From NCBI RefSeq assembly GCF_011045215.1, contig NZ_CP049201.1: DNA of 64,000 bases. The stretch is one strand, 5' to 3'. The DNA comes from Escherichia coli. Its GTDB lineage: Bacteria > Pseudomonadota > Gammaproteobacteria > Enterobacterales > Enterobacteriaceae. A model generated the notes under the pieces. The model made no database searches. It was not told the DNA's origin and saw nothing but the letters and a program-made list of their open reading frames with translations. Positions 1-64,000 of this stretch are shown in pieces (position 1 is the first letter of the stretch; every line of letters begins with the position of its first letter). The position numbers were made by a program, and so were the translations under genes.

Positions 1-425
1 GGGTCGTAGCAGACGGCGTTTTTCCAGGAGCTGCCTTCCGGCATTTTGCGCAACTTGTAGTTATTCACTGCGTTAATGATGACCGTCTCGGAGAGCGGGC
101 CGTAGCCGCATACGCTGTCGCCCACCGCATAGTCAGTAACGGCGCTGCCGCACTCGATAATGTCGCCAACCACCATGTTGCCAAGCTGGAATTTGCCAAA
201 CTCAATGCCGCGCGGCGCATCTGCCGGACGCGGGGTGAACATCTGCCACTCGCCGTTAAAGTCTTCATCGATAAACGGGCTGGCGGCGCGGAAGTCGACC
301 ACTTCCGTTCCGTGTTTCGGTGCGCCGAAACGCACGCGGATCTTCACTTCATTGGATAAAATCGCCCGATCTTCATACTCAACCAGCGCAGCAACACGCG
401 GTGCTGTGGCTACTAACTTTTTCAT
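1..425 (-). CDS. ycjQ: Zn-dependent sugar dehydrogenase YcjQ, N-terminal 141 codons; 3' end lies beyond the window start
   Basis: Minus-strand ATG at 425 with AAGGAG RBS; translation MKKLVATAPRVAALVEYEDR... open to the window edge; synteny downstream of ycjP. Confidence 0.85.
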   Translation of the reverse strand, partial: MKKLVATAPRVAALVEYEDRAILSNEVKIRVRFGAPKHGTEVVDFRAASPFIDEDFNGEWQMFTPRPADAPRGIEFGKFQLGNMVVGDIIECGSAVTDYAVGDSVCGYGPLSETVIINAVNNYKLRKMPEGSSWKNAVCYD

Positions 426-455
426 GTAAAACTCCTTGTAAAGAAACTGGCCGCT

Positions 456-1298
456 TTAGCCCTTCACGCCACCGGCGGTCAAACCACTCTTAATAAAACG
501 TTCCGAAAGCGCATACATAATCACCACCGGCAATGCGGTCACCAGCGAGGCCGCCATCATGCGTCCCCAGATGTAATCAGGCGTACTGAACAGCGCGTTC
601 AGGCCCACTGGTAAGGTGAAATTGCTGGCGCTGGAGAGGAAAATCGACGCAAACAGATAGTCGTTCCACGCCACCATAAAGCAGTAGACGAACACCGATA
701 TCAGCCCGGACATCGACAGGGGCACGGTGATACGGAAGATAATTTGCAGACGGTTGAGGCCATCCATCATCGCCGCTTCTTCGATCTCATCAGGGATGGT
801 GTCGAAGTAACTTTTCAGCATAAACACGGCGGTGGGCAGAGTTTGCGTCACCATGGTAATGATCAGCGCCATCTCGGTGTCGTAAATGCCAAGCGCGGTG
901 ATGATTTTGAACAGCGGCACCACCAGCAAAATGCCAGAGAACATATACACCGTGTAAAAGCTGGCGTTGATGGTCATCCGACCTTTAAAGCGCAGGCGAG
1001 AAAGCGCGTAAGCTCCGAGAATGCCGAGAAATACCGCCACCACGGATGAAACCACCGACACCACCATGCTGTTACGGAAGTAGTCGACAAACGGGAAAAT
1101 CACCGGGTTAAAAATGTCGACATAATGCTCCAGCGTCCACTGTTGCGGCAGCAGCGTAGGATGCAGCGAGATCGCCTCTTTTGCGCTCTTGAACGAGGTC
1201 ATCAGCATCACAAAAAACGGAAACAGCGTGATGATGAGAAACAGCGCCAGCCCGCAGTAAAATCCGATACGACTGAGTGTGCGTTTATTTGTTGCCAT
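456..1298 (-). CDS. ycjP: ABC sugar transporter permease
   Basis: 280-aa ORF with multi-TM permease sequence; position in ycjMNOPQ cluster. Confidence 0.9.
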   Translation of the reverse strand: MATNKRTLSRIGFYCGLALFLIITLFPFFVMLMTSFKSAKEAISLHPTLLPQQWTLEHYVDIFNPVIFPFVDYFRNSMVVSVVSSVVAVFLGILGAYALSRLRFKGRMTINASFYTVYMFSGILLVVPLFKIITALGIYDTEMALIITMVTQTLPTAVFMLKSYFDTIPDEIEEAAMMDGLNRLQIIFRITVPLSMSGLISVFVYCFMVAWNDYLFASIFLSSASNFTLPVGLNALFSTPDYIWGRMMAASLVTALPVVIMYALSERFIKSGLTAGGVKG

Positions 1299-2166
1299 TG
1301 AGGTTCACCCGTTTCCTGGTCAGAAGAATGACAGCGAAAATAATGATGAAGAGCACCACCGAGATCGCCGCCGCTTTCCCTAAGTCATTAAAGGCAAAGG
1401 CAGTTTTGTAGAGATAGACACCGAGAATATCGACCTTGGTCGTCAGCAGATAAACGTCAGCGAACATGTAGAACATCCAGATGGTGCGCAGGGTCACCAC
1501 CGTCGCCAGGACCGGCATAATTGCGGGCAGCGTGACGATGCGAAACCGCTGCCAGGCATTAGCGCCATCCATCTCTGCCGCTTCGTACAGCGATTTGTCG
1601 ATGGTCTGCAAAATCGCCAGAAACGAGATAAAGGCATACGGGAAGTAGCGCCAGATGGCGAACAGCACCACCAGCACAAAGCTACTGCCCGGATTATCGA
1701 ACCACAGCGGTGCCTGCTCGTAGAGATGCAGAAGATCGACGCCGAGGTAGTTCACAATGCCGTAGCCGTTGTTGAACATGTATTTCCAGGCGAACACCAG
1801 CGAAATGGACGGCGTTACGTAGGAGAGGATCACCAGCGAACGCGCGGTTTTGCGCAGGCGGAACTCGCGGTTGAAAAACATCGCCACCGCCAGCCCGAGC
1901 ACGGTGCTGCCCGCCACCACCAGCGCGGTATACCAGACCGTCATCCACAGCGAATGCCAGAAGCCGGGATCGGAGAGGATACGCACATAGTTGCTCACCC
2001 CAACAAACGTTGACTCGATGTTGGGATTGAGCGGCAGACGTAAAAAACTGATTTCGATATTCGACACCATCGGCCACGCCACCAGACCGCCCAGCAGTAA
2101 TAAGCTGGGCGCGAGAAGCAGCAGCGCAAAGGGCATATCGGAACGACCTGAAAAAAGCCTGTTCAT
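1285..2166 (-). CDS. ycjO: ABC sugar transporter permease
   Basis: 293-aa membrane ORF overlapping ycjP start by 14 nt (operon arrangement). Confidence 0.9.
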   Translation of the reverse strand: MNRLFSGRSDMPFALLLLAPSLLLLGGLVAWPMVSNIEISFLRLPLNPNIESTFVGVSNYVRILSDPGFWHSLWMTVWYTALVVAGSTVLGLAVAMFFNREFRLRKTARSLVILSYVTPSISLVFAWKYMFNNGYGIVNYLGVDLLHLYEQAPLWFDNPGSSFVLVVLFAIWRYFPYAFISFLAILQTIDKSLYEAAEMDGANAWQRFRIVTLPAIMPVLATVVTLRTIWMFYMFADVYLLTTKVDILGVYLYKTAFAFNDLGKAAAISVVLFIIIFAVILLTRKRVNLNGNK

Positions 2167-2186
2167 TGCGGATTCCTGTCCTGGGT

Positions 2187-3479
2187 TTAGTGCTGTTCGA
2201 TCAGTTCATCCAGTTTTTTCTGGCTCGCTTGCAGCGTAGTAGAGAGATCGGCTTTACCCACGGTGACGTTATGCACCATTGAACTCACCACGCCAGAACC
2301 CGTCACATCACCCATGCGGGTAAAGTTTTTATCCCCTACTGCGCCAAAGACCTGAATATTTGGCAGTTCACCGATTAGCTGATTCGGTAGTTCACCCAGC
2401 GCCTTAATAACGTCGTTGTCTTTCCAGGTGGCGGTAGTGACAACCGCTTTGTTCACCGGCAGTGCCGCGCCTGGCGACATCATCACCCAGTCGGCAATGT
2501 TGTCCGCCTGCTCCATAAAGGTGACGAATTTTTCTGCTGCTTCCGTTTCTTCGGTCTTTTGTCCGGCGGTAATGGTCAGCGAGGTCAACATGCCGTAGAC
2601 GGCAGAGTTTTTCTCGGTTGGCACCACGAAACCGACGTTTTTCGGGTCGCCTTCTTTAATCACAGCCGGAAGGATATAGGTGGAGTAAATCGCCATCGGC
2701 GCGGTGCCGTTCATAAAGGCGTCTTTCACTTCCATGATGTCGTTAGAACCCGGCATGGTGTTGGCAGCAAGGTCGCGGTAATAGGTCAGCGCCTGCATCA
2801 TCTCTGGTGTATCAAGGGTGATTTTGCCTTCGGCGTTAAAGACGTTGGCCTGGTTGGATAACGCAAACTGGGAGAAGGATTGTTCCGTCAGCACGCTTTC
2901 TGCCGTAGGCAGCGCAATACCGTATTTTTTATTCGCCGGGTCATTCAGTTTCTGTGCAACGTCCAGCAGCTGCTGCCAGTTTTTCGGCTCCTCCAGCCCG
3001 ACTTTTGCCAGCACATCTTTGCGATACCAGATGCCGCCAATCCAGGCGCTGACGGGAACACCGGTCCAGGCACTCCCATCTTCGGTGCGCACAATACGCA
3101 GTACGCCATCGTAAAACGCGCCTTCACCAACGTTGCTGATGACCGTGGCAACCGCCTTGCGATCGATAAGCTGCTCTTTGTCCATAACTTTGGCGTAGTC
3201 ATGGCTGGTTTCGATCACTTCCGGCAGCGAACCGCTACGTGAAAGGGTAATGACTTTAGTGTTATAGGCATCTTCTTCCACGGGCACTTGCTTAACGGTG
3301 ATGCCCGGGTTTTCTTTTTCAAAACGGGCAATCAATTTACTGATAACTGCCTGACGCTCCTGCTCCACCGAAGAATGCATAAATTCGATGGATACATTCG
3401 TTTTATTTTCTTCTTTACAGCCAGAAATCAGGGCGCAGGAAACCAGTGCTGATAACAGCACGATTTTTGATTTAATCAT
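2187..3479 (-). CDS. ycjN: Periplasmic sugar-binding lipoprotein of ABC transporter
   Basis: 430-aa ORF with N-terminal lipoprotein signal (LISGC). Confidence 0.9.
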   Translation of the reverse strand: MIKSKIVLLSALVSCALISGCKEENKTNVSIEFMHSSVEQERQAVISKLIARFEKENPGITVKQVPVEEDAYNTKVITLSRSGSLPEVIETSHDYAKVMDKEQLIDRKAVATVISNVGEGAFYDGVLRIVRTEDGSAWTGVPVSAWIGGIWYRKDVLAKVGLEEPKNWQQLLDVAQKLNDPANKKYGIALPTAESVLTEQSFSQFALSNQANVFNAEGKITLDTPEMMQALTYYRDLAANTMPGSNDIMEVKDAFMNGTAPMAIYSTYILPAVIKEGDPKNVGFVVPTEKNSAVYGMLTSLTITAGQKTEETEAAEKFVTFMEQADNIADWVMMSPGAALPVNKAVVTTATWKDNDVIKALGELPNQLIGELPNIQVFGAVGDKNFTRMGDVTGSGVVSSMVHNVTVGKADLSTTLQASQKKLDELIEQH

Positions 3480-3492
3480 GAGATGTTCCTTT

Positions 3493-5172
3493 TTATTTAA
3501 TCCACATAACCTGCCAGGGGCGCAGCGTTATTTCATTACCCAATATATCAACTTCACTAATCAGATCGCGACCATGCAGATTAGTAATATTTACATGCTG
3601 AATATTTTTACTGACATTAAACAATCCAGTCAGACAATTACCCTCTGCGTTACTTCTTTGAATACGCATTACGGATGAATTAACCGTATCGATGGTAAAA
3701 TTATTATCCGGATGAAACTCGTTATGGCTGCGACGAAGTGTAATTAAACGCGACAACTCATGATATACCGCATGCCTTAATGTAGCTTCATCGTTCAGTT
3801 CTCGGGTTATCTCTTCACTGTGATATTTTTTACGGTTAATCGCACGGTTATATCCGAGTTTTTCGACACCTGCGTAATCATTACGCGAGCCCAGAATACT
3901 TTGAATATATATCGCTGGCACACCGGGGAAACTTAACAAAATCGCATGGGCAAGGATAAACCTGGCGCAACGTTCTTCATCGCTACTCTCGCGGCGGCTT
4001 AACGCATCCATATAGGTGACATTTATTTCATAGGGACTGCGCGTACCGTCGGGATTATTTTTCCAGTTTACTAATGCACCTTCCTGCTGTAATGCCTCGA
4101 CCAGCGCTAATATTTCGCTTTCTGGTAACAAGCCCCGCAGTGGGTTCAGCCCGATGCCATCGTGAGAGGCGAGGAAGTTAAACCAGGTCGTTTTACCGGA
4201 GGGCAAGCTCAGACTTTGCGCCCACTGGCACAGCGCCTCGACGTTCTGTTTTTGCACCGCATGTAACACCAGCGGCGGCAGCGAGAACTGGTACACCATA
4301 TGCGCTTCGTCATCGCCTTCGCCAAAGTAAGCAATGTTATCTTTATGCGGAACATTCGTCTCAGTAATAATCACCGTACCTGGCGCGATGTCATCAATAA
4401 TCGACCGTAACAGTTTGATAATCAGATGTGTTTTTTCCAGATGGATGCAGCTTGTTCCCGGCTCTTTCCACATAAAGCCAACGGCATCCAGACGGACATA
4501 TTCTGCGCCCTTTTCCAGGTAACAAAGCAAAACATCCACCATCGCCAGCAACACGTCAGGGCTACGGTAATTCAGGTCAATTTGATCGTCGCTAAAGGTG
4601 GTCCATAAATGGCGCGTGGAATTATCATCCATTTGAAACGGCGTTAATAGCGGTAATGCACGCGGACGGGTGACAGCGCTGAGATCGGTTTGCGGATCAA
4701 CCGCAATAAAAAAATCTTCAAAACCTGGCTGCTGTTGTAAATAGTTTTTAAACCATTCACTTTTTGCCGACATATGGTTGCAGACAAAATCAAACATTAA
4801 ATGACTGCATTCACCGAGCTGCTGAATATCCTGCCACTCCCCCGCTTCACTGGCGACCTGATGATAATCAATTACCGAAAATCCATCATCAGATGACCAT
4901 GGATAAAAAGGTAATAAATGAACATGTGAAAAAATGCTTTGCAGCCATTGATGGTAAAACTGATTAAATGTGGGTAGTGGTTTTAAATCATTACTGTGAA
5001 ATTGATCGGCATAGGTAATTAACACGACATCACTTTCATCCCAGTGTTTTTTACGTCGCTGTGTAATTAATCGTTTCGCACTCTCAAGACGCGTTACAAG
5101 TTTCTGTAAATGAGTTGCGGTAAATGTTCCACCGTAGATTTCGTCCAGGTAATCCGTAATTTTCTGTTTCAT
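3493..5172 (-). CDS. ycjM: GH13 sucrose-phosphorylase-family glycoside phosphorylase
   Basis: ORF track gives 568 aa; trimmed to MKQKITDYL start (ATG at 5172, GGAAAGG RBS) giving 559 aa; recognisable YcjM sequence. Confidence 0.9.
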   Translation of the reverse strand: MKQKITDYLDEIYGGTFTATHLQKLVTRLESAKRLITQRRKKHWDESDVVLITYADQFHSNDLKPLPTFNQFYHQWLQSIFSHVHLLPFYPWSSDDGFSVIDYHQVASEAGEWQDIQQLGECSHLMFDFVCNHMSAKSEWFKNYLQQQPGFEDFFIAVDPQTDLSAVTRPRALPLLTPFQMDDNSTRHLWTTFSDDQIDLNYRSPDVLLAMVDVLLCYLEKGAEYVRLDAVGFMWKEPGTSCIHLEKTHLIIKLLRSIIDDIAPGTVIITETNVPHKDNIAYFGEGDDEAHMVYQFSLPPLVLHAVQKQNVEALCQWAQSLSLPSGKTTWFNFLASHDGIGLNPLRGLLPESEILALVEALQQEGALVNWKNNPDGTRSPYEINVTYMDALSRRESSDEERCARFILAHAILLSFPGVPAIYIQSILGSRNDYAGVEKLGYNRAINRKKYHSEEITRELNDEATLRHAVYHELSRLITLRRSHNEFHPDNNFTIDTVNSSVMRIQRSNAEGNCLTGLFNVSKNIQHVNITNLHGRDLISEVDILGNEITLRPWQVMWIK

Positions 5173-5343
5173 GTTGCCTTTCCGTGGTAGCGGTCCCATG
5201 AAATGAGAGACTACTCCGCAGAAAATAAACTGTCAATTGAGCACAAGGGTTTTAGTCACGCAGGAAATCATTTTTTACCAGGGAAAAAGCGTATTTGTGA
5301 GCTGACGCAAATAATCTATAGGGATGTAAATAAGGTGTGACAG

Positions 5344-5366
5344 AAAAAAACGGCGCATAAGCGCCG
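5344..5366 (-). terminator. Rho-independent terminator downstream of pspE
   Basis: Hairpin CGGCGC-ATAA-GCGCCG followed by a U-run on the minus strand (A-run 5344-5350 on plus). Confidence 0.7.
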
Positions 5367-5382
5367 CTCATGGTGAATTCTT

Positions 5383-5697
5383 TTAACCTTTGACCTTCGG
5401 CATTGCGATGTCTTTCAGGCCACCGGCGTTCTCAACGTGGGTATATCCCATCTCGCTAAGGATCTCTTTTGCCTGCCCTGACTGGCGTCCGGCATTGCAA
5501 TACACTTTCACGGTGTCGTTTTTATCGGGAACGGCGGTGGCAATGCGCTCTTTCACTTCCTTCAGGGGAATATTGATGGCCCCCTGAACGTGCTCTTGCT
5601 TATACTGCTCTGGAACACGAACATCGATCCAGTGTTCAGCGGCAAAAACGGGCAGTGAAAACACCAGTGCCAGAGCAAGTAAGCCTTTTTTAAACAT
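5383..5697 (-). CDS. pspE: Periplasmic rhodanese (thiosulfate sulfurtransferase)
   Basis: 104-aa ORF with signal peptide and rhodanese active-site region (YCNAGRQS). Confidence 0.93.
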   Translation of the reverse strand: MFKKGLLALALVFSLPVFAAEHWIDVRVPEQYKQEHVQGAINIPLKEVKERIATAVPDKNDTVKVYCNAGRQSGQAKEILSEMGYTHVENAGGLKDIAMPKVKG

Positions 5698-5771
5698 GTA
5701 AGCGTCCTTCTATGGATGAAAATTGCTATCCATTATACGCCTGAGATTTAACAATTTTTGCGAAACTCCCC

Positions 5772-5993
5772 TCACCTTTTATAACGCTGTGCCAGTTTAT
5801 TAGCAGCCCGACTTAACAGCGGTTCCAGCGCCACAGCCAGCAACATTTTCAGCGGTCGGCGAGCAACTGATTTTATCGCCCAGCCCGCCACACCCGCCGG
5901 GCCATAGCGCAGTGCGGTAAGAAGTACCAGCTTGCCTGCTAATTTGAAACCAGGCTTCACCTTTTGCCCGGCCTGTTGCCAGCGAGTATTCAT
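5772..5993 (-). CDS. pspD: Phage shock protein D
   Basis: ORF trimmed to [11 protein letters not shown] start (73 aa); immediately downstream of pspC. Confidence 0.88.
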
Positions 5994-6001
5994 AACTTTC
6001 C

Positions 6002-6361
6002 TCACAGTTGACGGAAACGGCTACGTAACGTGAAAGTATCGGAAGTGACATAACGTTCCATCTCGCGTAAACGCGTTTCACTTGCCGCCAGTTCACGGTC
6101 GACTTCATCCAGCAATTCGCTGCTGGAAGGTAGCTGCTCACCAAAGGCCATGTTGTCCGGCATTGGATCAAGCGCAAATGACAAAATGATGTAAGCAACC
6201 AGGGTAAACAGCGCCAGACCGAAGAAAATCGACAGCACCACCAGGATACGCACCAGTTTTACCGGTACATCAAAATAGTTGGCAATCCCGGCGCAGACGC
6301 CACGGACCATGCCCTGCTGTGGAATACGCCATAATTTTTTATTGAGATTAATGCCCGCCAT
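6002..6361 (-). CDS. pspC: Phage shock protein C
   Basis: 119-aa ORF with single TM segment; start overlaps pspB stop. Confidence 0.93.
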
Positions 6362-6585
6362 TAGCGATCCCTCCAGTTCGGATGTTCTGCATCAAGAATA
6401 GATTCCAGCGCCTGAATACGTTCGCGCATCCGTTTTGCTTCATCAGCCAGTTGCGCTAATCGCTGCTGCTCACTTTGCGACAATTCACTGCGACCAGAAC
6501 GATTGCTGTAATGCAGCCATAACCAGATCGGTAAAACAAACAGCACAAAAATGGTTAACGGAATAGCCAGAAATAGCGCGCTCAT
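6361..6585 (-). CDS. pspB: Phage shock protein B
   Basis: 74-aa ORF with N-terminal TM helix. Confidence 0.93.
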   Translation of the reverse strand: MSALFLAIPLTIFVLFVLPIWLWLHYSNRSGRSELSQSEQQRLAQLADEAKRMRERIQALESILDAEHPNWRDR

Positions 6586-6638
6586 AAGTACTCCTTAGAC
6601 GATGAGCGGCGGCGCGTTCGGACGCCGCCTGGATGTTA

Positions 6639-7379
<741 letters not shown>

Positions 7380-7473
7380 TTATCTTTTTGATTTATAAAG
7401 ATCTGATTGAAGATTCAACAGCAACATGCCAGGATGAATTAGCGAATTACACTAACAAGTGGCGAATTTCATC

Positions 7474-8451
7474 ATGGCAGAATACAAAGATAATTTACTC
7501 GGTGAGGCGAACAGCTTTCTCGAAGTGCTGGAACAGGTTTCGCATCTCGCGCCGCTGGACAAACCTGTGCTCATCATCGGCGAGCGCGGCACCGGTAAAG
7601 AGCTGATCGCCAGCCGCCTGCATTATCTCTCCTCCCGTTGGCAAGGGCCGTTTATTTCCCTTAACTGCGCGGCGTTAAATGAAAATCTGCTGGATTCCGA
7701 ACTGTTTGGTCACGAAGCGGGCGCTTTTACCGGTGCGCAAAAACGTCATCCAGGAAGATTTGAACGTGCCGACGGCGGTACGCTATTTCTTGATGAACTC
7801 GCTACAGCACCGATGATGGTGCAGGAAAAATTATTGCGCGTGATTGAGTACGGTGAACTGGAGCGTGTTGGCGGCAGCCAGCCATTGCAGGTGAATGTGC
7901 GGTTGGTATGCGCGACGAATGCCGATCTCCCGGCGATGGTCAATGAAGGTACTTTTCGCGCTGACCTGCTCGACCGGCTGGCTTTCGATGTAGTGCAACT
8001 GCCGCCCCTGCGCGAGCGCGAAAGCGACATTATGCTGATGGCAGAACACTTTGCCATTCAGATGTGTCGGGAAATCAAGCTGCCTCTGTTCCCGGGTTTT
8101 ACCGAGCGCGCCAGAGAAACATTGCTGAATTATCGTTGGCCGGGAAATATTCGTGAATTGAAAAACGTGGTGGAACGTTCAGTGTATCGCCACGGCACCA
8201 GCGATTATCCGCTTGATGACATCATTATTGATCCCTTTAAACGGCGTCCACCTGAAGAAGCCATCGCCGTTTCAGAAAACACTTCGCTTCCAACACTGCC
8301 GCTGGATTTACGTGAGTTTCAGATGCAGCAGGAAAAAGAGTTGCTGCAACTCAGTTTGCAACAAGGGAAATATAACCAGAAGCGCGCAGCTGAATTGCTG
8401 GGGTTAACCTATCATCAGTTCCGCGCGTTGTTGAAAAAGCACCAGATTTAG
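7474..8451 (+). CDS. pspF: Sigma-54 enhancer-binding activator of the psp operon
   Basis: AAA+ sigma-54 activator sequence (GERGTGKE, GAFTGA motifs); start trimmed to MAEYKDNLL giving 325 aa. Confidence 0.95.
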   Translation: MAEYKDNLLGEANSFLEVLEQVSHLAPLDKPVLIIGERGTGKELIASRLHYLSSRWQGPFISLNCAALNENLLDSELFGHEAGAFTGAQKRHPGRFERADGGTLFLDELATAPMMVQEKLLRVIEYGELERVGGSQPLQVNVRLVCATNADLPAMVNEGTFRADLLDRLAFDVVQLPPLRERESDIMLMAEHFAIQMCREIKLPLFPGFTERARETLLNYRWPGNIRELKNVVERSVYRHGTSDYPLDDIIIDPFKRRPPEEAIAVSENTSLPTLPLDLREFQMQQEKELLQLSLQQGKYNQKRAAELLGLTYHQFRALLKKHQI

Positions 8452-8467
8452 CGAAGTTGGGCAATAC

Positions 8468-8555
8468 AACTTGCCGGATGCGGCGTGAACGCCTTATCCG
8501 GCATACATAATCAATACGTCGTTTGCAGGTCTGATAAGCGCAGCATATCAGGCAT
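8468..8555. repeat. REP/BIME palindromic units between pspF and puuE
   Basis: GCCGGATGCGGCGTGAACGCCTTATCCGGC and a second degenerate inverted unit. Confidence 0.7.
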
Positions 8556-8581
8556 TATTGCGTTGCCCCTGCTTCTGCGTA

Positions 8582-9847
8582 TTAATCTCTCAGCGCATCC
8601 TGCAAAATTTTCATTGCCGCATCGAATTGCGCATCCGGGATGGTCAGCGGATACAGGAAACGAATCACGTTGCCGTATGCGCCACAGGTCAGTAGAAGCA
8701 GTCCCTGCGCCAGCGCGCGTTGCTGGATTTTCTGTGCAATCGCCGCTGACGGCTCGCCCGTTTGCGGATCGTTAAACTCTGCCGCAATCATAGACCCCAG
8801 ACCGCGTACCGCCGCGATGGCCGGAACGCTTTCTTTGGCATCAATCAGCGTGTTTGTCAGACGCTGGCCCAGTTGATTCGCGCGTTCGCAGAGTGATTCT
8901 TTGTCGATAATGTTGAGCACCGCGTGCGCGGCAGCCACCGCCAGCGGGTTACCGGCGTAGGTGCCGCCAAGCCCGCCCGGCGCGGGTGCGTCCATAATAT
9001 TCGCGTTACCGACCACGCCCGAAAGCGGCATCCCGCCCGCGAGGCTTTTCGCCATCGTCATTAAATCCGGCTTATCGGCGTAATGATCCATGGCAAACAG
9101 CTTACCGGTACGCGCAAAGCCGCTTTGCACTTCATCAGCAATCATCACAATACCGTGCTCGTCGCACAGGCGGCGAATGGCGGCAACCAGCTCTTTTGGC
9201 GCAACGTTGAAACCGCCCTCGCCCTGCACCGGTTCGAAAATAATCGCCGCCACCTGCTTCGCTTCAATGTCCGATTTAAACAAGCGTTCGATGGCGTCGA
9301 GGGAGTCCTGCGTTGAAACGCCATGTAAATCTGACGGATAAGCTACGTGATACACCGAACCGGGGAACGGGCCGAAGCCGATTTTGTACGGCGCGACCTT
9401 TCCAGTTAACGCCATAGTCATATACGTACGACCGTGAAAGCCGCCGCTAAACGCAATCACGCCAGGGCGTCCGGTATGGGCGCGGGCGATTTTCACCGCG
9501 TTTTCCACCGCTTCCGCACCGGTGGTGAAGAACGCGGTTTTGGCCTGCCCGCTCACCGGGGCAAGGGCGTTGATTTTCTCCGCCAGGGTGACGTAGCTTT
9601 CATATGGCACAATCTGATACGCGGTGTGGGTAAACTGTTGCAGCTGCTGCTCCACCGCCGCGACCAGATCAGGGTGGCGATGTCCGGTATTCAGCACCGC
9701 AATGCCTGCGGCGAAATCGATGTACTCGTTGCCCTCAACATCCTTCAGCGTGGCGTTTTCAGCCGACTGGGCGAAGAAGTTACACATCACGCCAACCCCG
9801 CGCGGGGTGGCAGAAAGACGACGCTGATGGAATTCATTGTTGCTCAT
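8582..9847 (-). CDS. puuE: 4-aminobutyrate aminotransferase (PLP-dependent)
   Basis: 421-aa class-III aminotransferase sequence; puu cluster synteny. Confidence 0.93.
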   Translation of the reverse strand: MSNNEFHQRRLSATPRGVGVMCNFFAQSAENATLKDVEGNEYIDFAAGIAVLNTGHRHPDLVAAVEQQLQQFTHTAYQIVPYESYVTLAEKINALAPVSGQAKTAFFTTGAEAVENAVKIARAHTGRPGVIAFSGGFHGRTYMTMALTGKVAPYKIGFGPFPGSVYHVAYPSDLHGVSTQDSLDAIERLFKSDIEAKQVAAIIFEPVQGEGGFNVAPKELVAAIRRLCDEHGIVMIADEVQSGFARTGKLFAMDHYADKPDLMTMAKSLAGGMPLSGVVGNANIMDAPAPGGLGGTYAGNPLAVAAAHAVLNIIDKESLCERANQLGQRLTNTLIDAKESVPAIAAVRGLGSMIAAEFNDPQTGEPSAAIAQKIQQRALAQGLLLLTCGAYGNVIRFLYPLTIPDAQFDAAMKILQDALRD

Positions 9848-9884
9848 GTTTCACACCTTTTGACTCTTCACTGTTAATCGGAAA

Positions 9885-11165
9885 TTAAACGCCCAGACGA
9901 TCGCGCAGGCTGTAATACGCCGCGCCCATCGCGGTAAACGGTACGCGCAGCGTGCGCCCGCCGGGGAACGGGTAATGCGGCAGATTGGCGAAGGCATCGA
10001 AACGTTCGGCGTCGCCGCGCAGCAGTTCGGCAATCAGACGCCCGGCGAGGTGGGTACAGGTGACGCCGTGGCCGCTGTAGCCCTGCATGTAATAGATGTT
10101 GGTATCGAGGCGACCAAACTGCGGCATACGCGACAGGGTCAGCAGGAAGTTGCCCGTCCAGCGGTAATCAATTTTCACGCCCTTCAGCTGCGGGAAGGTT
10201 TTCAGCATTTTCGGCACCACAAGGCGCTCAACATCGTCCGGGTCGCGAGCGCCATACACTACGCCGCCGCCGTACAGCAGGCGGTTATCGGCGGTAAGAC
10301 GGTAGTAATCAAGCAGATAGTTACAGTCTTCGACGCAGTAGTTTTTCGGGATAAGGGAACGGGCTAAATCTTCCGACAGCCGCTCGGTGGTGATCACCTG
10401 CGTGCCGCACGGCATGCTGCGTTTCGCCAGCTCCGGCTCCACTTTATCGCCCAGGTACGCATTCCCGGCGACAATCACATACTTCGCCGTCACCTGACCT
10501 TTGGCAGTACGCACCACGGCGGGCGTGGTGTGCTGGATCTGCGTCACCGCAGAAAGCTCATACACGCGCCCGCCGTTCAGGCGGATGGCATCGGCTTCAC
10601 CAATGGCGAGGTTTAGCGGGTGAATATGTCCACCGCTGTGATCCAGCAGCGCACCAGTGTAGCGATCGCTGGCGACTTCACGGCGAATGGCGTTGGCGTC
10701 CAGCAGCTCCAGCTGTTTATTGCCGTAGCGTTCCCAGTTCTCTTTCTGCTCTTCGAGTGTGGCGAGCTGTTTATCATTCATCGCCACAAACAGGCCGCCG
10801 GGGCGGTAGTCGCAGTCAATCTGATAACGTTTGATACGTTCGCGGATGATCTCACCACCTTCGAACATCATGCTGCCGAGCATACGGACGGTGTCCATGC
10901 CGTAGCTTTTTTCGATCACGTCGATGTCGCGGCTGTAGGAGTTCACAAGCTGCCCGCCGTTGCGCCCGCTCGCGCCAAAGCCGATGCGTGAGGCTTCGAG
11001 AACCACTACGTCAAAGCCCGCTTCCGCCAGATGTAGCGCGGAGGAGAGCCCGGTATAGCCGCCGCCGACCACGCAAACATCACAGGTGATTGACTCATTC
11101 AGCGTGTCGAATGGCGCGTATTTATTCGCACTGGCGGCGTAGTAACTGCTGGTATGTTCGGTCAT
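9885..11165 (-). CDS. puuB: Gamma-glutamylputrescine oxidase (FAD-dependent)
   Basis: 426-aa ORF with FAD-binding GxGxxG (VVGGGYTG). Confidence 0.93.
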   Translation of the reverse strand: MTEHTSSYYAASANKYAPFDTLNESITCDVCVVGGGYTGLSSALHLAEAGFDVVVLEASRIGFGASGRNGGQLVNSYSRDIDVIEKSYGMDTVRMLGSMMFEGGEIIRERIKRYQIDCDYRPGGLFVAMNDKQLATLEEQKENWERYGNKQLELLDANAIRREVASDRYTGALLDHSGGHIHPLNLAIGEADAIRLNGGRVYELSAVTQIQHTTPAVVRTAKGQVTAKYVIVAGNAYLGDKVEPELAKRSMPCGTQVITTERLSEDLARSLIPKNYCVEDCNYLLDYYRLTADNRLLYGGGVVYGARDPDDVERLVVPKMLKTFPQLKGVKIDYRWTGNFLLTLSRMPQFGRLDTNIYYMQGYSGHGVTCTHLAGRLIAELLRGDAERFDAFANLPHYPFPGGRTLRVPFTAMGAAYYSLRDRLGV

Positions 11166-11166
11166 T

Positions 11167-12654
11167 TCAGGCCTCCAGGCTTATCCAGATGGTTTTCAGT
11201 TCGGTGAATTTTTCAAGGGCATGCAGGGATTTGTCGCGACCGTTGCCGCTCTGCTTATAGCCGCCAAACGGCACGGTCATATCGCCGTCGTTGTAGTTAT
11301 TGACGAAGACGGAACCGGCTTTCAGGCGTCGGCTCATGCGGTGCGCGCGGGAGAGGTCGCGCGTCCATACCGCCGCGCCAAGGCCGTACTGGCTGTCGTT
11401 GGCAAGCTGTAGCGCCTGTTCTTCTGATGTGAAACGCGTGACTACCAGCACCGGACCGAAAATCTCTTCGCGGCTTAAGGACGCATTCGGGTCTACATCC
11501 ACAAAGATGGTCGGGCCGATGGCGGCAGCCAGCCCGGCGTTACGGCCATCCAACAACAGTTGCCCTTTGCTTTCGCCTTCCCGAATAAAGCTATGGACCG
11601 AGTCGGCGTGGGCGCAGTCGATTAAGGTGCCCATGGTGGTTGCGAGATCAAGTGGATGGCCCGGCAGCCAGTTTTGCGCCTGCTGTTTTAACAGGGCTAA
11701 GAATTCATCGGCGATGCTCTCTTCCAGCAACAGGCGCGTTCCGGCGATGCACACCTGACCCTGGTTGTAGAAGATGCCTGCTGCGGTGGCGCTTGCCGCC
11801 TGTTGCAAATCCGGGCAGTCAGCGAAAACGATGTTGGCGCTTTTGCCGCCCGCTTCCAGCCAGACGCGTTTCATGTTGCTGTCGCCCGCATCTTTCAGCA
11901 GCTGTTTCCCGGTACGGGTTGAACCGGTAAAGGCGATGGCATCGATATCGTTATGACGCGACAGCGCCTGCCCCGCTTCATGACCAAAACCCGTTACTAC
12001 GTTCAGTACTCCATCCGGCAGACCTGCTTCTTTCGCCAGCCCGGCGAGACGAATCGCACTGAGCGGTGATTTTTCAGACGGTTTTAGAATCACGCTGTTT
12101 CCCGCCGCCAGCGCCGGGCCGAGTTTCCAGCAAGTCAGCAGCAGCGGGAAGTTCCACGGCACGATGGCGGCAATTACGCCGACCGGTTCACGCACGATCA
12201 TCGCCAGCTCATGGCTACTGGTGGTCGCCACTTCGCCATACACTTTGTCGATCGCTTCGGCGTACCAGCGAATGGCGCGCGCCGCGCCGGGAATATCATC
12301 ACGCAGGCTGTGACGAATCGGTTTGCCGGTGTCGAGGGTTTCCAGCAACGCCAGTTCTTCGGCGTGGGCTTCCATTAAATCAGCGAGTTTGTTCAGCACC
12401 GCTTTACGTTTTGCCGGGGCGGCCTGTGACCAGTCGCCGCGTTCAAATACGCGGCGTGCTGCGCTCACCGCACGGTCGATATCGGCGCTCTTGCCGCGGG
12501 CAATTTTCGCCAGCGGTGCCTGGGTGACCGGATCAACGGTTTCAAAGGTTTCATTTTCCGCCGCAGCAGTATATTCACCGTTAATAAATAAGCGGGTTTC
12601 AATGGCGAGACTTAACGCTTTATCCTGCCAGTAAGCCAGATGATGAAAATTCAT
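11167..12654 (-). CDS. puuC: Gamma-glutamyl-gamma-aminobutyraldehyde dehydrogenase (aldehyde dehydrogenase family)
   Basis: ORF track 527 aa; trimmed to MNFHHLAYWQDK start (495 aa). Confidence 0.9.
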   Translation of the reverse strand: MNFHHLAYWQDKALSLAIETRLFINGEYTAAAENETFETVDPVTQAPLAKIARGKSADIDRAVSAARRVFERGDWSQAAPAKRKAVLNKLADLMEAHAEELALLETLDTGKPIRHSLRDDIPGAARAIRWYAEAIDKVYGEVATTSSHELAMIVREPVGVIAAIVPWNFPLLLTCWKLGPALAAGNSVILKPSEKSPLSAIRLAGLAKEAGLPDGVLNVVTGFGHEAGQALSRHNDIDAIAFTGSTRTGKQLLKDAGDSNMKRVWLEAGGKSANIVFADCPDLQQAASATAAGIFYNQGQVCIAGTRLLLEESIADEFLALLKQQAQNWLPGHPLDLATTMGTLIDCAHADSVHSFIREGESKGQLLLDGRNAGLAAAIGPTIFVDVDPNASLSREEIFGPVLVVTRFTSEEQALQLANDSQYGLGAAVWTRDLSRAHRMSRRLKAGSVFVNNYNDGDMTVPFGGYKQSGNGRDKSLHALEKFTELKTIWISLEA

Positions 12655-12803
12655 TATGACTCCTGTTTCACGTCTATCAGATATATGCAGTTTGTGAACG
12701 TCAGGGCGCAGAGATCCCCGGGCCGTATGCCCGTTTATTTCTGGCGACATTCTTTATGGATTGCCGGGCGCATTGCGCTTACCCGGCTTACAGAACAAAA
12801 AGA

Positions 12804-13361
12804 TTAAAACGTGGTGGGCGTATGGGCGCTGATAATTCGGCAAATACCTGCCGACGTATTACTGAAACTGTGCGGGATGCCGGTATTAATGGCATAACTT
12901 TGCCCCGCGACGAGGTGGTAATCCTGACCATTAATCGTCAGAACAATTTCACCTTCCAGTACAGTGCCTATTTCCTCACCCTGATGCTTAATTCTTTCCC
13001 CAGTGGTTGTGCCCGGCTGGTACGTTTCAAAGATCATCGCCAGCGTGCGATTCGGGTTACCGTTATGAACCAGCTTCATTGACACACCCTGACTGCCCAT
13101 CTCAATTAAATCGTCCTGATTAATGACGACCTGCGGCTCATCAGGTTTTTCCGGCTCGGAAAAGAATTCCGAGAGTGACAGACCATACACCTTCAGCAGC
13201 TTTTGCAGCGTACTGATGGCAGGGCTGACTTTATCTTGTTCTATCGTACTGATAGCACTGTGAGTCAGCCCGGAGAGTTCGGCGGCACGACGTTGTGAAA
13301 GCCCCTGCTGCTGGCGGATTTCCGACAAGCGTTTTCCTGGCGCCAGTCCCTCATCACTCAT
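12804..13361 (-). CDS. puuR: HTH-XRE/cupin transcriptional repressor of puu genes
   Basis: 185-aa ORF with N-terminal HTH and C-terminal cupin. Confidence 0.93.
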   Translation of the reverse strand: MSDEGLAPGKRLSEIRQQQGLSQRRAAELSGLTHSAISTIEQDKVSPAISTLQKLLKVYGLSLSEFFSEPEKPDEPQVVINQDDLIEMGSQGVSMKLVHNGNPNRTLAMIFETYQPGTTTGERIKHQGEEIGTVLEGEIVLTINGQDYHLVAGQSYAINTGIPHSFSNTSAGICRIISAHTPTTF

Positions 13362-13387
13362 ATTTGCATTTCCTTAAACTGTAGTGG

Positions 13388-14152
13388 TCAGAGTCGCTGT
13401 TTTTCAGCGATATGGTGCTGACAAGCGGTGATAAAGCCCTCGAACAATATACGCGAAAGCGCGTACTCGCTACTGTTCCATTCCGGGTGCCACTGTACGC
13501 CCAGCGCAAAAGGATGATTGATGACGCTAACCGCCTCAACTAAGCCATCCGGCGAGCGAGCTTCAACACGCAACCGTGGGCTAACGACCTTCGCCCCTTG
13601 TCCATGCAGAGAGTTTACCCAAAAGTTGCTACATTCAGGTAACAACGCAGACAGTAATCCCCCCTCTTCAACCTGAACTTCATGCGACGGTGCATATTGC
13701 TGTTCCACCGGCAGTTCGGGATCTTCCCGATGTTCCAGCAATTCAGGCTGTTCGCACAGCTTGCGATGCAACGAACCACCGGTTGCCACCACCAGTTCCT
13801 GTAAACCCCGGCAGATGGCGAAAATGGGGATGCGCCTTTCGAGTGCGGCATTAATTAACGCCATGCTCAGAAGATCACGCCCGGGATCGGCGTCAGGCTC
13901 ATCGCCGTTTTCACCATATAGGTGCGGCTGCACATTGCTGGGACTACCAGGAAGATAAATGCCATCGAGTTTCGGCAAAAGTTGTTCAAGTAACGACGGT
14001 TCCGCCAGCGCATGTGGCAGCGCAATTGGCAAACCGCCTGCGTGGATGATGGCATTCAGGTACTTTTCTTGCAGAGTTTGGGTCGCATGACCCTTAAGCC
14101 TGTTCCTGCACATTACGACACCGATAACCGGATTGTTCATTATATTTTCCAT
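13388..14152 (-). CDS. puuD: Gamma-glutamyl-GABA hydrolase (class-I glutamine amidotransferase-like)
   Basis: ORF trimmed to MENIMNNPVIGVV start (254 aa). Confidence 0.92.
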   Translation of the reverse strand: MENIMNNPVIGVVMCRNRLKGHATQTLQEKYLNAIIHAGGLPIALPHALAEPSLLEQLLPKLDGIYLPGSPSNVQPHLYGENGDEPDADPGRDLLSMALINAALERRIPIFAICRGLQELVVATGGSLHRKLCEQPELLEHREDPELPVEQQYAPSHEVQVEEGGLLSALLPECSNFWVNSLHGQGAKVVSPRLRVEARSPDGLVEAVSVINHPFALGVQWHPEWNSSEYALSRILFEGFITACQHHIAEKQRL

Positions 14153-14363
14153 GCTCAATCTCACAAAGTGGACTAAATTATCGCCATTACTGCGGTTTAA
14201 ATGACCTTTCTGTTCAATATTTTTTCAATCTAGCAGTGAGTTTTCTTTTTTGCAAACTCAATTTAACATTTGACAAACATTTAGTTTGCATACAGATTCG
14301 AATGGTGGTCATTATATTTTACGCTTTGATAACGAGCGGAAAACAAACCAAAGGCGAAGAATC

Positions 14364-15782
14364 ATGGAAACCAATATCGTTGAAGTAGAGAACTTTGTTC
14401 AGCAGTCAGAAGAGAGGCGGGGTAGCGCCTTTACGCAGGAAGTGAAACGCTACCTGGAGCGCTACCCGAATACGCAATATGTTGATGTTTTACTTACCGA
14501 TTTGAATGGTTGCTTCCGTGGAAAACGTATTCCTGTTTCAAGCCTGAAGAAGCTCGAGAAAGGATGTTATTTCCCGGCCTCGGTGTTTGCAATGGATATT
14601 CTGGGCAACGTAGTAGAAGAAGCGGGTCTGGGTCAGGAAATGGGCGAGCCGGATCGTACCTGTGTTCCTGTTCTCGGTTCCTTAACCCCTTCTGCCGCCG
14701 ATCCAGAGTTTATCGGTCAGATGCTCCTGACCATGGTTGATGAAGATGGCGCTCCCTTTGACGTTGAGCCGCGGAACGTTCTTAACCGCCTGTGGCAGCA
14801 GCTGCGCCAGCGCGGATTGTTCCCGGTCGTAGCGGTAGAGCTGGAGTTCTATTTACTGGATCGTCAGCGCGACGCTGAAGGGTATCTGCAGCCGCCCTGC
14901 GCGCCCGGCACCGATGACCGCAATACACAAAGCCAGGTTTACTCGGTTGATAACCTCAACCACTTCGCCGATGTGCTCAATGATATTGATGAACTGGCAC
15001 AGTTACAGCTGATTCCGGCAGATGGCGCGGTCGCTGAGGCCTCGCCGGGTCAGTTTGAAATCAACCTTTACCATACTGATAACGTGCTGGAAGCCTGCGA
15101 TGATGCGCTGGCACTAAAACGCCTGGTGCGTCTGATGGCAGAAAAGCATAAGATGCACGCCACTTTTATGGCGAAGCCGTATGAAGAGCACGCGGGCAGC
15201 GGAATGCATATCCATATCAGTATGCAAAATAATCGTGGCGAGAACGTGCTTTCTGACGCGGAAGGCGAAGATTCGCCGCTGCTGAAAAAGATGCTCGCCG
15301 GGATGATTGACCTGATGCCGTCATCAATGGCGTTGCTGGCACCAAACGTGAACTCGTATCGCCGCTTCCAGCCAGGTATGTATGTACCGACGCAGGCGTC
15401 GTGGGGCCATAATAACCGTACCGTCGCCCTGCGTATTCCATGCGGCGATCGCCATAATCACCGCGTGGAATATCGCGTGGCGGGTGCCGATGCCAACCCA
15501 TATCTGGTGATGGCAGCGATTTTTGCCGGTATTTTGCATGGCCTTGATAACGAGCTGCCGTTGCAGGAAGAAGTCGAAGGTAACGGGCTGGAACAGGAAG
15601 GCTTACCCTTCCCGATTCGCCAGAGCGATGCCCTGGGTGAGTTTATCGAGAATGATCACCTGCGCCGCTATTTAGGCGAACGGTTTTGCCATGTCTATCA
15701 CGCCTGTAAAAATGATGAGCTGTTGCAGTTTGAGCGCCTCATCACAGAAACAGAAATTGAGTGGATGTTGAAAAACGCGTAA
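14364..15782 (+). CDS. puuA: Glutamate-putrescine ligase (glutamine synthetase family)
   Basis: ORF trimmed to METNIVEVENF start (472 aa); GS-like sequence. Confidence 0.93.
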   Translation: METNIVEVENFVQQSEERRGSAFTQEVKRYLERYPNTQYVDVLLTDLNGCFRGKRIPVSSLKKLEKGCYFPASVFAMDILGNVVEEAGLGQEMGEPDRTCVPVLGSLTPSAADPEFIGQMLLTMVDEDGAPFDVEPRNVLNRLWQQLRQRGLFPVVAVELEFYLLDRQRDAEGYLQPPCAPGTDDRNTQSQVYSVDNLNHFADVLNDIDELAQLQLIPADGAVAEASPGQFEINLYHTDNVLEACDDALALKRLVRLMAEKHKMHATFMAKPYEEHAGSGMHIHISMQNNRGENVLSDAEGEDSPLLKKMLAGMIDLMPSSMALLAPNVNSYRRFQPGMYVPTQASWGHNNRTVALRIPCGDRHNHRVEYRVAGADANPYLVMAAIFAGILHGLDNELPLQEEVEGNGLEQEGLPFPIRQSDALGEFIENDHLRRYLGERFCHVYHACKNDELLQFERLITETEIEWMLKNA

Positions 15783-15784
15783 TA

Positions 15785-15804
15785 CCCCTTGCGGGGTTGT
15801 TTCA
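15785..15804 (+). terminator. Rho-independent terminator after puuA
   Basis: CCCCTTGCGGGG hairpin followed by TTGTTTC. Confidence 0.65.
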
Positions 15805-16084
15805 TCGGCCTGAGCGGAGCCAGGCCTGACATTTGCTGGTAATCCAGACATTTTCCGGATGTCGCGTTATGGAGCGCAGGCGGCAACGGGCTTCCGTTAA
15901 CGATTAAGACTGTGACGAGGAAATGAGATGATGCCGATGATTAAATCCCCGCATGGCGAGGGAGGCTGCGTATGCGCCCCTCCTGCGACTGACTGGACTC
16001 CGCCCCCTTTGCTTCCCTTGCTAAACAGGTTTGATTTCAGGTCGACACGACCGCAAACCTTATTACGCAGGGGAGGCAGCAATT

Positions 16085-17470
16085 ATGGCTATTAATTCAC
16101 CACTGAATATTGCTGCGCAACCCGGCAAAACCCGTCTGCGAAAATCACTGAAATTGTGGCAGGTGGTAATGATGGGTCTGGCCTATCTCACGCCGATGAC
16201 TGTGTTCGATACTTTTGGCATTGTGTCAGGCATTAGCGACGGTCACGTTCCGGCGTCCTATTTGCTGGCGCTGGCGGGCGTGCTGTTTACCGCTATCAGC
16301 TACGGCAAACTGGTTCGCCAGTTTCCGGAGGCCGGTTCGGCCTATACCTACGCGCAAAAGTCGATTAACCCGCACGTCGGATTTATGGTCGGCTGGTCAT
16401 CACTGCTGGATTATCTCTTTTTGCCGATGATCAACGTTTTGTTGGCGAAAATCTATCTCTCCGCCCTCTTCCCGGAAGTGCCGCCGTGGGTGTGGGTGGT
16501 AACCTTCGTCGCCATTTTAACCGCCGCGAATCTGAAGAGCGTCAACCTGGTCGCTAACTTCAATACCCTGTTTGTACTGGTGCAAATCTCCATCATGGTG
16601 GTGTTTATCTTCCTGGTGGTTCAGGGACTGCATAAAGGAGAAGGCGTTGGCACCGTCTGGTCACTTCAGCCGTTTATCAGCGAGAACGCGCACCTGATCC
16701 CGATTATTACCGGGGCGACGATTGTCTGTTTCTCGTTCCTCGGTTTCGATGCGGTGACCACGCTTTCGGAAGAGACGCCGGACGCCGCACGCGTGATCCC
16801 GAAAGCCATCTTCCTGACGGCGGTATACGGCGGCGTTATCTTTATCGCTGCGTCGTTCTTTATGCAGCTGTTCTTTCCTGATATCAGCCGCTTTAAAGAC
16901 CCGGACGCCGCACTGCCTGAAATTGCGCTGTACGTCGGCGGCAAGCTCTTCCAGTCGATTTTCCTCTGCACCACATTTGTGAACACATTGGCGTCTGGCC
17001 TGGCTTCACATGCCAGCGTGTCGCGCCTGCTGTATGTAATGGGGCGTGACAATGTGTTCCCAGAACGTGTGTTTGGCTATGTACACCCGAAATGGCGTAC
17101 CCCGGCTCTGAACGTCATTATGGTCGGTATTGTCGCGATGTCGGCATTGTTCTTTGATTTAGTCACCGCTACAGCATTGATTAACTTCGGTGCTCTGGTG
17201 GCGTTTACCTTCGTGAATCTGTCGGTGTTTAATCATTTCTGGCGGCGTAAAGGAATGAATAAAAGCTGGAAGGAACACTTCCACTATTTATTAATGCCGC
17301 TGGTTGGCGCGCTGACGGTGGGCGTACTGTGGATTAACCTCGAAGCCACCTCGCTGACGCTGGGTCTGGTGTGGGCCTCGCTGGGTGGGGCGTATCTGTG
17401 GTATCTGGTACGTCGTTATCGCAAAGTACCGCTGTACGAGGGTGACAGAACACCGGTGAGCGAGACGTAA
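16085..17470 (+). CDS. puuP: Putrescine importer (APC family permease)
   Basis: ORF trimmed to [15 protein letters not shown] start (461 aa); 12-TM permease. Confidence 0.93.
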
Positions 17471-17602
17471 TTGTTGGATGCGGGCGCATTATCCGACCTG
17501 AGGGTAATGCGCCGCTCTATTAGCTATAAAAAGATGTATGACCCGGATCACGAGTGCTATTATCCGCCCCTATGCGTAGCGCATTAACCCCAGGGGCAAA
17601 CA

Positions 17603-17848
17603 ATGAACCACGATATCCCGCTAAAATATTTTGATATTGCCGATGAGTACGCGACCGAATGCGCAGAGCCTGTCGCAGACGCTGAACGCACACCGCTGGC
17701 CCACTACTTCCAGTTACTGCTCACCCGTTTGATGAACAATGAAGAGATCAGCGAAGAAGCCCAGCATGAAATGGCTGCTGAAGCGGGGATTAATCCCGTA
17801 CGCATTGATGAGATCGCAGAGTTTTTGAATCAATGGGGTAATGAGTAA
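17603..17848 (+). CDS. ymjA: Small uncharacterised protein YmjA
   Basis: 81-aa acidic ORF between puuP and sapA. Confidence 0.85.
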
Positions 17849-17891
17849 TTATTTAATTGCAGACGATCGGTCAGTATCGTTGTCCGGATAA

Positions 17892-17922
17892 AGCGTTCAC
17901 GCCGCATCCGGCTAACAATGAC
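17892..17922. repeat. REP palindromic unit
   Basis: GTCCGGATAAAGCGTTCACGCCGCATCCGGC. Confidence 0.7.
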
Positions 17923-18160
17923 ACGCACTGCAGCGTGCTTTAATGGGTTTCTCACGATCGTACCGCTCTGCTCCTCGCTAAGTTGTTCTGTGAGTTATAG
18001 TTATAGAGAAATCACGGGTACGAATGTTGAACAGATGGCGACGCCACCTGTTCAACGACCAACCACACGGCCCTCATTACGACCCCTGAACACAAACGGT
18101 AATGGCAAATGTCATTAAATATTAGTAAGATAGCCTCTTTACATAAAATCCCTTAATATT

Positions 18161-19804
18161 ATGCGCCAGGTATTATCGTCTCTTTTGGTGATTGCTGGAC
18201 TTGTGAGTGGTCAGGCAATCGCCGCGCCTGAATCCCCCCCGCATGCTGATATACGCGACAGCGGTTTTGTCTATTGCGTCAGCGGGCAAGTCAACACCTT
18301 TAACCCATCCAAAGCGAGCAGTGGGTTAATTGTCGATACCCTTGCCGCCCAGTTTTATGATCGACTGCTGGATGTCGATCCCTATACCTATCGCCTGATG
18401 CCAGAACTTGCCGAAAGCTGGGAAGTACTCGACAACGGCGCGACCTATCGCTTCCACCTACGTCGCGATGTTCCGTTTCAAAAAACCGACTGGTTTACTC
18501 CCACTCGTAAAATGAATGCCGACGATGTGGTGTTTACCTTCCAGCGAATTTTTGACCGCAACAACCCGTGGCATAACGTCAACGGCAGCAACTTCCCCTA
18601 CTTCGACAGCCTGCAATTTGCCGATAACGTGAAAAGCGTCCGTAAACTGGATAATCATACCGTTGAGTTCCGTCTGGCTCAGCCGGATGCTTCTTTTTTG
18701 TGGCACCTCGCAACCCATTATGCTTCGGTCATGTCGGCAGAATATGCCCGGAAGTTAGAGAAAGAAGATCGCCAGGAGCAACTCGACCGTCAACCGGTCG
18801 GCACTGGACCGTATCAGTTGTCGGAATACCGCGCCGGGCAATTTATTCGCCTACAACGTCATGATGACTTCTGGCGCGGTAAACCGTTAATGCCGCAGGT
18901 GGTGGTGGATTTAGGCTCCGGCGGCACCGGACGTCTGTCGAAACTCCTGACCGGGGAATGCGACGTTCTGGCCTGGCCTGCTGCCAGCCAGCTATCCATT
19001 TTGCGTGACGACCCGCGCTTGCGTTTAACGCTGCGTCCTGGGATGAACGTCGCCTATCTGGCATTTAACACCGCCAAACCGCCGCTAAATAATCCCGCTG
19101 TCCGCCATGCGCTGGCACTGGCGATTAATAACCAGCGCCTGATGCAATCCATCTATTATGGTACGGCTGAAACGGCGGCCTCTATTTTACCGCGCGCCTC
19201 GTGGGCCTATGACAACGAGGCTAAAATTACTGAATACAATCCGGCGAAATCGCGCGAACAGTTGAAGTCGTTGGGGCTGGAAAATTTAACGCTGAAACTG
19301 TGGGTGCCCACACGTTCGCAGGCGTGGAACCCCAGTCCACTGAAAACTGCCGAACTGATTCAGGCGGATATGGCGCAGGTTGGCGTAAAAGTGGTGATTG
19401 TGCCGGTAGAAGGTCGCTTTCAGGAGGCGCGGTTGATGGATATGAGCCATGATCTGACGTTATCCGGTTGGGCGACGGACAGTAACGACCCGGACAGTTT
19501 CTTCCGTCCGTTACTGAGCTGCGCGGCAATTCATTCACAGACCAACCTCGCCCACTGGTGCGATCCGAAATTCGACAGCGTGTTGCGTAAGGCGCTCTCC
19601 TCGCAGCAGCTGGCGGCGCGTATTGAAGCCTATGACGAAGCGCAGAGTATTCTGGCGCAGGAATTGCCCATTTTGCCGCTGGCGTCGTCATTGCGTTTGC
19701 AGGCCTATCGGTACGATATCAAAGGTCTGGTACTTAGCCCGTTTGGTAACGCCTCCTTTGCTGGGGTGTATCGCGAGAAACAGGATGAGGTGAAAAAACC
19801 ATGA
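18161..19804 (+). CDS. sapA: Periplasmic peptide-binding protein of Sap ABC transporter
   Basis: 547-aa ORF with signal peptide; family-5 SBP. Confidence 0.93.
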
Positions 19805-20766
19805 TTATCTTCACCTTACGCCGCATTTTGTTATTGATTGTCACCTTGTTCCTGCTGACCTTCGTTGGCTTCAGCTTGAGCTATTTCACTCCACACGCGC
19901 CGTTACAAGGCGCGTCACTGTGGAATGCCTGGGTGTTCTGGTTTAATGGCCTGATCCACTGGGATTTTGGTGTTTCCAGCATTAACGGTCAACCAATTGC
20001 CGAACAGTTAAAAGAGGTCTTCCCGGCGACGATGGAACTGTGCATCCTCGCCTTCGGTTTTGCGCTGATTGTTGGCATCCCCGTGGGGATGATTGCCGGG
20101 ATTACGCGCCATAAGTGGCAGGATAACTTGATCAACGCCATCGCCTTACTGGGCTTTTCAATCCCGGTGTTCTGGCTGGCGCTTCTGTTGACGCTGTTTT
20201 GTTCACTCACGCTAGGTTGGTTGCCCGTTTCAGGGCGTTTCGATCTGCTCTACGAAGTGAAACCGATTACCGGTTTTGCGTTGATTGATGCCTGGCTTTC
20301 GGACTCACCATGGCGGGATGAAATGATCATGAGCGCAATCCGCCATATGATATTGCCCGTGATCACCCTGTCGGTTGCGCCAACAACTGAAGTGATCCGC
20401 CTGATGCGTATCAGCACTATTGAAGTGTATGACCAGAACTATGTTAAAGCGGCGGCGACCCGCGGTTTGTCGCGCTTTACTATTTTGCGTCGCCACGTTC
20501 TGCATAACGCGTTACCGCCGGTTATTCCTCGCCTGGGCTTACAGTTTTCCACCATGCTGACGCTGGCGATGATCACCGAAATGGTTTTTAGCTGGCCGGG
20601 TTTAGGGCGCTGGTTAATTAACGCCATCCGCCAGCAGGATTACGCAGCCATTTCCGCCGGAGTGATGGTGTGTGGCTCACTGGTCATTATTGTTAACGTG
20701 ATTTCTGATATTTTGGGTGCCATGGCTAACCCTCTGAAACATAAGGAATGGTATGCCTTACGATAG
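19801..20766 (+). CDS. sapB: Sap ABC transporter permease
   Basis: 321-aa membrane ORF; 4-nt overlap with sapA. Confidence 0.93.
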
Positions 20767-21643
20767 CGTATACAGCGAAAAGCGCCCGCCGGGCACGCTG
20801 CGTACCGCCTGGCGCAAATTTTATAGTGACGCCTCTGCGATGGTCGGCCTGTACGGCTGCGCGGGGCTGGCTGTACTGTGTATTTTTGGCGGCTGGTTTG
20901 CGCCTTACGGCATCGACCAGCAATTTCTCGGTTACCAATTATTGCCGCCGTCATGGTCGCGCTATGGCGAAGTTTCTTTCTTCCTGGGGACTGACGACCT
21001 CGGACGCGATGTTTTAAGCCGTTTACTGAGCGGAGCTGCGCCAACCGTGGGTGGCGCATTTGTGGTGACACTTGCCGCGACGATCTGTGGCCTGGTACTG
21101 GGCACCTTCGCCGGGGCGACACACGGCCTCCGCTCAGCGGTGCTTAACCATATTCTGGATACCTTACTGGCGATCCCTTCCCTGCTGTTGGCAATTATCG
21201 TTGTAGCGTTTGCCGGACCGAGTTTGTCCCACGCTATGTTTGCTGTCTGGCTGGCATTGCTGCCGCGTATGGTACGTTCGATTTACAGCATGGTGCATGA
21301 CGAACTGGAAAAAGAGTACGTTATCGCCGCCCGTCTGGATGGCGCATCAACGCTGAATATTCTCTGGTTTGCTGTGATGCCTAACATCACCGCCGGGCTG
21401 GTCACCGAGATCACCCGCGCACTGTCGATGGCAATTCTCGATATCGCCGCGCTGGGCTTTCTCGATCTCGGCGCACAACTCCCCTCGCCTGAATGGGGAG
21501 CGATGCTCGGTGATGCGCTGGAACTGATTTATGTCGCCCCGTGGACTGTCATGCTGCCAGGTGCGGCAATTATGATTAGCGTGCTGTTGGTTAACCTCCT
21601 TGGCGACGGTGTCCGTCGTGCAATTATTGCGGGGGTGGAATAA
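20753..21643 (+). CDS. sapC: Sap ABC transporter permease
   Basis: 296-aa membrane ORF. Confidence 0.93.
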
Positions 21644-22635
21644 TGCCATTACTCGATATTCGTAACCTGACTATTGAATTTAAAACCGGGGATGAGTGGG
21701 TTAAAGCCGTCGACCGGGTAAGTATGACCTTAACCGAAGGTGAAATCCGCGGTCTTGTTGGTGAATCCGGTTCCGGCAAGAGTTTGATTGCGAAAGCGAT
21801 TTGTGGGGTGAATAAAGATAACTGGCGTGTTACTGCTGACCGTATGCGTTTTGATGATATCGATTTGCTGCGTCTCTCCGCACGCGAACGGCGCAAGCTG
21901 GTTGGTCACAACGTGTCGATGATTTTCCAGGAACCGCAGTCGTGTCTTGACCCTTCAGAACGTGTGGGTCGCCAGTTGATGCAAAACATCCCAGCCTGGA
22001 CCTATAAAGGCCGTTGGTGGCAGCGTTTTGGCTGGCGCAAACGCCGTGCCATTGAACTGCTGCACCGCGTGGGAATTAAAGATCACAAAGATGCGATGCG
22101 CAGTTTTCCCTATGAGTTGACCGAAGGTGAATGTCAGAAAGTGATGATAGCCATTGCACTGGCGAATCAACCGCGTCTGCTGATTGCTGACGAACCGACA
22201 AACTCAATGGAGCCAACAACCCAGGCGCAAATCTTTCGCCTGCTGACGCGTCTAAACCAAAACAGCAATACCACTATTTTGCTTATCAGCCATGACTTAC
22301 AAATGCTTAGCCAATGGGCGGATAAAATTAACGTGCTTTACTGCGGTCAAACGGTGGAAACCGCGCCGAGTAAGGAGTTAGTGACGATGCCACATCATCC
22401 TTATACCCAGGCGCTGATCCGCGCGATACCAGACTTCGGAAGCGCGATGCCGCATAAAAGTCGCCTCAATACGCTACCCGGCGCTATCCCACTGCTGGAA
22501 CAGTTACCGATTGGTTGTCGTCTGGGGCCACGTTGCCCATATGCACAACGAGAATGCATTGTGACGCCACGTTTGACGGGGGCGAAAAATCATCTCTATG
22601 CCTGTCATTTCCCGCTGAACATGGAGAAAGAGTGA
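21643..22635 (+). CDS. sapD: Sap ABC transporter ATPase
   Basis: 330-aa ORF with Walker A (GESGSGKS). Confidence 0.93.
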
Positions 22636-22636
22636 G

Positions 22637-23443
22637 ATGATCGAAACGCTGCTTGAAGTGCGTAATTTAAGTAAAACGTTCCGCTACCGGACCGGTTGGT
22701 TTCGTCGTCAGACCGTAGAAGCGGTAAAACCCTTGAGCTTTACGCTACGTGAAGGCCAGACACTGGCGATTATTGGCGAGAATGGTTCGGGTAAATCCAC
22801 GCTGGCAAAAATGCTGGCGGGAATGATAGAACCTACCAGCGGCGAGTTATTGATTGACGATCATCCACTGCATTTTGGCGATTATTCCTTCCGCAGTCAG
22901 CGTATTCGCATGATTTTTCAGGATCCTTCGACCTCGTTGAATCCCCGTCAACGTATCTCGCAAATCCTGGATTTTCCACTGCGTCTGAACACCGACCTGG
23001 AACCGGAACAGCGTCGCAAACAGATTATTGAAACGATGCGTATGGTTGGGCTGCTACCGGATCACGTCAGTTACTATCCGCATATGTTGGCCCCCGGGCA
23101 AAAACAGCGTCTGGGTCTGGCGCGCGCGCTGATATTGCGCCCAAAAGTCATTATTGCCGATGAAGCCCTCGCTTCACTGGATATGTCGATGCGTTCGCAG
23201 TTGATTAATCTGATGCTGGAATTACAGGAAAAACAGGGCATTTCGTATATTTATGTTACCCAGCATATCGGAATGATGAAGCACATTAGCGACCAGGTGC
23301 TGGTGATGCATCAGGGCGAGGTTGTCGAGCGAGGCAGCACCGCGGATGTGCTTGCATCGCCGCTGCATGAACTCACCAAACGGCTGATTGCCGGGCACTT
23401 TGGCGAGGCATTGACAGCGGATGCGTGGCGTAAAGATCGTTAA
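22637..23443 (+). CDS. sapF: Sap ABC transporter ATPase
   Basis: 268-aa ORF with Walker A (GENGSGKS). Confidence 0.93.
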   Translation: MIETLLEVRNLSKTFRYRTGWFRRQTVEAVKPLSFTLREGQTLAIIGENGSGKSTLAKMLAGMIEPTSGELLIDDHPLHFGDYSFRSQRIRMIFQDPSTSLNPRQRISQILDFPLRLNTDLEPEQRRKQIIETMRMVGLLPDHVSYYPHMLAPGQKQRLGLARALILRPKVIIADEALASLDMSMRSQLINLMLELQEKQGISYIYVTQHIGMMKHISDQVLVMHQGEVVERGSTADVLASPLHELTKRLIAGHFGEALTADAWRKDR

Positions 23444-23469
23444 TTTTCTGAATCCTCCTTCCAGATTAT

Positions 23470-23514
23470 TCACCTCATTCTGACAAGAGATTAAATCTTG
23501 TCAGAATGAGGTGA
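23470..23514 (+). other. Perfect 19-bp inverted repeat (7-nt loop) spanning the ycjD ribosome-binding site and start codon
   Basis: TCACCTCATTCTGACAAGA-GATTAAA-TCTTGTCAGAATGAGGTGA; no U-tract on either side. Confidence 0.8.
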
Positions 23515-23876
23515 TGGATAAAATAAAATCAAATGCGCGTGATTTAAGACGCAATCTCACTTTGCAGGAACGAAAGCTCTGGCGATATCTTCGCAGCCGA
23601 CGTTTTGGTGATTTCAAATTTCGTCGTCAACATCCAGTGGGGAGCTACATTCTCGATTTTGCTTGCTGCTCGGCGCGTGTAGTAGTTGAGCTGGATGGTG
23701 GGCAGCATGATTTGGCAGTTGCCTATGATACCAGGCGCACTAGCTGGCTTGAGTCGCAGGGCTGGACCGTGCTGCGTTTCTGGAATAACGAGATTGATTG
23801 TAATGAGGTGGCGGTGCTGGAGATTATTCTGCAGGAACTGAACCGCCTGTCACCCTCACCCCAACCCTCTCCCTGA
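23514..23876 (+). CDS. ycjD: DUF559 endonuclease-like protein
   Basis: ORF with ATG at 23514 (the ORF-track start at 23511 is a GTG); 120 aa; last codons lie inside a GC-rich repeat. Confidence 0.85.
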   Translation: MDKIKSNARDLRRNLTLQERKLWRYLRSRRFGDFKFRRQHPVGSYILDFACCSARVVVELDGGQHDLAVAYDTRRTSWLESQGWTVLRFWNNEIDCNEVAVLEIILQELNRLSPSPQPSP

Positions 23877-24135
23877 AAGGGCGAGGGGGCCGACCGAGCC
23901 GAATAGCTGTTGTGGTGAAAACATGGAGGCGGATGATGAAGAATATTCGGCAAGGTCTGAACCACCATTCACTCTTACCCCAGCCATCGCCCTGAAAGGG
24001 TTAGGGGGCTGTATAAGCCTGTTTGTTGCTGGGGTGACAATATTTGCACAATACGGTCCCCACGCCCCTCTGGGGAGAGGGTTAGGGTGAGGGGAATAGC
24101 GCCCACCCTGCCGCACCCTGCTCCGGTCGGACCTG
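23851..24135. repeat. Cluster of three GC-rich palindromic extragenic repeat copies (two direct, one inverted), REP-like, possibly box C family
   Basis: CCCTCACCCCAACCCTCTCCCTGAAAGGGCGAGGGGG, a second direct copy at about 23975-24015 and an inverted copy at about 24062-24098. Confidence 0.65.
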
Positions 24136-24258
24136 GCAACTATAGCCACCCACAGCCAGGTTGATTATAATAACCGTTTATCTGTTCGTACTGTTTACTA
24201 AAACGACGAATCGCCTGATTTTCAGGCACAACAAGCATCAACAATAAGGATTAAAGCT

Positions 24259-25047
24259 ATGGGTTTTCTTTCCGGTAAGCGCATTCTGGTAACCGGTGTT
24301 GCCAGCAAACTGTCCATCGCCTACGGTATCGCTCAGGCGATGCACCGCGAAGGAGCTGAACTGGCATTCACCTACCAGAACGACAAACTGAAAGGCCGCG
24401 TAGAAGAATTTGCCGCTCAATTGGGTTCTGACATCGTTCTGCAGTGCGATGTTGCCGAAGATGCCAGCATCGACACCATGTTCGCTGAACTGGGGAAAGT
24501 TTGGCCGAAGTTTGACGGTTTCGTACACTCTATTGGTTTTGCACCTGGCGATCAGCTGGATGGTGACTATGTTAACGCCGTTACTCGTGAAGGCTTCAAA
24601 ATTGCCCACGACATCAGCTCCTACAGCTTCGTTGCAATGGCAAAAGCTTGCCGCTCCATGCTGAATCCGGGTTCTGCCCTGCTGACCCTTTCCTACCTTG
24701 GCGCTGAGCGCGCTATCCCGAACTACAACGTTATGGGTCTGGCAAAAGCGTCTCTGGAAGCGAACGTGCGCTATATGGCGAACGCGATGGGTCCGGAAGG
24801 TGTGCGTGTTAACGCCATCTCTGCTGGTCCGATCCGTACTCTGGCGGCCTCCGGTATCAAAGACTTCCGCAAAATGCTGGCTCATTGCGAAGCCGTTACC
24901 CCGATTCGCCGTACCGTTACTATTGAAGATGTGGGTAACTCTGCGGCATTCCTGTGCTCCGATCTCTCTGTCGGTATCTCCGGTGAAGTGGTCCACGTGG
25001 ACGGCGGTTTCAGCATTGCTGCAATGAACGAACTCGAGCTGAAATAA
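24259..25047 (+). CDS. fabI: Enoyl-ACP reductase (NADH)
   Basis: 262-aa [42 protein letters not shown]. Confidence 0.97.
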
Positions 25048-25066
25048 TCGTTCTGTTGGTAAAGAT

Positions 25067-25095
25067 GGGCGGCGTTCTGCCGCCCGTTATCTCTG
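25067..25095 (+). terminator. Rho-independent terminator after fabI
   Basis: GGGCGGC-GTTCT-GCCGCCC followed by a T-rich tract. Confidence 0.7.
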
Positions 25096-25190
25096 TTATA
25101 TCTTTCTGATATTTGTTATCGCCGATCCGTCTTTCTCCCCTTCCCGCCTTGCGTCAGGATAACGATTTCCTTTACGACCAAGGAGCGCCC

Positions 25191-26318
25191 ATGGAACAAC
25201 GCCACATCACCGGCAAAAGCCACTGGTATCATGAAACGCAATCCAGTACTACGGAGTATGACGTTCTGCCTCTGGTCCCGGAAGCCGCAAAGGTCAGCGA
25301 TCCCTTTCTACTCGACGTGATCCTTGAAAAAGAAACGCTGGCCCCCTTCCTTTCATGGCTGGACCCTGCGCGTGTTCTTGCAGTGGATTTGTTCCCTGAC
25401 CAGCTTACCGTGACCCGTTCACAGACCTTCACCGCTTATGAACGCTTGTCGACGGCCCTGACGGTTGCTCAGGTTTGCGGCGTCCAGCGGTTATGTAACT
25501 ACTATTCGGCGCGACTTACGCCGCTCCCCGGGCCTGATTCCTCCAGGGAAAGTAATCATCGGTTGGCACAAATCACGCAATATGCCCGCCAACTGGCTAG
25601 CTCGCCTTCTATTATCGACAACCGATCGCGCCAGCATCTGAATGACGTCGGTCTTACTGCCTGGGACTGTGTAATCATTAACCAAATCATTGGTTTTATT
25701 GGCTTTCAGGCGCGGACAATTGCGACATTTCAGGCTTATCTCGGGCATCCGGTACGCTGGTTACCCGGGCTGGAGATACAAAACTACGCCGACGCGTCAC
25801 TGTTTGCTGATGAATCATTACGCTGGCGAAGCAGCTATGAGGTGGAAAAACTACCTGAAGAGCACACAAAAAGTTCAACTGCAGAACTTTGCCAACTGGC
25901 CGAAATACTCTCTCTCCACCCTATTTCACTTTCCCTTCTCGAAAAGTTATTAAACAGCACACGGGTCAATACACAGCCGGATAATCAGCTTGCGGCGTTG
26001 TTATGCGCGCGGATAAATGGCAGTCCTGCTTGTTTTGCCGCCTGTATGGATTCATCAAATGAATATAAAAAAATCAGCACCCTTCTGCGCAAGGGCGAAA
26101 ATGAAATTAACCAATGGGCTGACCGTCATTCTGTTGAGCGCGCTACCGTTCAGGCGATACAATGGCTGACCCGAGCACCCGATCGCTTTAGCGCCGCCCA
26201 GTTCAGCCCTTTACTCGAACACGAAAAATCATCAACGCAGATTATTAATCTGCTGGTATGGAGCGGGCTGTGTGGCTGGATAAATCGCTTAAAAATCGCG
26301 TTGGGTGAGACATATTAA
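25191..26318 (+). CDS. yciW: Uncharacterised YciW (carboxymuconolactone-decarboxylase-like)
   Basis: ORF trimmed to [14 protein letters not shown] start (375 aa) with AAGGAG RBS. Confidence 0.88.
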
Positions 26319-26385
26319 CCTTGCCGCGTCAGACAGATTCGCGTAAAACTGTCAGCCGCTCTAATGGCCACCAAAATAGACAATT

Positions 26386-28320
26386 ATGTTTCAGGACAAC
26401 CCGCTGCTAGCGCAGCTTAAACAGCAACTGCATTCCCAGACGCCACGCGCTGAAGGGGTGGTAAAAGCCACAGAAAAAGGTTTTGGCTTCTTGGAAGTCG
26501 ACGCGCAAAAAAGTTATTTCATTCCGCCGCCGCAGATGAAAAAAGTCATGCATGGCGACCGAATTATCGCGGTGATCCACAGTGAAAAAGAACGTGAATC
26601 CGCAGAGCCAGAAGAACTGGTTGAACCGTTTCTGACTCGTTTCGTGGGTAAAGTTCAGGGCAAAAATGACCGTCTGGCCATCGTTCCTGATCATCCACTC
26701 TTAAAAGACGCCATTCCTTGCCGCGCAGCCCGTGGTCTGAACCACGAGTTTAAAGAAGGCGACTGGGCAGTTGCCGAAATGCGCCGTCATCCGCTGAAAG
26801 GCGATCGTTCTTTCTATGCTGAACTGACACAATACATCACTTTTGGTGACGACCACTTTGTACCGTGGTGGGTTACACTTGCGCGCCATAATCTGGAAAA
26901 AGAAGCACCAGACGGCGTCGCTACCGAAATGCTCGATGAAGGTCTGGTTCGTAAAGATCTGACCGCGCTGGATTTTGTCACCATCGACAGTGCCAGCACA
27001 GAAGATATGGATGACGCCCTTTTCGCTAAGGCGTTGCCGGATAACAAACTTCAGCTGATTGTGGCGATTGCCGATCCAACCGCGTGGATTGCTGAAGGCA
27101 GCAAGCTGGACAAAGCCGCGAAAATTCGCGCATTCACCAACTATCTGCCTGGCTTCAACATCCCTATGCTGCCTCGCGAGCTTTCTGACGATCTCTGCTC
27201 ACTGCGCGCCAATGAAGTCCGCCCGGTACTGGCATGCCGCATGACGCTCTCCGCTGATGGCACCATTGAAGATAATATCGAATTCTTTGCCGCCACCATC
27301 GAATCCAAAGCGAAGCTGGTGTATGACCAGGTTTCTGACTGGCTGGAGAATACCGGTGACTGGCAGCCTGAAAGTGAAGCAATTGCCGAACAAGTCCGTT
27401 TGCTAGCGCAAATTTGCCAACGACGCGGCGAGTGGCGTCATAACCACGCACTGGTGTTTAAAGATCGCCCGGATTACCGCTTTATTCTCGGTGAAAAAGG
27501 TGAAGTGCTGGATATCGTCGCCGAGCCTCGTCGCATTGCCAACCGTATCGTCGAAGAAGCGATGATCGCCGCTAATATTTGTGCGGCCCGCGTACTGCGC
27601 GATAAGCTCGGTTTTGGCATCTATAACGTGCATATGGGCTTTGATCCGGCGAATGCCGACGCGCTGGCAGCGTTGCTGAAAACGCACGGTCTGCATGTCG
27701 ATGCCGAAGAAGTGCTCACGCTGGACGGTTTCTGCAAACTGCGTCGTGAACTGGATGCGCAACCAACTGGTTTCCTCGACAGCCGCATTCGTCGCTTCCA
27801 GTCATTTGCTGAAATTAGCACTGAACCCGGTCCTCACTTTGGCCTCGGTCTGGAAGCATACGCCACCTGGACTTCGCCGATCCGTAAATATGGCGACATG
27901 ATCAACCACCGTCTGCTGAAAGCGGTTATCAAAGGCGAAACTGCGACGCGTCCACAGGATGAAATCACTGTGCAAATGGCCGAGCGTCGCCGTCTCAACC
28001 GGATGGCAGAACGTGATGTTGGTGACTGGTTATACGCACGCTTCCTGAAAGACAAAGCCGGGACCGACACCCGTTTCGCAGCGGAAATTGTCGATATCAG
28101 CCGTGGCGGCATGCGTGTTCGTTTGGTTGATAACGGCGCTATCACCTTTATTCCGGTACCTTTCTTACACGCTGTGCGCGATGAAATGGTTTGCAGCCAG
28201 GAAAACGGCACCGTACAAATTAAAGGTGAAACGGTTTACAAAGTAACTGACGTTATTGACGTCACCATTGCCGAAGTCCGCATGGAAACCCGCAGCATTA
28301 TTGCGCGCCCGGCCGCGTAA
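26386..28320 (+). CDS. rnb: Exoribonuclease II
   Basis: 644-aa [18 protein letters not shown]; RNB-domain sequence. Confidence 0.96.
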
Positions 28321-28330
28321 TCTCCTTTCA

Positions 28331-28362
28331 CGGCCCATTCCTCATGGATGGGCCGTTTATTT
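28331..28362 (+). terminator. Rho-independent terminator after rnb
   Basis: CGGCCCAT-loop-ATGGGCCG followed by TTTATTT. Confidence 0.75.
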
Positions 28363-28555
28363 CCCCGCTCTACCTTCGTTATATCCAGGCAGATTTTTTA
28401 ACTGACTTTCGTTTGAAAACTGGCGTTTTTCCAAAACTGGATTACAAATAAATATATAAAAAAAACAATGCGTTTAGCCGCCGTTAATTTCATGTAAGTC
28501 ATGTTGTTCCTTTTATTTAACCGCGGACTCCGCAGTTAACCGGAGGATATGCATC

Positions 28556-30541
28556 ATGAAAACCGTTAGGGAGTCCACAACGTTGTACAACTTTCTCGGA
28601 TCGCACAATCCATACTGGCGGTTGACGGAAAGCAGCGATGTTTTGCGCTTTTCTACCACCGAAACCACAGAACCTGATCGTACTTTGCAGTTATCTGCCG
28701 AACAGGCTGCTCGCATCAGGGAAATGACGGTCATAACCTCCAGCCTGATGATGAGTCTGACCGTCGATGAGAGCGATCTTTCTGTGCATCTGGTAGGACG
28801 AAAAATCAATAAACGGGAATGGGCTGGCAACGCGTCTGCATGGCATGACACACCGGCAGTTGCTCGTGATTTATCACACGGGCTTTCCTTTGCTGAGCAG
28901 GTAGTTTCTGAAGCACATTCCGCAATAGTGATTCTCGACAGCCGGGGGAATATCCAACGCTTCAATCGGTTATGTGAAGATTACACAGGGTTGAACGAAC
29001 ACGACGTCATTGGCCAAAGCGTGTTTAAACTGTTTATGAGCCGTCGTGAAGCTGCGGCATCCAGGCGCAATAACCGTGTATTTTTTCGAAGCGGCAATGC
29101 ATATGAAGTCGAACTGTGGATACCAACACGTAAAGGCCAGCGGCTGTTTCTGTTTCGCAATAAATTTGTCCACAGCGGCAGTGGCAAAAACGAGATTTTT
29201 TTAATCTGTTCCGGCACCGACATTACCGAAGAGCGCCGCGCTCAGGAGCGACTGCGTATTCTGGCAAATACCGACAGTATCACCGGACTGCCGAATCGTA
29301 ACGCAATGCAGGAGTTAATCGATCACGCTATTAATCAGGCAGATAACAATAAAGTTGGGGTTGTGTATCTTGATTTGGATAATTTTAAAAAGGTCAACGA
29401 CGCCTATGGGCATTTATTTGGTGACCAGTTATTACGCGACGTGTCATTGGCCATTTTAAGCTGTCTCGAACATGACCAGGTTTTGGCGCGTCCGGGTGGC
29501 GATGAGTTTCTGGTACTGGCATCCAATACCTCACAAGGCGCGCTGGAAGCAATGGCATCACGAATTTTGACCCGCTTACGCCTCCCCTTTCGTATTGGTT
29601 TAATTGAAGTTTATACCAGCTGTTCAGTGGGTATTTCACTCTCTCCCGAACATGGTTCGGACAGCGCGGCTATTATTCGTCACGCCGACACAGCAATGTA
29701 CACAGCGAAGGAAGGCGGACGAGGACAATTTTGCGTTTTTACTCCAGAAATGAATCAGCGAGTATTTGAATATCTCTGGCTGGATACCAACTTGCGTAAA
29801 GCACTGGAAAACGATCAGTTGGTTATTCACTATCAACCGAAAATCACCTGGCGTGGCGAAGTGCGCAGTCTGGAAGCACTAGTACGTTGGCAGTCACCTG
29901 AACGTGGGTTGATTCCACCGTTGGACTTCATTTCCTACGCAGAAGAGTCAGGGCTAATTGTGCCTTTAGGCCGTTGGGTGATTCTCGATGTCGTACGCCA
30001 GGTGGCGAAGTGGCGGGATAAAGGCATTAACCTGCGAGTGGCGGTAAACATTTCTGCACGTCAGCTCGCCGATCAAACCATTTTCACCGCCCTGAAACAG
30101 GTTCTCCAGGAACTCAATTTTGAATACTGCCCTATTGATGTTGAATTGACAGAGAGTTGTCTGATTGAGAATGATGAACTGGCACTGTCTGTTATTCAAC
30201 AATTTAGCCAACTAGGTGCGCAAGTGCATCTGGATGATTTTGGTACCGGCTACTCTTCACTTTCGCAACTGGCGCGCTTTCCGATCGATGCCATCAAACT
30301 TGACCAGGTTTTTGTTCGAGATATTCACAAACAACCTGTCTCGCAGTCACTGGTCCGGGCGATCGTCGCTGTGGCCCAGGCATTGAATCTTCAGGTGATC
30401 GCCGAAGGTGTAGAGAGTGCAAAGGAAGATGCTTTTTTAACCAAGAACGGGATCAATGAGCGGCAAGGATTTTTGTTTGCCAAACCGATGCCCGCCGTCG
30501 CCTTCGAACGCTGGTATAAACGCTATCTGAAGCGCGCATAA
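28556..30541 (+). CDS. pdeR: c-di-GMP phosphodiesterase with PAS-GGDEF-EAL domains
   Basis: 661-aa ORF; degenerate GGDEF and an EAL region; matches YciR/Gmr. Confidence 0.93.
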   Translation: MKTVRESTTLYNFLGSHNPYWRLTESSDVLRFSTTETTEPDRTLQLSAEQAARIREMTVITSSLMMSLTVDESDLSVHLVGRKINKREWAGNASAWHDTPAVARDLSHGLSFAEQVVSEAHSAIVILDSRGNIQRFNRLCEDYTGLNEHDVIGQSVFKLFMSRREAAASRRNNRVFFRSGNAYEVELWIPTRKGQRLFLFRNKFVHSGSGKNEIFLICSGTDITEERRAQERLRILANTDSITGLPNRNAMQELIDHAINQADNNKVGVVYLDLDNFKKVNDAYGHLFGDQLLRDVSLAILSCLEHDQVLARPGGDEFLVLASNTSQGALEAMASRILTRLRLPFRIGLIEVYTSCSVGISLSPEHGSDSAAIIRHADTAMYTAKEGGRGQFCVFTPEMNQRVFEYLWLDTNLRKALENDQLVIHYQPKITWRGEVRSLEALVRWQSPERGLIPPLDFISYAEESGLIVPLGRWVILDVVRQVAKWRDKGINLRVAVNISARQLADQTIFTALKQVLQELNFEYCPIDVELTESCLIENDELALSVIQQFSQLGAQVHLDDFGTGYSSLSQLARFPIDAIKLDQVFVRDIHKQPVSQSLVRAIVAVAQALNLQVIAEGVESAKEDAFLTKNGINERQGFLFAKPMPAVAFERWYKRYLKRA

Positions 30542-30688
30542 GTAGATGAATATATATACTTAGCGCTATATTCCGTCATTATATATCGTATTCCCGGATG
30601 ATAATTAGCCGTTGCTGTTAAACACTTCTCTTTTAGCGGCAATTTTTGCATTATTCATTTTCCCCCTTTTGCTATAAGGATGTCCTTG

Positions 30689-30862
30689 ATGTCTGAATTT
30701 GATGCCCAGCGCGTTGCCGAACGTATTGATATTGTGTTAGATATCCTTGTGGCAGGCGATTACCACTCTGCGATCCATAATCTCGAGATACTTAAAGCAG
30801 AACTCTTGCGCCAGGTTGCTGAATCTACGCCAGACATCCCGAAGGCACCGTGGGAGATTTAA
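30689..30862 (+). CDS. yciZ: Small UPF0509 protein
   Basis: Trimmed to [12 protein letters not shown] start (57 aa), AGGA RBS 8 nt upstream. Confidence 0.85.
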
Positions 30863-30950
30863 CAATCGTGCCTTCAGGTTTTCCTATTTGAGGATGCCCG
30901 GCGCGTCAGTATTTTTTATTTAGTATTATAACGTTATAAGAATTACAGCG

Positions 30951-31700
30951 ATGAATTCCCGACAACAAACTATTCTACAGATGGTCATTGACCAGGGTCA
31001 GGTTAGCGTAACCGATCTGGCAAAAGCCACTGGAGTTTCTGAAGTTACCATTCGCCAGGATCTCAACACCCTCGAAAAACTGAGTTACCTCCGCCGTGCA
31101 CATGGCTTTGCGGTTTCGCTTGATAGTGATGACGTCGAAACCCGTATGATGAGCAACTATACGCTGAAGCGTGAACTCGCCGAGTTTGCCGCGTCGCTGG
31201 TTCAACCGGGCGAAACCATCTTTATCGAAAATGGCAGCAGCAATGCCCTGCTCGCCCGGACTCTGGGCGAGCAGAAGAAAAATGTCACTATCATCACGGT
31301 CAGCAGCTACATCGCGCATTTGCTGAAAGACGCGCCTTGTGAAGTTATTTTGCTCGGTGGCGTGTACCAGAAAAAAAGCGAAAGTATGGTTGGCCCTTTG
31401 ACACGCCAGTGCATCCAACAGGTGCATTTCAGCAAAGCATTTATTGGTATTGATGGCTGGCAACCTGAAACTGGATTTACCGGTCGCGATATGATGCGTA
31501 CCGATGTGGTCAATGCCGTGCTGGAAAAAGAGTGCGAAGCGATAGTCCTGACTGACAGCTCGAAATTTGGTGCTGTACATTCATACTCCATCGGTCCCGT
31601 TGAGCGATTCAATCGCGTGATTACCGATTCGAAAATACGCGCCAGCGATCTGATGCATCTTGAGCACAGTAAACTCACCGTTCACGTCGTTGACATTTAA
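30951..31700 (+). CDS. yciT: DeoR-family transcriptional regulator
   Basis: 249-aa ORF with N-terminal HTH and DeoR C-terminal sugar-binding domain. Confidence 0.92.
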
Positions 31701-31968
31701 CCATTTCCCTTCTCTACGGATGATTTGCAGTTTGGCAAATCATCCGCTCTAAGATGATTCCTGGTTGATAATTAAGACTATTTACCTGTTATTAACACTC
31801 TCAAGATATAAAATTATTATCAGCGATATAACAGGAAGTCATTATCACCTGCGTGATATAACCCTGCGCGCGAGCGGATTTCACGGAATAATTTCACCAG
31901 GCTTATTCTTAGCTATTATAGTTATAGAGAGCTTACTTCCGTGAATCATAAATTCAGGAGAGAGTATT

Positions 31969-32187
31969 ATGTTTGTAACGAGCAAAAAAATGACCGCGGC
32001 TGTTCTGGCAATTACCCTGGCAATGTCTCTGAGTGCCTGTTCTAACTGGTCTAAACGGGACCGCAACACCGCAATCGGCGCGGGTGCAGGGGCATTAGGC
32101 GGTGCAGTACTGACCGATGGCAGTACGTTGGGTACATTAGGTGGCGCAGCTGTCGGTGGTGTTATTGGTCACCAGGTCGGTAAATAA
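31969..32187 (+). CDS. osmB: Osmotically inducible lipoprotein B
   Basis: 72-aa ORF with lipobox (LSAC) and Gly-rich body. Confidence 0.95.
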   Translation: MFVTSKKMTAAVLAITLAMSLSACSNWSKRDRNTAIGAGAGALGGAVLTDGSTLGTLGGAAVGGVIGHQVGK

Positions 32188-32284
32188 TCGTAAATAAATG
32201 TCGATTATCGACTCGTAATTATAATACGCTTGATTCTGTTCAGTACGAAATAACTGAATAATACACACAGTAAAATATTCGAAA

Positions 32285-32310
32285 GCCACGGATATATCCG
32301 TGGCTTTTTA
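32285..32310. terminator. Bidirectional terminator between convergent osmB and yciH
   Basis: GCCACGGATATATCCGTGGC palindrome followed by TTTTTA. Confidence 0.75.
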
Positions 32311-32312
32311 TG

Positions 32313-32639
32313 TTAACCGCCTGCGAGTTTTACCTTCATCCCTTTCGCTTCAAGTAGTGATTTTAATAAATCACGCTTATCGCCCTGGATTTCAATAACT
32401 CCATCTTTAACTGCTCCGCCGCAGCCGCATTTTTTCTTCAGTTCCGCTGCAAGTTTTGTCAGTTCGGCATCATCGAGATCGATACCGGTAATCAGGCAAA
32501 CGCCCTTACCTTTACGTCCACTGGTCTGACGCTGAATACGCACCACACCATCGCCTTTAGGGCGTACTGGGGCCGCTTTGGGCTCATCAATACGCCCGGT
32601 TTCTGTCGAGTAGACCAGACGGCTGTTGGAATCACTCAT
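32313..32639 (-). CDS. yciH: SUI1-family translation initiation factor-like protein
   Basis: 108-aa [13 protein letters not shown]; start overlaps pyrF stop. Confidence 0.92.
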   Translation of the reverse strand: MSDSNSRLVYSTETGRIDEPKAAPVRPKGDGVVRIQRQTSGRKGKGVCLITGIDLDDAELTKLAAELKKKCGCGGAVKDGVIEIQGDKRDLLKSLLEAKGMKVKLAGG

Positions 32640-33376
32640 CATGCACTCCGCTGTAAAGAGGCGTTGATCGCTTTCAGTGTTTGCGCTGGATCTACCGATT
32701 GCGTTACCGGGCGACCAATCACCATATAATCAACACCAGCCGCCAACGCCTGTTCTGGCGTCATAATGCGGCGCTGGTCACCTGCTTCACTCCCCTGCGG
32801 ACGAATGCCCGGTGTAACCAGTTTGAACTCCTGACCGAATACCTGTTTAAAGCGCACAGCTTCCTGAGCAGAACACACCACACCATCAAGGCCACATTTT
32901 TGCGTCAGTGCCGCCAGACGTTCTGCATAATCTGCAGGTGACAGTGTCACGCCAAGATCGGCCAGGTCGCTGGCTTCCATGCTGGTCAACACTGTCACAG
33001 CAATCAAAAGCGGTGCATCTTTGCCATACGGAACCAGTGCCTCACGCGCTGCGGTCATCATACGCGCCCCACCAGAGGCATGAACATTCACCATCCACAC
33101 GCCTAAGTCAGCTGCAGCAGCGACAGCGTGCGCTGCAGTGTTAGGGATATCGTGGAATTTCAGGTCAAGAAAGATATCAAAACCACGCTGTTGAAGTTCG
33201 CGCACAAACTGTGGCCCAAACAATGTAAACATCTCTTTGCCGACCTTCAGACGACAATCGCGTGGGTCGATCTTGTCGACAAAGGCCAGCGCGGCATCAC
33301 GATTATGATAATCAAGGGCAACAACCACAGGAGAATTCGTAACAGCGCGGGAAGAAGATGAAGCAGTTAACGTCAT
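32639..33376 (-). CDS. pyrF: Orotidine-5'-phosphate decarboxylase
   Basis: ORF trimmed to [12 protein letters not shown] start (245 aa). Confidence 0.95.
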
Positions 33377-33568
33377 GACCAGACCTTCTTGATGATGGGC
33401 ACCGGAAGTGGCGCGAAACAGGTAAACGGCGAGCATTCTACCCGTGGAAATAAAAAATTAACAGTTGCGATTTCTCCCCTGGCAGGCTTTTTCTGCGCTG
33501 TCGTTGCCGGAGCACAATGGGACATCAATAACTAGTATGTTGTAACTAAAGTCGGTTTTTTTAAAAAA

Positions 33569-34738
33569 TTACAGGCCATCAAGACCGCGAATCGGTTTAA
33601 TAGTTGACCAGGCACGACAAGACGGACAATGCCAGTAGAGGGTGTATGCGGTAAAACCACATTTCTGGCAGCGATAACGAGGCTTACTACGTACCTTCTC
33701 GCCAACCATGTCACGCAGCACCATCAGGCTCTCTTTGGCACGCCCTTCTTCCGCTTCATTTAAGTGGTAATCCATTAACTTATGGAACACACGCATGGTC
33801 GGATGACGCTGAAGCTGGCGCGTAATATAGACCTGTGCGGCCTCACTACCGTCGCGCGCTTCGATGATATCAGCAAGCATCAATTCAGCATCGGCACCGG
33901 TGTTCTCTTCCACCGCGCGTTGCAGGAATTCTGCCCATTCGGCAGTTTTACCCAACTGCTGATAGCAGGTTTGCAGCATTTCCAGCGTTTCGCTGACCAG
34001 TTCTCTGTCCTGGGATATCACGCGTTGCAAACTTTCGACGGCTTTGGCGTATTCTCCTTTCGCCATAAACACGCGTCCCATCATGATGGATACGCGGGCG
34101 CTGTTTTTATCTGCCGCCGCCCCTTTTTTTAGCAAGGTCATGGCACGATCGAGATCGTCGCTGGCCATATGCTGCAGGGCTAACTCACAGTAGAAATGGG
34201 CAATTTCGACGCGCTGTTTATCTTTACCCAGCTTCACCAGGCGTTCGGCAACATCAATTGCTTTCTGCCACTCACTGGTAGCCTGGTAGATTTGTAGCAA
34301 CTGTTGCAGCGCGCCAATGCGGAAGTCAGTTTCATCGGTCAGCTGATTGAACATGTCTTCCGCGCGGTCATATAACCCGGCGGCCATGTAATCACGCCCC
34401 AGTTGTTGAATCGCCAACAGACGCTGTTCATAGGTCAGCGAGGCGCTTTCCATTAGGGTCTGATGGATGCGAATAGCGCGATCAACTTCGCCACGCGAAC
34501 GGAACAGGTTTCCGAGCGTAAGGTGGGCTTCAACGGTGCCTGTATCCTCTTTAAGCATATCGAGAAACAGGTCTACCGCTTTATCCTGTTGATTACTAAG
34601 CAGGAAGTTAACCCCCGCTACGTAATCACGCGACAAGCGGTTGGCTTCATCTTGCTTGTTTTGTTGCGCACTTCTGCGGCCCATATACCAGCCATAGGCA
34701 GCGGCTACAGGCAAAAGCAGAAACAACAACTCCAGCAT
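33569..34738 (-). CDS. lapB: LPS assembly regulator LapB (TPR plus rubredoxin-like zinc finger)
   Basis: 389-aa ORF with N-terminal TM, TPR repeats and C-terminal CxxC...CxxC. Confidence 0.93.
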   Translation of the reverse strand: MLELLFLLLPVAAAYGWYMGRRSAQQNKQDEANRLSRDYVAGVNFLLSNQQDKAVDLFLDMLKEDTGTVEAHLTLGNLFRSRGEVDRAIRIHQTLMESASLTYEQRLLAIQQLGRDYMAAGLYDRAEDMFNQLTDETDFRIGALQQLLQIYQATSEWQKAIDVAERLVKLGKDKQRVEIAHFYCELALQHMASDDLDRAMTLLKKGAAADKNSARVSIMMGRVFMAKGEYAKAVESLQRVISQDRELVSETLEMLQTCYQQLGKTAEWAEFLQRAVEENTGADAELMLADIIEARDGSEAAQVYITRQLQRHPTMRVFHKLMDYHLNEAEEGRAKESLMVLRDMVGEKVRSKPRYRCQKCGFTAYTLYWHCPSCRAWSTIKPIRGLDGL

Positions 34739-34744
34739 AGAAAG

Positions 34745-35053
34745 TTATTCCTTCGCCGCTGACGAGTGCTGCACTACAGCCACGTCAGTCGCGGGTGAAA
34801 GCTGGTTTTCCAGTCGCTTTATTTTACGTTCAGCGCGCACCAGGGAAACACGAACTCGCAGCCAGAACAGGCCACAAATCAACCAACCGATAGCAAAACC
34901 CGCAGCAAACAATACCGCCAGCAATGTGGAAATACGGTACTCCCCTTGCGCTAACAGATAATTAAACGTCACCTGTTGATCGTTCTGCGCACCCAACGTG
35001 ACCGAAATCACAAAGATCGCTAACACCAGTAAGAAAATGAGTAAATATTTCAC
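34745..35053 (-). CDS. lapA: LPS assembly protein LapA
   Basis: 102-aa two-TM ORF immediately upstream of lapB. Confidence 0.92.
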   Translation of the reverse strand: MKYLLIFLLVLAIFVISVTLGAQNDQQVTFNYLLAQGEYRISTLLAVLFAAGFAIGWLICGLFWLRVRVSLVRAERKIKRLENQLSPATDVAVVQHSSAAKE

Positions 35054-35201
35054 ATTACTTCCCGTTATGTGGTTAGAGCGAATAAATTATGGTCAACTTA
35101 CCGCAATAGCCCTTTAAAGTACCATTTTCGCGCCGTCTGCGAAATGGCATCCACGCGCATTGTTGATGATTTAAGGGCTAAATTCGGAAAATCAACCAGC
35201 G

Positions 35202-35966
35202 TTAACTTTCTTGTTCTCGTTGCGCTATTTCGCGATTTTCTTCCGCAGGTGGTGTTAATGGCCCACAAATTCGTTGCGCAAGCCACGTTGCCACCGCCAC
35301 CAGCGCCCACGAAATCAACGTAGCTACTACCAGATCGCGTGGCCAATGCATCCCGAGCAGCAGGCGGCTTCCCATGACTCCAGTTGCCCAGACCAACAAG
35401 ATAGCAATGGTTAACGTTCGCCGACGCGGCCACAGCAAACCAACGGCCAGCAGTGCCCAACTGGCAGCAAACATCGTGTGACCGGAAGGAAAGGCAAACC
35501 CCGTCTCTTTCTGCCAGTGTGAACGCAAATATTGTGGGATATTTTTCTCTTCAGCCAACTGTTCTTTCACTAGATTTCCGCGTTCTGCTCGCTTTAAAGT
35601 GTAGAACTCATCAACCGGAATATGATGTGTTTTTTCCAGCCAGATAACAAAAGGTCGTGGTTCCTGGACTTTGTCTTTGATCCAGGATTTAACGCCTTGT
35701 CCCACAAGGATTGCCGCCGCCAGAATGGCAAATAATACAAAGGCAGCCTTAATGCGAAAACGCAGACACCAGAGAAACCAGCCGAATAAAATCAAATGTG
35801 TAATGACGCCCCAGGGCTGGGTGACAGTTTCAGTAACCCAAAAAGCCGCTTTTAGTAGCCAACTTTGTTCTCCAGGTTGCCAACGCCAGCCAGAAATCCA
35901 TACGGCTACTGGCATAACAAGCAATAGTGCAGCTCCCACTGCGGTACGTCGGGCAATCGAACGCAT
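35202..35966 (-). CDS. pgpB: Phosphatidylglycerophosphatase B (PAP2 family)
   Basis: 254-aa membrane ORF with PAP2 motifs (PSGH, SRLLLGMHWPRD). Confidence 0.93.
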   Translation of the reverse strand: MRSIARRTAVGAALLLVMPVAVWISGWRWQPGEQSWLLKAAFWVTETVTQPWGVITHLILFGWFLWCLRFRIKAAFVLFAILAAAILVGQGVKSWIKDKVQEPRPFVIWLEKTHHIPVDEFYTLKRAERGNLVKEQLAEEKNIPQYLRSHWQKETGFAFPSGHTMFAASWALLAVGLLWPRRRTLTIAILLVWATGVMGSRLLLGMHWPRDLVVATLISWALVAVATWLAQRICGPLTPPAEENREIAQREQES

Positions 35967-36135
35967 GGCCTCTCCTTTTTGATAAGTCCCACAATCATAA
36001 CTGAAAATGCCAGTTCCAGGAAAAATTGACAGATTTGTGCCATTCCGTGAACGATCGACGCGTCGTGATTAGGTGAACCCCTTCTCGTTATGGCAAAATA
36101 AGCCAATACAGAACCAGCATTATCTGGAGAATTTC

Positions 36136-36726
36136 ATGCAGCTTAAACGTGTGGCAGAAGCCAAACTGCCAACCCCATGGGGCGATTTCCTGATGGTGGG
36201 ATTTGAAGAACTGGCAACCGGACACGATCATGTCGCGCTAGTCTATGGCGATATTTCCGGGCATACCCCGGTACTTGCGCGCGTCCATTCCGAATGTCTG
36301 ACCGGTGACGCCCTGTTCAGCTTGCGCTGCGATTGTGGCTTCCAGCTCGAAGCGGCATTGACGCAAATTGCCGAGGAAGGCCGTGGTATTTTGCTGTATC
36401 ACCGTCAGGAAGGTCGTAACATTGGTCTGCTGAATAAAATCCGCGCTTACGCACTGCAGGATCAAGGTTACGATACTGTAGAGGCTAACCACCAGTTAGG
36501 CTTCGCCGCTGATGAGCGCGACTTCACTCTTTGCGCTGATATGTTCAAACTCCTTGGCGTCAATGAAGTCCGCTTGTTAACCAATAACCCGAAAAAAGTC
36601 GAAATTCTGACCGAAGCAGGGATTAATATTGTTGAACGCGTACCATTGATTGTAGGTCGTAACCCCAATAACGAACATTATCTCGATACCAAAGCCGAGA
36701 AAATGGGCCATTTGCTGAACAAATAA
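36136..36726 (+). CDS. ribA: GTP cyclohydrolase II
   Basis: ORF trimmed to [18 protein letters not shown] start (196 aa). Confidence 0.95.
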
Positions 36727-36747
36727 CCCTCTTGCATTGTGTAATTC

Positions 36748-36784
36748 ATTTGCTTGCCGGAAGCAAAATAACCGGCAAGCAAAT
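36748..36784. terminator. 13-bp perfect palindrome between convergent ribA and acnA (probable bidirectional terminator)
   Basis: ATTTGCTTGCCGG-11 nt-CCGGCAAGCAAAT; no strong U-tract. Confidence 0.5.
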
Positions 36785-36789
36785 ACTTG

Positions 36790-39465
36790 TTACTTCAACA
36801 TATTACGAATGACATAATGCAAAATGCCGTCGTTCTGGTAGTAGGTCAACTCCGTCGCGGTGTCGATACGACAACGGCAGGGTACGACTTCCTGGCTACC
36901 ATCCGCGCGCGTAAGCGTCACCGGAACCGTCGCGCCGGGTTGTAGGTTTTGCAGATCGCCAATATCAATCTTCTCTTCCCCGGTTAGCCCTAACGTTTTA
37001 CGCGTTACGCCTTGCGGAAATTCCAGCGGCAGGATGCCCATGCCAATTAAATTCGAACGGTGAATTCGTTCAAACGATTCGGCAATCACCACACGAATAC
37101 CAAGCAGACGCGGACCTTTTGCCGCCCAGTCACGGCTGGAGCCTGATCCATACTCTTTCCCGGCAATCACCGCCAGCGGCGTTTGCTCCTGCTTATAGCG
37201 CATCGCAGCATCATAAATAGAGACTACGTCGCTGTCAGGTAAATGCCGCGTCATCCCCCCTTCAACGCCAGGCACCATTTCATTACGGATGCGAATATTG
37301 GCGAAGGTGCCGCGCATCATCACTTCATGGTTACCACGCCGCGAACCGTAGGAGTTAAAGTCTTTTCGCTCAACACCCCGACCTTGTAGGTATCGACCCG
37401 CTGGGCTGTCGGGCTTAATACTGCCCGCCGGAGAGATATGGTCAGTGGTGACTGAATCCCCCAGCATTGCGAGGATCCGCGCACCGTGAATATCTTCCAC
37501 AGGTGCTGGTGTTGCCTGCATTTCATCAAAGAAAGGCGATAAACGAATATAGGTTGAATCCTCCTGCCATCCGTAGGTATCGGATCGTGCGACGTTAATT
37601 TCTTTCCACTCTGCAGTGCCTTCAAAGACTTCTGCGTACTCTTTGCGGAACATTTCTGTGGAGACTTGTTCTACCGCACGGGCAATTTCTTGTGCCGATG
37701 GCCAGATATCTTTCAGATATATTGGATCGCCTTTACGATCATGACCAATAGGCTCAGAAGCCAGGTTGATATTCATATTTCCCGCCAGCGCATAAGCAAC
37801 CACCAGCGGCGGCGAGGCCAACCAGTTGGTTTTAACCAGCGGATGGATACGGCCTTCAAAGTTACGGTTGCCGGACAGCACTGCACCGACGGTTAAATCG
37901 CCTTTTTTGATTGCCGTTTCGATAGGATCGGGCAGCGGCCCAGAGTTACCAATACAGGTGGTACAACCGTATCCCACAAGGTTAAACCCCAGTTCGTCGA
38001 GATACGGTGTAAGTTTCGCTTTTGCCAGATAATCAGAAACGACTTTCGAACCCGGTGCCAGCGACGCTTTGACCCACGGTTGCCGCTTGAGGCCCAGAGT
38101 TACGGCTTTTTTCGCCAGCAAGCCTGCGGCCATCAGCACACTTGGGTTAGAGGTGTTGGTGCACGAGGTTATCGCAGCAATGACCACAGCGCCATCAGGT
38201 AACTGATACTGATGTCCGTTCATAACATAATCGACCGGCTGGCGATCTTTATGCGTGGCATTCACTTCCAGTTCGTTACTGGCGGCAAATGCTTTTGGTA
38301 CATCGGGCAGTGCAACGCGATCCTGTGGGCGTTTAGGCCCTGCCAGGCTCGCTTCAACGTCATTCATATCCAGTTCTAACGTACTGGTAAAAATCGGTTC
38401 ATCGCCCGGGTTACGCCACATGCCCTGCGCTTTGGCATATTTTTCGACCAACTCGACCTGATCTTCGCTGCGCCCGCTTAAACGCATGTAATCGAGGGTT
38501 ACAGCATCGATTGGGAAGAAGCCACAGGTGGCACCATATTCTGGCGACATATTGGCAATGGTGGCGCGATCCGCCAACGGTAGTGAATCCAGACCATCAC
38601 CATAAAATTCGACGAATTTCCCCACCACGCCATGTTTGCGCAGCATTTGGGTAACAGTGAGAACCAGGTCTGTAGCGGTAATACCTTCACGTAATTTTCC
38701 GGTAAGTTTAAAGCCCACTACGTCCGGGATAAGCATGGAAACCGGCTGGCCTAACATTGCGGCTTCTGCTTCGATGCCACCCACGCCCCACCCCAACACG
38801 CCAAGGCCGTTTATCATAGTGGTGTGCGAGTCAGTACCAACGAGTGTATCCGGATAAGCAATCCATTCACCGTCCTGCAATTCGCTCCACACTGCTTTGC
38901 CGAGATATTCGAGGTTAACCTGATGGCAAATGCCTGTGCCTGGCGGCACGACGCTAAACCGACTGAACGCCTGCTTTCCCCATTTCAGGAACACATAACG
39001 TTCGTGGTTGCGCTCCATTTCCAGGCGTACGTTTTCTTCAAATGCCTCATCATCACCAAAACGATCGACGGTCACCGAGTGGTCAATGACCAGGTCGACC
39101 GGTGAGAGCGGGTTAACCTTTGCAGTATCGCCGCCGAGGCGTTTAACCGCTTCGCGCATTGCAGCGAGATCAACAACGGCAGGTACGCCGGTAAAGTCCT
39201 GCATCAGCACCCTTGCCGGGCGGTAGGCAATTTCACGGTCAGCATGGGCATTTTTCAGCCATCCCGCCAGCGCGTGGATATCCTCTTCGGTAACCGAGTT
39301 ACCATCCTGCCAGCGCAGCAGGTTTTCGAGCAAAACTTTGAGTGACTTGGGTAGACGGGTGATATCGCCCAGTGATTTGGCAGCAAGCGGCAGGCTGTAG
39401 TAGTGGTAAGTTTTATCTTTGGCCTGCAACGTGTCCTTACTGGCTTCTCGTAGGGTTGACGACAT
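36790..39465 (-). CDS. acnA: Aconitate hydratase A
   Basis: 891-aa [32 protein letters not shown]. Confidence 0.97.
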
Positions 39466-39837
39466 AGCTCCTCCTTAATGACAGGGTTGCGAAGCCCTGA
39501 TTCTCTTCAGGGTGAATATTAAAGATAACACAAACATCGCGTAACGATTTGATAACAACCCAAATTGATAAAAGAGGAGAAACCTTGTGGCAAAGCAAAT
39601 GACAACCCCGCCGCAGCGGGGTCAAGGATCAGTGAGTAATGATCCAGAGGAGTTCGGCCCAGAAGAGCATCGACAGAGAAAACGCGCCCATCCAGGACCA
39701 ATATTTCATATTTGTGTTGATCATAGGCTACACCCTTAACGGTTATTACTTTGTGTTGAGATAACTCAACCTGTTATTGCTGCGGTGTATTAAAAGCCCT
39801 GTAATTCATTAAAAATGGGTAATAAGAATGATGATAA

Positions 39838-40005
39838 TTATTGTTTCGGCTGATCATCTTCAGCAAACAGTTCTATAAAGGCTTGCTGCTGCGATGTTAG
39901 TTGCCAGTCGTCTGGAATAACGACGGAACATTCCCGTTTCGTTTCTGGTTCATTGTCACTATGCTGGCATAATGGTGACGACTCCAGTTGCTCCTGACCA
40001 ACCAT
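39838..40005 (-). CDS. yciX: Small protein YciX
   Basis: 55-aa ORF MVGQEQLESSPLCQH; start 2 nt after ymiA stop. Confidence 0.75.
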   Translation of the reverse strand: MVGQEQLESSPLCQHSDNEPETKRECSVVIPDDWQLTSQQQAFIELFAEDDQPKQ

Positions 40006-40007
40006 AG

Positions 40008-40136
40008 TTATCCCCACACTTTCCAAATCAGCAGTGCGACAACCACCCAGAAAAGTGCAGAACCAAGAAAAACCGCCAGCCAGGCTTTACGTTTTAATTC
40101 AGGATCGCGGCGGGGTTCCTGATTTCCAGAAGGCAT
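40008..40136 (-). CDS. ymiA: Small membrane protein YmiA
   Basis: 42-aa ORF MPSGNQEPRRDPELKRKAWLAVFLGSALFWVVVALLIWKVWG; below the ORF-track size cut-off, found by manual translation. Confidence 0.7.
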   Translation of the reverse strand: MPSGNQEPRRDPELKRKAWLAVFLGSALFWVVVALLIWKVWG

Positions 40137-40465
40137 TGCTAACCTCATATAATCGCCATCACTTATCAGCAAGACGTTGAACGATTGGTGTAATTAATCA
40201 TACGATGAGACAAATCCTAAAGAAACTTTAGTCAAAAATCCAGCGAATTTACGAATCGTCTTCAGTGAATAATTCAATCTTTTGACCTGAAATAGATATT
40301 TGAAAACTGGAGTTTGCGAGGCGGGTAATTAGACACTACTTTACAGGTAATTTACCCTATAAATATGAGGGATAAAATATTGTGCACGATATACAAATAA
40401 GTAACAAAAGAAAATATATTTCGGCACCTTCGCTACAAAAAAGGTGCCGAAAATAACGCAAGAAA

Positions 40466-41464
<999 letters not shown>

Positions 41465-41649
41465 TCAGAACATCGTTTTTTCGTCACACCTGGCGGGTGA
41501 CTAATACGATTTAATAATAAAAAAGGTGCTAACTATAACCACTATATCATTTATAGCCTTAGTGTATAGGTGTGAAGAAAAAATAATATGCAATAAAAAA
41601 GGGCCGCTTTCGCGCCCCTTTGTTTATAAAAACCTGACAGAATTAAAGG

Positions 41650-44247
41650 TTATTTTTTCCCTTCAACCCATTTGCCATCAACATAAAATGCTGACCAGCC
41701 AGTCGCCTTTCCGTCTTTTTCCGAAGAGACATATTGCTGTTTGGTTTTACGGCTAAAGCGAACCATAGTCTTATTACCTTCCGGATCCTGCTGCGGCGCA
41801 TCGGCCAGATAACGCAGTTTTTCCGGCAGACGATCGCGGAAGCGATACAGCTCTTCCACCAGCGGCGCACGCGTTTCACGCGATTTCGGGAAGGTATTGG
41901 CCGCCAGGAACACACCGGCAGCACCGTCACGCAGCACGAAATAGGCATCTGATTTTTCGCACGGCAGCTCCGGTAATGGTACCGGATCTTCTTTCGGTGG
42001 AGCCACTTCGCCGTTACGTAAAATCTTACGCGTGTTTTTACACTCTTCGTTGGTGCAGGCCATATATTTACCGAAACGCCCCATTTTCAGGTGCATTTCA
42101 GAACCACATTTTTCACACTCAACGATCGGGCCGTCATAACCTTTAATGCGGAATTCGCCCTCTTCGATCTCGTAACCGTCGCAGGTTGGGTTATTACCAC
42201 AGACATGCAACTTACGTTTCGGATCGATGAGATAGCTGTCCATCGCCGTGCCGCATTTCGGGCAACGACGTTTTGCGCGCAGCGCGTTGGTTTCAGCGTC
42301 TTCGCCTTCCAGCACGTTCAGCACTTCGTTTTCCGGCACCAGGTTAATGGTGGTTTTGCAACGCTCTTTCGGCGGCAGCGCATAGCCAGAACAGCCAAGG
42401 AATACCCCGGTGCTCGCTGTGCGAATACCCATTTTGCGACCACAGGTCGGGCAGTCGATGCTGGTCAGAACCATCTGGTTCGGACGCATACCCCCCTCTT
42501 CCGGATCTTTTTCAGCTTTATCTAACTGCTGAGTGAAATCCGAGAAGAAGTGATCCAGTACAGCTTTCCACTCTGCTTCGTGATTTGCCACCTGGTCGAG
42601 GCTGTTTTCCATCTGCGCGGTGAAGTCGTAGTTCATTAACTCGCGGAAATTCTCTTCCAGGCGATCGGTGACGATTTCGCCCATTTTTTCCGCATAGAAA
42701 CGACGGTTTTCTACACGCACATAGCCACGGTCCTGAATGGTCGAAATGATCGACGCATAGGTAGACGGACGACCGATACCGCGTTTTTCAAGCTCTTTAA
42801 CCAGCGATGCTTCACTGAAACGGGCTGGCGGTTTGGTAAAGTGCTGGGCTGGTGTCAGTTCAACGAGCGTCAGAGCATCGCCTTTATCGACTGCCGGTAA
42901 GATACGATCTTCATCGCCTTTACGCAGTGCAGGCATCACTTTTGTCCAGCCATCAAAGCGCAAAATACGACCGCGTGCTTTCAGGCGGAAATCGCCCGCA
43001 CCAACGGTCAGCGTCGTGGAGTCATATTTCGCTGGGGTCATCTGGCAGGCAACGAACTGACGCCAGATTAACTGGTACAGTTTCTGAGCATCTGCTTCCA
43101 TATCCTTCAGCGATTCCGCCATCACATTGACGTCAGAAGGACGAATCGCTTCGTGCGCTTCCTGTGAGTTTTCTTTGCTGGCGTACTGATTCGGACTTTC
43201 CGGCAGATATTTCTTACCAAAATTATCGCTGATATAACCGCGAACCATATTTACCGCGTCCTGACTCAGGTTAGTGGAGTCGGTACGCATGTAAGTGATA
43301 TAGCCTGCTTCATACAAACGCTGCGCCATCATCATGGTTTTTTTCACGCCAAATCCAAGACGGGTGCTGGCAGCTTGTTGCAGCGTAGAGGTAATAAAAG
43401 GAGCGCCAGGTTTACTGGTTGTCGGTTTGTCTTCACGTTCCAGCACGCTGTAGCGCGCTTTTTCCAGCAGACTTACCGCAGCCTGAGTTTGTTCTTTGTT
43501 GACCGGACGGAACGGTTTGTCGTTCTGATGAGTCACCTGCAACGCCAACGCTTCACCAGATGGCGTGGTCGTGCTGGCATCGACTTCCCAGAACTCCTCC
43601 GGCACGAACGCTTTAATTTCACGCTCACGCTCGACCACCAGGCGAACTGCCACCGACTGCACACGACCGGCAGACAGACCACGAGCGATCTTTTTCCATA
43701 GCAGCGGCGAAACCATATACCCCACCACGCGGTCCATAAAGCGACGCGCCTGCTGGGCATTAACACGATCAATATTCAGCTCACCCGGTTTGTTAAACGC
43801 CTGGCGGATCGCGTTTTTAGTAATTTCGTTAAACACCACTCGGCTATAGCGCGCATCATCACCCCCAATAACTTCCCGCAGGTGCCATGCAATGGCTTCC
43901 CCTTCGCGGTCAAGGTCGGTTGCGAGATAGATGTGATCGGCTTTTTCAGCCAGTTGTTTCAGTTCAGAGACGACCTTCTCTTTACCAGGCAACACTTCAT
44001 AGTGCGCCTCCCAATTGTGCCACGGGTCAACCCCCATACGGTTGACGAGAGCGCCACGTTCATCCTTTTTAGGCTTTTTAGCCGTCTTGGTGGAGGTAGA
44101 GTCGGCACTCTTTTTGGCAGCTGAGCCACTGGTCGGCAAATCGCGGATGTGACCGACGCTGGATTTAACCACGTAGTCACTACCCAGATACTTGTTGATC
44201 GTTTTGGCTTTTGCCGGGGACTCAACGATGACAAGAGCTTTACCCAT
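41650..44247 (-). CDS. topA: DNA topoisomerase I
   Basis: ORF trimmed to [22 protein letters not shown] start (865 aa); C-terminal zinc ribbons. Confidence 0.97.
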
Positions 44248-44626
44248 ATTCACCTTACCTAATTTGATTCTTCCAGGAATGCGTCGCACGTTGAAAAACC
44301 TTCCACTGGCAACGAGTTACCGATATGGACTCGTTCTCTGCGGATATCAACCCCTTGTCGTGACTCTGTTCACGAAAATTCAGGTGACTGAGTTAACAGG
44401 TCTTGGCCTACAGGCGCTATAGCACGACGGAATTTTGGTCGAATGTCAAGCAAATCTATTGCCAGATTGACGAAAGCGTCACACTGTACCTGATAAAATC
44501 CGATACGCAACTTTATTAGCATGCAAAATCCAAAGTTGCCAGTAAGGCGCTCTTGCCACCAGCGTGGTATATTTGTCTGCAAGCCATGCCTGGCGTAGAC
44601 TAATGTCCTTGTTTAAGGAGTAAATA

Positions 44627-44878
44627 ATGAACAAAGAGACACAACCCATCGACCGCGAAACGCTGTTGAAAGAGGCCAACAAAATCATTCGTGAGCATGA
44701 GGATACGCTCGCAGGGATTGAAGCCACCGGCGTCACGCAGCGTAATGGCGTGCTGGTATTTACCGGCGACTACTTTTTAGATGAACAAGGATTGCCAACA
44801 GCCAAAAGCACCGCGGTGTTTAATATGTTCAAACACCTGGCCCATGTGCTTTCAGAAAAATATCACCTGGTTGATTAA
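44627..44878 (+). CDS. yciN: Small protein YciN
   Basis: 83-aa ORF between topA and sohB. Confidence 0.88.
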
Positions 44879-44913
44879 AGCAAAACGCGAGGTCTTACCC
44901 TCGCGTTTGTCTT

Positions 44914-45963
44914 TTACATCAATGGCTTTTGCCCCCGCTGCCACCAGCGTAACAACAATCGATCGGCGCTCTCTGCCGCGCTGCCGGTGAATCGGTCAAT
45001 GAGTCGTTTACGCTGCATATAGCGTACATTGACCACTTCACGGCCTTCCATCAGGCTAAGAATAACTTCATCACTGGTGTTGATTTCATCAACCAGGCCT
45101 TTCTCTACCGCCTGTTGTCCGTACCAGTGCTCACCCGTTGCCACCTGTTCAATATCCAGAGACGGACGCATACGCTTCACAAAATCTTTAAATAACTGAT
45201 GCGTTTCGTTCAACTCTTCGCGGAATTTCTCCCGCCCTTCTTCGGTATTTTCACCCAGCAAGGTCAGCGTGCGCTTATACTGCCCGGCGGTGTACAGTTC
45301 GATATCAATATCTTTGCTTTTCAGGAAGCGGTTAAAGTTGGGCATTTGCGCAACCACGCCAATGGAACCCACAATAGCAAACGGTGCGGAAACAATTTTG
45401 TCCGCCACACAGGCCATCATGTAACCGCCGCTGGCAGCGACTTTGTCTACCGTAACAGTTAAAGGAATGTTTTTATCACGCAGACGCTGCAGCTGCGAAG
45501 CCGCCAACCCGTAACCATGCACCATGCCACCAGGGCTTTCCAGACGGAGCACAACCTGATCCTGCGGTTTGAATGCTGCGAGTACAGCCGTTATCTCTTC
45601 ACGTAGCGAGTTCACTTCATGGGCGTCCATGCTGCCTTTAAAATCCAGCACCCAGACGCGGGGTTTACTGTCAGTTGCCACCTCGCCCAGTTTGGCTTTC
45701 GCTTTTGCTGCTTTCGCTTCTTGCTTGTGCTTTTTCTTCTGCGCTTTGTGCCACTGTTTTTGCTGATGTGAGTCCATCAGCGCCGCGGCCAGTTCTTCTT
45801 TCATCTCCTTATACTGTTCGCTGAGATTGTTGACCCGTAACTCGCCACGCTGGCGTTTATTACGTTGAGCAACATTGACAATAATGGCGGCAATCGCCGC
45901 AATCGCTAGCACAACGGTAACGATTTTCGCCAAAAACAAACCATATTCAGACAACAATTCCAC
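44914..45963 (-). CDS. sohB: S49-family periplasmic peptidase
   Basis: 349-aa ORF with N-terminal TM and ClpP/SppA-like fold. Confidence 0.93.
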   Translation of the reverse strand: MELLSEYGLFLAKIVTVVLAIAAIAAIIVNVAQRNKRQRGELRVNNLSEQYKEMKEELAAALMDSHQQKQWHKAQKKKHKQEAKAAKAKAKLGEVATDSKPRVWVLDFKGSMDAHEVNSLREEITAVLAAFKPQDQVVLRLESPGGMVHGYGLAASQLQRLRDKNIPLTVTVDKVAASGGYMMACVADKIVSAPFAIVGSIGVVAQMPNFNRFLKSKDIDIELYTAGQYKRTLTLLGENTEEGREKFREELNETHQLFKDFVKRMRPSLDIEQVATGEHWYGQQAVEKGLVDEINTSDEVILSLMEGREVVNVRYMQRKRLIDRFTGSAAESADRLLLRWWQRGQKPLM

Positions 45964-46182
45964 GAGTCCCCACCTTGGTTAAACAACGCTTTGGCTCACA
46001 GTTTACAACAGGCATGTTAAGCCGTCTCGCAGAGATGTTATTGCAGCGAAAGTATGACAAAGTATCCATTTTGCGGTGTTATCGCCCCAGGCTGATTGAA
46101 ATGCCCTTCTGTTTCAGGCATAAAGCCCCAAAGTCATAAAGTACACTGGCAGCGCGACAGACAACGTCGTTGAGGAGTAGCC

Positions 46183-46941
46183 ATGCATTACCAGCCAAAA
46201 CAAGATTTACTCAATGATCGCATTATCCTGGTGACGGGAGCCAGTGATGGTATTGGTCGTGAAGCCGCGATGACGTATGCACGCTATGGTGCGACAGTGA
46301 TTCTGTTGGGCCGTAATGAAGAAAAATTACGTCAGGTAGCCAGCCACATAAACGAAGAAACTGGGCGTCAGCCACAGTGGTTTATTCTCGATTTGCTGAC
46401 CTGCAGGTCCGAAGATTGCCAACAACTGGCACAGCGCATTGCCGTTAATTATCCGCGTCTGGATGGTGTTTTGCATAATGCCGGATTGCTCGGCGATGTT
46501 TGTCCAATGAGCGAACAAAATCCACAGGTCTGGCAGGACGTCATACAGGTCAACGTTAATGCCACCTTTATGCTCACCCAGGCACTGCTTCCTTTATTAC
46601 TCAAATCGGACGCTGGTTCTCTGGTCTTTACTTCATCAAGCGTTGGACGTCAGGGACGAGCCAACTGGGGCGCATATGCAGCGTCGAAATTTGCCACCGA
46701 AGGGATGATGCAGGTACTGGCCGATGAATATCAGCAGCGCCTGCGCGTCAACTGCATTAACCCAGGCGGTACGCGCACCGCAATGCGTGCCAGCGCCTTC
46801 CCGACCGAAGATCCACAGAAACTTAAAACACCCGCTGATATCATGCCGCTCTACCTCTGGCTGATGGGCGATGACAGCCGCCGTAAAACCGGCATGACCT
46901 TTGACGCCCAACCGGGCCGTAAACCAGGAATTTCCCAATGA
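46183..46941 (+). CDS. yciK: Short-chain dehydrogenase/reductase
   Basis: 252-aa ORF with TGASDGIG Rossmann motif. Confidence 0.92.
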   Translation: MHYQPKQDLLNDRIILVTGASDGIGREAAMTYARYGATVILLGRNEEKLRQVASHINEETGRQPQWFILDLLTCRSEDCQQLAQRIAVNYPRLDGVLHNAGLLGDVCPMSEQNPQVWQDVIQVNVNATFMLTQALLPLLLKSDAGSLVFTSSSVGRQGRANWGAYAASKFATEGMMQVLADEYQQRLRVNCINPGGTRTAMRASAFPTEDPQKLKTPADIMPLYLWLMGDDSRRKTGMTFDAQPGRKPGISQ

Positions 46942-47528
46942 GTGATGAACGCTACCAACAGCGTCAGCAGCGAGTGAAAGAAAAAGTAGATGCTCGTGTG
47001 GCCCAGGCCCAGGATGAACGCGGTATTATCATCGTCTTTACCGGCAATGGAAAAGGCAAAACCACCGCGGCATTTGGTACGGCAACACGCGCAGTTGGTC
47101 ACGGAAAAAAAGTGGGCGTCGTGCAGTTTATTAAAGGCACCTGGCCTAATGGCGAACGCAATCTGCTGGAGCCACATGGCGTTGAGTTTCAGGTGATGGC
47201 AACGGGCTTTACCTGGGATACACAAAACCGCGAGTCTGATACCGCCGCCTGCCGCGAAGTCTGGCAACATGCAAAGCGGATGCTTGCTGATTCCTCACTG
47301 GATATGGTTTTGCTTGATGAGCTGACTTATATGGTGGCGTATGACTATTTGCCACTGGAAGAAGTGGTGCAGGCGTTAAATGAACGTCCACATCAACAGA
47401 CGGTGATTATCACGGGTCGAGGCTGTCATCGGGATATTCTTGAACTGGCGGATACGGTGAGTGGGTTGCGCCCCATCAAACATGCGTTTGATGCCGGTGT
47501 AAAAGCGCAGATAGGGATCGATTATTAA
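46938..47528 (+). CDS. btuR: Cob(I)alamin adenosyltransferase
   Basis: 196-aa ORF with P-loop (GNGKGKTTAAFG); overlaps yciK stop. Confidence 0.93.
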   Translation: MSDERYQQRQQRVKEKVDARVAQAQDERGIIIVFTGNGKGKTTAAFGTATRAVGHGKKVGVVQFIKGTWPNGERNLLEPHGVEFQVMATGFTWDTQNRESDTAACREVWQHAKRMLADSSLDMVLLDELTYMVAYDYLPLEEVVQALNERPHQQTVIITGRGCHRDILELADTVSGLRPIKHAFDAGVKAQIGIDY

Positions 47529-47567
47529 TCTGTAAAAATGCCGGATATGACGTCCGGCATACTTTGA

Positions 47568-48443
47568 TTAACCGTTATTATTACGTCCGCCAGAACGACG
47601 ACCGCCGCTCACCTGACTGTGACGTTTCACCGCACGACGAATCTGATTCGCCTTCATGCGACGACGGTCTTTTTCTACAGCGACTTTAGAGCTGGTTTCT
47701 GGCGGTAGCTCCACCAGTTCGCGCAGATAGTTAGTCTGGGCGAGGTCCAGCTCCGTCCAGCCACCGCGTGGCAGACCTTTTGGCAGTGGGATATCACCGT
47801 AACGAACACGGATCAGGCGGCTCACCTGCACACCAACCGCTTCCCACAGACGACGAACTTCACGGTTACGGCCTTCGGTCAGAGTCACGTTGTACCACTG
47901 GTTGATCCCTTCGCCGCCGCTGAACTTGATGGTTTTAAAAGCTGCCGGACCATCTTCCAACTGCACGCCACGACTCAAATCACGCAGTTTCGCGTCGTCA
48001 ACCTGACCAAATACACGCACGGCATATTCACGTTCAACTTCACGGCTTGGGTGCATTAAACGGTTTGCCAGTTCACCATCGGTGGTGAACAGCAGCAGAC
48101 CACAGGTATTAACGTCCAAGCGACCCACGGCAATCCAGCGTGCGCCACGTAGTTTTGGCAGACGGTCAAACACCGTTGGACGTCCTTCCGGATCGTTACG
48201 GGTACACAACTCACCTTCCGGTTTGTAATAGGCCAGAACGCGACAAATTTGTTCAGCGGACTCACGTACCGAAATCAGGTGACCATCGATACGGATTTTC
48301 AATCCAGGGGTAACTTCAACGCGATCGCCGAGTTTAGCAATTTTGCCATCAACACTCACACGACCGGCTTCAATAATAGATTCGATTTCACGGCGAGAAC
48401 CGTGGCCGGCACGCGCCAGCACTTTCTGTAGCTTTTCGCTCAT
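47568..48443 (-). CDS. rluB: 23S rRNA pseudouridine(2605) synthase
   Basis: 291-aa ORF with S4 domain and RsuA-type catalytic region; Arg/Gly-rich C-terminal tail. Confidence 0.93.
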
Positions 48444-48655
48444 AGAGCTTCCTTTTGGTGTCGCCTTCCCAGGCGTCTGATATGCTTTTGTGCAACAGTG
48501 AGTCAGAACTTACATCTGACTCACTGATAGTAAAGTCTGTTTGAACTCTTCAGGCCTTAAGTAAACGACTCGACGTTTTAACTGGCCTGGCTTTGAGGCG
48601 CAACATACTACACTATCTTTATGGTTAAAGCTTGTTTCGATTAACATCAGCTTAA

Positions 48656-50551
48656 TTACCAGCCACCACCGCCTCCGCCACCCGCGCCGCCGCCAGAACC
48701 ACCACCGGAATAGCTCCGCCCCAACAAACTGGTATAGGCCCCGCAACTCAGGTGCGTCTGTAATGAGAATAAAACGCCACTACGGGCAATTTCCGGGGCG
48801 CTAACAGCCGCTGTGAGTGATGGGGTGATACGTGCTGCCCATTCTCTTCCAAGATTTGCTGAGACTGCCCAACCTAGCAACGCGTAATCCAGTTTCCGTG
48901 TTTCCCCTTTCCGCCGCCGCCCACTGTGTGTTGCCGCCTCTTTACGCGCAAGATAGTTAACGATAGCTTCACCGTGGGCATAACGTTGCTGCCCAGTTTG
49001 GGTAAACTTTGGCAGAAAAATATACCCCATACCAGTGAGATAACCGGTCAGGAAAACAGCGCTAAAATAACCCGCTGACATATACCAGTAAAAGAATACA
49101 TCTCCGACATTGATATAGAGAGAATAAAAGGCCACGCCTGAACAAATCAGCGGTAAAAACAAAGTGATGATTACACGATTAACGCAAGGCTTGTCATCAT
49201 CGCGGGCAAACAAAAGCTCAAGGGAACAAAATAAAAAAGGAAGAAGCCAGCAGATCATAATAAACATATCGCCCACCAGACTCATTCCTGCCCAGCCTAC
49301 AGGACTCAGGTTACCGTAGAGAATGACCGCCAATATTGCCAGTCCACCCCATTGCAAAAACATATCAGGCCGGTAAAACGAAGACTTTTTACGCGGCAGA
49401 TAAAATTTCTGCATTCGTAAAAATGCCCTGCGTAACACTCTGTTTCGCCCACCGCTCAGAATAACCTTATCGCTTTTGCGAAATAACGCGTCCAGCAATA
49501 ACTGCTCTGCGGGCAGTAATTCAGCATTATTTCTGGTCGCGCCTTCATTAACACGAATTAGGGTTTGCTGGTTCTTGTCATACTGATCTTCCAGATGAAT
49601 TTTTCCTTTCACAATCAGATTTACGATATCAGCACAAAAACCTTTATCGTCATAAACCAGCTTCGCATCGAGACGTAACATGCCGGGCGTGTAATCGGGT
49701 GGAATGACATCAGTTTCCATCACTTCCACCGGCGTAAATTGCGGCCTGCGCTTCCAGAGATATAACCATCCACACGCCAGGAACAGGCACGGAAACCAAA
49801 TTAACAACGATGACGTAGAAGGTAAAAGAAGATGGCTGAAAATATTCGTCGTTTGTGGTACCGGGGCATTACCAAGTAAAGCGTGAGGCCAGCGGTAGAG
49901 TACCGTGAAATCTTCACGATAAAACGGATCGCGGGATTCAATTCTTCCGTCCTCAAGGATGCGGCCATTTCGATATGTGTCGCCCTCTTCTCCAGTAAAG
50001 AGATCGATTTCGCTAAATGGATTACCCGCGATATCAGGGAACTTGAGTGAAAATCGGGTCTTATAGATTTCAAACGGCCAGTGGTTACCAGTCACGTTCC
50101 AGATTAACAGATCTGAATCTCCCTCACGCTGGAAAGCATTTTTAACCTGATAATGAATTTGATAATGATAGTCGCCTTGAGGCAAGAAACGTTGTTTATC
50201 GCCCACGACAATACTCATTAACCCGATATGCCAGTCATGATGCCAGGGTTCAGGAATACCATCACGGGTGACGCCAACAATATGATAGTTCAGCAGTGCA
50301 GCGTCCCCATTAGGCTGCATCCATAGTCGTGGTAAATCACGATAAAATCCGTGCTTAATCTGCTGATTTCGCGCCTGAAAATGAATGTTCTCTTTGATGT
50401 CGAGCACCCCATCCGGTTGCAGAGTGGCTTCAACATCAAAGAGCGAGATCCCTTCTTCATAAGAAGGCATCTCCGTGTTTTTCGCATAACTTAACGAAGA
50501 GAAAAAAAGCCCAACTATCAATAGCAAAATGCAGCGAAACTTCCCTGCCAT
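48656..50551 (-). CDS. yciQ: DUF2207 membrane protein
   Basis: 631-aa ORF with signal peptide, multiple TM segments and a Gly-rich C-terminus. Confidence 0.88.
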   Translation of the reverse strand: MAGKFRCILLLIVGLFFSSLSYAKNTEMPSYEEGISLFDVEATLQPDGVLDIKENIHFQARNQQIKHGFYRDLPRLWMQPNGDAALLNYHIVGVTRDGIPEPWHHDWHIGLMSIVVGDKQRFLPQGDYHYQIHYQVKNAFQREGDSDLLIWNVTGNHWPFEIYKTRFSLKFPDIAGNPFSEIDLFTGEEGDTYRNGRILEDGRIESRDPFYREDFTVLYRWPHALLGNAPVPQTTNIFSHLLLPSTSSLLIWFPCLFLACGWLYLWKRRPQFTPVEVMETDVIPPDYTPGMLRLDAKLVYDDKGFCADIVNLIVKGKIHLEDQYDKNQQTLIRVNEGATRNNAELLPAEQLLLDALFRKSDKVILSGGRNRVLRRAFLRMQKFYLPRKKSSFYRPDMFLQWGGLAILAVILYGNLSPVGWAGMSLVGDMFIMICWLLPFLFCSLELLFARDDDKPCVNRVIITLFLPLICSGVAFYSLYINVGDVFFYWYMSAGYFSAVFLTGYLTGMGYIFLPKFTQTGQQRYAHGEAIVNYLARKEAATHSGRRRKGETRKLDYALLGWAVSANLGREWAARITPSLTAAVSAPEIARSGVLFSLQTHLSCGAYTSLLGRSYSGGGSGGGAGGGGGGGW

Positions 50552-50578
50552 AGTCTTCCATCCGTGGAACGCAATTTG

Positions 50579-51199
50579 TTATAAGAAAGGCTTCACATCA
50601 CCTACGCCTTCACGCACCACGACCGGCGTATCATCGGTAAGATCAATAACCGTTGTTGGTTTCTGCCCGAGATAGCCACCGTGAATAATCAAATCCACCT
50701 GTTTTTCCAGACGGTCTTTAATTTCTTCCGGGTCCGATTCGGTAAATTCGCTGCCTGGCAGCATTAGCGAAGTGGAAAGCATCGGTTCGCCCAATGCTTC
50801 AAGCAACGCCTGCGCAATCGGGTTAGAAGGCACACGCATACCGATGGTTTTGCGTTTTTCCTGCAACAGACGGCGTGGCACTTCTTTCGTCCCTTTCAGG
50901 ATGAAGGTGTAGTTACCCGGCGTGTTGTTTTTCATCAAACGAAACGCAACGTTATCGACAAATGAATAGGTCGAGAGTTCAGAAAGATCGCGACACATCA
51001 GGGTAAAGTTGTGACCGTCCGGCAGCTGGCGAATACGACAAATACGCTCCATGGCGTTTTTATCTTCAATTTTACAGCCGAGCGCATAGCCGGAATCAGT
51101 TGGATAAACAATCACCCCGCCTTTGCGCACGATCTCCACCGCCTGGTTGATCAGACGTTGCTGTGGGTTATCTGGATGAATATAAAAAAACTGGCTCAT
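50579..51199 (-). CDS. yciO: YrdC/Sua5-family protein
   Basis: ORF trimmed to MSQFFYIHPDNPQQR start (206 aa). Confidence 0.92.
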   Translation of the reverse strand: MSQFFYIHPDNPQQRLINQAVEIVRKGGVIVYPTDSGYALGCKIEDKNAMERICRIRQLPDGHNFTLMCRDLSELSTYSFVDNVAFRLMKNNTPGNYTFILKGTKEVPRRLLQEKRKTIGMRVPSNPIAQALLEALGEPMLSTSLMLPGSEFTESDPEEIKDRLEKQVDLIIHGGYLGQKPTTVIDLTDDTPVVVREGVGDVKPFL

Positions 51200-52077
51200 A
51201 ATTCCCTCTCTGTGGTGTTCTGCGGCTGTTCCCATAGCTGCCAGACGCCTTCAACGCCTGCGGGCAGCCAGAGTTTACGACCCAGTTCGATCCACGGGCA
51301 TGGCTGATGAAAATCAGATCCTTGTGATGCCCATAAATGATGCTGACGCGCAAGTGTCGCCAGCTGGGTGCGTTCATTGGGCGATTGCTGGCACTGCGCG
51401 ACTTCCATCGCGTCGCCGTCGTGTTCGGCAAAATGCGCAACCAATCTTTTCAGCCATTTAGCACTAAGATTGTACCGCCCAGGATGAGCTAGCACCGCCT
51501 TACCGCCAGAATGATGAATGACATCAATAGCTTGTTCTATTGTACACCACTGTGGCGGAACGTATCCGGTTTTCCCGCGCGCCAGATACTTTTTAAAGAC
51601 ATCCGCCATTGAACTGGCTTTGCCGCACTCAACAAGGAAACGCGCAAAATGACCGCGCGTCACTGCGCCGCCCTGCGCCAGTCGTTGTGCGCCTTCCAGC
51701 GCCCCAGGTATTTGCGCTTTTTCAAGTCTTTCGGCAATTTGCTGCGCCCGCTGATTGCGCCGTTCTGTCTGCTGCGCGAGGAACTCACACATTAGCGGAT
51801 GAGTAATATCAATATTCAGCCCGACAATATGAATTTCATGATTTTCCCAGACCGTGGAAATTTCCACGCCGGGAATAAGATTCAGCGCCAGTCCCGAACG
51901 TGAAATTTCCTCTCTTGCTGGCGCGATTGCAGCTGTGGTGTCATGGTCGGTGATCGCCAGGGTGCCGACGCGCATCTCGACTGCACGGTGCACCAATGCT
52001 TCTGGCGTCAGGCAGCCATCGGAAGCTGTGGTATGGCTATGCAGATCGTAAATCACTGCGTAATTCGTGTCGCTCAA
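51196..52077 (-). CDS. trpH: PHP-domain 5'-3' exoribonuclease
   Basis: 293-aa ORF with PHP motif (YDLHSHTTASDG). Confidence 0.92.
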   Translation of the reverse strand: MSDTNYAVIYDLHSHTTASDGCLTPEALVHRAVEMRVGTLAITDHDTTAAIAPAREEISRSGLALNLIPGVEISTVWENHEIHIVGLNIDITHPLMCEFLAQQTERRNQRAQQIAERLEKAQIPGALEGAQRLAQGGAVTRGHFARFLVECGKASSMADVFKKYLARGKTGYVPPQWCTIEQAIDVIHHSGGKAVLAHPGRYNLSAKWLKRLVAHFAEHDGDAMEVAQCQQSPNERTQLATLARQHHLWASQGSDFHQPCPWIELGRKLWLPAGVEGVWQLWEQPQNTTEREL

Positions 52078-52153
52078 GGCGCACTCCCGTTCTGGATAAT
52101 GTTTTTTGCGCCGACATCATAACGGTTCTGGCAAATATTCTGAAATGAGCTGT

Positions 52154-52190
52154 TGACAATTAATCATCGAACTAGTTAACTAGTACGCAA
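52154..52190 (+). promoter_or_regulatory. trp promoter with TrpR operator
   Basis: TTGACA (52154-52159), 17-nt spacer, TTAACT (52177-52182); palindromic operator CGAACTAGTTAACTAGTACG. Confidence 0.95.
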
Positions 52191-52214
52191 GTTCACGTAA
52201 AAAGGGTATCGACA

Positions 52215-52259
52215 ATGAAAGCAATTTTCGTACTGAAAGCTTGGTGGCGCACTTCCTGA
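52215..52259 (+). CDS. trpL: trp operon leader peptide (14 aa, tandem Trp codons)
   Basis: ATG AAA GCA ATT TTC GTA CTG AAA GCT TGG TGG CGC ACT TCC TGA = [14 protein letters not shown]. Confidence 0.95.
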   Translation: [14 protein letters not shown]

Positions 52260-52299
52260 AACGGGCAGTGTATTCACCATGCGTAAAGCAATCAGATAC

Positions 52300-52329
52300 C
52301 CAGCCCGCCTAATGAGCGGGCTTTTTTTT
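52300..52329 (+). terminator. trp attenuator (3:4 terminator hairpin)
   Basis: CAGCCCGCC-TAAT-GAGCGGGC followed by eight T residues. Confidence 0.95.
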
Positions 52330-52350
52330 GAACAAAATTAGAGAATAACA

Positions 52351-53913
52351 ATGCAAACACAAAAACCGACTCTCGAACTGCTAACCTGCGAAGGCGCTTA
52401 TCGCGACAACCCGACTGCGCTTTTTCACCAGTTGTGTGGGGATCGTCCGGCAACGCTGCTGCTGGAATCCGCAGATATCGACAGCAAAGATGATTTAAAA
52501 AGCCTGCTGCTGGTAGACAGTGCGCTGCGCATTACAGCTTTAGGTGACACTGTCACAATCCAGTCCCTTTCCGGCAACGGCGAAGCCCTGCTGACACTAC
52601 TGGATAACGCCCTGCCTGCGGGTGTGGAAAATGAACAATTACCAAACTGCCGTGTGCTGCGCTTCCCCCCTGTTAGTCCACTGCTGGATGAAGACGCTCG
52701 CTTATGCTCCCTTTCGGTTTTTGACGCTTTCCGCTTATTGCAGAATCTGTTGAATGTACCGAAGGAAGAACGAGAAGCCATGTTCTTCGGCGGCCTGTTC
52801 TCTTATGACCTTGTGGCGGGGTTTGAAGATTTACCGCAACTGTCAGCGGAAAATAACTGCCCTGATTTCTGTTTTTATCTCGCTGAAACGCTGATGGTGA
52901 TTGACCATCAGAAAAAAAGCACCCGCATTCAGGCCAGCCTGTTTGCTCCGAATGAAGAAGAAAAACAACGTCTCACTGCTCGCCTGAACGATCTTCGCCA
53001 GCAACTGACCGAAACCGCGCCACCGCTGCCGGTGGTTTCCGTGCCGCATATGCGTTGTGAATGTAACCAGAGCGATGAAGAGTTCGGTGGCGTAGTGCGT
53101 TTGTTGCAAAAAGCGATTCGCGCTGGAGAAATTTTCCAGGTGGTGCCATCTCGCCGTTTCTCTCTGCCCTGCCCGTCACCGCTGGCGGCCTATTACGTGC
53201 TGAAAAAGAGTAATCCCAGCCCGTACATGTTTTTTATGCAGGATAATGATTTCACCCTGTTTGGCGCGTCGCCGGAAAGTTCGCTCAAGTATGACGCCAC
53301 CAGCCGCCAGATTGAGATCTACCCGATTGCCGGAACACGTCCACGCGGTCGTCGTGCCGATGGTTCACTGGACAGAGACCTCGACAGCCGCATCGAACTG
53401 GAAATGCGTACCGATCATAAAGAGCTTTCTGAACATCTGATGCTGGTGGATCTCGCCCGTAATGATCTGGCACGCATTTGCACCCCCGGCAGCCGCTACG
53501 TCGCCGATCTTACCAAAGTTGACCGTTACTCTTACGTGATGCACCTGGTCTCCCGCGTGGTCGGTGAGCTGCGCCACGATCTCGACGCCCTACACGCTTA
53601 CCGCGCCTGTATGAATATGGGTACGTTAAGCGGTGCGCCGAAAGTACGCGCTATGCAGTTAATTGCCGAGGCTGAAGGTCGTCGCCGCGGCAGCTACGGC
53701 GGCGCGGTAGGTTATTTCACCGCGCATGGCGATCTCGACACCTGCATTGTGATCCGCTCGGCGCTGGTGGAAAACGGTATCGCCACCGTGCAAGCCGGTG
53801 CTGGCGTAGTCCTTGATTCTGTTCCGCAGTCGGAAGCCGACGAAACCCGTAATAAAGCCCGCGCTGTACTGCGCGCTATTGCCACCGCGCATCATGCACA
53901 GGAGACTTTCTGA
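52351..53913 (+). CDS. trpE: Anthranilate synthase component I
   Basis: 520-aa [31 protein letters not shown]. Confidence 0.97.
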
Positions 53914-55508
53914 TGGCTGACATTCTGCTGCTCGATAATATCGACTCTTTTACGTACAACCTGGCAGATCAGTTGCGCAGCAATGGGCATAACGTGGTGA
54001 TTTACCGCAACCATATTCCGGCGCAAACCTTAATTGAACGCCTGGCGACGATGAGCAATCCGGTGCTGATGCTTTCTCCAGGACCCGGTGTGCCGAGCGA
54101 AGCTGGTTGTATGCCTGAACTGCTTACCCGCCTGCGCGGTAAGCTGCCTATTATTGGCATTTGCCTCGGTCATCAGGCAATTGTCGAAGCTTACGGGGGC
54201 TATGTCGGTCAGGCGGGCGAAATTCTCCACGGTAAAGCGTCGAGCATTGAACACGACGGTCAGGCGATGTTTGCCGGATTAACAAACCCATTGCCGGTGG
54301 CGCGTTATCACTCGCTGGTTGGCAGTAACATTCCGGCAGGTTTAACCATCAATGCCCATTTTAATGGCATGGTGATGGCAGTACGTCACGATGCGGATCG
54401 CGTTTGTGGATTCCAGTTCCATCCGGAATCCATTCTTACTACCCAGGGCGCTCGCCTGCTGGAACAAACGCTGGCCTGGGCGCAGCAGAAACTAGAGCCA
54501 ACCAACACGCTGCAACCGATTCTGGAAAAACTGTATCAGGCACAGACCCTTAGCCAACAAGAAAGCCACCAGCTGTTTTCAGCGGTGGTACGTGGCGAGC
54601 TGAAGCCGGAACAACTGGCGGCGGCGCTGGTGAGCATGAAAATTCGCGGCGAGCACCCGAACGAGATCGCCGGAGCAGCAACCGCGCTACTGGAAAACGC
54701 CGCGCCGTTCCCGCGCCCGGATTATCTGTTTGCCGATATCGTCGGCACCGGCGGTGACGGCAGCAACAGCATCAATATTTCTACCGCCAGTGCGTTTGTC
54801 GCCGCGGCCTGTGGGCTGAAAGTGGCGAAACACGGCAACCGTAGCGTCTCCAGTAAATCTGGTTCGTCCGATCTGCTGGCGGCGTTCGGTATTAATCTTG
54901 ATATGAACGCCGATAAATCGCGCCAGGCGCTGGATGAGTTAGGTGTTTGTTTCCTCTTTGCGCCGAAATATCACACCGGATTCCGCCACGCGATGCCGGT
55001 TCGCCAGCAACTGAAAACCCGCACCCTGTTCAATGTGCTGGGGCCATTGATTAACCCGGCGCATCCGCCGCTGGCGTTAATTGGTGTTTATAGTCCGGAA
55101 CTGGTGCTGCCGATTGCCGAAACCTTGCGCGTGCTGGGGTATCAACGCGCGGCGGTGGTGCACAGCGGCGGGATGGATGAAGTTTCATTACACGCGCCGA
55201 CAATCGTTGCCGAGCTGCACGATGGCGAAATTAAGAGCTATCAGCTCACCGCAGAAGACTTTGGCCTGACACCCTACCACCAGGAGCAACTGGCAGGCGG
55301 AACACCGGAAGAAAACCGTGACATTTTAACACGCTTGTTACAAGGTAAAGGCGACGCCGCCCATGAAGCAGCCGTCGCGGCGAACGTCGCCATGTTAATG
55401 CGCTTGCATGGCCATGAAGATCTGCAAGCCAATGCGCAAACCGTTCTTGAGGTACTGCGCAGTGGTTCCGCTTACGACAGAGTCACCGCACTGGCGGCAC
55501 GAGGGTAA
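53913..55508 (+). CDS. trpD: Anthranilate synthase component II / anthranilate phosphoribosyltransferase
   Basis: 531-aa bifunctional ORF; start overlaps trpE stop. Confidence 0.97.
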
Positions 55509-56870
55509 ATGATGCAAACCGTTTTAGCGAAAATCGTCGCAGACAAGGCGATTTGGGTAGAAGCCCGCAAACAGCAGCAACCGCTGGCCAGTTTTCAGAA
55601 TGAGGTTCAGCCTAGCTCGCGACATTTTTATGATGCGCTACAGGGTGCGCGCACGGCGTTTATTCTGGAGTGCAAGAAAGCGTCGCCGTCAAAAGGCGTG
55701 ATCCGTGATGATTTCGATCCAGCACGCATTGCCGCCATTTATAAACATTACGCTTCGGCAATTTCGGTGCTGACTGATGAGAAATATTTTCAGGGGAGCT
55801 TTGATTTCCTCCCCATCGTGAGCCAAATCGCCCCGCAGCCGATTTTATGTAAAGACTTCATTATCGACCCTTACCAGATCTATCTGGCGCGCTATTACCA
55901 GGCCGATGCCTGCTTATTAATGCTTTCAGTACTGGATGACGACCAATATCGCCAGCTTGCAGCCGTCGCCCACAGTCTGGAGATGGGTGTGCTGACCGAA
56001 GTCAGTAATGAAGAGGAACTGGAGCGCGCCATTGCATTGGGGGCAAAGGTCGTTGGCATCAACAACCGCGATCTGCGCGATTTGTCGATCGATCTCAACC
56101 GTACCCGCGAGCTTGCGCCGAAACTGGGGCACAACGTGACGGTAATCAGCGAATCTGGCATCAATACTTACGCTCAGGTGCGCGAGTTAAGCCACTTCGC
56201 TAACGGCTTTCTGATTGGTTCGGCGCTGATGGCCCATGACGATTTGCACGCCGCCGTGCGTCGGGTGTTGCTGGGCGAGAATAAAGTGTGTGGCCTGACG
56301 CGTGGGCAAGATGCTAAAGCTGCTTATGATGCGGGGGCGATTTACGGTGGGTTGATTTTGGTTGCGACATCACCGCGTTGCGTCAACGTTGAACAGGCGC
56401 AGGAAGTGATGGCTGCGGCACCGTTGCAGTATGTTGGCGTGTTCCGCAATCACGATATTGCCGATGTGGTGGACAAAGCTAAGGTGTTATCGCTGGCGGC
56501 AGTGCAACTGCATGGTAATGAAGATCAGCTGTATATCGATACGCTGCGTGAAGCTCTGCCAGCACACGTTGCCATCTGGAAAGCATTAAGCGTCGGTGAA
56601 ACCCTGCCCGCCCGCGAGCTTCAGCACGTTGATAAATATGTTTTAGACAACGGCCAGGGTGGAAGCGGGCAACGTTTCGACTGGTCACTATTAAATGGTC
56701 AATCGCTTGGCAACGTTCTGCTGGCGGGGGGCTTAGGCGCAGATAACTGCGTGGAAGCGGCAAAAACCGGCTGCGCCGGGCTTGATTTTAATTCTGCTGT
56801 AGAGTCGCAACCGGGCATCAAAGACGCACGTCTTTTGGCCTCGGTTTTCCAGACGCTGCGCGCATATTAA
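55509..56870 (+). CDS. trpC: Indole-3-glycerol phosphate synthase / phosphoribosylanthranilate isomerase
   Basis: 453-aa [24 protein letters not shown]. Confidence 0.97.
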
Positions 56871-56881
56871 GGAAAGGAACA

Positions 56882-58075
56882 ATGACAACATTACTTAATC
56901 CCTATTTTGGTGAGTTTGGCGGCATGTACGTGCCACAAATCCTGATGCCTGCCCTGCGCCAGCTGGAAGAAGCTTTTGTCAGCGCGCAAAAAGACCCTGA
57001 ATTTCAGGCCCAGTTTAACGACCTTTTGAAAAACTATGCCGGACGCCCAACCGCGCTGACCAAATGCCAGAACATTACGGCTGGCACGAACACCACGCTG
57101 TACCTGAAGCGTGAAGATTTGCTGCACGGCGGCGCACACAAAACCAACCAGGTGCTCGGTCAGGCTTTGCTGGCGAAGCGAATGGGTAAAACCGAAATCA
57201 TCGCCGAAACCGGGGCTGGTCAGCATGGCGTGGCCTCTGCCCTTGCCAGCGCCCTGCTCGGCCTGAAATGCCGCATTTATATGGGGGCCAAAGACGTCGA
57301 GCGCCAGTCACCCAACGTTTTTCGTATGCGCTTAATGGGTGCGGAAGTGATCCCGGTGCATAGCGGTTCCGCAACGCTGAAAGATGCCTGTAACGAGGCT
57401 CTGCGCGACTGGTCCGGCAGTTATGAAACCGCGCACTATATGCTGGGTACCGCAGCCGGCCCACATCCTTACCCGACTATTGTCCGTGAGTTCCAGCGGA
57501 TGATTGGCGAAGAAACCAAAGCGCAGATTCTGGAAAGAGAAGGTCGCCTGCCGGATGCCGTTATCGCCTGTGTTGGCGGCGGTTCGAATGCCATCGGTAT
57601 GTTTGCAGATTTCATCAACGAAACCAACGTCGGCCTGATTGGTGTGGAGCCTGGTGGTCACGGTATCGAAACTGGCGAGCACGGCGCACCGCTAAAACAT
57701 GGTCGCGTGGGCATTTATTTCGGTATGAAAGCGCCGATGATGCAAACCGAAGACGGGCAGATTGAAGAATCTTACTCCATCTCCGCCGGACTGGATTTCC
57801 CGTCTGTCGGCCCACAACACGCGTATCTTAACAGCACTGGACGCGCTGATTACGTGTCTATTACCGATGATGAAGCCCTTGAAGCCTTCAAAACGCTGTG
57901 CCTGCACGAAGGGATCATCCCGGCGCTGGAATCCTCCCACGCCCTGGCCCATGCACTGAAAATGATGCGCGAAAACCCGGAAAAAGAGCAGCTACTGGTG
58001 GTTAACCTTTCCGGTCGCGGCGATAAAGACATCTTCACCGTTCACGATATTTTGAAAGCACGAGGGGAAATCTGA
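56882..58075 (+). CDS. trpB: Tryptophan synthase beta chain
   Basis: 397-aa [28 protein letters not shown]. Confidence 0.97.
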
Positions 58076-58881
58076 TGGAACGCTACGAATCTCTGTTTGC
58101 CCAGTTGAAGGAGCGCAAAGAAGGCGCATTCGTTCCTTTCGTCACGCTCGGGGATCCGGGCATTGAGCAGTCATTGAAAATTATCGATACGCTAATTGAA
58201 GCCGGTGCTGACGCGCTGGAGTTAGGTATCCCCTTCTCCGACCCACTGGCGGATGGCCCGACCATTCAAAACGCCACTCTGCGCGCCTTTGCGGCAGGTG
58301 TGACTCCGGCACAATGTTTTGAAATGCTGGCACTGATTCGCCAGAAACACCCGACCATTCCCATTGGCCTGTTGATGTATGCCAATCTGGTGTTTAACAA
58401 AGGCATTGATGAGTTTTATGCCCAGTGCGAAAAAGTCGGCGTCGATTCGGTGCTGGTTGCCGATGTGCCTGTTGAAGAGTCCGCGCCCTTCCGCCAGGCC
58501 GCGTTGCGTCATAATGTCGCACCTATCTTCATCTGCCCGCCAAATGCCGATGACGACCTGCTGCGCCAGATAGCCTCTTACGGTCGTGGTTACACCTATT
58601 TGCTGTCACGAGCGGGCGTGACCGGCGCAGAAAACCGCGCCGCGTTACCCCTCAATCATCTGGTTGCGAAGCTGAAAGAGTACAACGCTGCACCTCCATT
58701 GCAGGGATTTGGTATTTCCGCCCCGGATCAGGTAAAAGCAGCGATTGATGCAGGAGCTGCGGGCGCGATTTCTGGTTCGGCCATTGTTAAAATCATCGAG
58801 CAACATATTAATGAGCCAGAGAAAATGCTGGCGGCACTGAAAGCTTTTGTACAACCGATGAAAGCAGCGACGCGCAGTTAA
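58075..58881 (+). CDS. trpA: Tryptophan synthase alpha chain
   Basis: 268-aa [31 protein letters not shown]. Confidence 0.97.
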
Positions 58882-58888
58882 TCCCACA

Positions 58889-58915
58889 GCCGCCAGTTCC
58901 GCTGGCGGCATTTTA
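58889..58915 (+). terminator. trp operon terminator after trpA
   Basis: GCCGCCAG-TTCCG-CTGGCGGC followed by ATTTT. Confidence 0.8.
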
Positions 58916-59261
58916 ACTTTCTTTAACGAAGCCGGAAAAATCCTAAATTCATTTTATATTTATCTTTTTACCGTTTCGCTTACCCCTGTCGAACGTCAAC
59001 TTACGTCATTTTTCCGCCCAACAGTAATATAATCAAACAAATTAATCCCGCAACATAACACCAGTAAAATCAATAATTTTCTCTAAGTCACTTATTCCTC
59101 AGGCAATTGTTAATATATCAAGAACGTTCCTCATAATATATTTTCCCACTTTCTTCTCGTTACGCTTAATTTGACTAATTCTCATTAGCGACTAATTTTA
59201 ATGAGTGTCGACACACAACACTCATATTAATGAAACAATGCAACGCAACGGGAGAAATAAC

Positions 59262-59441
59262 ATGGCCGAACATCGTGGTGGTTCAGGAAATTTCGCCGAA
59301 GACCGTGAGAAGGCATCCGACGCAGGCCGTAAAGGCGGTCAGCATAGCGGCGGTAATTTTAAAAATGATCCGCAACGCGCATCTGAAGCGGGTAAAAAAG
59401 GCGGTCAACAAAACGGTGGTAATAAATCAGGTAAATCCTGA
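59262..59441 (+). CDS. yciG: Small Gly-rich stress protein (KGG repeat)
   Basis: ORF trimmed to MAEHRGGSGNFAED start (59 aa), GGAG RBS 7 nt upstream. Confidence 0.88.
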   Translation: MAEHRGGSGNFAEDREKASDAGRKGGQHSGGNFKNDPQRASEAGKKGGQQNGGNKSGKS

Positions 59442-59526
59442 TTCACCGTTAATTATTAATATCAGCTGATAAAGATAATTGCATCTGCGGGCCGTATGGC
59501 TCGCAGTGATTCCACTGGAGAAAAAT

Positions 59527-60027
59527 ATGAATATGAAGACCATTGAAGATGTATTTATTCACCTGCTTTCAGATACCTACAGCGCAGAAAAACAATTAAC
59601 CCGGGCACTGGCAAAACTCGCAAGAGCAACATCAAACGAAAAATTAAGTCAGGCTTTTCATGCGCACCTCGAGGAAACACATGGACAGATTGAACGTATT
59701 GATCAAGTTGTGGAATCAGAATCGAATCTGAAAATTAAGCGCATGAAATGTGTGGCAATGGAAGGTCTTATTGAAGAAGCTAATGAGGTCATCGAAAGTA
59801 CCGAGAAAAACGAAGTGCGTGATGCCGCACTGATTGCCGCAGCACAGAAAGTCGAGCACTATGAGATTGCCAGTTACGGGACATTAGCGACGCTGGCTGA
59901 ACAATTAGGTTACCGTAAAGCAGCGAAGCTTCTGAAAGAGACCCTGGAAGAAGAAAAGGCCACCGACATCAAACTGACTGATCTGGCCCTTAATAACGTA
60001 AATAAGAAAGCCGAAAATAAAGCCTGA
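59527..60027 (+). CDS. yciF: DUF892 ferritin-like stress protein
   Basis: ORF trimmed to MNMKTIEDVFIHLL start (166 aa). Confidence 0.92.
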   Translation: MNMKTIEDVFIHLLSDTYSAEKQLTRALAKLARATSNEKLSQAFHAHLEETHGQIERIDQVVESESNLKIKRMKCVAMEGLIEEANEVIESTEKNEVRDAALIAAAQKVEHYEIASYGTLATLAEQLGYRKAAKLLKETLEEEKATDIKLTDLALNNVNKKAENKA

Positions 60028-60072
60028 AATATGAACTTTAACTTTTAGTCATTTTATAAAGAGGACATTTTC

Positions 60073-60579
60073 ATGAATCGTATTGAACATTATCATGACT
60101 GGTTACGTGACGCCCATGCAATGGAAAAGCAAGCCGAATCTATGCTTGAATCCATGGCCAGCCGTATAGATAATTATCCTGAACTACGTGCTCGTATTGA
60201 ACAACATCTTAGTGAAACCAAAAACCAGATTGTTCAACTGGAAACTATTCTTGATCGTAATGACATTTCACGTTCAGTCATTAAAGATTCCATGAGTAAA
60301 ATGGCTGCGCTTGGGCAGTCAATCGGTGGTATATTCCCTTCTGATGAAATAGTCAAAGGCTCTATTAGCGGATATGTCTTCGAGCAATTTGAAATCGCCT
60401 GTTACACCTCTCTATTAGCAGCAGCAAAAAATGCCGGTGATACAGCCTCAATTCCGATCATCGAAGCGATTTTAAATGAGGAAAAGCAAATGGCCGACTG
60501 GCTGATTGAGCATATTCCGCAAACAACTGAGAAATTTTTAATTCGATCTGAAACTGATGGCGTAGAAGCGAAGAAATAA
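60073..60579 (+). CDS. yciE: DUF892 ferritin-like stress protein
   Basis: 168-aa ORF MNRIEHYHDWLRDAHAMEKQAE. Confidence 0.92.
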   Translation: MNRIEHYHDWLRDAHAMEKQAESMLESMASRIDNYPELRARIEQHLSETKNQIVQLETILDRNDISRSVIKDSMSKMAALGQSIGGIFPSDEIVKGSISGYVFEQFEIACYTSLLAAAKNAGDTASIPIIEAILNEEKQMADWLIEHIPQTTEKFLIRSETDGVEAKK

Positions 60580-60603
60580 TACCCTTTATGCCATGTCCTT
60601 ATT

Positions 60604-60630
60604 GACCCCGTATATTACGGGGTCGTTTTT
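60604..60630 (+). terminator. Rho-independent terminator after yciE
   Basis: GACCCCG-TATATTA-CGGGGTC followed by GTTTTT. Confidence 0.85.
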
Positions 60631-60638
60631 GTGCGGAA

Positions 60639-60761
60639 TTAAAAACGATATCCTGCTGAGAACATAAACACCCACGGATCGAGGCGTACGCTATCGTGTT
60701 GCTGTGCACCGCCCAGCTTATAATTGGCGGTGGTATCGATATCCATGTACCAGACTGACAT
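60639..60761 (-). pseudogene. ompW: 3'-terminal remnant of the outer membrane protein W gene (last 40 codons)
   Basis: Minus-strand translation MSVWYMDIDTTANYKLGGAQQHDSVRLDPWVFMFSAGYRF-stop matches the OmpW C-terminus; an in-frame stop lies directly upstream (60765-60767), so the N-terminal about 170 codons are absent. Confidence 0.85.
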
Positions 60762-60948
60762 GTTTTAAAAAATGAAATAAGACATTGTATCTGAAAGAAA
60801 AAACAGGATTTTGAGGCGCTTTTTTATACCGTTTCTCCGTGTTTTTAACTGCCTGATTTTATTGAAATCTTTTTTAGTTTTGCAGAAAGGATTTTTTGCT
60901 CGATCGTTTTAATTTTATACATTCCTGATAACGGAAATTTTTTTGCCG

Positions 60949-60978
60949 TTGACAGTTTTTGTTCTCCGGGGCTATATT
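60949..60978 (+). promoter_or_regulatory. Predicted strong sigma-70 promoter inside the prophage terminus
   Basis: TTGACA (60949-60954), 18-nt spacer, TATATT (60973-60978). Confidence 0.55.
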
Positions 60979-60984
60979 CCTCAC

Positions 60985-61064
60985 ACAACCGCAAAATCGG
61001 TTGTCGGGATTGGCGTCCCGGATGTTTACGGAGCGATATAAGACGCGCCCGCGTCTTTTTTCAT
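60985..61064 (+). ncRNA. Candidate prophage-encoded small RNA (about 80 nt: two stem-loops, single-stranded AU-rich tract, intrinsic terminator)
   Basis: Stem-loops ACAACCG-CAAAAT-CGGTTGT (60985-61004) and CGGGA-TTGGCG-TCCCG (61005-61020); terminator AAGACGC-GCCC-GCGTCTT plus TTTTC (61040-61064); no ORF with an RBS. Confidence 0.4.
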
Positions 61065-61224
61065 ATCGTTTGCACAGTCACATTCGCGATTTATGGCGGG
61101 CTGTGTGGGGGAGCCGAAAGGCTCGCCGGTTTCCGTACCCGGTTACGCCAACCCTGCACAGTTCGCCACCAGTTCGATTGGCGTCGTCGGTGGCGATAAT
61201 TTCCAAATGTACGGAGTTATCGTT

Positions 61225-61788
61225 ATGACCACTCAGATTTCTGTCGAAACTCTTTCCCCGATTACACACAATCAAATTCCCGTTATCACTACCGAGTTGC
61301 TGGCGCAGCTTTATGGCACGGACTCAGATAACATCAAAAAGAATTATTCGCGCAACGCAGATCGCTTTTGTGAAGGTAAGCACTTTTACAAGGTGATTGG
61401 CGATGAACTAAAGAATTTGCGGGTGACTTTAAGTCACTCACAAAATCCCATCTCTCCCAAAACTCGCTCCCTCATCCTCTGGACAGAACGCGGCGCAGCC
61501 CGCCATGCCAAAATGCTCGAAACCGATCAGGCGTGGGAAGTGTTCGAAAAACTGGAAGACTGTTATTTCAGCCATAAACAACCACCAGCAACACAAAACT
61601 CCCCCACCCCAAATGATGGATGCGCATTACTGATCCACTTCGATAAACACGGGCAGGTCGAGTTCACGGAAAAAGTCCCCGCCGATGCGATGGTATGCAC
61701 TCTGGAACGGTTTAAATTTTATCTGGAGCAACATGGGTGGATCGTTGCCCGTAAAGAACAATTGGTAGAAAGGTTGATGCGGTTTTAA
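61225..61788 (+). CDS. Prophage accessory (moron) protein with phage antirepressor-like N-terminal domain (ORF6N/Rha/KilA-N type, unverified)
   Basis: 187-aa ORF MTTQISVETLSPITHNQIPVITTELLAQLYGTDSDNIKKNYSRNADRFCEGKHFYKV; GGAG RBS 8 nt upstream; the ORF-track start at 61093 rejected (no RBS, GC-rich structured region). Confidence 0.6.
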   Translation: MTTQISVETLSPITHNQIPVITTELLAQLYGTDSDNIKKNYSRNADRFCEGKHFYKVIGDELKNLRVTLSHSQNPISPKTRSLILWTERGAARHAKMLETDQAWEVFEKLEDCYFSHKQPPATQNSPTPNDGCALLIHFDKHGQVEFTEKVPADAMVCTLERFKFYLEQHGWIVARKEQLVERLMRF

Positions 61789-61796
61789 TGAATGCA

Positions 61797-61826
61797 AAAC
61801 CCCGGATGATCACCGGGGTTGATTTT
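61797..61826. terminator. Bidirectional terminator between the moron gene and tfa
   Basis: AACCCCGG-ATGATCA-CCGGGGTT followed by GATTTT. Confidence 0.75.
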
Positions 61827-62403
61827 ATCGAGGATGATTGCCGCTAATCGTCATCTCTCTGATTGAGAGTAAATCATCCAAGTTATTCAGCTCTTGCTTC
61901 ATCTCCCGCTGGCGGCGATAAATCTCGTCATTGCGATCGACCTGCGCCTGAACCATTGCAGTAAGCAGCTCATCCAGTTGTTGCATTGACAACTTTACCT
62001 GCTGATTTTCCGCATCGCGCCATACCATGGTTTTCCGTGCCGTGACTGATTTTGCTGATATCACCACCGGGTAAAGACGGGCCATCGAATCCGGTCCCCC
62101 GTTCCAGCTATGACCGTTCCATTCAAAAATGAATGGCTGCGCCTCCTGCTCTGTACGCCATGCTTCAATTTCCCGGCGTTTGGCTGCTTTTGCTGCTTCC
62201 AGCATCTCTGGCGTGACGGTGAACGGCGTTATTTCTCCCCACTTGCCGCTTTGCAGTTCCTGCCAGACTCGCTGCCCTGTCTCTGCTGTATCCGTGGCAG
62301 TTGCCGTATACGGAACCGGTTCATCCATGCCATCAAACAACACCCCGCAGTCAATCGCGCCATTTTCAAGATAACGCGCATTTTCGATGCGTTTTATTTC
62401 CAT
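61825..62403 (-). CDS. Putative tail fibre assembly/chaperone protein
   Basis: 192-aa ORF (ATG at 62403, AGGTG RBS) starting 8 nt after the stf stop; MEIKRIENARYLENGAIDCGVLFDG...; not the lambda Tfa family as far as I can judge. Confidence 0.5.
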   Translation of the reverse strand: MEIKRIENARYLENGAIDCGVLFDGMDEPVPYTATATDTAETGQRVWQELQSGKWGEITPFTVTPEMLEAAKAAKRREIEAWRTEQEAQPFIFEWNGHSWNGGPDSMARLYPVVISAKSVTARKTMVWRDAENQQVKLSMQQLDELLTAMVQAQVDRNDEIYRRQREMKQELNNLDDLLSIREMTISGNHPR

Positions 62404-62410
62404 AAAACAC

Positions 62411-63835
62411 CTACGCAATACGTATGAACAAACCAATCATGACACTGGCTGACCCGGCAGACCCGAGTTCATCGCCTGACAGTGCACGATATGACCCCGG
62501 CATACCACCACCAGAACCCCGCACATATACGGAAACGCTGCCGTTATATCCAACCCCGCTACCGGTCGTGCCGTAACACATAAATTCAACCGCACTCAGG
62601 CGTGACCCCGGATAACTGTAACCGCGCTTTATCCGGCGGTCGGTGTCTGCGTCTCCCTTACCGTTATAAGCCGCCAGTACAAGACTGCCTGCACCGTACC
62701 AGCCGTCCGTGGTACCGGGAGCAATACCGGACAGAAGAGAGATAATGTCCTGTGAGGTAATCTTCAGATTTTCCCAGCCAGTCAGATAACCATTACCTGT
62801 TGTCCAGTAGCGGCTGTAATAAACATCGCCATTGATACCGTAGAAAATAATGGCCTTTGGTGTATATCGCGGTTCCGGTGGATTATTGCGTGCCTCAACC
62901 CACCGGATGCTGACCACCCCGTTAAACAACACACCTCCGGATATGATTTTACTGCCACCCTCAACAAAATATTCACCCGGCGTCGCATTCCTTACCCATG
63001 CCAGAAAATCATCCTCTGTGTTAAAACGGATGCGTTCTGCGGGCAGAAAAATATGCCCAAAACCAAATGCGCCAGGTGTCGCCAGACGGCCTTCAGTCCG
63101 GTCGCGAATGTCGCTCTGTGGCGTCATTGTGGCTGCGCTTTTCAGTCCAAGATTATCACGGGATTCCTGCTGAGCCTCTTCACCTTCATCAGCCAGCTCT
63201 GATAAACGATTCGCCGTTTTCAGTGTCGCAGATAACGCGGTGTCAATATCCTCCCTGACATGCTCTGCATCAGATGCAGCCTGTTTAGCAGCTTCAGCGT
63301 CCTTTTTTACCTCCTCGGCGGCATTCTCAACCTGTGAGACCAGATTTTCGGCCTGTTGTTTACCCTCCGCAACCGCGTCGGCGTTCTGCTGAACACCTTC
63401 CGCCAGTTTTTTTACCTCTTCTTTTTCCCGAGCGGCAGCGTCTGCATGTTGCCCTGCCTGTCGTTCGCTTTCTGTTGCAGTTTCCGCGCTCTGCTGCGCC
63501 TGCGCCACCAGTTCTTCGAACCGCTTAACAACATCCGGCTTCAGGTCGCCTTCATCGAGGGCAGTCAGAAAGTCGTTCAGCGTGCCAGGCTTTGAGTCGT
63601 CGTAAACCGAAATATCACCGACACAGTATTCCCTTTCAATACACGACCGAAGATAAACGTCATATTTTCCGGTCTGAGCTTCAAAAGCATATTCTCCTGC
63701 CGGACCTGTCACCACTGTCGCCACCGTTCTCATGACCACTGCGGATGTATTCTGTCTGGCTTTCAGAATAATATGGTATCCGGACATGGGGAGTCCCGCG
63801 CCATCCGTCAGCACACCCGAAATTAATACAGACAT
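62411..63835 (-). CDS. Side tail fibre protein (lambda Stf-like N-terminus, Ala-rich coiled-coil middle, Gly-rich C-terminal domain)
   Basis: 474-aa ORF MSVLISGVLTDGAGLPMSGYHIILKARQNTSAVVMRTV...VYDDSKPGTLNDFL aligns by eye with lambda Stf MAVKISGVLKDGTGKPVQNCTIQLKARRNSTTVVVNTV...VYEDSQPGTLNDFL. Confidence 0.85.
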   Translation of the reverse strand: MSVLISGVLTDGAGLPMSGYHIILKARQNTSAVVMRTVATVVTGPAGEYAFEAQTGKYDVYLRSCIEREYCVGDISVYDDSKPGTLNDFLTALDEGDLKPDVVKRFEELVAQAQQSAETATESERQAGQHADAAAREKEEVKKLAEGVQQNADAVAEGKQQAENLVSQVENAAEEVKKDAEAAKQAASDAEHVREDIDTALSATLKTANRLSELADEGEEAQQESRDNLGLKSAATMTPQSDIRDRTEGRLATPGAFGFGHIFLPAERIRFNTEDDFLAWVRNATPGEYFVEGGSKIISGGVLFNGVVSIRWVEARNNPPEPRYTPKAIIFYGINGDVYYSRYWTTGNGYLTGWENLKITSQDIISLLSGIAPGTTDGWYGAGSLVLAAYNGKGDADTDRRIKRGYSYPGSRLSAVEFMCYGTTGSGVGYNGSVSVYVRGSGGGMPGSYRALSGDELGSAGSASVMIGLFIRIA

Positions 63836-64000
63836 TTTTATTTCCTGATTCAGAAAACATTAACCAAAATAATTGACGCCTTTTTTCTTGCCACTGGCTT
63901 TCCCCTTTGCAGAAATATCCGTGGCCAGCGACAGATTCAGCGAAAATCCCTGCACCGGTGACAACGAAAATTCCACTGACTCTGCCTGCCAGTTATGGTC

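Follow-up and report, generated by a model that had tools for sequence, protein, structure and literature searches.

An IsrK-family RNA ahead of a C4 RNA and an ORF6N antirepressor gene at the end of an Escherichia coli prophage

The locus at the prophage end

The window analyzed here is a 64,000-nucleotide stretch of Escherichia coli DNA that includes one end of a prophage. The genes ahead of the element are trpA, yciG, yciF, and yciE. A 40-codon open reading frame at 60639–60761 on the minus strand, assigned from the ORF list and the RefSeq annotation of E. coli C5, is a 3′ fragment of ompW; in C5, RefSeq describes the same stretch as an incomplete OmpW family protein whose N-terminus is missing. 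This fragment forms the chromosome/prophage junction, and the prophage is taken to have inserted in ompW because the fragment abuts the element. Neither a tRNA nor a tmRNA that might represent an att remnant occurs at or near the site. The cassette described below begins ~190 bp inside the prophage, with its promoter the same distance (~190 bp) downstream of the junction, and it faces the tail-fibre-assembly and tail-fibre genes (61825–63835) in convergent orientation. Both the adjoining ompW fragment and these tail-fibre genes agree with a preliminary description of this DNA, which had placed the element at a prophage end.

The promoter, an IsrK RNA, a C4 RNA, a leader, and the antirepressor gene ant make up one transcription unit, and the element of the preliminary description is therefore its first third. 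All cassette features named below lie on the plus strand. The sigma-70 promoter (60949–60978) consists of TTGACA at 60949–60954, an 18-nt spacer, and TATATT at 60973–60978, and matches the consensus at 11 of 12 positions in a promoter scan. It is the sole match of at least 11/12 on both strands of the 64-kb window; shuffled windows yield 0.67 such matches on average, so the match by itself is weak evidence. The near-consensus promoter of the preliminary description is nevertheless present as described, and TTGAC, the 18-nt spacer, and TATATT or TATAGT are kept in all 37 distinct homologous modules. A third stem, formed by the promoter-spacer CCGGGG and the 3′ strand of the second downstream hairpin, was considered by eye, and the evidence for it is not convincing.

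The gene ant (61225–61788) encodes a 187-residue antirepressor with an ORF6N domain. Its product matches Pfam ORF6N with an E value of 1.8e-20 and, over its full length, PHROG 2379 (anti-repressor) with an E value of 3.9e-89. It shares 54% identity with STM2616/AnrP of Gifsy-1, and the first 27 residues of the two proteins are identical. A Shine-Dalgarno sequence, GGAG, at 61213–61216 precedes the ATG at 61225 by 8 nt. The 51 nt between the end of the C4 match and this ATG hold no separate ORF, and the icd gene that immI carries between C4 and ant is absent from this interval. Downstream of ant, a terminator scan marks a terminator-like hairpin at 61798–61820, between the convergent ant and tail-fibre-assembly genes.

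The element is of an already known kind that is very common in E. coli and recognized by Rfam. With 60949–61224 as the blastn query, a related module is found in about half of the complete E. coli genomes (2636 of 5426), in up to six places per genome. In other modules, the downstream genes encode either small Icd-like proteins or antirepressors, the latter from several families, and in Stx phages the module is located in the nin region. RefSeq leaves the cassette RNAs unmarked: where anything is annotated beneath them, it reads “hypothetical protein”, “ash family protein”, or pseudogene, and the identical locus in E. coli C5 carries pseudogene calls only and no RNA feature. Scans of raw sequence will therefore find these RNAs again and again.

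The IsrK and C4 RNAs

A covariance-model scan of 59000–64000 gives three plus-strand matches, all repeated when the whole window is scanned. They correspond to isrK, c4-a1b1, and C4, lie in the right order on one strand, and all exceed their gathering scores. The isrK model (RF01394) is matched in full, over model positions 1–77, scoring 75.2 bits where the gathering score is 50, with an E value of 2.3e-15. The c4-a1b1 model (RF03163) matches 60972–61024, overlapping the isrK match, with a marginal 48.6 bits against 46.7. The element is a member of both isrK and c4-a1b1, and this family assignment is close to certain. The preliminary description, which matched it to no named RNA family, had proposed a search of Rfam; that search proved productive, returning these two families and C4 downstream, so the lack of a named match does not stand.

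The IsrK small RNA spans 60985–61061, a length of 77 nt assigned by homology and consistent with the Rfam match and the covariation of its helices. Its 5′ end is placed at the start of the Rfam model and would thus lie 7 nt past the −10 hexamer. Folding of 60985–61066 produces hairpin 1, hairpin 2, an unpaired tract, and a terminator hairpin with U6 (minimum free energy of −27.6 kcal/mol, z = −2.07); the two stem-loops, single-stranded tract, and U-run terminator drawn in the preliminary description are all recovered by the fold and the terminator scan. The same work had seen no supported ORF in these ~80 nt, and this is borne out. A coding reading of the segment was rejected, as the overlapping ORFs are mechanical TTG-start frames only.

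Hairpin 1 (60985–61004) has a 7-bp stem and a CAAAAU loop and is found by the fold, by Rfam, and by covariation. All of its alignment cells are paired (100%), and four of its pairs show changes on both sides. The loop motif GCAAAAUC is invariant across homologs, and no partner was found for it. Hairpin 2 (61005–61020), which is part of the Rfam c4-a1b1 match, displays in its loop a site that is discussed below. When the three IsrK helices are compared across 20 homologs, 94.7% of positions pair and seven pairs are altered on both sides; none of 500 shuffles reaches the observed values, and slid controls pair at 30–44%.

The terminator (61040–61063) is a short intrinsic one, with a 6–7-bp stem, a GCCC loop, and a U-run. 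The terminator scan marks 61040–61057 plus the T-run, and the fold shows a GC-rich hairpin followed by six U. In the 37 homologs, every terminator hairpin is short (−7 to −10 kcal/mol), and T6 follows in most. By analogy with the Gifsy-1 homolog, for which partial read-through has been demonstrated (PMC4825925), the IsrK terminator is probably leaky.

The isrK layout, in which two hairpins at the 5′ end precede an open tract and a Rho-independent terminator within ~77 nt, is present here, and the position also agrees, upstream of a region of the orf45/STnc1160 type and of an antirepressor gene on the same strand. IsrK was mapped in Salmonella as a 77-nt RNA (PMC2330248), and the Gifsy-1 homolog is a 77-nt species whose 3′ end falls at the corresponding terminator (PMC2330248, PMC4825925). 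Together with the full-length, above-threshold isrK match, this makes a discrete phage-encoded small RNA, as the preliminary description proposed, very probable. Read-through, or a role as leader of the gene at 61225, had been named there as grounds for giving up that proposal. The two are not exclusive, as both coexist with the short RNA in the Gifsy-1 archetype, and by this analogy the element may serve the antirepressor operon as its 5′ leader while also yielding a small RNA.

The C4 antisense RNA (61089–61173) starts 28 nt downstream of IsrK and matches RF01695 with 77.6 bits against a gathering score of 45. Its minimum-energy fold is the structure of the model: a long stem closes the RNA, two hairpins lie inside, and the 3′ end reads CCACC. 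By homology to P1 c4, whose ends are taken from the record annotation, the mature RNA would extend from about 61095 to 61170. The preliminary description had overlooked this C4 RNA, as well as its connection with the ORF6N gene for an antirepressor that starts at 61225.

Pairing sites and their covariation

Two stretches of IsrK and two of the ant leader, named here after the sites of P1 as a1, b1, a2, and b2, are each complementary to one of two C4 segments, a′ or b′. Site a′ (ACGCCAA, 61145–61151) is a single strand of C4, whereas b′ (UUCCGUA(C), 61131–61138) occupies the loop of its second internal hairpin. The loop of IsrK hairpin 2 presents a1 (UUGGCGU, 61010–61016), which forms a 7-bp duplex with a′ at −11.9 kcal/mol. 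Just 3′ of this hairpin, b1 (UACGGAG, 61027–61033) forms a 7-bp duplex with the b′ loop at −8.5 kcal/mol; it lies in the tract that the preliminary description had called AU-rich. This is the arrangement of c4-a1b1, whose second hairpin bears a1 and is followed closely by b1, both sites being complementary to a downstream C4. In the ant leader, a2 (UUGGCGU, 61178–61184) sits in the loop of a CCACC…GGUGG hairpin and pairs with a′ over 7 bp at −10.3 kcal/mol, while b2 (GUACGGAG, 61209–61216) includes the ant Shine-Dalgarno GGAG and pairs with b′ over 8 bp at −11.2 kcal/mol. Because b2 contains this Shine-Dalgarno, the b1 tract closely repeats the ribosome-binding region of ant. A C4 RNA structure, with a2 and b2 downstream of it and b2 over a ribosome-binding site, is also what defines immI in these respects.

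The four duplexes measure 7–8 bp at −8.5 to −11.9 kcal/mol. Minimum-energy cofolding of C4 with IsrK or the leader does not recover the loop contacts; the method does not model kissing interactions. Duplexes at the level of the sites, combined with covariation, were used for this reason. All four sites covary with their C4 partners. A first sample comprised 80 viral loci fetched through the Ant protein, and the 330 nt upstream provided 37 distinct whole-cassette modules. These contain seven a types and ten b types in 16 combinations. Cognate duplexes average −8.9 to −9.9 kcal/mol, compared to −3.9 to −5.3 kcal/mol for non-cognate ones, i.e., they are better by ~5 kcal/mol, and for the four site pairs 0, 0, 7, and 1 of 20000 permutations reach the observed energy.

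A second sample, independent of the protein, was collected from viral contigs with a DNA pattern located in hairpins 1 and 2. Its 62 distinct combinations draw on 17 or more a types and 46 or more b types. Cognate helices average 7.0–8.5 bp versus 4.4–5.2 bp for non-cognate helices, and for each of the four site pairs none of 5000 permutations reaches the observed energy. In the five viral contigs with two modules, the modules always differ at one site or more. A variant of the pattern with N7 spacing in place of N6 gave mostly chance matches and 18 real modules of a more distant subfamily.

Since the three copies of each site covary, IsrK is tied to its own C4 and leader and not to a conserved, unlinked target. 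The exposed regions of IsrK are its most variable parts and only the hairpin-1 loop is invariant, which is not the seed conservation expected of an RNA that has unlinked mRNA targets.

A proposed decoy for C4 and its relation to known systems

The unit is probably isrK acting as the first element of an antirepressor cassette of the P1 immI/Gifsy-1 isrK–anrP type, in which C4 blocks ant and IsrK competes for C4. Transcription would begin near 60985 from the single, constitutive-looking promoter at 60949–60978. The majority of transcripts would end at the short terminator to give the 77-nt IsrK, and the remainder would read through into C4, the ant leader, and ant. In P1, C4 is freed from its precursor by RNase P, and its translational block is followed by Rho-dependent polarity. 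Here, C4 is presumably excised from the read-through RNA as in P1, after which its b′ loop and a′ single strand would pair with b2 and a2 of the leader. Ant would then go untranslated, because b2, once paired with C4, holds the ant Shine-Dalgarno. IsrK would serve as a second copy of the target, with a1 in the hairpin-2 loop and b1 in the open tract. As the bearer of such a copy, it is therefore proposed to compete for a′ and b′ of C4, whether C4 is processed or still within the long transcript, and to relieve the block. Whether the antirepressor is made would depend on how much short IsrK there is relative to C4.

Several of these steps are carried over from homologs, namely the short RNA with read-through, the activation of ant translation by IsrK in trans, and repression by C4. 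The anrP gene of Gifsy-1 is transcribed from the isrK promoter but not translated; when IsrK is provided in trans, an anrP translational fusion rises 139-fold, and the IsrK point mutations G28A and G31A abolish this activation (PMC4825925). Compensatory pairs were obtained for G28:C162 and G31:C159 (PMC4825925). When the numbering is mapped, G28 and G31 fall in a1 (UUGGCGU), and C159 and C162 in a′ (ACGCCAA) of the C4 match, so the Gifsy-1 compensatory mutants test the a1:a′ contact. A stable STnc1160 species, dependent on the isrK promoter, lies downstream of IsrK in Gifsy-1 (PMC4825925). For P1, competition of a1/b1 with a2/b2 for C4 was proposed by Citron and Schuster (1990), whose idea is cited in the supplement of PMC2864571; the same supplement defines the two-hairpin a1b1 motif. 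We infer that the same events occur in this prophage, with titration of C4 as the operative step, and the 5′ end, the termination efficiency, and the processing of C4 at this locus are likewise projected from the homologs. A finding against simple titration is that constitutive co-expression of orf45/STnc1160 strengthened IsrK toxicity in Gifsy-1 (PMC4825925), which is not what repression by C4 and its titration by IsrK predict. The marginal c4-a1b1 score, the loop contacts missed by cofolding, and a published Gifsy-1 model that differs in detail also count against the decoy reading.

In that published model, IsrK opens an inactive fold of the unprocessed long mRNA, which allows translation of a 45-codon ORF (orf45) and, by translational coupling, of anrP (PMC4825925). 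Taken literally for the window, IsrK would bind the unprocessed mRNA and free the ribosome-binding site of a small ORF that starts at ATG 61093, ant would be coupled to that ORF, and a separate C4 would play no role. Mutational, gel-shift, and 30S footprint data from Gifsy-1 speak for such a switch (PMC4825925). ATG 61093 is the counterpart of the first AUG of orf45, falls inside the C4 match, and is conserved in all homologs, and the frame that it opens in the window continues into ant. That frame lacks a stop, however, and would give an N-terminally extended Ant rather than coupling. Across 26 distinct homologs, the ORF varies from 14 to 45 or more codons and stands in varied frames relative to ant, and only those of the Gifsy-1 type end in an AUGA overlap. 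The nucleotides of orf45 score instead as a C4 RNA with covarying structure, and the Gifsy-1 authors themselves note that the nucleotide sequence is conserved and the amino acid sequence is not (PMC4825925). Two further points weigh against the switch: b2 lies on ant's own Shine-Dalgarno, and the mature C4 of P1, per the record annotation, starts at the G of this AUG, so processing would split off the AU and remove the start codon. As a conserved gene, orf45 (the C4 region) is ruled out by its varying length and frame. The evidence favors selection on the RNA and is still compatible with use of the AUG by ribosomes in Gifsy-1, and the literal switch is an unlikely account of the window.

A plain attenuator, with a terminator that serves only to reduce transcription of ant and a short RNA that is an inactive by-product, is improbable to a greater degree. 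The terminator is indeed short (−7 to −10 kcal/mol), and in Gifsy-1 the same promoter serves ant (PMC4825925), but an RNA without activity would have no need to keep a1 and b1 matched to C4 across the a and b types of the second sample, nor does inactivity suit the 139-fold activation in trans of the Gifsy-1 fusion and its loss with G28A and G31A (PMC4825925). Less probable again, if only by little, is the preliminary description's independent Hfq-dependent sRNA with the open tract as a seed for unlinked host or phage mRNAs, which draws on the promoter, hairpins, open tract, and U6 terminator and on the Rfam title “isrK Hfq binding RNA”. The Gifsy-1 IsrK, however, is reported to work independently of Hfq, at its own locus and on the mRNA made there by read-through (PMC4825925), and the open tract and hairpin-2 loop change with the adjacent C4 and ant leader through 62 combinations. 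Such co-change leads one to expect a cassette-internal partner and not a seed that a conserved host target keeps constant, although additional targets may exist.

The decoy reading can be extended, tentatively and with doubts that exceed our confidence, to a joint view of two literatures. Gifsy-1 IsrK/orf45(STnc1160)/anrP and P1 c4/a1b1/ant would then be one system, with orf45 a C4 RNA and not a conserved coding gene, and IsrK the long-hypothesized a1/b1 decoy freed by a leaky terminator; in combination, the a and b sites would address each antirepressor cassette at the RNA level and separate those of one cell or prophage. What joins the two literatures is that the proven G28:C162 and G31:C159 pairs are the a1:a′ contact of a P1-type C4. 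In the literature searched, IsrK and C4 systems are described side by side, and no paper linking them was found; a 2025 review takes IsrK and c4 in succession, unlinked, and the terms “phage P1”, “Citron”, “immI”, and “RNase P” are absent from the text of PMC4825925. These correspondences suggest that the Gifsy-1 “orf45” region deserves re-examination as a C4 RNA. For the window itself the consequence is small, as its element is one more ordinary member of an RNA family already described; the remaining interest lies in a unified description of IsrK and C4 and in the combinatorial a/b code. If the joint view holds, a single shared site would permit cross-talk between prophages at the RNA level, and if the code insulates co-resident cassettes, it would represent a simple, designable RNA specificity system for the control of prophage induction.

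Among known systems, the Gifsy-1 IsrK locus, which lies between STM2617/antQ and STM2616/anrP, is the same as the window in the order and spacing of all parts and gives the same three Rfam matches. Shared parts include the TTGACA-18-TATATT promoter, the GCAAAAUC hairpin-1 loop, a hairpin 2 with UUGGCGU, the terminator, a C4-like RNA, the leader, and the ORF6N antirepressor with its identical N-terminal 27 residues. The a specificity (ACGCCAA/UUGGCGU) is common to both, whereas the b specificity differs, being UUCCGUA/UACGGAG in the window and CGGUGAU/UCACCG in Gifsy-1. The two also differ in the orf45 frame, which is fused in-frame to ant in the window and ends in an AUGA overlap in Gifsy-1, in the absence of isrJ after ant in the window, and in the 54% overall identity of Ant. 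Moreover, the window cassette lies at the prophage end by tail-fibre genes, while that of Gifsy-1 lies between Q and the lysis genes.

The immI region of P1 and P7 has one promoter, a two-hairpin a1/b1 leader, C4, a2/b2, and an antirepressor, with b2 at a ribosome-binding site and specificity residing in a few bases of a′ and b′. P1 immI gives C4 and c4-a1b1 matches, its record lists promoter, a1, b1, c4, a2, b2, icd, and ant in that order, and it resembles the window further in a hairpin followed by AUUUUUG between b1 and c4. The isrK model scores below threshold on P1. In P1, the ribosome-binding site covered by b2 is that of icd, to which ant is coupled, whereas ant follows directly in the window; P1 also possesses a second promoter controlled by a C1 operator, and the Ant proteins belong to different families. 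By this analogy, the cassette is predicted to work like P1 immI, with the exception of icd.

Two other systems are more loosely related. The CI RNA of P4, with seqA and seqC, is likewise a small RNA cut from the leader of an operon under its own control, with complementary target copies on both sides, and the Gifsy-1 authors regard SeqA as a structural homolog of IsrK (PMC4825925); as described there, it differs in causing premature termination of transcription of the replication genes rather than a Shine-Dalgarno block. AgvB and AsxR, the sponges of EHEC prophages, are also short phage RNAs that mimic the target of another regulatory RNA (PMC12197685). They counter the host core sRNAs GcvB and FnrS and are described with Hfq, whereas the RNA titrated here would be encoded by the cassette itself.

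Junction with the chromosome and other RNA features of the window

The prophage is integrated within ompW, of which only the final 40 codons are left (60639-60761, minus strand). Between this remnant and the isrK promoter lie 187 bp of AT-rich DNA devoid of ORFs (window 60639-60948, remnant included). Rfam also matches the enterobacterial sRNA STnc180 (39595-39797, minus strand) and the trp operon leader (52236-52329, plus strand), both of which are chromosomal features and expected.

Relatives and diversity of the module

The closest genome is that of E. coli C5 (locus L001, NZ_CP010122.1), whose RNA region is identical to that of the window and whose annotation marks ant as frameshifted. Its tail-fibre-assembly gene is split into two inverted fragments that adjoin hyaA and a tRNA-Ser gene; this arrangement suggests that the C5 locus is a rearranged prophage remnant. 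As a separate observation, PP818812.1 (hit H16), a record named Actinobacillus phage vB_Apl-pPE4, carries a module 90.7% identical to that of the window, an odd degree of identity for the stated host; the modules of E. coli Stx phages fall far below it, at about 77%.

The IsrK-C4 head is common to unrelated downstream genes (loci L153-L272), which encode ORF6N antirepressors, Bro-N/Ant-type antirepressors, or small Icd-like proteins of 60-80 aa. Environmental viral contigs (L089, L094, L099, L101, L111, L118, and others) contain a subfamily that is more distantly related. One additional base lies between its hairpins 1 and 2, and its hairpin 1, hairpin 2, b1, and terminator are laid out as in the other modules.

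Five prophage contigs carry two cassettes each: L005 with L010 (IMGVR_UViG_2537561934_000012), L196/L197, L169/L170, L184, and L227/L228. At least one site differs between the paired cassettes in all five. On one of these contigs, the terminal copy is identical to the window from C4 through the leader to the start of ant, and the internal cassette has the same b' and a different a'.

Conserved segments and the fold of the ant leader

Promoter spacers usually vary freely; the 3′ part of the isrK promoter spacer (window 60963-60972), TCCGGGGC, is kept in nearly all of the 37 homologs aligned over the whole cassette. This segment and the 3′ strand of hairpin 2 are complementary; the segment may correspond to the occasional "third stem" noted by Weinberg et al. 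(2010) or to an operator. The hairpin-1 loop motif GCAAAAUC (window 60991-60998) is unchanged across every enteric module examined, and no partner complementary to it was found in C4 or the leader; P1 has GCAAAUUC at this position.

When the ant leader is folded alone (window 61193-61222), an upstream UUCC pairs with the Shine-Dalgarno GGAG, and the first half of b2 (GUAC) remains in the loop. This predicted position would suit a loop-loop contact with b' of C4.

The frame from ATG 61093 and its counterparts

ATG 61093 lies inside the C4 RNA and opens a frame that runs stop-free into ant, giving a 231-aa ORF (61093-61788, plus strand). Among the homologs, the frame from the matching ATG varies and extends for 14 to 45 or more codons. 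ATG 61093 is the counterpart of the orf45 start in the Salmonella prophage Gifsy-1. In P1, the 5′ end of the mature C4 lies within the equivalent AUG, after its U and before its G.

Follow-up and report, generated by a model that had tools for sequence, protein, structure and literature searches.

A C4-family antisense RNA with target sites preceding a prophage anti-repressor gene of Escherichia coli

Described systems of the C4 and IsrK type

The antisense RNA C4 of the immI locus of phages P1 and P7 (Citron & Schuster 1990, cited through PMC8198154, PMC5320573 and PMC12197685) is excised from a leader and acts by antisense pairing on a ribosome-binding site, according to PMC5320573 and PMC8198154. 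Its processing by RNase P at a GG, yielding an RNA of 77 +/- 1 nt, is summarised in PMC5320573 and PMC11143913. The C4 family as a whole, including how it folds, what it targets and that it is associated with anti-repressors, has already been described by Weinberg et al. 2010 (PMC2864571), in the P1 literature (via PMC8198154, PMC5320573 and PMC12197685) and in the Gifsy-1 study (PMC4825925). In the GenBank record of P1 the elements follow each other in the order P2c4 and P1c4 promoters, a1, b1, C4, a2, b2, icd and ant1/ant2. There, a1 and a2 both read TTGACAG, with a2 lying 3 nt past C4, b1 reads GTTAGTGC, and b2 reads GTTAGTGA and lies over the icd Shine-Dalgarno sequence; the P1 C4 RNA itself is 77 nt long, begins at the GG after UUAU and ends in ..GCCACC.

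A second well-studied locus is isrK-orf45(STnc1160)-anrP of the Salmonella prophage Gifsy-1 (Hershko-Shalev et al. 2016, PMC4825925). When IsrK was provided in trans, translation of anrP rose 139-fold, and compensatory mutants of G28/G31 with C162/C159 demonstrated the underlying pairing experimentally (PMC4825925). The orf45 product was detected by SPA tagging, and either mutation of the first AUG or an early stop codon in orf45 lowered the IsrK-dependent activation of anrP, even though the authors found the nucleotide sequence of orf45 to be conserved and its peptide not (PMC4825925). Downstream of IsrK, a stable processed species named STnc1160 accumulates in Salmonella, and induction of Gifsy-1 by AnrP and IsrK has been documented (PMC4825925).

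Throughout this study we use the P1 terms, in which b' denotes the loop of hairpin 2 and a' the single-stranded junction on the 3' side of that hairpin; the two labels are swapped between the record of Bacteriophage APSE-7 and that of P1. The APSE-7 record explicitly annotates an isrK and C4 pair, which is also found in PMC7313666.

Structure and setting of the C4 locus

The DNA analysed here (the window) is a 64-kb stretch of E. coli sequence, in which positions 61065-61224 had been singled out as a GC-rich, strongly structured leader of a presumed moron gene starting at 61225. Both properties were borne out. In 150-nt windows the GC content is 0.57 across 61000-61224, against only 0.29-0.35 upstream (60775-60999) and 0.43-0.47 downstream (61150-61449), that is, 0.29-0.47 nearby. 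For the plus strand of 61065-61224 the minimum free energy (MFE) is -66.3 kcal/mol, which was not equalled by any of 200 dinucleotide shuffles (z = -3.62); folding of the minus strand of the same segment was not beyond the expectation from dinucleotide shuffles (z = -1.88). All features described below lie on the plus strand unless stated otherwise.

Scanning Rfam had been proposed by the original prediction as a check on the leader. An Rfam 15 scan of 59000-64000 returned three matches, all on the plus strand and all above their gathering scores (RF01695, RF01394 and RF03163, the C4, isrK and c4-a1b1 families), and a separate gathering-threshold scan over the whole 64-kb window gave the same three. 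The C4 antisense RNA model (RF01695) matches 61089-61173 with 77.6 bits (gathering score 45, E = 1.4e-14) over its full length, model positions 1-87 of 87, which establishes family membership. The finding consists of this C4-family RNA and the 50 nt that lie 3' of C4. Judged by its sequence, 61065-61224 appears to be an ordinary member of the known phage C4 antisense RNA family together with its target sites, and we regard its identification as a C4-family RNA plus targets as highly probable.

The predicted fold comprises three helices. A basal stem joins 61095-61111 to 61151-61167 in both the MFE structure and the Rfam model, and includes the first of the pairings originally proposed, that of GGCGGGCUGUG (61095-61105) with CACAGUUCGCC (61157-61167). 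The second, a GAGCC-GAAA-GGCUC hairpin, was likewise found in the MFE structure, at 61111-61124, where it forms the GAAA hairpin of C4. It is followed by hairpin 2 (61125-61143), whose loop UUUCCGUAC (61130-61138) is b', the hypervariable specificity loop, and by the single-stranded junction ACGCCAA (61145-61151), which is a'. The third proposed pairing, of CGCCAACC with GGUGGCG, turned out to be mis-registered: the partner of GGUGGCG is CGCCACC. The segment CGCCAAC (61146-61152) is instead the single-stranded a' segment, with exact complements UUGGCG at 61178-61183 and 61010-61015, and GGUGGCG(A) at 61189-61196 finds its exact complement in (U)CGCCACC at 61163-61170.

Homologues were collected by a pattern search of IMG/VR, which gave at least 120 viral-contig loci comprising 30 distinct C4 sequences among the matches listed. 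Analysis of these 30 distinct homologues with RNAalifold, a comparison that had also been suggested at the outset, recovered the three-helix fold, with compensatory double changes in 13 of 24 pairs. In the alignment 95.0% of cells were paired, as compared to 79.7% in shuffles, and 96 cells carried double changes, as compared to 24.5; none of 500 shuffles reached either value. Sliding the 3' partners of the C4 helices lowered the paired cells to 35-49%. Hairpin 2 was fixed by the search pattern and so carries no covariation information. The covariation among homologues supports the predicted C4 fold, and the covarying fold is thus established in this analysis.

The 5' edge of the RNA is compatible with RNase P processing, with U(-1)/G(+1) at 61094/61095, and G61095 pairs with C61167, which is followed by A-C-C-A at 61168-61171. 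By analogy with P1, the mature form would probably span about 61095 to 61170/61171 (76-77 nt); an excised C4 of 61095-61170 is predicted to have 76 nt. We separately considered a tRNA remnant at the attachment site and rejected it: ARAGORN found no tRNA or tmRNA in 60500-62000, and the C4 region is therefore not a tRNA remnant.

A further helix competes with this fold. The sequence GGUGGCGA (61189-61196) can pair along its whole length with UCGCCACC (61163-61170), to which it is exactly complementary and which comprises the ACC tail together with the 3' side of the C4 basal stem. The resulting alternative hairpin, in which 61163-61170 (TCGCCACC) pairs with 61189-61196 (GGTGGCGA), carries site a2 in its loop. 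Across 17 distinct sequences including Gifsy-1 and P1 this helix has 9 pairs with 94.8% of cells paired and compensatory changes in 5 pairs, values reached by 0 of 500 shuffles, and slid controls gave 33-65% paired. The alternative helix and the C4 basal stem are mutually exclusive, having the 3' strand 61163-61170 in common, and since the two cannot coexist the unprocessed read-through transcript is predicted to have two alternative conformers.

Upstream of C4 lies a sigma-70 promoter (TTGACA, 18-nt spacer, TATATT; 60949-60978) that agrees with the consensus at 11 of 12 positions. Both of its hexamers are conserved in an alignment with Gifsy-1 and P1, and in position it is the equivalent of the isrK promoter and of P1c4 of P1. 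Inspection by eye revealed neither a LexA box nor a P1 C1-type operator at this promoter. The promoter is followed by an IsrK-family sRNA at 60985-61061 (RF01394, 75.2 bits, gathering score 50), a 5' leader that contains a1 and b1 and overlaps a c4-a1b1 match at 60972-61024 (RF03163, 48.6 bits, gathering score 46.7). The stem of an intrinsic terminator, followed by a T-run, occupies 61040-61057; the terminator that the original prediction had assigned to a candidate sRNA is thus that of IsrK. The locus shares with the Gifsy-1 one the RF01394 match, the terminator, the read-through region and then an AnrP-type gene. An alternative suggestion, that the region is part of a longer non-coding RNA, agrees with these data, as the region and the upstream sRNA belong to one longer transcript.

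The layout could also be read as that of a metabolite- or protein-sensing cis leader, either a riboswitch or a classical transcription attenuator, as originally proposed: the 5' UTR is GC-rich and strongly folded with mutually exclusive helices, and a terminator lies upstream in the same transcript. However, no riboswitch or leader family was detected at E <= 1 in the Rfam scan of 59000-64000, and C4, isrK and c4-a1b1 account for all of the structure there. Nor does any terminator lie between 61062 and the ATG at 61225, and the conserved single-stranded segments are explained by co-varying complementary sites within the same locus (see below). We therefore regard such a sensing leader as very improbable. 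Of the original view of the region, the structured RNA stands, as does its probable role in regulating the downstream gene, but the element is neither attenuator- nor riboswitch-like, nor is it an unfamiliar one.

The gene downstream (61225-61788) encodes a 187-aa protein with an ORF6N domain (PF10543, 74 bits). Its product matches PHROG 2379 (phrog_2379, "anti-repressor") with 298 bits over the full length and is 54% identical to STM2616 (AnrP) of Gifsy-1, with which it shares its first 28 residues and its length of 187 aa. Pfam, PHROGs and homology establish that the gene is an anti-repressor gene, and the label of moron gene has to be dropped. An intrinsic terminator at 61798-61820 closes the module.

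The genes upstream of the module are trpBA and yciG-yciF-yciE, followed by a minus-strand remnant of the ompW 3' end (approximately 60639-60764), which is annotated as such in the closest E. coli genome, that of strain C5 (99.6% identity). The minus strand downstream carries genes for tail-fibre assembly and for a lambdoid side tail fibre; in strain JNEC-KY180, tfa, stf, lom and J come after the same module. Because of the ompW remnant on one side and the tail-fibre genes on the other, the module is placed at that end of an ompW-integrated lambdoid prophage where the tail-fibre genes lie, in an orientation opposite to the late genes. A query over 60900-61800, from the promoter through the RNAs and the anti-repressor gene, found similar DNA in 1333 of 5426 complete E. 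coli genomes, with at least 80% of the query covered in 144 of them, and also matched 294 phage records, mostly of Stx-converting phages.

Target sites and comparison with P1, Gifsy-1 and P4

Exact complements of a' and b', 6-7 nt in length, occur at four sites distributed on both sides of C4. Upstream, a1 (TTGGCGT, 61010-61016) lies in the loop of IsrK hairpin 2 and is complementary to a', and b1 (TACGGA, 61027-61032) is complementary to the UCCGUA of b'. Downstream, a second TTGGCGT forms a2 (61178-61184), 7 nt past the C4 3' end and in the loop of the alternative hairpin, and b2 (GTACGGA, 61209-61215) is complementary to the b' pairing core UCCGUAC (61132-61138). In the window b2 is thus 7 nt long, b1 6 nt, and a1 and a2 7 nt each. 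Site b2 overlaps the Shine-Dalgarno sequence GGAG (61213-61216), which is separated by an 8-nt spacer from the ATG at 61225; b2 therefore lies over the ribosome-binding site of the anti-repressor gene, as is the case in the C4 family, and this occlusion geometry is established by the positions themselves. The 64-kb window contains two copies and no more of the combination TTGGCGT-N(10-40)-TACGGA, one on each side of C4; 0.06 occurrences are expected, and none of 100 shuffles contained two.

The sites were also compared among homologues. In the 120 viral contigs among the matches listed, the hairpin-2 loop is hypervariable after a constant UUUCC, with at least 21 variants of b'. Nearly all of the loci in the matches listed have an exact complement of b' about 35 nt past C4 that ends in the GGA of the Shine-Dalgarno sequence, and a second copy of the complement is found upstream, inside IsrK. 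In these matches the longest run complementary to b' averages 7.1 nt for cognate pairs as compared to 4.1 nt for non-cognate ones, and over the 21 loop classes none of 10,000 permutations reached the observed sum, whether for the downstream or for the upstream site. Site a' also co-varies with a1/a2 among the matches listed, in the combinations ACGCCAA/TTGGCGT, TCGCCAA/TTGGCGA and CGGCCAA/TTGGCCG. These results establish the target sites and their co-variation. The b' loop of the window is 3 nt shorter than that of most relatives.

Duplex energies calculated for this single locus were only marginal relative to shuffled targets (49/1000 for b' with the leader, 164/1000 for a' with the leader and 6/1000 for a' with IsrK), which leaves positional conservation and co-variation as the basis of the case for antisense pairing. 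When C4 was cofolded with the leader or with IsrK, no contacts between loops of the two RNAs appeared, as is expected of an algorithm that cannot form loop-loop pseudoknots. For P1 and P7, a difference of 4 nt suffices for heteroimmunity (PMC5320573), and the variation of b' would appear to be the same principle extended to many specificities.

The window resembles P1 immI in having the same three-helix fold (the full model, with the 77.6 bits given above) and in the order of its parts, with promoter, a1, b1, a terminator-like hairpin, C4, a2, b2 at the ribosome-binding site and an anti-repressor operon following each other in both. The distance from a2 to b2 is 31 nt in the window vs 29 nt in P1, that from b2 to the ATG is 9 nt vs 10 nt (the icd ATG in P1), and the 5' context UUAU/GG and the 3' end ..GCCACC are the same. 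The two loci differ in gene content: the anti-repressor gene of the window starts 9 nt past b2, with no intervening ORF and no icd, the small ORF that in P1 is translationally coupled to ant, and it is of the ORF6N/AnrP type rather than Ant1/2. The pairing segments of the window, a' ACGCCAA and b' UCCGUAC, differ from those of P1, CUGUCAA and UCACUAAC, and the specificity is therefore different. No C1-type operator was recognised in the window, and the module is carried by a lambdoid prophage integrated in ompW, whereas P1 is a plasmid prophage. The module would work like immI, yet it is not an immI operon in gene content.

In Gifsy-1 the order is isrK (79.3 bits), C4 (69 bits) and anrP, so that the two loci have IsrK at 75-79 bits and C4 at 69-78 bits. 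The sequences of a1 and a' are identical in the two, and a three-way alignment with P1 shows conserved promoter hexamers and a sites. When the numbering of the Gifsy-1 study is mapped onto its sequence, the first AUG of orf45 (A107) coincides with the AUG at the 5' edge of C4, and the compensatory mutant pairs G28-C162 and G31-C159 fall on a1:a' base pairs, both site sequences being identical in the window. STnc1160 appears to correspond in position to C4. The differences concern the b' loop and b1/b2, which read CCGGUGAU/AUCACCGG in Gifsy-1 and UCCGUAC/GUACGGA in the window, and the surroundings: the Gifsy-1 module lies between Q (antQ) and the lysis genes and is followed by isrJ, whereas that of the window lies beyond the tail-fibre assembly gene and adjoins the attachment site, with no isrJ found by the Rfam scan of 59000-64000. 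Furthermore, the 45-codon orf45 of Gifsy-1 terminates at a UGA overlapping the AUG of anrP (AUGA), whereas the frame in the window has no stop and is fused to the gene.

The CI RNA of satellite phage P4 causes premature transcription termination of replication genes. It resembles C4 in being a small RNA that is processed from a leader and pairs with sites both upstream and downstream of itself, but it belongs to a different RNA family and involves no occlusion of an anti-repressor ribosome-binding site. We found no sequence or Rfam relationship between the C4 of the window and P4 CI, which, with its seqA/seqC, is named as a structural analogue in PMC4825925.

The open frame from 61093 and the proposed mechanism

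An ORF of 231 aa runs from an ATG at 61093 into the anti-repressor gene. Its first part (61093-61224) shares the reading frame of the anti-repressor, runs through C4 and the a2-b2 leader, and is the positional homologue of Gifsy-1 orf45, with the AUG at +109 from the IsrK start, as compared to +107 for orf45. In the RefSeq annotation of strain C5 the same bases are called as a partial 'hypothetical protein' CDS. Taken at face value, these two facts, an uninterrupted 231-aa ORF and an existing partial CDS, would be in keeping with an ordinary gene that starts at 61093 and whose Gly/Pro-rich N-terminal extension has no RNA function. However, the region gives a full-length Rfam match with compensatory base changes, third-position bias is absent, and the AnrP homologue starts at the methionine of MTTQISVETL.., from which the first 28 residues are identical. 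A GGAG precedes 61225 by 8 nt, and 61093 has no such sequence ahead of it. Ordinary coding is therefore extremely improbable as an explanation of the region.

Conservation of the frame itself gives a mixed picture. Among the matches listed, the ATG frame is stop-free in 22 of 24 ATG-bearing variants, as compared to 12/24 and 5/24 for the other two frames (the variants being related rather than independent), and in most enteric variants it reads in frame into the downstream start codon. In the same matches, the frame overlapping C4 showed no codon periodicity, with 22, 24 and 21 variable columns at codon positions 1, 2 and 3, in a test for which the first codons of the downstream genes had been chosen as a positive control but, these genes being mosaic and non-homologous, provide no calibration. 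There, 19 distinct nucleotide sequences encode 18 distinct peptides. The AUG is absent from seven non-enteric variants (L009, L031, L034, L056, L083, L097 and L103), and the frame stops early in L029, L042, L088 and P1, in P1 after 14 codons. The missing periodicity, the 18 peptides from 19 sequences and the missing AUGs suggest that an orf45-like peptide as such is not under selection. RNase P prefers U(-1)/G(+1), and the conserved UUAU/GG context is equally well explained by this preference.

Translation from this AUG is central to the model put forward for Gifsy-1, in which the read-through mRNA acts as a switch in cis together with a translated upstream ORF, and no excised antisense RNA is needed. 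Applied to the window, ribosomes starting at AUG 61093 would open the C4/a2/b2 leader and deliver translation to the anti-repressor, producing an in-frame 231-aa isoform, and short IsrK acting in trans would flip the mRNA from an inactive to an active conformer. The Gifsy-1 study explains its locus in this manner, by cis structures and orf45 translation rather than by a processed antisense RNA, and supports it with the tagged and detected orf45 and with the AUG and stop mutations that reduce anrP activation (PMC4825925). The near-identical AUG positions, the preferentially open frame and its in-frame fusion in most enteric variants point in the same direction, as does the covarying alternative helix, whose formation at the expense of the C4 basal stem would leave the AUG free. 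On the other hand, there is no Shine-Dalgarno sequence ahead of 61093, the frame shows neither periodicity nor a constant peptide among the matches listed, and the AUG is missing in the seven variants, with early stops in P1 and three others. A stable processed STnc1160 exists in Salmonella (PMC4825925), and orf45 alone leaves unexplained why b' and b2 co-vary at the Shine-Dalgarno sequence of the anti-repressor. We consider the cis switch a possible account of the locus, although a rather unlikely one.

The original prediction had dismissed the Gly/Pro-rich extension as structured RNA mistaken for a coding sequence, and had set translation from 61093 against an RNA function. The first view is right in that the RNA is structured and the ORF lacks both a ribosome-binding site and codon constraint, but the coding reading cannot simply be set aside, as the homologous AUG is used in Gifsy-1 (PMC4825925). 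The use of that AUG has been demonstrated experimentally (PMC4825925), and translation coexists with RNA function rather than arguing against it.

Our preferred reading, which we consider very likely, is that the C4-family RNA at 61089-61173 and two target sites in the anti-repressor 5' UTR together serve to block translation of the anti-repressor. Transcription would start at the strong promoter at 60949-60978, and most transcripts would end at the IsrK terminator (around 61062), giving a short IsrK that carries a1 and b1 as decoy sites. Read-through transcripts would carry C4, which, by analogy with P1, would be cut by RNase P between U61094 and G61095 and trimmed at its 3' end near 61170, the basal stem followed by A-C-C-A probably mimicking a tRNA acceptor stem. 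The a' segment (ACGCCAA) of the C4 RNA would then pair with a2, and b' (UCCGUAC) with b2, covering GGAG, so that the ORF6N anti-repressor would remain untranslated and the prophage repressed and immune. IsrK, or the a1/b1 part of the same transcript, would bind a'/b' in competition with a2/b2, and a surplus of IsrK should therefore relieve the block, as was measured in Gifsy-1 (PMC4825925). For the processing, the translational repression and the biological outcome we infer the course of events from P1 and Gifsy-1.

A broader reading would combine both models. According to it, the C4 region in this and most enteric variants has a triple role, as an excised antisense RNA, as an arm of a conformational switch between the C4 basal stem and the covarying hairpin (61163-61170 with 61189-61196) that displays a2, and as a translated stretch that gives the 231-aa extended isoform, with IsrK acting as an anti-antisense sponge. 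We regard this as improbable; if true, the P1 'c4' and the Gifsy-1 'IsrK/orf45' models would be two views of one three-RNA circuit, and the b' loop would give dozens of immunity specificities.

The family and its mechanism are already known, and the copy described here is an unremarkable member that scores above threshold, with nearly identical copies in numerous E. coli genomes, so that the current understanding of the C4 family is unchanged by these results. A few modest refinements may be under-appreciated: the explicit equivalence of P1 and Gifsy-1, with IsrK as the a1/b1 leader and orf45/STnc1160 as C4; how many specificity classes b' falls into; the alternative helix with its covariation; and the in-frame fusion seen here. 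For annotation, the region should be labelled as ncRNA (C4 and IsrK) rather than as a hypothetical protein or an N-terminal extension, as which RefSeq mislabels it in strain C5, and the presumed moron gene becomes an anti-repressor gene whose expression may trigger prophage induction. Since the module is widespread in E. coli genomes and Stx-converting phages, the class of the b' loop may predict cross-immunity, and may thus tell which prophages cross-regulate or cross-immunise each other.

IsrK and its setting in the prophage

The element lying just upstream of 61065-61224, which the original prediction had taken for a candidate sRNA, proved to be an IsrK-family sRNA (60972-61061, +; RF01394, 75.2 bits), overlapping a match to c4-a1b1 (RF03163). 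The two decoy sites for the C4 antisense RNA, a1 and b1, are located within this sRNA. Transcription of IsrK is driven by a promoter at 60949-60978 (+) that has 11 of 12 consensus positions, and the sRNA is closed by a terminator at 61040-61057 (+).

Further upstream, a 3' remnant of ompW (~60639-60764, −; ending ..AGYRF) comes immediately after yciE; a lambdoid prophage has inserted into ompW, and the remnant marks its junction. In strain JNEC-KY180 an integrase gene is found on the opposite side of the same ompW fragment, which may point to tandem prophages. Two additional Rfam matches in the window, to the enterobacterial sRNA STnc180 (39595-39797, −; 200 bits) and to the trp operon leader (52236-52329, +; 91.4 bits), are ordinary chromosomal features.

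An open frame through C4 and its annotation

A frame beginning at the AUG at the 5' edge of C4 (61093-61224, +) contains no stop and continues in phase into the start codon of the downstream gene, as it does in most enteric homologues among the viral loci listed (L003-L122). The equivalent frame in the Salmonella prophage Gifsy-1 terminates in an AUGA overlap. The frame is missing or broken in P1 and in non-enteric C4 loci, and it shows no codon periodicity.

In E. coli C5 (NZ_CP010122), where the ORF6N gene is frameshifted and most of the prophage is deleted, RefSeq labels the C4 RNA (L001:4194-4274, corresponding to 61093-61173) as a partial "hypothetical protein" pseudogene, and annotates neither C4 nor IsrK as an ncRNA. 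The labels a' and b' in the APSE-7 record (LR794149, L002:1538-1562) are reversed relative to the P1 record (NC_005856, L123:4256-4460), in which b' is the hairpin loop and its partner is b2 at the ribosome binding site.

Alternative pairing and loop specificity

A covarying helix joins the 3' side of the C4 basal stem (61163-61170, +) to the stretch directly following a2 (61189-61196, +). It is mutually exclusive with the C4 fold and exposes a2 in its loop; counterparts of this helix were found in both Gifsy-1 and P1. Separately, a local hairpin (GCGAUAAUUU.CC / GGAGUUAUCGU) is predicted at 61192-61224 (+), in which the Shine-Dalgarno sequence would be paired and part of b2 (AAAUGUAC) would be left unpaired in the loop.

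The loop of C4 hairpin 2 (61130-61138 in the window) occurs in at least 21 sequence variants among the 120 IMG/VR viral contigs listed, the 9-nt loop of the window being 3 nt shorter than most of them. Every variant among these contigs has complementary sites both at the ribosome binding site and in IsrK. Together, the loop variants and their matching sites look like many distinct immunity specificities.

What the first reader, a model, noticed from the sequence alone, without database searches (positions are those of the whole stretch)
61225..61788. Moron gene between the tail-fibre module and the attachment junction, with antirepressor-like N-terminus and unrecognised C-terminal half
The 187-aa protein lies where lambdoid phages carry lysogenic-conversion, exclusion or defence cargo, is transcribed opposite to the late genes, and has its own terminator. 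Its N-terminal 70 residues (TTELLAQLYGTDSDNIKKNYSRNADRFCEGKHFYKVIGDELKNL) resemble the DNA-binding module of ORF6N/Rha/KilA-N antirepressors; the C-terminal half (about residues 110-187, cysteine-containing) matches nothing I recognise. The domain assignment is from memory of motifs, not from a search.
Basis: partly seen in the sequence, partly recalled or inferred. Interest (0 to 1): 0.5.

Follow-up and report, generated by a model that had tools for sequence, protein, structure and literature searches.

The report
RNA-gated prophage antirepressor gene (AnrP-like)
The 187-aa gene is real and intact, but it is a phage antirepressor sitting behind two known small regulatory RNAs, a close copy of the Salmonella Gifsy-1 isrK-anrP / phage P1 immI switch that helps a prophage wake up, and not unknown defence or conversion cargo, so it is an ordinary member of a known kind.

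Summary
The ORF at 61225-61788 (+) exists as described: 187 aa, ORF6N domain at residues 12-97, its own terminator, convergent with the tail-fibre assembly gene, 460 bp from a prophage/ompW junction. The 'moron/defence cargo' reading is not supported.

It runs: near-consensus promoter, IsrK-type sRNA (Rfam RF01394/RF03163) with terminator, C4-type antisense RNA (RF01695), then the ORF.

The protein is a same-length homologue (54% identity, E 7e-65) of Gifsy-1 AnrP, whose expression induces that prophage. Its ORF6N domain is 59% identical to the central domain of P1-type Ant.

Across about 50 related leaders, the two C4 recognition sites co-vary with two targets in IsrK and two targets just upstream of the ORF. 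One of the latter overlaps its Shine-Dalgarno sequence. This supports antisense control of translation.

The 'unrecognised' C-terminal half is a small, purifying-selected domain (dN/dS 0.1-0.3). It has no Pfam or PDB match but recurs on ORF6N-, Rha- and AntA-type antirepressors.

Three features differ from Gifsy-1. The cassette sits at the att end rather than next to Q. The upstream orf45-like frame is fused in frame, so there is no AUGA coupling. There is no isrJ.

Verdict: new member of a known kind, low-moderate interest.

The parts
60639..60764 (-). Displaced 3' fragment of host ompW. Host homology ends at 60764, which marks the prophage/chromosome junction.
   Evidence: blastn to K-12 ompW region. 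RefSeq annotates the same fragment as partial OmpW in strain C5.
60765..60948 (.). AT-rich (29% GC) outermost prophage DNA between the junction and the cassette promoter. It is presumably an att arm. No convincing ORF or LexA box was found.
60949..60978 (+). Sigma-70-type promoter, TTGACA-18 nt-TATATT (11 of 12 matches). The -35 and -10 elements are conserved in the related leaders.
   Evidence: Invariant columns in the 4-way alignment, and 60+ leaders share TTGAC...GGGGCTATATTCC.
60985..61061 (+). IsrK-type 77-nt sRNA. It carries the decoy/target sites b1 (UUGGCGU, 61010-61016) and a1 (UACGGA, 61027-61032) and ends in a Rho-independent terminator (61040-61057 plus a U-run). It overlaps the Rfam c4-a1b1 match at 60972-61024.
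   Evidence: Rfam RF01394 75.2 bits (gathering 50) and RF03163 48.6 bits (gathering 46.7). Terminator. Coordinates.
61089..61173 (+). C4-type antisense RNA. Its recognition loop is a' (UCCGUAC, 61132-61138) and its single-stranded site is b' (ACGCCAA, 61145-61151). It has a tRNA-like GCCACCA 3' end at 61165-61171.
   Evidence: Rfam RF01695 77.6 bits (gathering 45), full-length model match. Folds as the model's long stem with two internal hairpins.
61093..61224 (+). Reading frame equivalent to Gifsy-1 orf45; it starts inside C4. Here it runs in frame into the ORF without a stop, giving a potential 231-aa isoform. The AUGA stop/start coupling of Gifsy-1 is therefore absent.
   Evidence: Of 53 unique leaders, 40 stop early, 7 are AUGA-coupled, 4 are in-frame (including the window) and 2 are other.
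61178..61216 (+). Target region for C4 on the mRNA: b2 (UUGGCGU, 61178-61184) and a2 (GUACGGA, 61209-61215). a2 overlaps the Shine-Dalgarno GGAG (61213-61216). The region also folds into a local hairpin that pairs the SD.
   Evidence: Three-way covariation of a and b sites across 53 leaders. Local folds. Coordinates.
61225..61788 (+). 187-aa AnrP/Ant-type antirepressor gene. It has an ORF6N domain (residues 12-97, extending structurally to about 116), a disordered linker (118-129), and a small C-terminal domain (about 130-187) built as a beta-hairpin plus two helices.
61798..61820 (.). GC-rich hairpin (AACCCCGG-ATGATCA-CCGGGGTT) flanked by T-runs on both strands. It is a shared terminator for the ORF and the convergent tfa gene.
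61825..62436 (-). Tail-fibre assembly-type gene (DUF4376; PHROG 1141), convergent with the ORF. Listed as context, not part of the cassette.
62411..63835 (-). Prophage tail-fibre gene (PHROG 2636). Listed as context.

Best explanation
The ORF encodes a phage antirepressor of the AnrP/Ant class. It is the protein output of an autonomous, RNA-gated induction switch at the outer end of a prophage integrated in ompW.

Proposed mechanism:
1. A near-consensus promoter at 60949-60978 makes a 77-nt IsrK-type sRNA that mostly terminates at 61057.
2. Read-through transcripts continue through a C4-type antisense RNA (61089-61173) into the ORF.
3. The C4 RNA uses two recognition elements, loop a' (UCCGUAC) and single-stranded b' (ACGCCAA). 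These pair with b2 (61178-61184) and a2 (61209-61215) on the mRNA.
4. a2 overlaps the ORF's Shine-Dalgarno sequence, so C4 keeps translation off.
5. IsrK carries a second copy of the same two targets (b1, a1). It can therefore compete for or re-fold C4, and when it predominates the ORF is translated.
6. The protein then inactivates the prophage's repressor, or otherwise de-represses the early operon, and promotes induction.

Shown here: the identity and arrangement of all parts, homology to AnrP and to P1-type Ant, covariation of the pairing sites, and purifying selection on both protein halves.

Inferred: that C4 represses and IsrK de-represses in this locus, that the protein acts on a repressor, and that the variable C-terminal domain is the target-recognition part.
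For: RNA elements:
- IsrK, c4-a1b1 and C4 all score above Rfam gathering thresholds, in the canonical order upstream of the ORF.
- The same triplet precedes Gifsy-1 anrP and the icd-ant operon of a P1-like plasmid.

Protein homology:
- Same length as Gifsy-1 AnrP/STM2616 (187 aa), 54% identical, E 7e-65.
- Full-length PHROG 2379 'anti-repressor'.
- The ORF6N domain is 59% identical to residues 122-229 of P1-type Ant, E 3e-38.

Experimental precedent:
- In Gifsy-1 the isrK promoter drives anrP, IsrK in trans switches on AnrP translation, and AnrP expression raises antQ operon mRNA and induces the prophage (PMC4825925).
- In P1 the c4 RNA represses synthesis of the Ant antirepressor (PMC8546580).

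Covariation across 53 parsed leaders:
- At least 6 b-types and at least 8 a-types change together at three places: IsrK, C4 and the ORF's 5' UTR.
- Cognate complementarity is 6-7 nt; non-cognate is 3.3-4.4 nt.
- In most of the variants tabulated, a2 ends 6-16 nt before the ATG and is at or abutting the SD. In some it lies just upstream of the SD, in one (L041) just downstream, and for one type (L011) no convincing a2 match was found.

Other support:
- The leader folds far better than shuffles (z = -5.25).
- Coding constraint: dN/dS is 0.10-0.29 on residues 117-187 and lower on residues 1-31 and 82-116.
- Context in a complete relative: the STEC308 ompW prophage has the same att-end cassette. 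It also has a 135-aa HTH repressor homologous to Gifsy-1 GfoR (E 2e-10), the non-cleavable class that is inactivated by antirepressors (PMC3121763).
Against: - No ORF6N/AnrP-type protein has been shown to bind a repressor. The Gifsy-1 authors infer it from induction and antQ mRNA increases.
- The published Gifsy-1 mechanism depends on orf45-anrP AUGA coupling. That is absent here because the frame is fused, so the details cannot simply be transferred.
- Simple duplex-energy calculations did not separate the real targets from shuffles convincingly.
- The window does not contain the repressor or the rest of the prophage, so it is unknown whether there is anything left to induce.
- The closest DNA relative (strain C5, 99.7% identity) carries a frameshifted copy in a prophage remnant.
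- Nothing here shows that the promoter is active or how it is regulated. No LexA box was found.
Confidence: 0.7

Rival explanations
1. The protein is a DNA-binding transcription factor (Rha/ORF6N-type) that directly activates or derepresses phage promoters by binding DNA, rather than binding a repressor protein. The RNA gating would be as in the main explanation.
Against: The domain family is found throughout proteins with genetically defined antirepressor activity (P1 Ant; PHROG names). The related prophage has a Gifsy-type repressor that is known to be removed by protein-protein binding. No operator-like repeats were identified.
Confidence: 0.2
2. One reading: the gene is a moron whose product benefits the lysogen (superinfection exclusion, defence or conversion) and is not needed for the phage's own cycle.
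For: It is an autonomous unit with promoter-like and terminator-like sites at the prophage end, transcribed against the late genes. There are weak domain-level hits of the ORF6N region to PADLOC 'PDC-S05' candidate-defence models (E 4e-8, residues 20-110 only). In STEC308 the cassette is a second copy besides the one next to Q, so it could have diverged in role.
Against: There is full-length homology to AnrP, whose known effect is prophage induction. C4/IsrK control is typical of immI-type antirepressor operons. The PADLOC hits cover only the shared N-domain and come from uncharacterised candidates. There was no NCBIfam hit, and nothing in the PHROG, PADLOC, Pfam or PDB sequence searches named a toxin or effector domain.
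Confidence: 0.07
3. The cassette is a functionless relic: an intact-looking leftover at the end of a decaying prophage, no longer connected to any repressor.
For: The 99.7%-identical copy in strain C5 is frameshifted and sits in a remnant flanked by partial tail-fibre-assembly genes. In THO-015-type strains the same site holds a remnant with pseudogenised neighbours. The window shows only about 3.2 kb of the prophage.
Against: In the window, the ORF, both RNAs, the promoter, the SD, all four target sites and the terminator are intact. The neighbouring tfa and tail-fibre genes are full-length. Homologues are under purifying selection. 191 of 5426 complete E. coli genomes keep this junction-plus-leader.
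Confidence: 0.1

Closest known systems
Gifsy-1 isrK-orf45-anrP locus of Salmonella Typhimurium (Hershko-Shalev et al. 2016, PMC4825925)
   Same: Same order of parts: promoter, IsrK sRNA with terminator, C4-like RNA (STnc1160), then a 187-aa ORF6N protein. The protein is 54% identical over its full length, with residues 1-27 and 82-116 identical. The pairing logic between IsrK, C4 and the mRNA is the same.
   Different: - The recognition code differs: the a site is UACGGA here and UCACCG in Gifsy-1.
- The orf45-equivalent is fused in frame instead of ending in AUGA.
- There is no isrJ downstream.
- The cassette sits at the att end, convergent with tfa, rather than beside the Q antiterminator gene.
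- The C-terminal domain is a diverged variant ('HGW' versus 'DSGW' type).
immI operon of phages P1/P7 (c4 antisense RNA - icd - ant1/ant2)
   Same: A C4 antisense RNA is preceded by a1/b1 sites and followed by a2/b2 sites at a ribosome-binding site. A P1-like plasmid gives Rfam isrK and C4 hits in the same order. The ORF6N domain of the window protein is 59% identical to the central part of the 372-aa P1-type Ant. c4 RNA represses Ant synthesis, and Ant inactivates the repressor. The processing of C4 by RNase P and the a'/b' nomenclature are from my own knowledge of Citron & Schuster 1990/1992.
   Different: There is no icd gene: only 51 nt separate C4 from the ORF, so C4 targets the antirepressor's own SD. 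The protein is half the size and lacks the KilA-C domain, carrying a different small C-terminal domain instead. The host element is a chromosomal integrating prophage, not a plasmid prophage. C1/Op51-type promoter control was not examined.
Antirepressors of Stx phages (e.g. PA28, Phi24B Ant) and P22 Ant
   Same: Stx-phage Ant genes sit behind the same leader (79% nt identity) and share the ORF6N head (about 63% identity over residues 1-157). Phi24B Ant promotes efficient induction (PMC3064807).
   Different: Those proteins are 224-240 aa, with a roughly 110-aa C-terminal domain that I take to be the one the Phi24B paper reports as shared with P22 Ant. I did not compare it with P22 Ant or confirm that Phi24B Ant belongs to this group. 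They lie in the nin/Q region. From my own knowledge, not examined here, P22 ant is controlled by Mnt/Arc and sar RNA rather than by C4.
LexA-controlled small antirepressors (GfoA/GftA, 186 Tum)
   Same: Same proposed end-point: inactivation of a non-cleavable prophage repressor encoded elsewhere in the prophage.
   Different: Those proteins are described in that paper as small antirepressors under direct LexA control. I did not compare them with the window protein. No LexA box is present at this promoter.

Membership tests
Pfam ORF6N (PF10543) domain proteins | Significant match to the ORF6N profile | tested here: met
   Residues 12-97 match model positions 3-86 of 86, E 1.8e-20. RefSeq names homologues 'ORF6N domain-containing protein'.
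IsrK-anrP type cassette (Gifsy-1) | IsrK sRNA with its own promoter and Rho-independent terminator immediately upstream | tested here: met
   RF01394 75.2 bits versus gathering 50. Promoter matches 11 of 12 positions. Terminator at 61040-61057.
IsrK-anrP type cassette (Gifsy-1) | C4-like RNA (STnc1160) between IsrK and the protein gene, complementary to IsrK | tested here: met
   RF01695 77.6 bits versus gathering 45. The b1/b' and a1/a' complementarity co-varies across loci.
IsrK-anrP type cassette (Gifsy-1) | Downstream protein homologous to AnrP over its full length | tested here: met
   187 aa versus 187 aa, 54% identity, E 7e-65.
IsrK-anrP type cassette (Gifsy-1) | orf45 translationally coupled to anrP through an overlapping AUGA | tested here: not met
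   The ATG at 61093 is in frame with the ORF and no stop intervenes. Only 7 of 53 leaders have AUGA, so this feature is not general to the family.
IsrK-anrP type cassette (Gifsy-1) | Location beside the Q-type antiterminator gene, with isrJ downstream | tested here: not met
   The neighbours are the ompW junction and tfa. There is no isrJ hit. Gifsy-1 has both features.
IsrK-anrP type cassette (Gifsy-1) | Expression of the protein induces the resident prophage or de-represses its early operon | not testable with these tools
   Known only for Gifsy-1 AnrP.
P1/P7 immI operon | C4 antisense RNA with a'/b' sites matching a2/b2 at a downstream RBS | tested here: met
   a' UCCGUAC pairs with a2 GUACGGA, which overlaps the SD. 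b' ACGCCAA pairs with b2 UUGGCGU. Covariation.
P1/P7 immI operon | icd gene between c4 and ant | tested here: not met
   Only 51 nt lie between C4 (ends 61173) and the ATG at 61225. A P1-like plasmid has icd.
P1/P7 immI operon | Ant protein with a KilA-C domain, about 370 aa | tested here: not met
   Pfam finds only ORF6N. Similarity to P1-type Ant is limited to its residues 122-229.
Moron (autonomous accessory gene of a prophage) | Own promoter and terminator, inserted at a module boundary or prophage end | tested here: met
   Consensus scans only. The position is next to the junction.
Moron (autonomous accessory gene of a prophage) | Function serves the host (conversion, exclusion or defence) rather than phage regulation | tested here: inconclusive
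   All strong homology points to phage regulation. The only contrary signal is weak domain-level PADLOC PDC-S05 hits.

The most novel reading that the evidence does not exclude
The IsrK/C4 leader may be a programmable two-site RNA lock (at least 8 a-codes by at least 6 b-codes, freely recombined) placed in front of interchangeable antirepressor cassettes. The att-end copy seen here would then be a second, orthogonally locked copy of the prophage's own antirepressor.

In the complete STEC308 ompW prophage, two cassettes encode proteins with essentially identical C-terminal domains but different a and b codes. Under this reading the small C-terminal domain is the repressor-recognition module. 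The att-end copy would let a different signal trigger induction, for example an IsrK-type sRNA with a matching code from a co-resident or incoming phage. That would amount to RNA-level prophage crosstalk.
Probability: 0.2. Interest if true: 0.55.

Novelty: new member of a known kind. Interest (0 to 1): 0.25.

Why it matters
By itself this locus adds little. It is another copy of a regulatory cassette already studied in Gifsy-1 and P1, and it is present in this same position in about 3.5% of complete E. coli genomes.

Its value is practical and comparative:
- It corrects the reading of such 'hypothetical/ORF6N' genes at prophage ends from cargo to induction switch. This bears on prophage stability in E. 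coli and its relatives, where the same leader precedes the Ant genes of Stx phages.
- It shows that the Gifsy-1 orf45 coupling model is not general, whereas C4 pairing at or next to the antirepressor's own Shine-Dalgarno sequence is the more widely conserved feature, seen in most of the variants tabulated.
- It singles out an uncharacterised, frequently swapped roughly 60-aa C-terminal domain as the obvious candidate for repressor recognition.
- It flags that gene callers routinely translate the C4/IsrK RNAs into 'ash family' or extended 'regulator' proteins.

Tried and rejected
- NCBIfam: no family for the protein.
- PDB by sequence profile: only chance-level hits, E>0.5.
- Foldseek of the full AF2 model against PDB: nothing below E 0.97.
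- phmmer of the C-terminal 72 aa against 1.8 billion representatives: 15 hits.
- Profile search with 12 diverse C-terminal domains: 57 mostly fragmentary hits. Neither of these two searches returned a hit with a Pfam annotation on the C-terminal region.
- LexA-box search: only a chance-level 1-mismatch site, 140 nt upstream of the -35 element. SOS control like GfoA/Tum is therefore rejected.
- RNAduplex energies of C4 against its targets versus mononucleotide shuffles were not convincingly discriminating (18 and 73 of 500 shuffles did as well). I relied on cross-locus covariation instead.
- An alternative start at ATG 61207 (MYGVIV...) was rejected. It has no SD, and homologues start at MTTQ.
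- Marker search for where the cassette sits in IMG/VR contigs: mostly near Q/NinG/Roi, and almost never near tail-fibre genes. However, many loci were too short to tell.
- I could not obtain the rest of this prophage. The exact genome is not in the complete-E. coli collection; the best match is 99.7% identity over the cassette only.

Full report
OBSERVATION

The window carries trpB, trpA, yciG, yciF and yciE on the + strand, followed by the last 126 nt of ompW on the - strand (60639-60764). Homology to E. coli K-12 stops at 60764, so everything to the right is inserted DNA.

The inserted DNA visible in the window (60765-64000) contains:
- the ORF of the finding;
- a convergent DUF4376/tail-fibre-assembly gene (61825-62436, -);
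- a tail-fibre gene (62411-63835, -).

The ORF is exactly as described: ATG 61225, stop 61786-61788, 187 aa, with GGAG 8 nt upstream. A GC-rich hairpin at 61798-61820 can terminate both convergent genes.

The open frame actually extends upstream to an ATG at 61093 (231 aa). Homologues, however, begin at the MTTQISVETL methionine.

The 276 bp upstream of the ORF are not spacer. Rfam finds three families above their curated thresholds, all on the + strand:

| Element | Rfam family | Coordinates | Bits |
|---|---|---|---|
| c4-a1b1 | RF03163 | 60972-61024 | 48.6 |
| isrK | RF01394 | 60985-61061 | 75.2 |
| C4 antisense RNA | RF01695 | 61089-61173 | 77.6 |

A promoter matching the consensus at 11 of 12 positions (TTGACA-18-TATATT, 60949-60978) sits just before isrK. 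A strong intrinsic terminator (61040-57 plus U6) ends it.

The complete unit therefore runs: promoter, IsrK-type sRNA, C4-type RNA, ORF, terminator.

IDENTITY OF THE PROTEIN

- Pfam gives ORF6N for residues 12-97 (E 1.8e-20).
- PHROG 2379 'anti-repressor' matches end to end (1-187 of 187, E 3.9e-89).
- Gifsy-1 STM2616, which is AnrP of Hershko-Shalev et al., is also 187 aa and aligns over its full length (54% identity, E 7e-65). Residues 1-27 and 82-116 are identical.
- Gifsy-1 has the same three Rfam elements upstream of it, plus isrJ downstream.
- A P1-like plasmid shows isrK-like RNA, C4, icd, then a 372-aa KilAC Ant. Residues 122-229 of that Ant are 59% identical to the window protein's ORF6N domain (E 3e-38).
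- The Stx-phage Ant genes lie behind a 79%-identical leader.

The locus is thus a member of the C4-controlled antirepressor cassettes typified by P1 immI and Gifsy-1 isrK-anrP.

WHAT IS KNOWN EXPERIMENTALLY ABOUT THOSE RELATIVES

In Gifsy-1 (PMC4825925):
- the isrK promoter transcribes anrP, but the read-through mRNA is translationally silent;
- IsrK supplied in trans activates translation of orf45 and, through an AUGA overlap, of anrP;
- AnrP expression raises antQ-operon mRNA and induces the prophage.

In P1, the c4 RNA represses synthesis of the Ant1/Ant2 antirepressor (PMC8546580).

From my own knowledge of Citron & Schuster and Heinrich et al.: C4 is cut out of the operon transcript by RNase P, and its a' and b' sites pair with a2/b2 at the icd RBS.

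HOW THIS COPY MOST LIKELY WORKS

I collected 120 IMG/VR loci through the invariant -10 region and parsed 53 distinct leaders.

The two C4 recognition elements vary between loci, and they do so together with two targets in IsrK and two targets between C4 and the ORF:
- At least six b-types occur, for example UUGGCGU/ACGCCAA, UUAGCAC/GUGCUAA and UUGGAAC/GUUCCAA.
- At least eight a-types occur, for example UACGGA/UCCGUA here, UCACCG/CGGUGA in Gifsy-1, AAAAAGG/CCUUUUU in PA28, and UCGAAAC/GUUUCGA.
- The a and b types are combined freely.
- Cognate complementarity averages 6.0-7.1 nt. Between loci of different type it averages 3.3-4.4 nt.

In the window:
- a' (61132-38) matches a1 (61027-32) and a2 (61209-15);
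- b' (61145-51) matches b1 (61010-16) and b2 (61178-84).

In most of the variants tabulated, a2 ends 6-16 nt before the start codon, at or abutting the antirepressor's Shine-Dalgarno sequence. It usually straddles the loop and 3' arm of a local hairpin. In some variants it lies just upstream of the SD, in L041 it lies between the SD and the ATG, and for the L011 type no convincing a2 match was found.

The simplest reading is the P1 one. C4 occludes the RBS. IsrK carries the same sites and acts as competitor or refolding partner, which fits its activating role in Gifsy-1.

The Gifsy-1 orf45 coupling cannot apply here. The orf45-equivalent ATG (61093, inside C4) reads in frame into the ORF. Across the 53 leaders that frame behaves inconsistently:

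| Behaviour of the orf45-like frame | Leaders |
|---|---|
| Stops early | 40 |
| AUGA-coupled (Gifsy-1 type) | 7 |
| Fused in frame (window type) | 4 |
| Other | 2 |

The Gifsy-1 authors also noted that nucleotide conservation, and not amino-acid conservation, marks this region. It is the RNA that is conserved.

THE C-TERMINAL HALF

AlphaFold2 (35-sequence alignment, mean pLDDT 80.9) gives two domains joined by a disordered linker at 118-129.

The C-terminal domain has these properties:
- Modelled alone it reaches pLDDT 86.6 and forms a beta-hairpin followed by two helices.
- It is nevertheless a real, selected and recurrent module. dN/dS is 0.10-0.29.
- It matches PHROGs 25059, 22471, 995 and 340.
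- It occurs in at least five diverged forms behind the same leader, all sharing a G-W...L motif.
- It is also found fused to Rha-type heads (P0131, P0134, L041) and to an AntA-type head (P0132).
- At this same ompW position, many E. coli strains carry a Rha head on an essentially identical C-terminal domain behind a 95%-identical leader.
- Its two cysteines are not conserved as a pair, so there is no sign of a metal site.

In the complete ompW prophage of strain STEC308 there are two cassettes, one at the att end and one next to Q. Their proteins are 81% identical overall and virtually identical from residue 112 onward. Their RNA codes differ at both sites.

That prophage's repressor is a 135-aa HTH protein related to Gifsy-1 GfoR (E 2e-10). 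This is the class that is not cleaved but is removed by antirepressors (PMC3121763).

These facts make the C-terminal domain the best candidate for the part that recognises the phage's own repressor. That is inference, not demonstration.

COMPARISON AND MEMBERSHIP

Features of the IsrK-anrP/immI class that are met:
- the promoter;
- IsrK with its terminator;
- C4;
- paired target sites at the RBS;
- an AnrP homologue.

Features that are not met:
- AUGA coupling;
- isrJ;
- the Q-adjacent position;
- icd;
- the KilA-C domain.

The unmet features are details of individual relatives. They do not define the class. SOS control is unlikely, as no LexA box was found.

The 'moron' label fits the cassette's autonomy and its position. 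It does not fit its predicted role. The only defence-like signal is a weak hit of the shared N-domain to uncharacterised PADLOC candidates.

LIMITS

- Nothing here shows expression, repressor binding or induction.
- The prophage beyond 64000 is unseen.
- The nearest DNA relative (strain C5) has a frameshifted copy in a remnant.
- 'Lambdoid' is unverified. A related tail-fibre pair occurs in a lambda-like siphovirus prophage, whereas the STEC308 ompW prophage combines a lambda-like head and early region with contractile-tail genes.

VERDICT

The thing is an RNA-gated antirepressor cassette of a known kind in a less usual position. The junction plus leader is present in 191 of 5426 complete E. 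coli genomes. Interest is low to moderate.

Noticed in passing
window 61093-61224; L129:3011-3286; P0002, P0124, P0132, P0134: Gene callers translate the IsrK/C4 RNA region into protein. RefSeq annotates an 'ash family protein' over the two RNAs. 230-280-aa 'proteins' start with the C4 translation (MxGxxGEPxGSP...). The 44-aa translation of the window's C4 region hits internal parts of PHROGs 3960, 821, 995 and 4908, which are labelled 'transcriptional regulator'. These family models probably contain non-coding sequence.
   Followed up: partly
L127 (E. coli STEC308, NZ_CP091020.1 2921000-2970000): 1062-1850 and 23716-24544: One roughly 40-kb ompW prophage carries two IsrK-C4-ORF6N cassettes, one at the att end and one next to Q. 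The proteins share an essentially identical C-terminal domain. The RNA recognition codes differ at both sites: AAAAAGG/UUGGUCU versus UACGGA/UUAGCAC.
   Followed up: partly
window 60639-60764; L127:41043-41681: The prophage integrates inside ompW, at about nt 514 of 639. In the complete relative, the int-proximal end carries a replacement 3' part, so ompW is annotated as intact there. The fragment in the window is the displaced original 3' end.
   Followed up: partly
window 61225-61317 (residues 1-31): The first 31 residues (MTTQISVETLSPITHNQIPVITTELLAQLYG) are almost invariant in protein sequence across cassettes, while synonymous sites are saturated (dS 0.8 to incalculable). This is very strong protein-level constraint on a segment that lies partly outside the Pfam domain. 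The reason is unknown.
   Followed up: no
L001 (E. coli C5, NZ_CP010122.1 3253104-3260750): The closest relative of the cassette (99.7% nt identity) has a frameshifted ORF. It is followed by two partial DUF4376 genes in opposite orientation, then tRNA-Ser and hyaA. That looks like a prophage remnant joined to a distant chromosomal region, suggesting a rearrangement between prophages.
   Followed up: no
L129 (E. coli THO-015, NZ_AP022549.1 2677971-2684822): In this strain trpA is followed directly by the ompW fragment, so yciG-yciF-yciE are missing. The att-end cassette there has a Rha-family head on the same C-terminal domain as the window protein. Several hundred of the 1,385 matching records seem to be of this type (417 records fall in the 95-99% identity band, but only nine of them were actually listed).
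   Followed up: no
L039 and L067 (second leader): In two IMG/VR loci the leader breaks off after b1/a1 and continues with unrelated sequence (...GAAATGAGGTGTACTGGCAATAGCGGACAC...). This is probably an insertion that separates IsrK from C4 and the antirepressor gene.
   Followed up: no
window 61225-61554 (residues 20-110): There are weak hits of the ORF6N domain to three PADLOC 'PDC-S05' candidate-defence models (best E 4e-8). They are domain-level only, and their meaning is unclear.
   Followed up: no
window 39595-39797 (-) and 52236-52329 (+): Ordinary chromosomal RNAs were found in the whole-window Rfam scan: sRNA STnc180 (200 bits) and the trp operon leader (91 bits).
   Followed up: no
L126 (E. 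coli 2013C-3264, ssrA locus): A 93.7%-identical tail-fibre + DUF4376 pair ends a lambda-like prophage at ssrA, downstream of gpJ, lom, stf and tfa, with no antirepressor cassette. The cassette and the tail-fibre pair are therefore independently assorting modules.
   Followed up: no

Follow-up and report, generated by a model that had tools for sequence, protein, structure and literature searches.

Two adjacent genes at the right end of an Escherichia coli prophage raise the question of which host-recognition structure they encode, on what kind of phage particle it would act, and how its distal end came to be joined to its anchor. The window, meaning the whole stretch of 64,000 nucleotides that was analysed (GCF_011045215.1, NZ_CP049201.1), ends with the E. 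coli-like chromosomal genes trpB, trpA, yciG, yciF, and yciE, followed by an ompW remnant and then by prophage DNA (Table 1). Since this remnant adjoins the prophage DNA, the phage is integrated in ompW and interrupts the gene. The two phage genes are best explained as a portable auxiliary tail-fibre cassette, consisting of a fibre and its chaperone, at the right end of the temperate phage in ompW. This explanation is highly probable, and it is directly supported by domain identities, gene order, breakpoints, the co-variation of fibre tip and chaperone, and the agreement of the anchor subtype with the type of tail.

Table 1. Features at the prophage-bearing end of the window (positions counted from the first nucleotide of the 64,000).
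Feature	Position	Strand	Basis or remark
ompW 3' fragment, last 41 codons	60642-60764	minus	100% identical to E. coli OmpW
P1-type immunity-I RNA module	60949-61225	plus	upstream of the antirepressor
Near-consensus sigma-70 promoter	60949-60978	plus	
c4-a1b1 target sites	60972-61024	plus	
isrK-like sRNA	60985-61061	plus	75 bits
C4 antisense RNA	61089-61173	plus	77.6 bits
ORF6N-type antirepressor	61225-61788	plus	PHROG 2379, matched from residue 45 of the long ORF
GC-rich hairpin, 8 pairs (6 GC)	61798-61820		terminator scan
192-aa DUF4376 protein gene, predicted dedicated fibre chaperone	61825-62403	minus	PF14301; PHROG 1141, E 1.8e-84
Tail-fibre gene, 474 aa	62411-63835	minus	ORF; PF08400, E 5e-55; PHROG 2636 'tail fiber protein', E 2e-161
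Fibre codons 236-474, receptor-binding end	62414-63130	minus	
Fibre codons 96-235, linker and Ala/Glu/Gln/Lys-rich helical shaft	63131-63550	minus	composition, direct repeat
Fibre codons 1-95, Stf-type Ig-like collar (anchor) domain	63551-63835	minus	matches to PDB 9e7m and 7kjk
P2 gpD-like late tail gene, 3' end (46 codons and stop)	63860-64000	minus	matches C-terminus of STEC316 'phage late control protein'

The amino-terminal part of the 474-residue protein identifies it as a fibre of the Stf type. Residues 1–123 align with lambda Stf (BLASTP, 52/123 identities, 42%, E 3e-27), and the motifs ISGVL.DG.G.P, LKAR.N, and VY.DS.PGTLNDFL, from which a sequence-only reading had proposed a lambda Stf-like anchor, all lie inside this alignment. 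That proposal is further confirmed by Pfam family PF08400 ('prophage tail fibre N-terminal'), which covers residues 1–133 with 185.6 bits against a gathering cut-off of 26.6 bits, and by the Ur-lambda Stf N-domain solved by cryo-EM (PDB 9e7m), which matches residues 1–93 (E 2.9e-17). The score above the gathering cut-off and the homology to the solved collar domain together place the protein among Stf-type tail fibres. The collar spike gp40 of the Vibrio myophage XM1 (PDB 7kjk) also matches, over residues 1–207 (E 1.4e-7). The sequence AGGAAATAAAA precedes the fibre ATG, and the gene has a good ribosome-binding site.

Behind the anchor, the composition of the protein changes twice, in agreement with the earlier description of an Ala/Glu/Lys/Gln-rich middle and a Gly/Tyr/Ser-rich C-terminal part. 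Residues 101–235 contain 21.5% Ala, 16% Glu, 10% Gln, and 7% Lys, and residues 236–474 contain 16% Gly, 9% Ser, and 6% Tyr. The shaft-coding region carries a 36-nt direct repeat (63281–63421, minus strand) at a spacing of 105 nt, or 35 codons, which points to an internal duplication of a five-heptad unit. The receptor-binding end comprises a well-modelled domain at approximately residues 260–369 and a separately exchanged tip at approximately 371–474. Comparison of the distal fibre with the C-terminal part of lambda Stf gave no similarity (best E 4.2), the similarity to K-12 StfR stops at residue 117, and the distal 240 residues match no Pfam family; the expected lack of lambda similarity thus holds against both Stf and StfR. 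Homology to T4 gp37 was likewise not found, which leaves the distal part outside the lambda Stf/T4 gp37 class. The lytic phage Av-05 (Vequintavirinae) has homologous receptor-binding ends, with a DUF4376 gene downstream here as well, and the jumbo phage Goslar carries a related segment within its large fibre.

The mosaicism of this fibre can be seen directly. Binned identities place breakpoints at different positions in different homologues. In P0001, the anchor is 54–74% identical to that of the window, yet each bin from residue 171 onward is 96–100% identical. In P0039, an anchor at 30–46% is followed by 94–100% over residues 136–320 and then by a tip (371–474) at 26–42%. The opposite arrangement is seen in the STEC316 ompW sister prophage, with an anchor at 97% and an unrelated tip (18–38%), and in phiP27, with an anchor at 78% and an end at 18–38%. 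At the nucleotide level, the receptor-binding region is unmatched in the sister prophage, whereas both flanks are 84–88% identical. Two further proteins, P0012 and P0019, carry the same receptor-binding end on a P2 gpH-type PF12571 anchor, with 88–91% identity over residues 185–474 and 89–100% in the bins from residue 236; their genes are preceded by the Tfa gene of another fibre and followed by a DUF4376 gene. From residue 236 onward, the same end is found at 88–100% per bin behind either several Stf-type anchors or the P2 gpH-type anchor. Consistent with independent exchange, anchor and tip identities are uncorrelated across 32 cassettes (Mantel r 0.09, p 0.16). The binned breakpoints, the PF12571-anchored copies, and this correlation bear out the modular exchange of the host-range end that had been suggested from the sequence-only reading.

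The junction itself is conserved. Residues 201–235 (...EEAQQESRDNLGLKSAA...) are 77–100% identical in 18/18 Escherichia/Shigella-type homologues, the PF12571-anchored ones included, and 34% identical in phage Av-05. As judged from these alignments, this segment is likely a recombination linker. The mosaic is not private to the source genome, as near-identical proteins are already present in E. coli records: P0003, which represents 368 member sequences and bears the annotation 'prophage tail fiber N-terminal domain-containing protein', is 97.5% identical from end to end. An exact-sequence look-up returned no contig for the 474-residue fibre, and P0012 was likewise without a record. The combination of receptor-binding end and DUF4376 gene at a coverage of at least 80% was found in 10/5,426 complete E. 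coli genomes.

Programmed switching of the fibre end was also considered. An invertase or shufflon mechanism of the Gin/Cin/Pin/Min type was rejected, since neither crossover sites nor a recombinase gene is present and the cassette is flanked by the gpD homologue and an antirepressor gene. The search for a DNA-invertase gene or a pair of crossover sites returned only short, imperfect inverted repeats with 79–86% complementarity, in line with the earlier remark that no such sites were seen. Mosaic tail fibres encoded together with their own chaperone are a well-known arrangement and routine prophage biology. What goes beyond the ordinary here is that the 'lambda' anchor stands in the context of a contractile tail and that the chaperone is of the DUF4376 type.

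The second gene of the cassette begins with an ATG at 62403, 7 nt after the fibre stop codon and in the same orientation. A 203-residue form of this ORF with a TTG start was rejected as a listing artefact, which leaves the 192-residue protein. Residues 70–175 of this protein match PF14301 (DUF4376) with 61.5 bits, the gathering cut-off of the family being 25 bits, and a DUF4376 gene also stands directly downstream of the fibre gene in 31 other extracted cassettes. The AF2 model (pLDDT 95) comprises three N-terminal strands and a helix/beta-hairpin body, with mostly long helices. A lambda-type chaperone of the Caudo_TAP family (lambda Tfa, P2 G, Mu U) was rejected on three grounds: BLASTP found no similarity to lambda Tfa (E 1.1) or to TfaR (E > 1), Pfam gave no PF02413 match at E ≤ 0.01, and hhalign of a profile of 68 DUF4376 proteins against seven Caudo_TAP assembly proteins reached a probability of 14%. 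The observation that the downstream protein does not resemble lambda Tfa was therefore correct, and the DUF4376 family takes its place.

Published work on this family points to a function in fibre assembly. The Alteromonas phage V22 protein gp27 is needed for active fibres, and its family is defined by a C-terminal DUF4376 domain (PMC7289586). The H-fibre of Campylobacter CJIE1 depends on a neighbouring DUF4376 protein (PMC7882524). In the models of V22 gp27 and A5 gp9, a trimeric helical body carries beta-hairpins, three further strands are paired with the head of the fibre, and both proteins have been proposed to act as transient caps (PMC10579305). On the basis of family membership and gene position, the 192-residue protein is predicted to be a dedicated intermolecular chaperone of the adjacent fibre. 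In 32 cassettes, the last 110 residues of the fibre co-vary strongly with the first 40 residues of the helper (r 0.84, p ≤ 0.0005), whereas the remainder of the helper is much less coupled to the fibre tip (r 0.32); by eye, the pairs of tip and helper head fall into three discrete classes. This correlation is confounded, because both segments adjoin in the DNA and linkage alone could produce it.

[quoted passage not shown] Several phage records label DUF4376 proteins 'tail fiber protein', and the Alteromonas work proposes that the helper can persist as a cap, both of which would fit such a role. It is nevertheless very improbable: the larger part of the helper, residues 60–192, is conserved across differing tips (mean identity of 70% with differing tips and 81% with the same tips), the predicted long helices are unlike known adhesin tips with their hypervariable loops, and the family members that have been tested act as chaperones. 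The dedicated chaperone thus remains the preferred role of the helper.

The tail to which the fibre belongs is not the one that its anchor would suggest. The P2 gpD-like fragment occupies the last 141 bases of the window, with the rest of the prophage beyond the window edge, and ends 24 nt upstream of the fibre ATG, a spacing identical to that in STEC316. The STEC316 prophage (locus L005) has lambda-like head genes followed by a P2-like contractile tail in the order V, W, J, I, H-type fibre, Tfa (G), sheath, tube, tape measure, U, X, and D; after D come the cassette, the antirepressor gene, and the ompW remnant. In such intact relatives, the cassette is therefore a second fibre set. A strict lambda-type module (J-lom-stf-tfa of a siphovirus) was rejected, since the gene upstream is a P2 gpD homologue and the relatives carry sheath, tube, and baseplate genes. 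From this gene content, the tail of the host phage is not of the lambda type, which corrects the expectation raised by the anchor. The DUF4376 and antirepressor genes converge on the GC-rich hairpin, which probably terminates transcription from both sides and closes the late operon.

A survey of 32 IMG/VR contigs with close DUF4376 homologues showed the same pattern on a wider scale, with most carriers of the cassette having contractile tails. Three loci have a P2-like gpD upstream, and their anchors are 96–98% identical to that of the window. Approximately 22 loci have a baseplate of the Rac-SA53, phiP27, or a more distant Mu type together with a fibre and Tfa, and anchors at approximately 78–80% or approximately 40%. 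In four loci, lambda J/Lom lies upstream, the cassette is the primary Stf, and the anchor, of the lambda subtype, is 45–47% identical. In one locus, the fibre carries the P2 gpH-type PF12571 anchor, to which an anchor identity does not apply. As the upstream contexts sort with anchor identity, anchor subtype tracks tail type, which is what would be expected of an attachment domain. Judged by these neighbourhoods, the 'lambda Stf' anchor in E. coli is used mostly by prophages with contractile tails.

One copy departs from this pattern. In E. coli 2013C-3264, an Stx1a lambdoid prophage carries the whole cassette with a nucleotide identity of 93.9% (L002 11996–13991; L045), at the prophage end beside ssrA, behind the phage's own 1023-residue Stf and Tfa. 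In this prophage, the genes for the tape measure, the capsid, and Q are frameshifted, and the portal gene is interrupted by a stop codon. The idea that a single anchor serves siphovirus and myovirus tails through a shared neck was rejected: because the head/neck type of this prophage differs and many of its genes are pseudogenes, the copy is better regarded as a recombinational acquisition than as a universal adaptor.

Copies of this kind also raise the question of whether the cassette is functional at all, as it could be passive cargo or a remnant, acquired by recombination between the variable right ends of co-resident prophages and not assembled on the resident particles. Its presence in a lambdoid prophage with broken genes is in keeping with this, as is the degraded STEC308 sister prophage in ompW, in which fibre and tail genes are truncated. 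Set against these two cases, both ORFs of the window are intact, they have ribosome-binding sites and the same operon spacing as the intact relative, and the anchor subtype fits the P2-like tail class (96–98% in three independent IMG/VR contigs with gpD), as it should in a working attachment domain. Passive cargo is accordingly quite unlikely, and the cassette is better regarded as an auxiliary fibre set of the resident phage.

If the fibre is assembled on a contractile tail, its docking site may differ from that in lambda. In Ur-lambda, the gpV/gpM junction is surrounded by a collar of twelve Stf N-domains, which holds four trimeric fibres (PMC12617516). In XM1, six gp40 trimers bind the rings of the head-completion and tail-terminator proteins at the neck (PMC10457771). 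Because a sheathed tail covers the gpV/gpM site and the homologous gp40 of XM1 binds the neck, the neck is a reasonable candidate for the docking site. The fibre could accordingly be a neck (collar) fibre rather than a side fibre close to the baseplate, a refinement compatible with the auxiliary-cassette explanation: gp40 is the only solved N-terminal homologue besides lambda Stf, and the sheath would block the tube ring to which the domain binds in lambda. The position of the fibre gene at the end of the tail operon and the binding of the same domain close to the tail tip in lambda speak against it, so that a neck location is tentative and rather doubtful. A search of the literature on PF08400 in myoviruses found nothing relevant. 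A broader proposal is that contractile-tailed temperate coliphages generally have Stf-type collar fibres as a second organelle for host recognition, which can be exchanged independently, docks at a site new to P2- and Mu-type tails, such as a neck collar like that of XM1 gp40, and is matured by a prefoldin-like DUF4376 chaperone that caps the tip. In this general form the proposal is unlikely; if true, contractile-tailed temperate coliphages would routinely carry two receptor specificities.

A working model of the auxiliary cassette can be drawn from these elements. The 474-residue protein would form a homotrimeric fibre, in which the collar domain (residues 1–95) may dock on the virion, presumably at a site on the contractile tail, and the helical shaft (residues 100–235) would link the collar to the distal domains. 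The two beta-rich distal domains (260–370 and 371–474) would bind a surface receptor. The DUF4376 protein, which is probably made from the same transcript, would pair its N-terminal beta-strands with the tip of the fibre, and its helical body would oligomerise at the same time. [quoted passage not shown] Host range would shift through recombination at the conserved linkers, by which anchor, shaft, knob, and tip plus chaperone head could be swapped independently of one another.

The region on the other side of the cassette contains a regulatory module of its own. A P1-type immunity-I RNA module precedes the antirepressor gene (Table 1). The 'ash family protein' ORF of the RefSeq annotation in relatives lies across the immunity RNAs and may be spurious, and the same may apply to the first 44 codons of the 231-residue ORF at 61093–61788. 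The antirepressor gene is convergent with the fibre cassette. At this place, STEC316 has a Rha-type regulator, which shares the C-terminal 71 residues of the antirepressor with 94% identity, whereas the N-terminal DNA-binding parts of the two proteins differ, which marks another mosaic junction.

Homologues of the cassette were also observed in other phage records. The Actinobacillus pleuropneumoniae phage vB_Apl-pPE4 (PP818812.1) carries a pair that is 47% and 71.5% identical, unexpectedly close for a phage of Pasteurellaceae. A DUF4376 homologue named 'ORF-191' lies at positions 30–590, upstream of most of the record, in 3/4 short P-Eib phage records (AF151091/AF151674-6), and at 2673–3203 in the fourth.

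Mosaic tail fibres set the range of strains open to a phage or to a particle engineered from one. The two adjacent genes, an exchangeable host-recognition fibre and its folding helper, are a real and ordinary case of the swapping of host-range modules. They offer clean natural junctions at residues 201–260, which are conserved in enterobacterial homologues, with a second breakpoint near 320–370, and the matched pair of tip and chaperone head is a possible guide for the design of chimeric fibres.

Several known systems share parts of this arrangement. Lambda Stf/Tfa and K-12 StfR/TfaR agree with the cassette in the N-terminal collar (42–43% over approximately 120 residues), in the helical shaft behind it, and in having a helper gene downstream. 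Unlike in these systems, the distal part described here is unrelated and lacks a gp37-like OmpC-binding end, and the helper is a DUF4376 protein instead of the Caudo_TAP protein Tfa or TfaR. The fibre gene follows a P2 gpD-like gene instead of lambda J/lom, and no invertase adjoins the cassette, unlike K-12 stfR with pinR. The XM1 protein gp40 (7kjk) has a homologous N-terminal Ig-like domain and an Ala/Gln-rich shaft, and it also belongs to a contractile-tailed phage; it differs in its length of 839 residues and in its distal part, the similarity is weak, and the neck location is that of gp40 only. V22 gp26/gp27 and A5 gp8/gp9 share the Pfam family of the helper, the gene order, and the predicted strands, helical body, and beta-hairpins, whereas their fibres are unrelated and the Pfam domain is the sole link; a tblastn search of the phage collection at E 1e-5 had no Alteromonas phage among the matches listed.

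The closest sequenced phage is phiP27, with 51% identity in L56 and 69% in L57. In this Stx2e phage with a contractile tail, the two-gene cassette likewise forms a second fibre set; it occupies the right genome end, beside att and behind a first fibre/Tfa pair. It differs in its tip (18–38% beyond residue 260) and in its tail, which is of the Mu type and not of the P2 type. P0012 and P0019 have the same receptor-binding end, and their genes, too, lie between a first fibre/Tfa pair and a DUF4376 gene, but the end is joined to PF12571, the P2-type baseplate attachment domain, in place of the Stf-type anchor.
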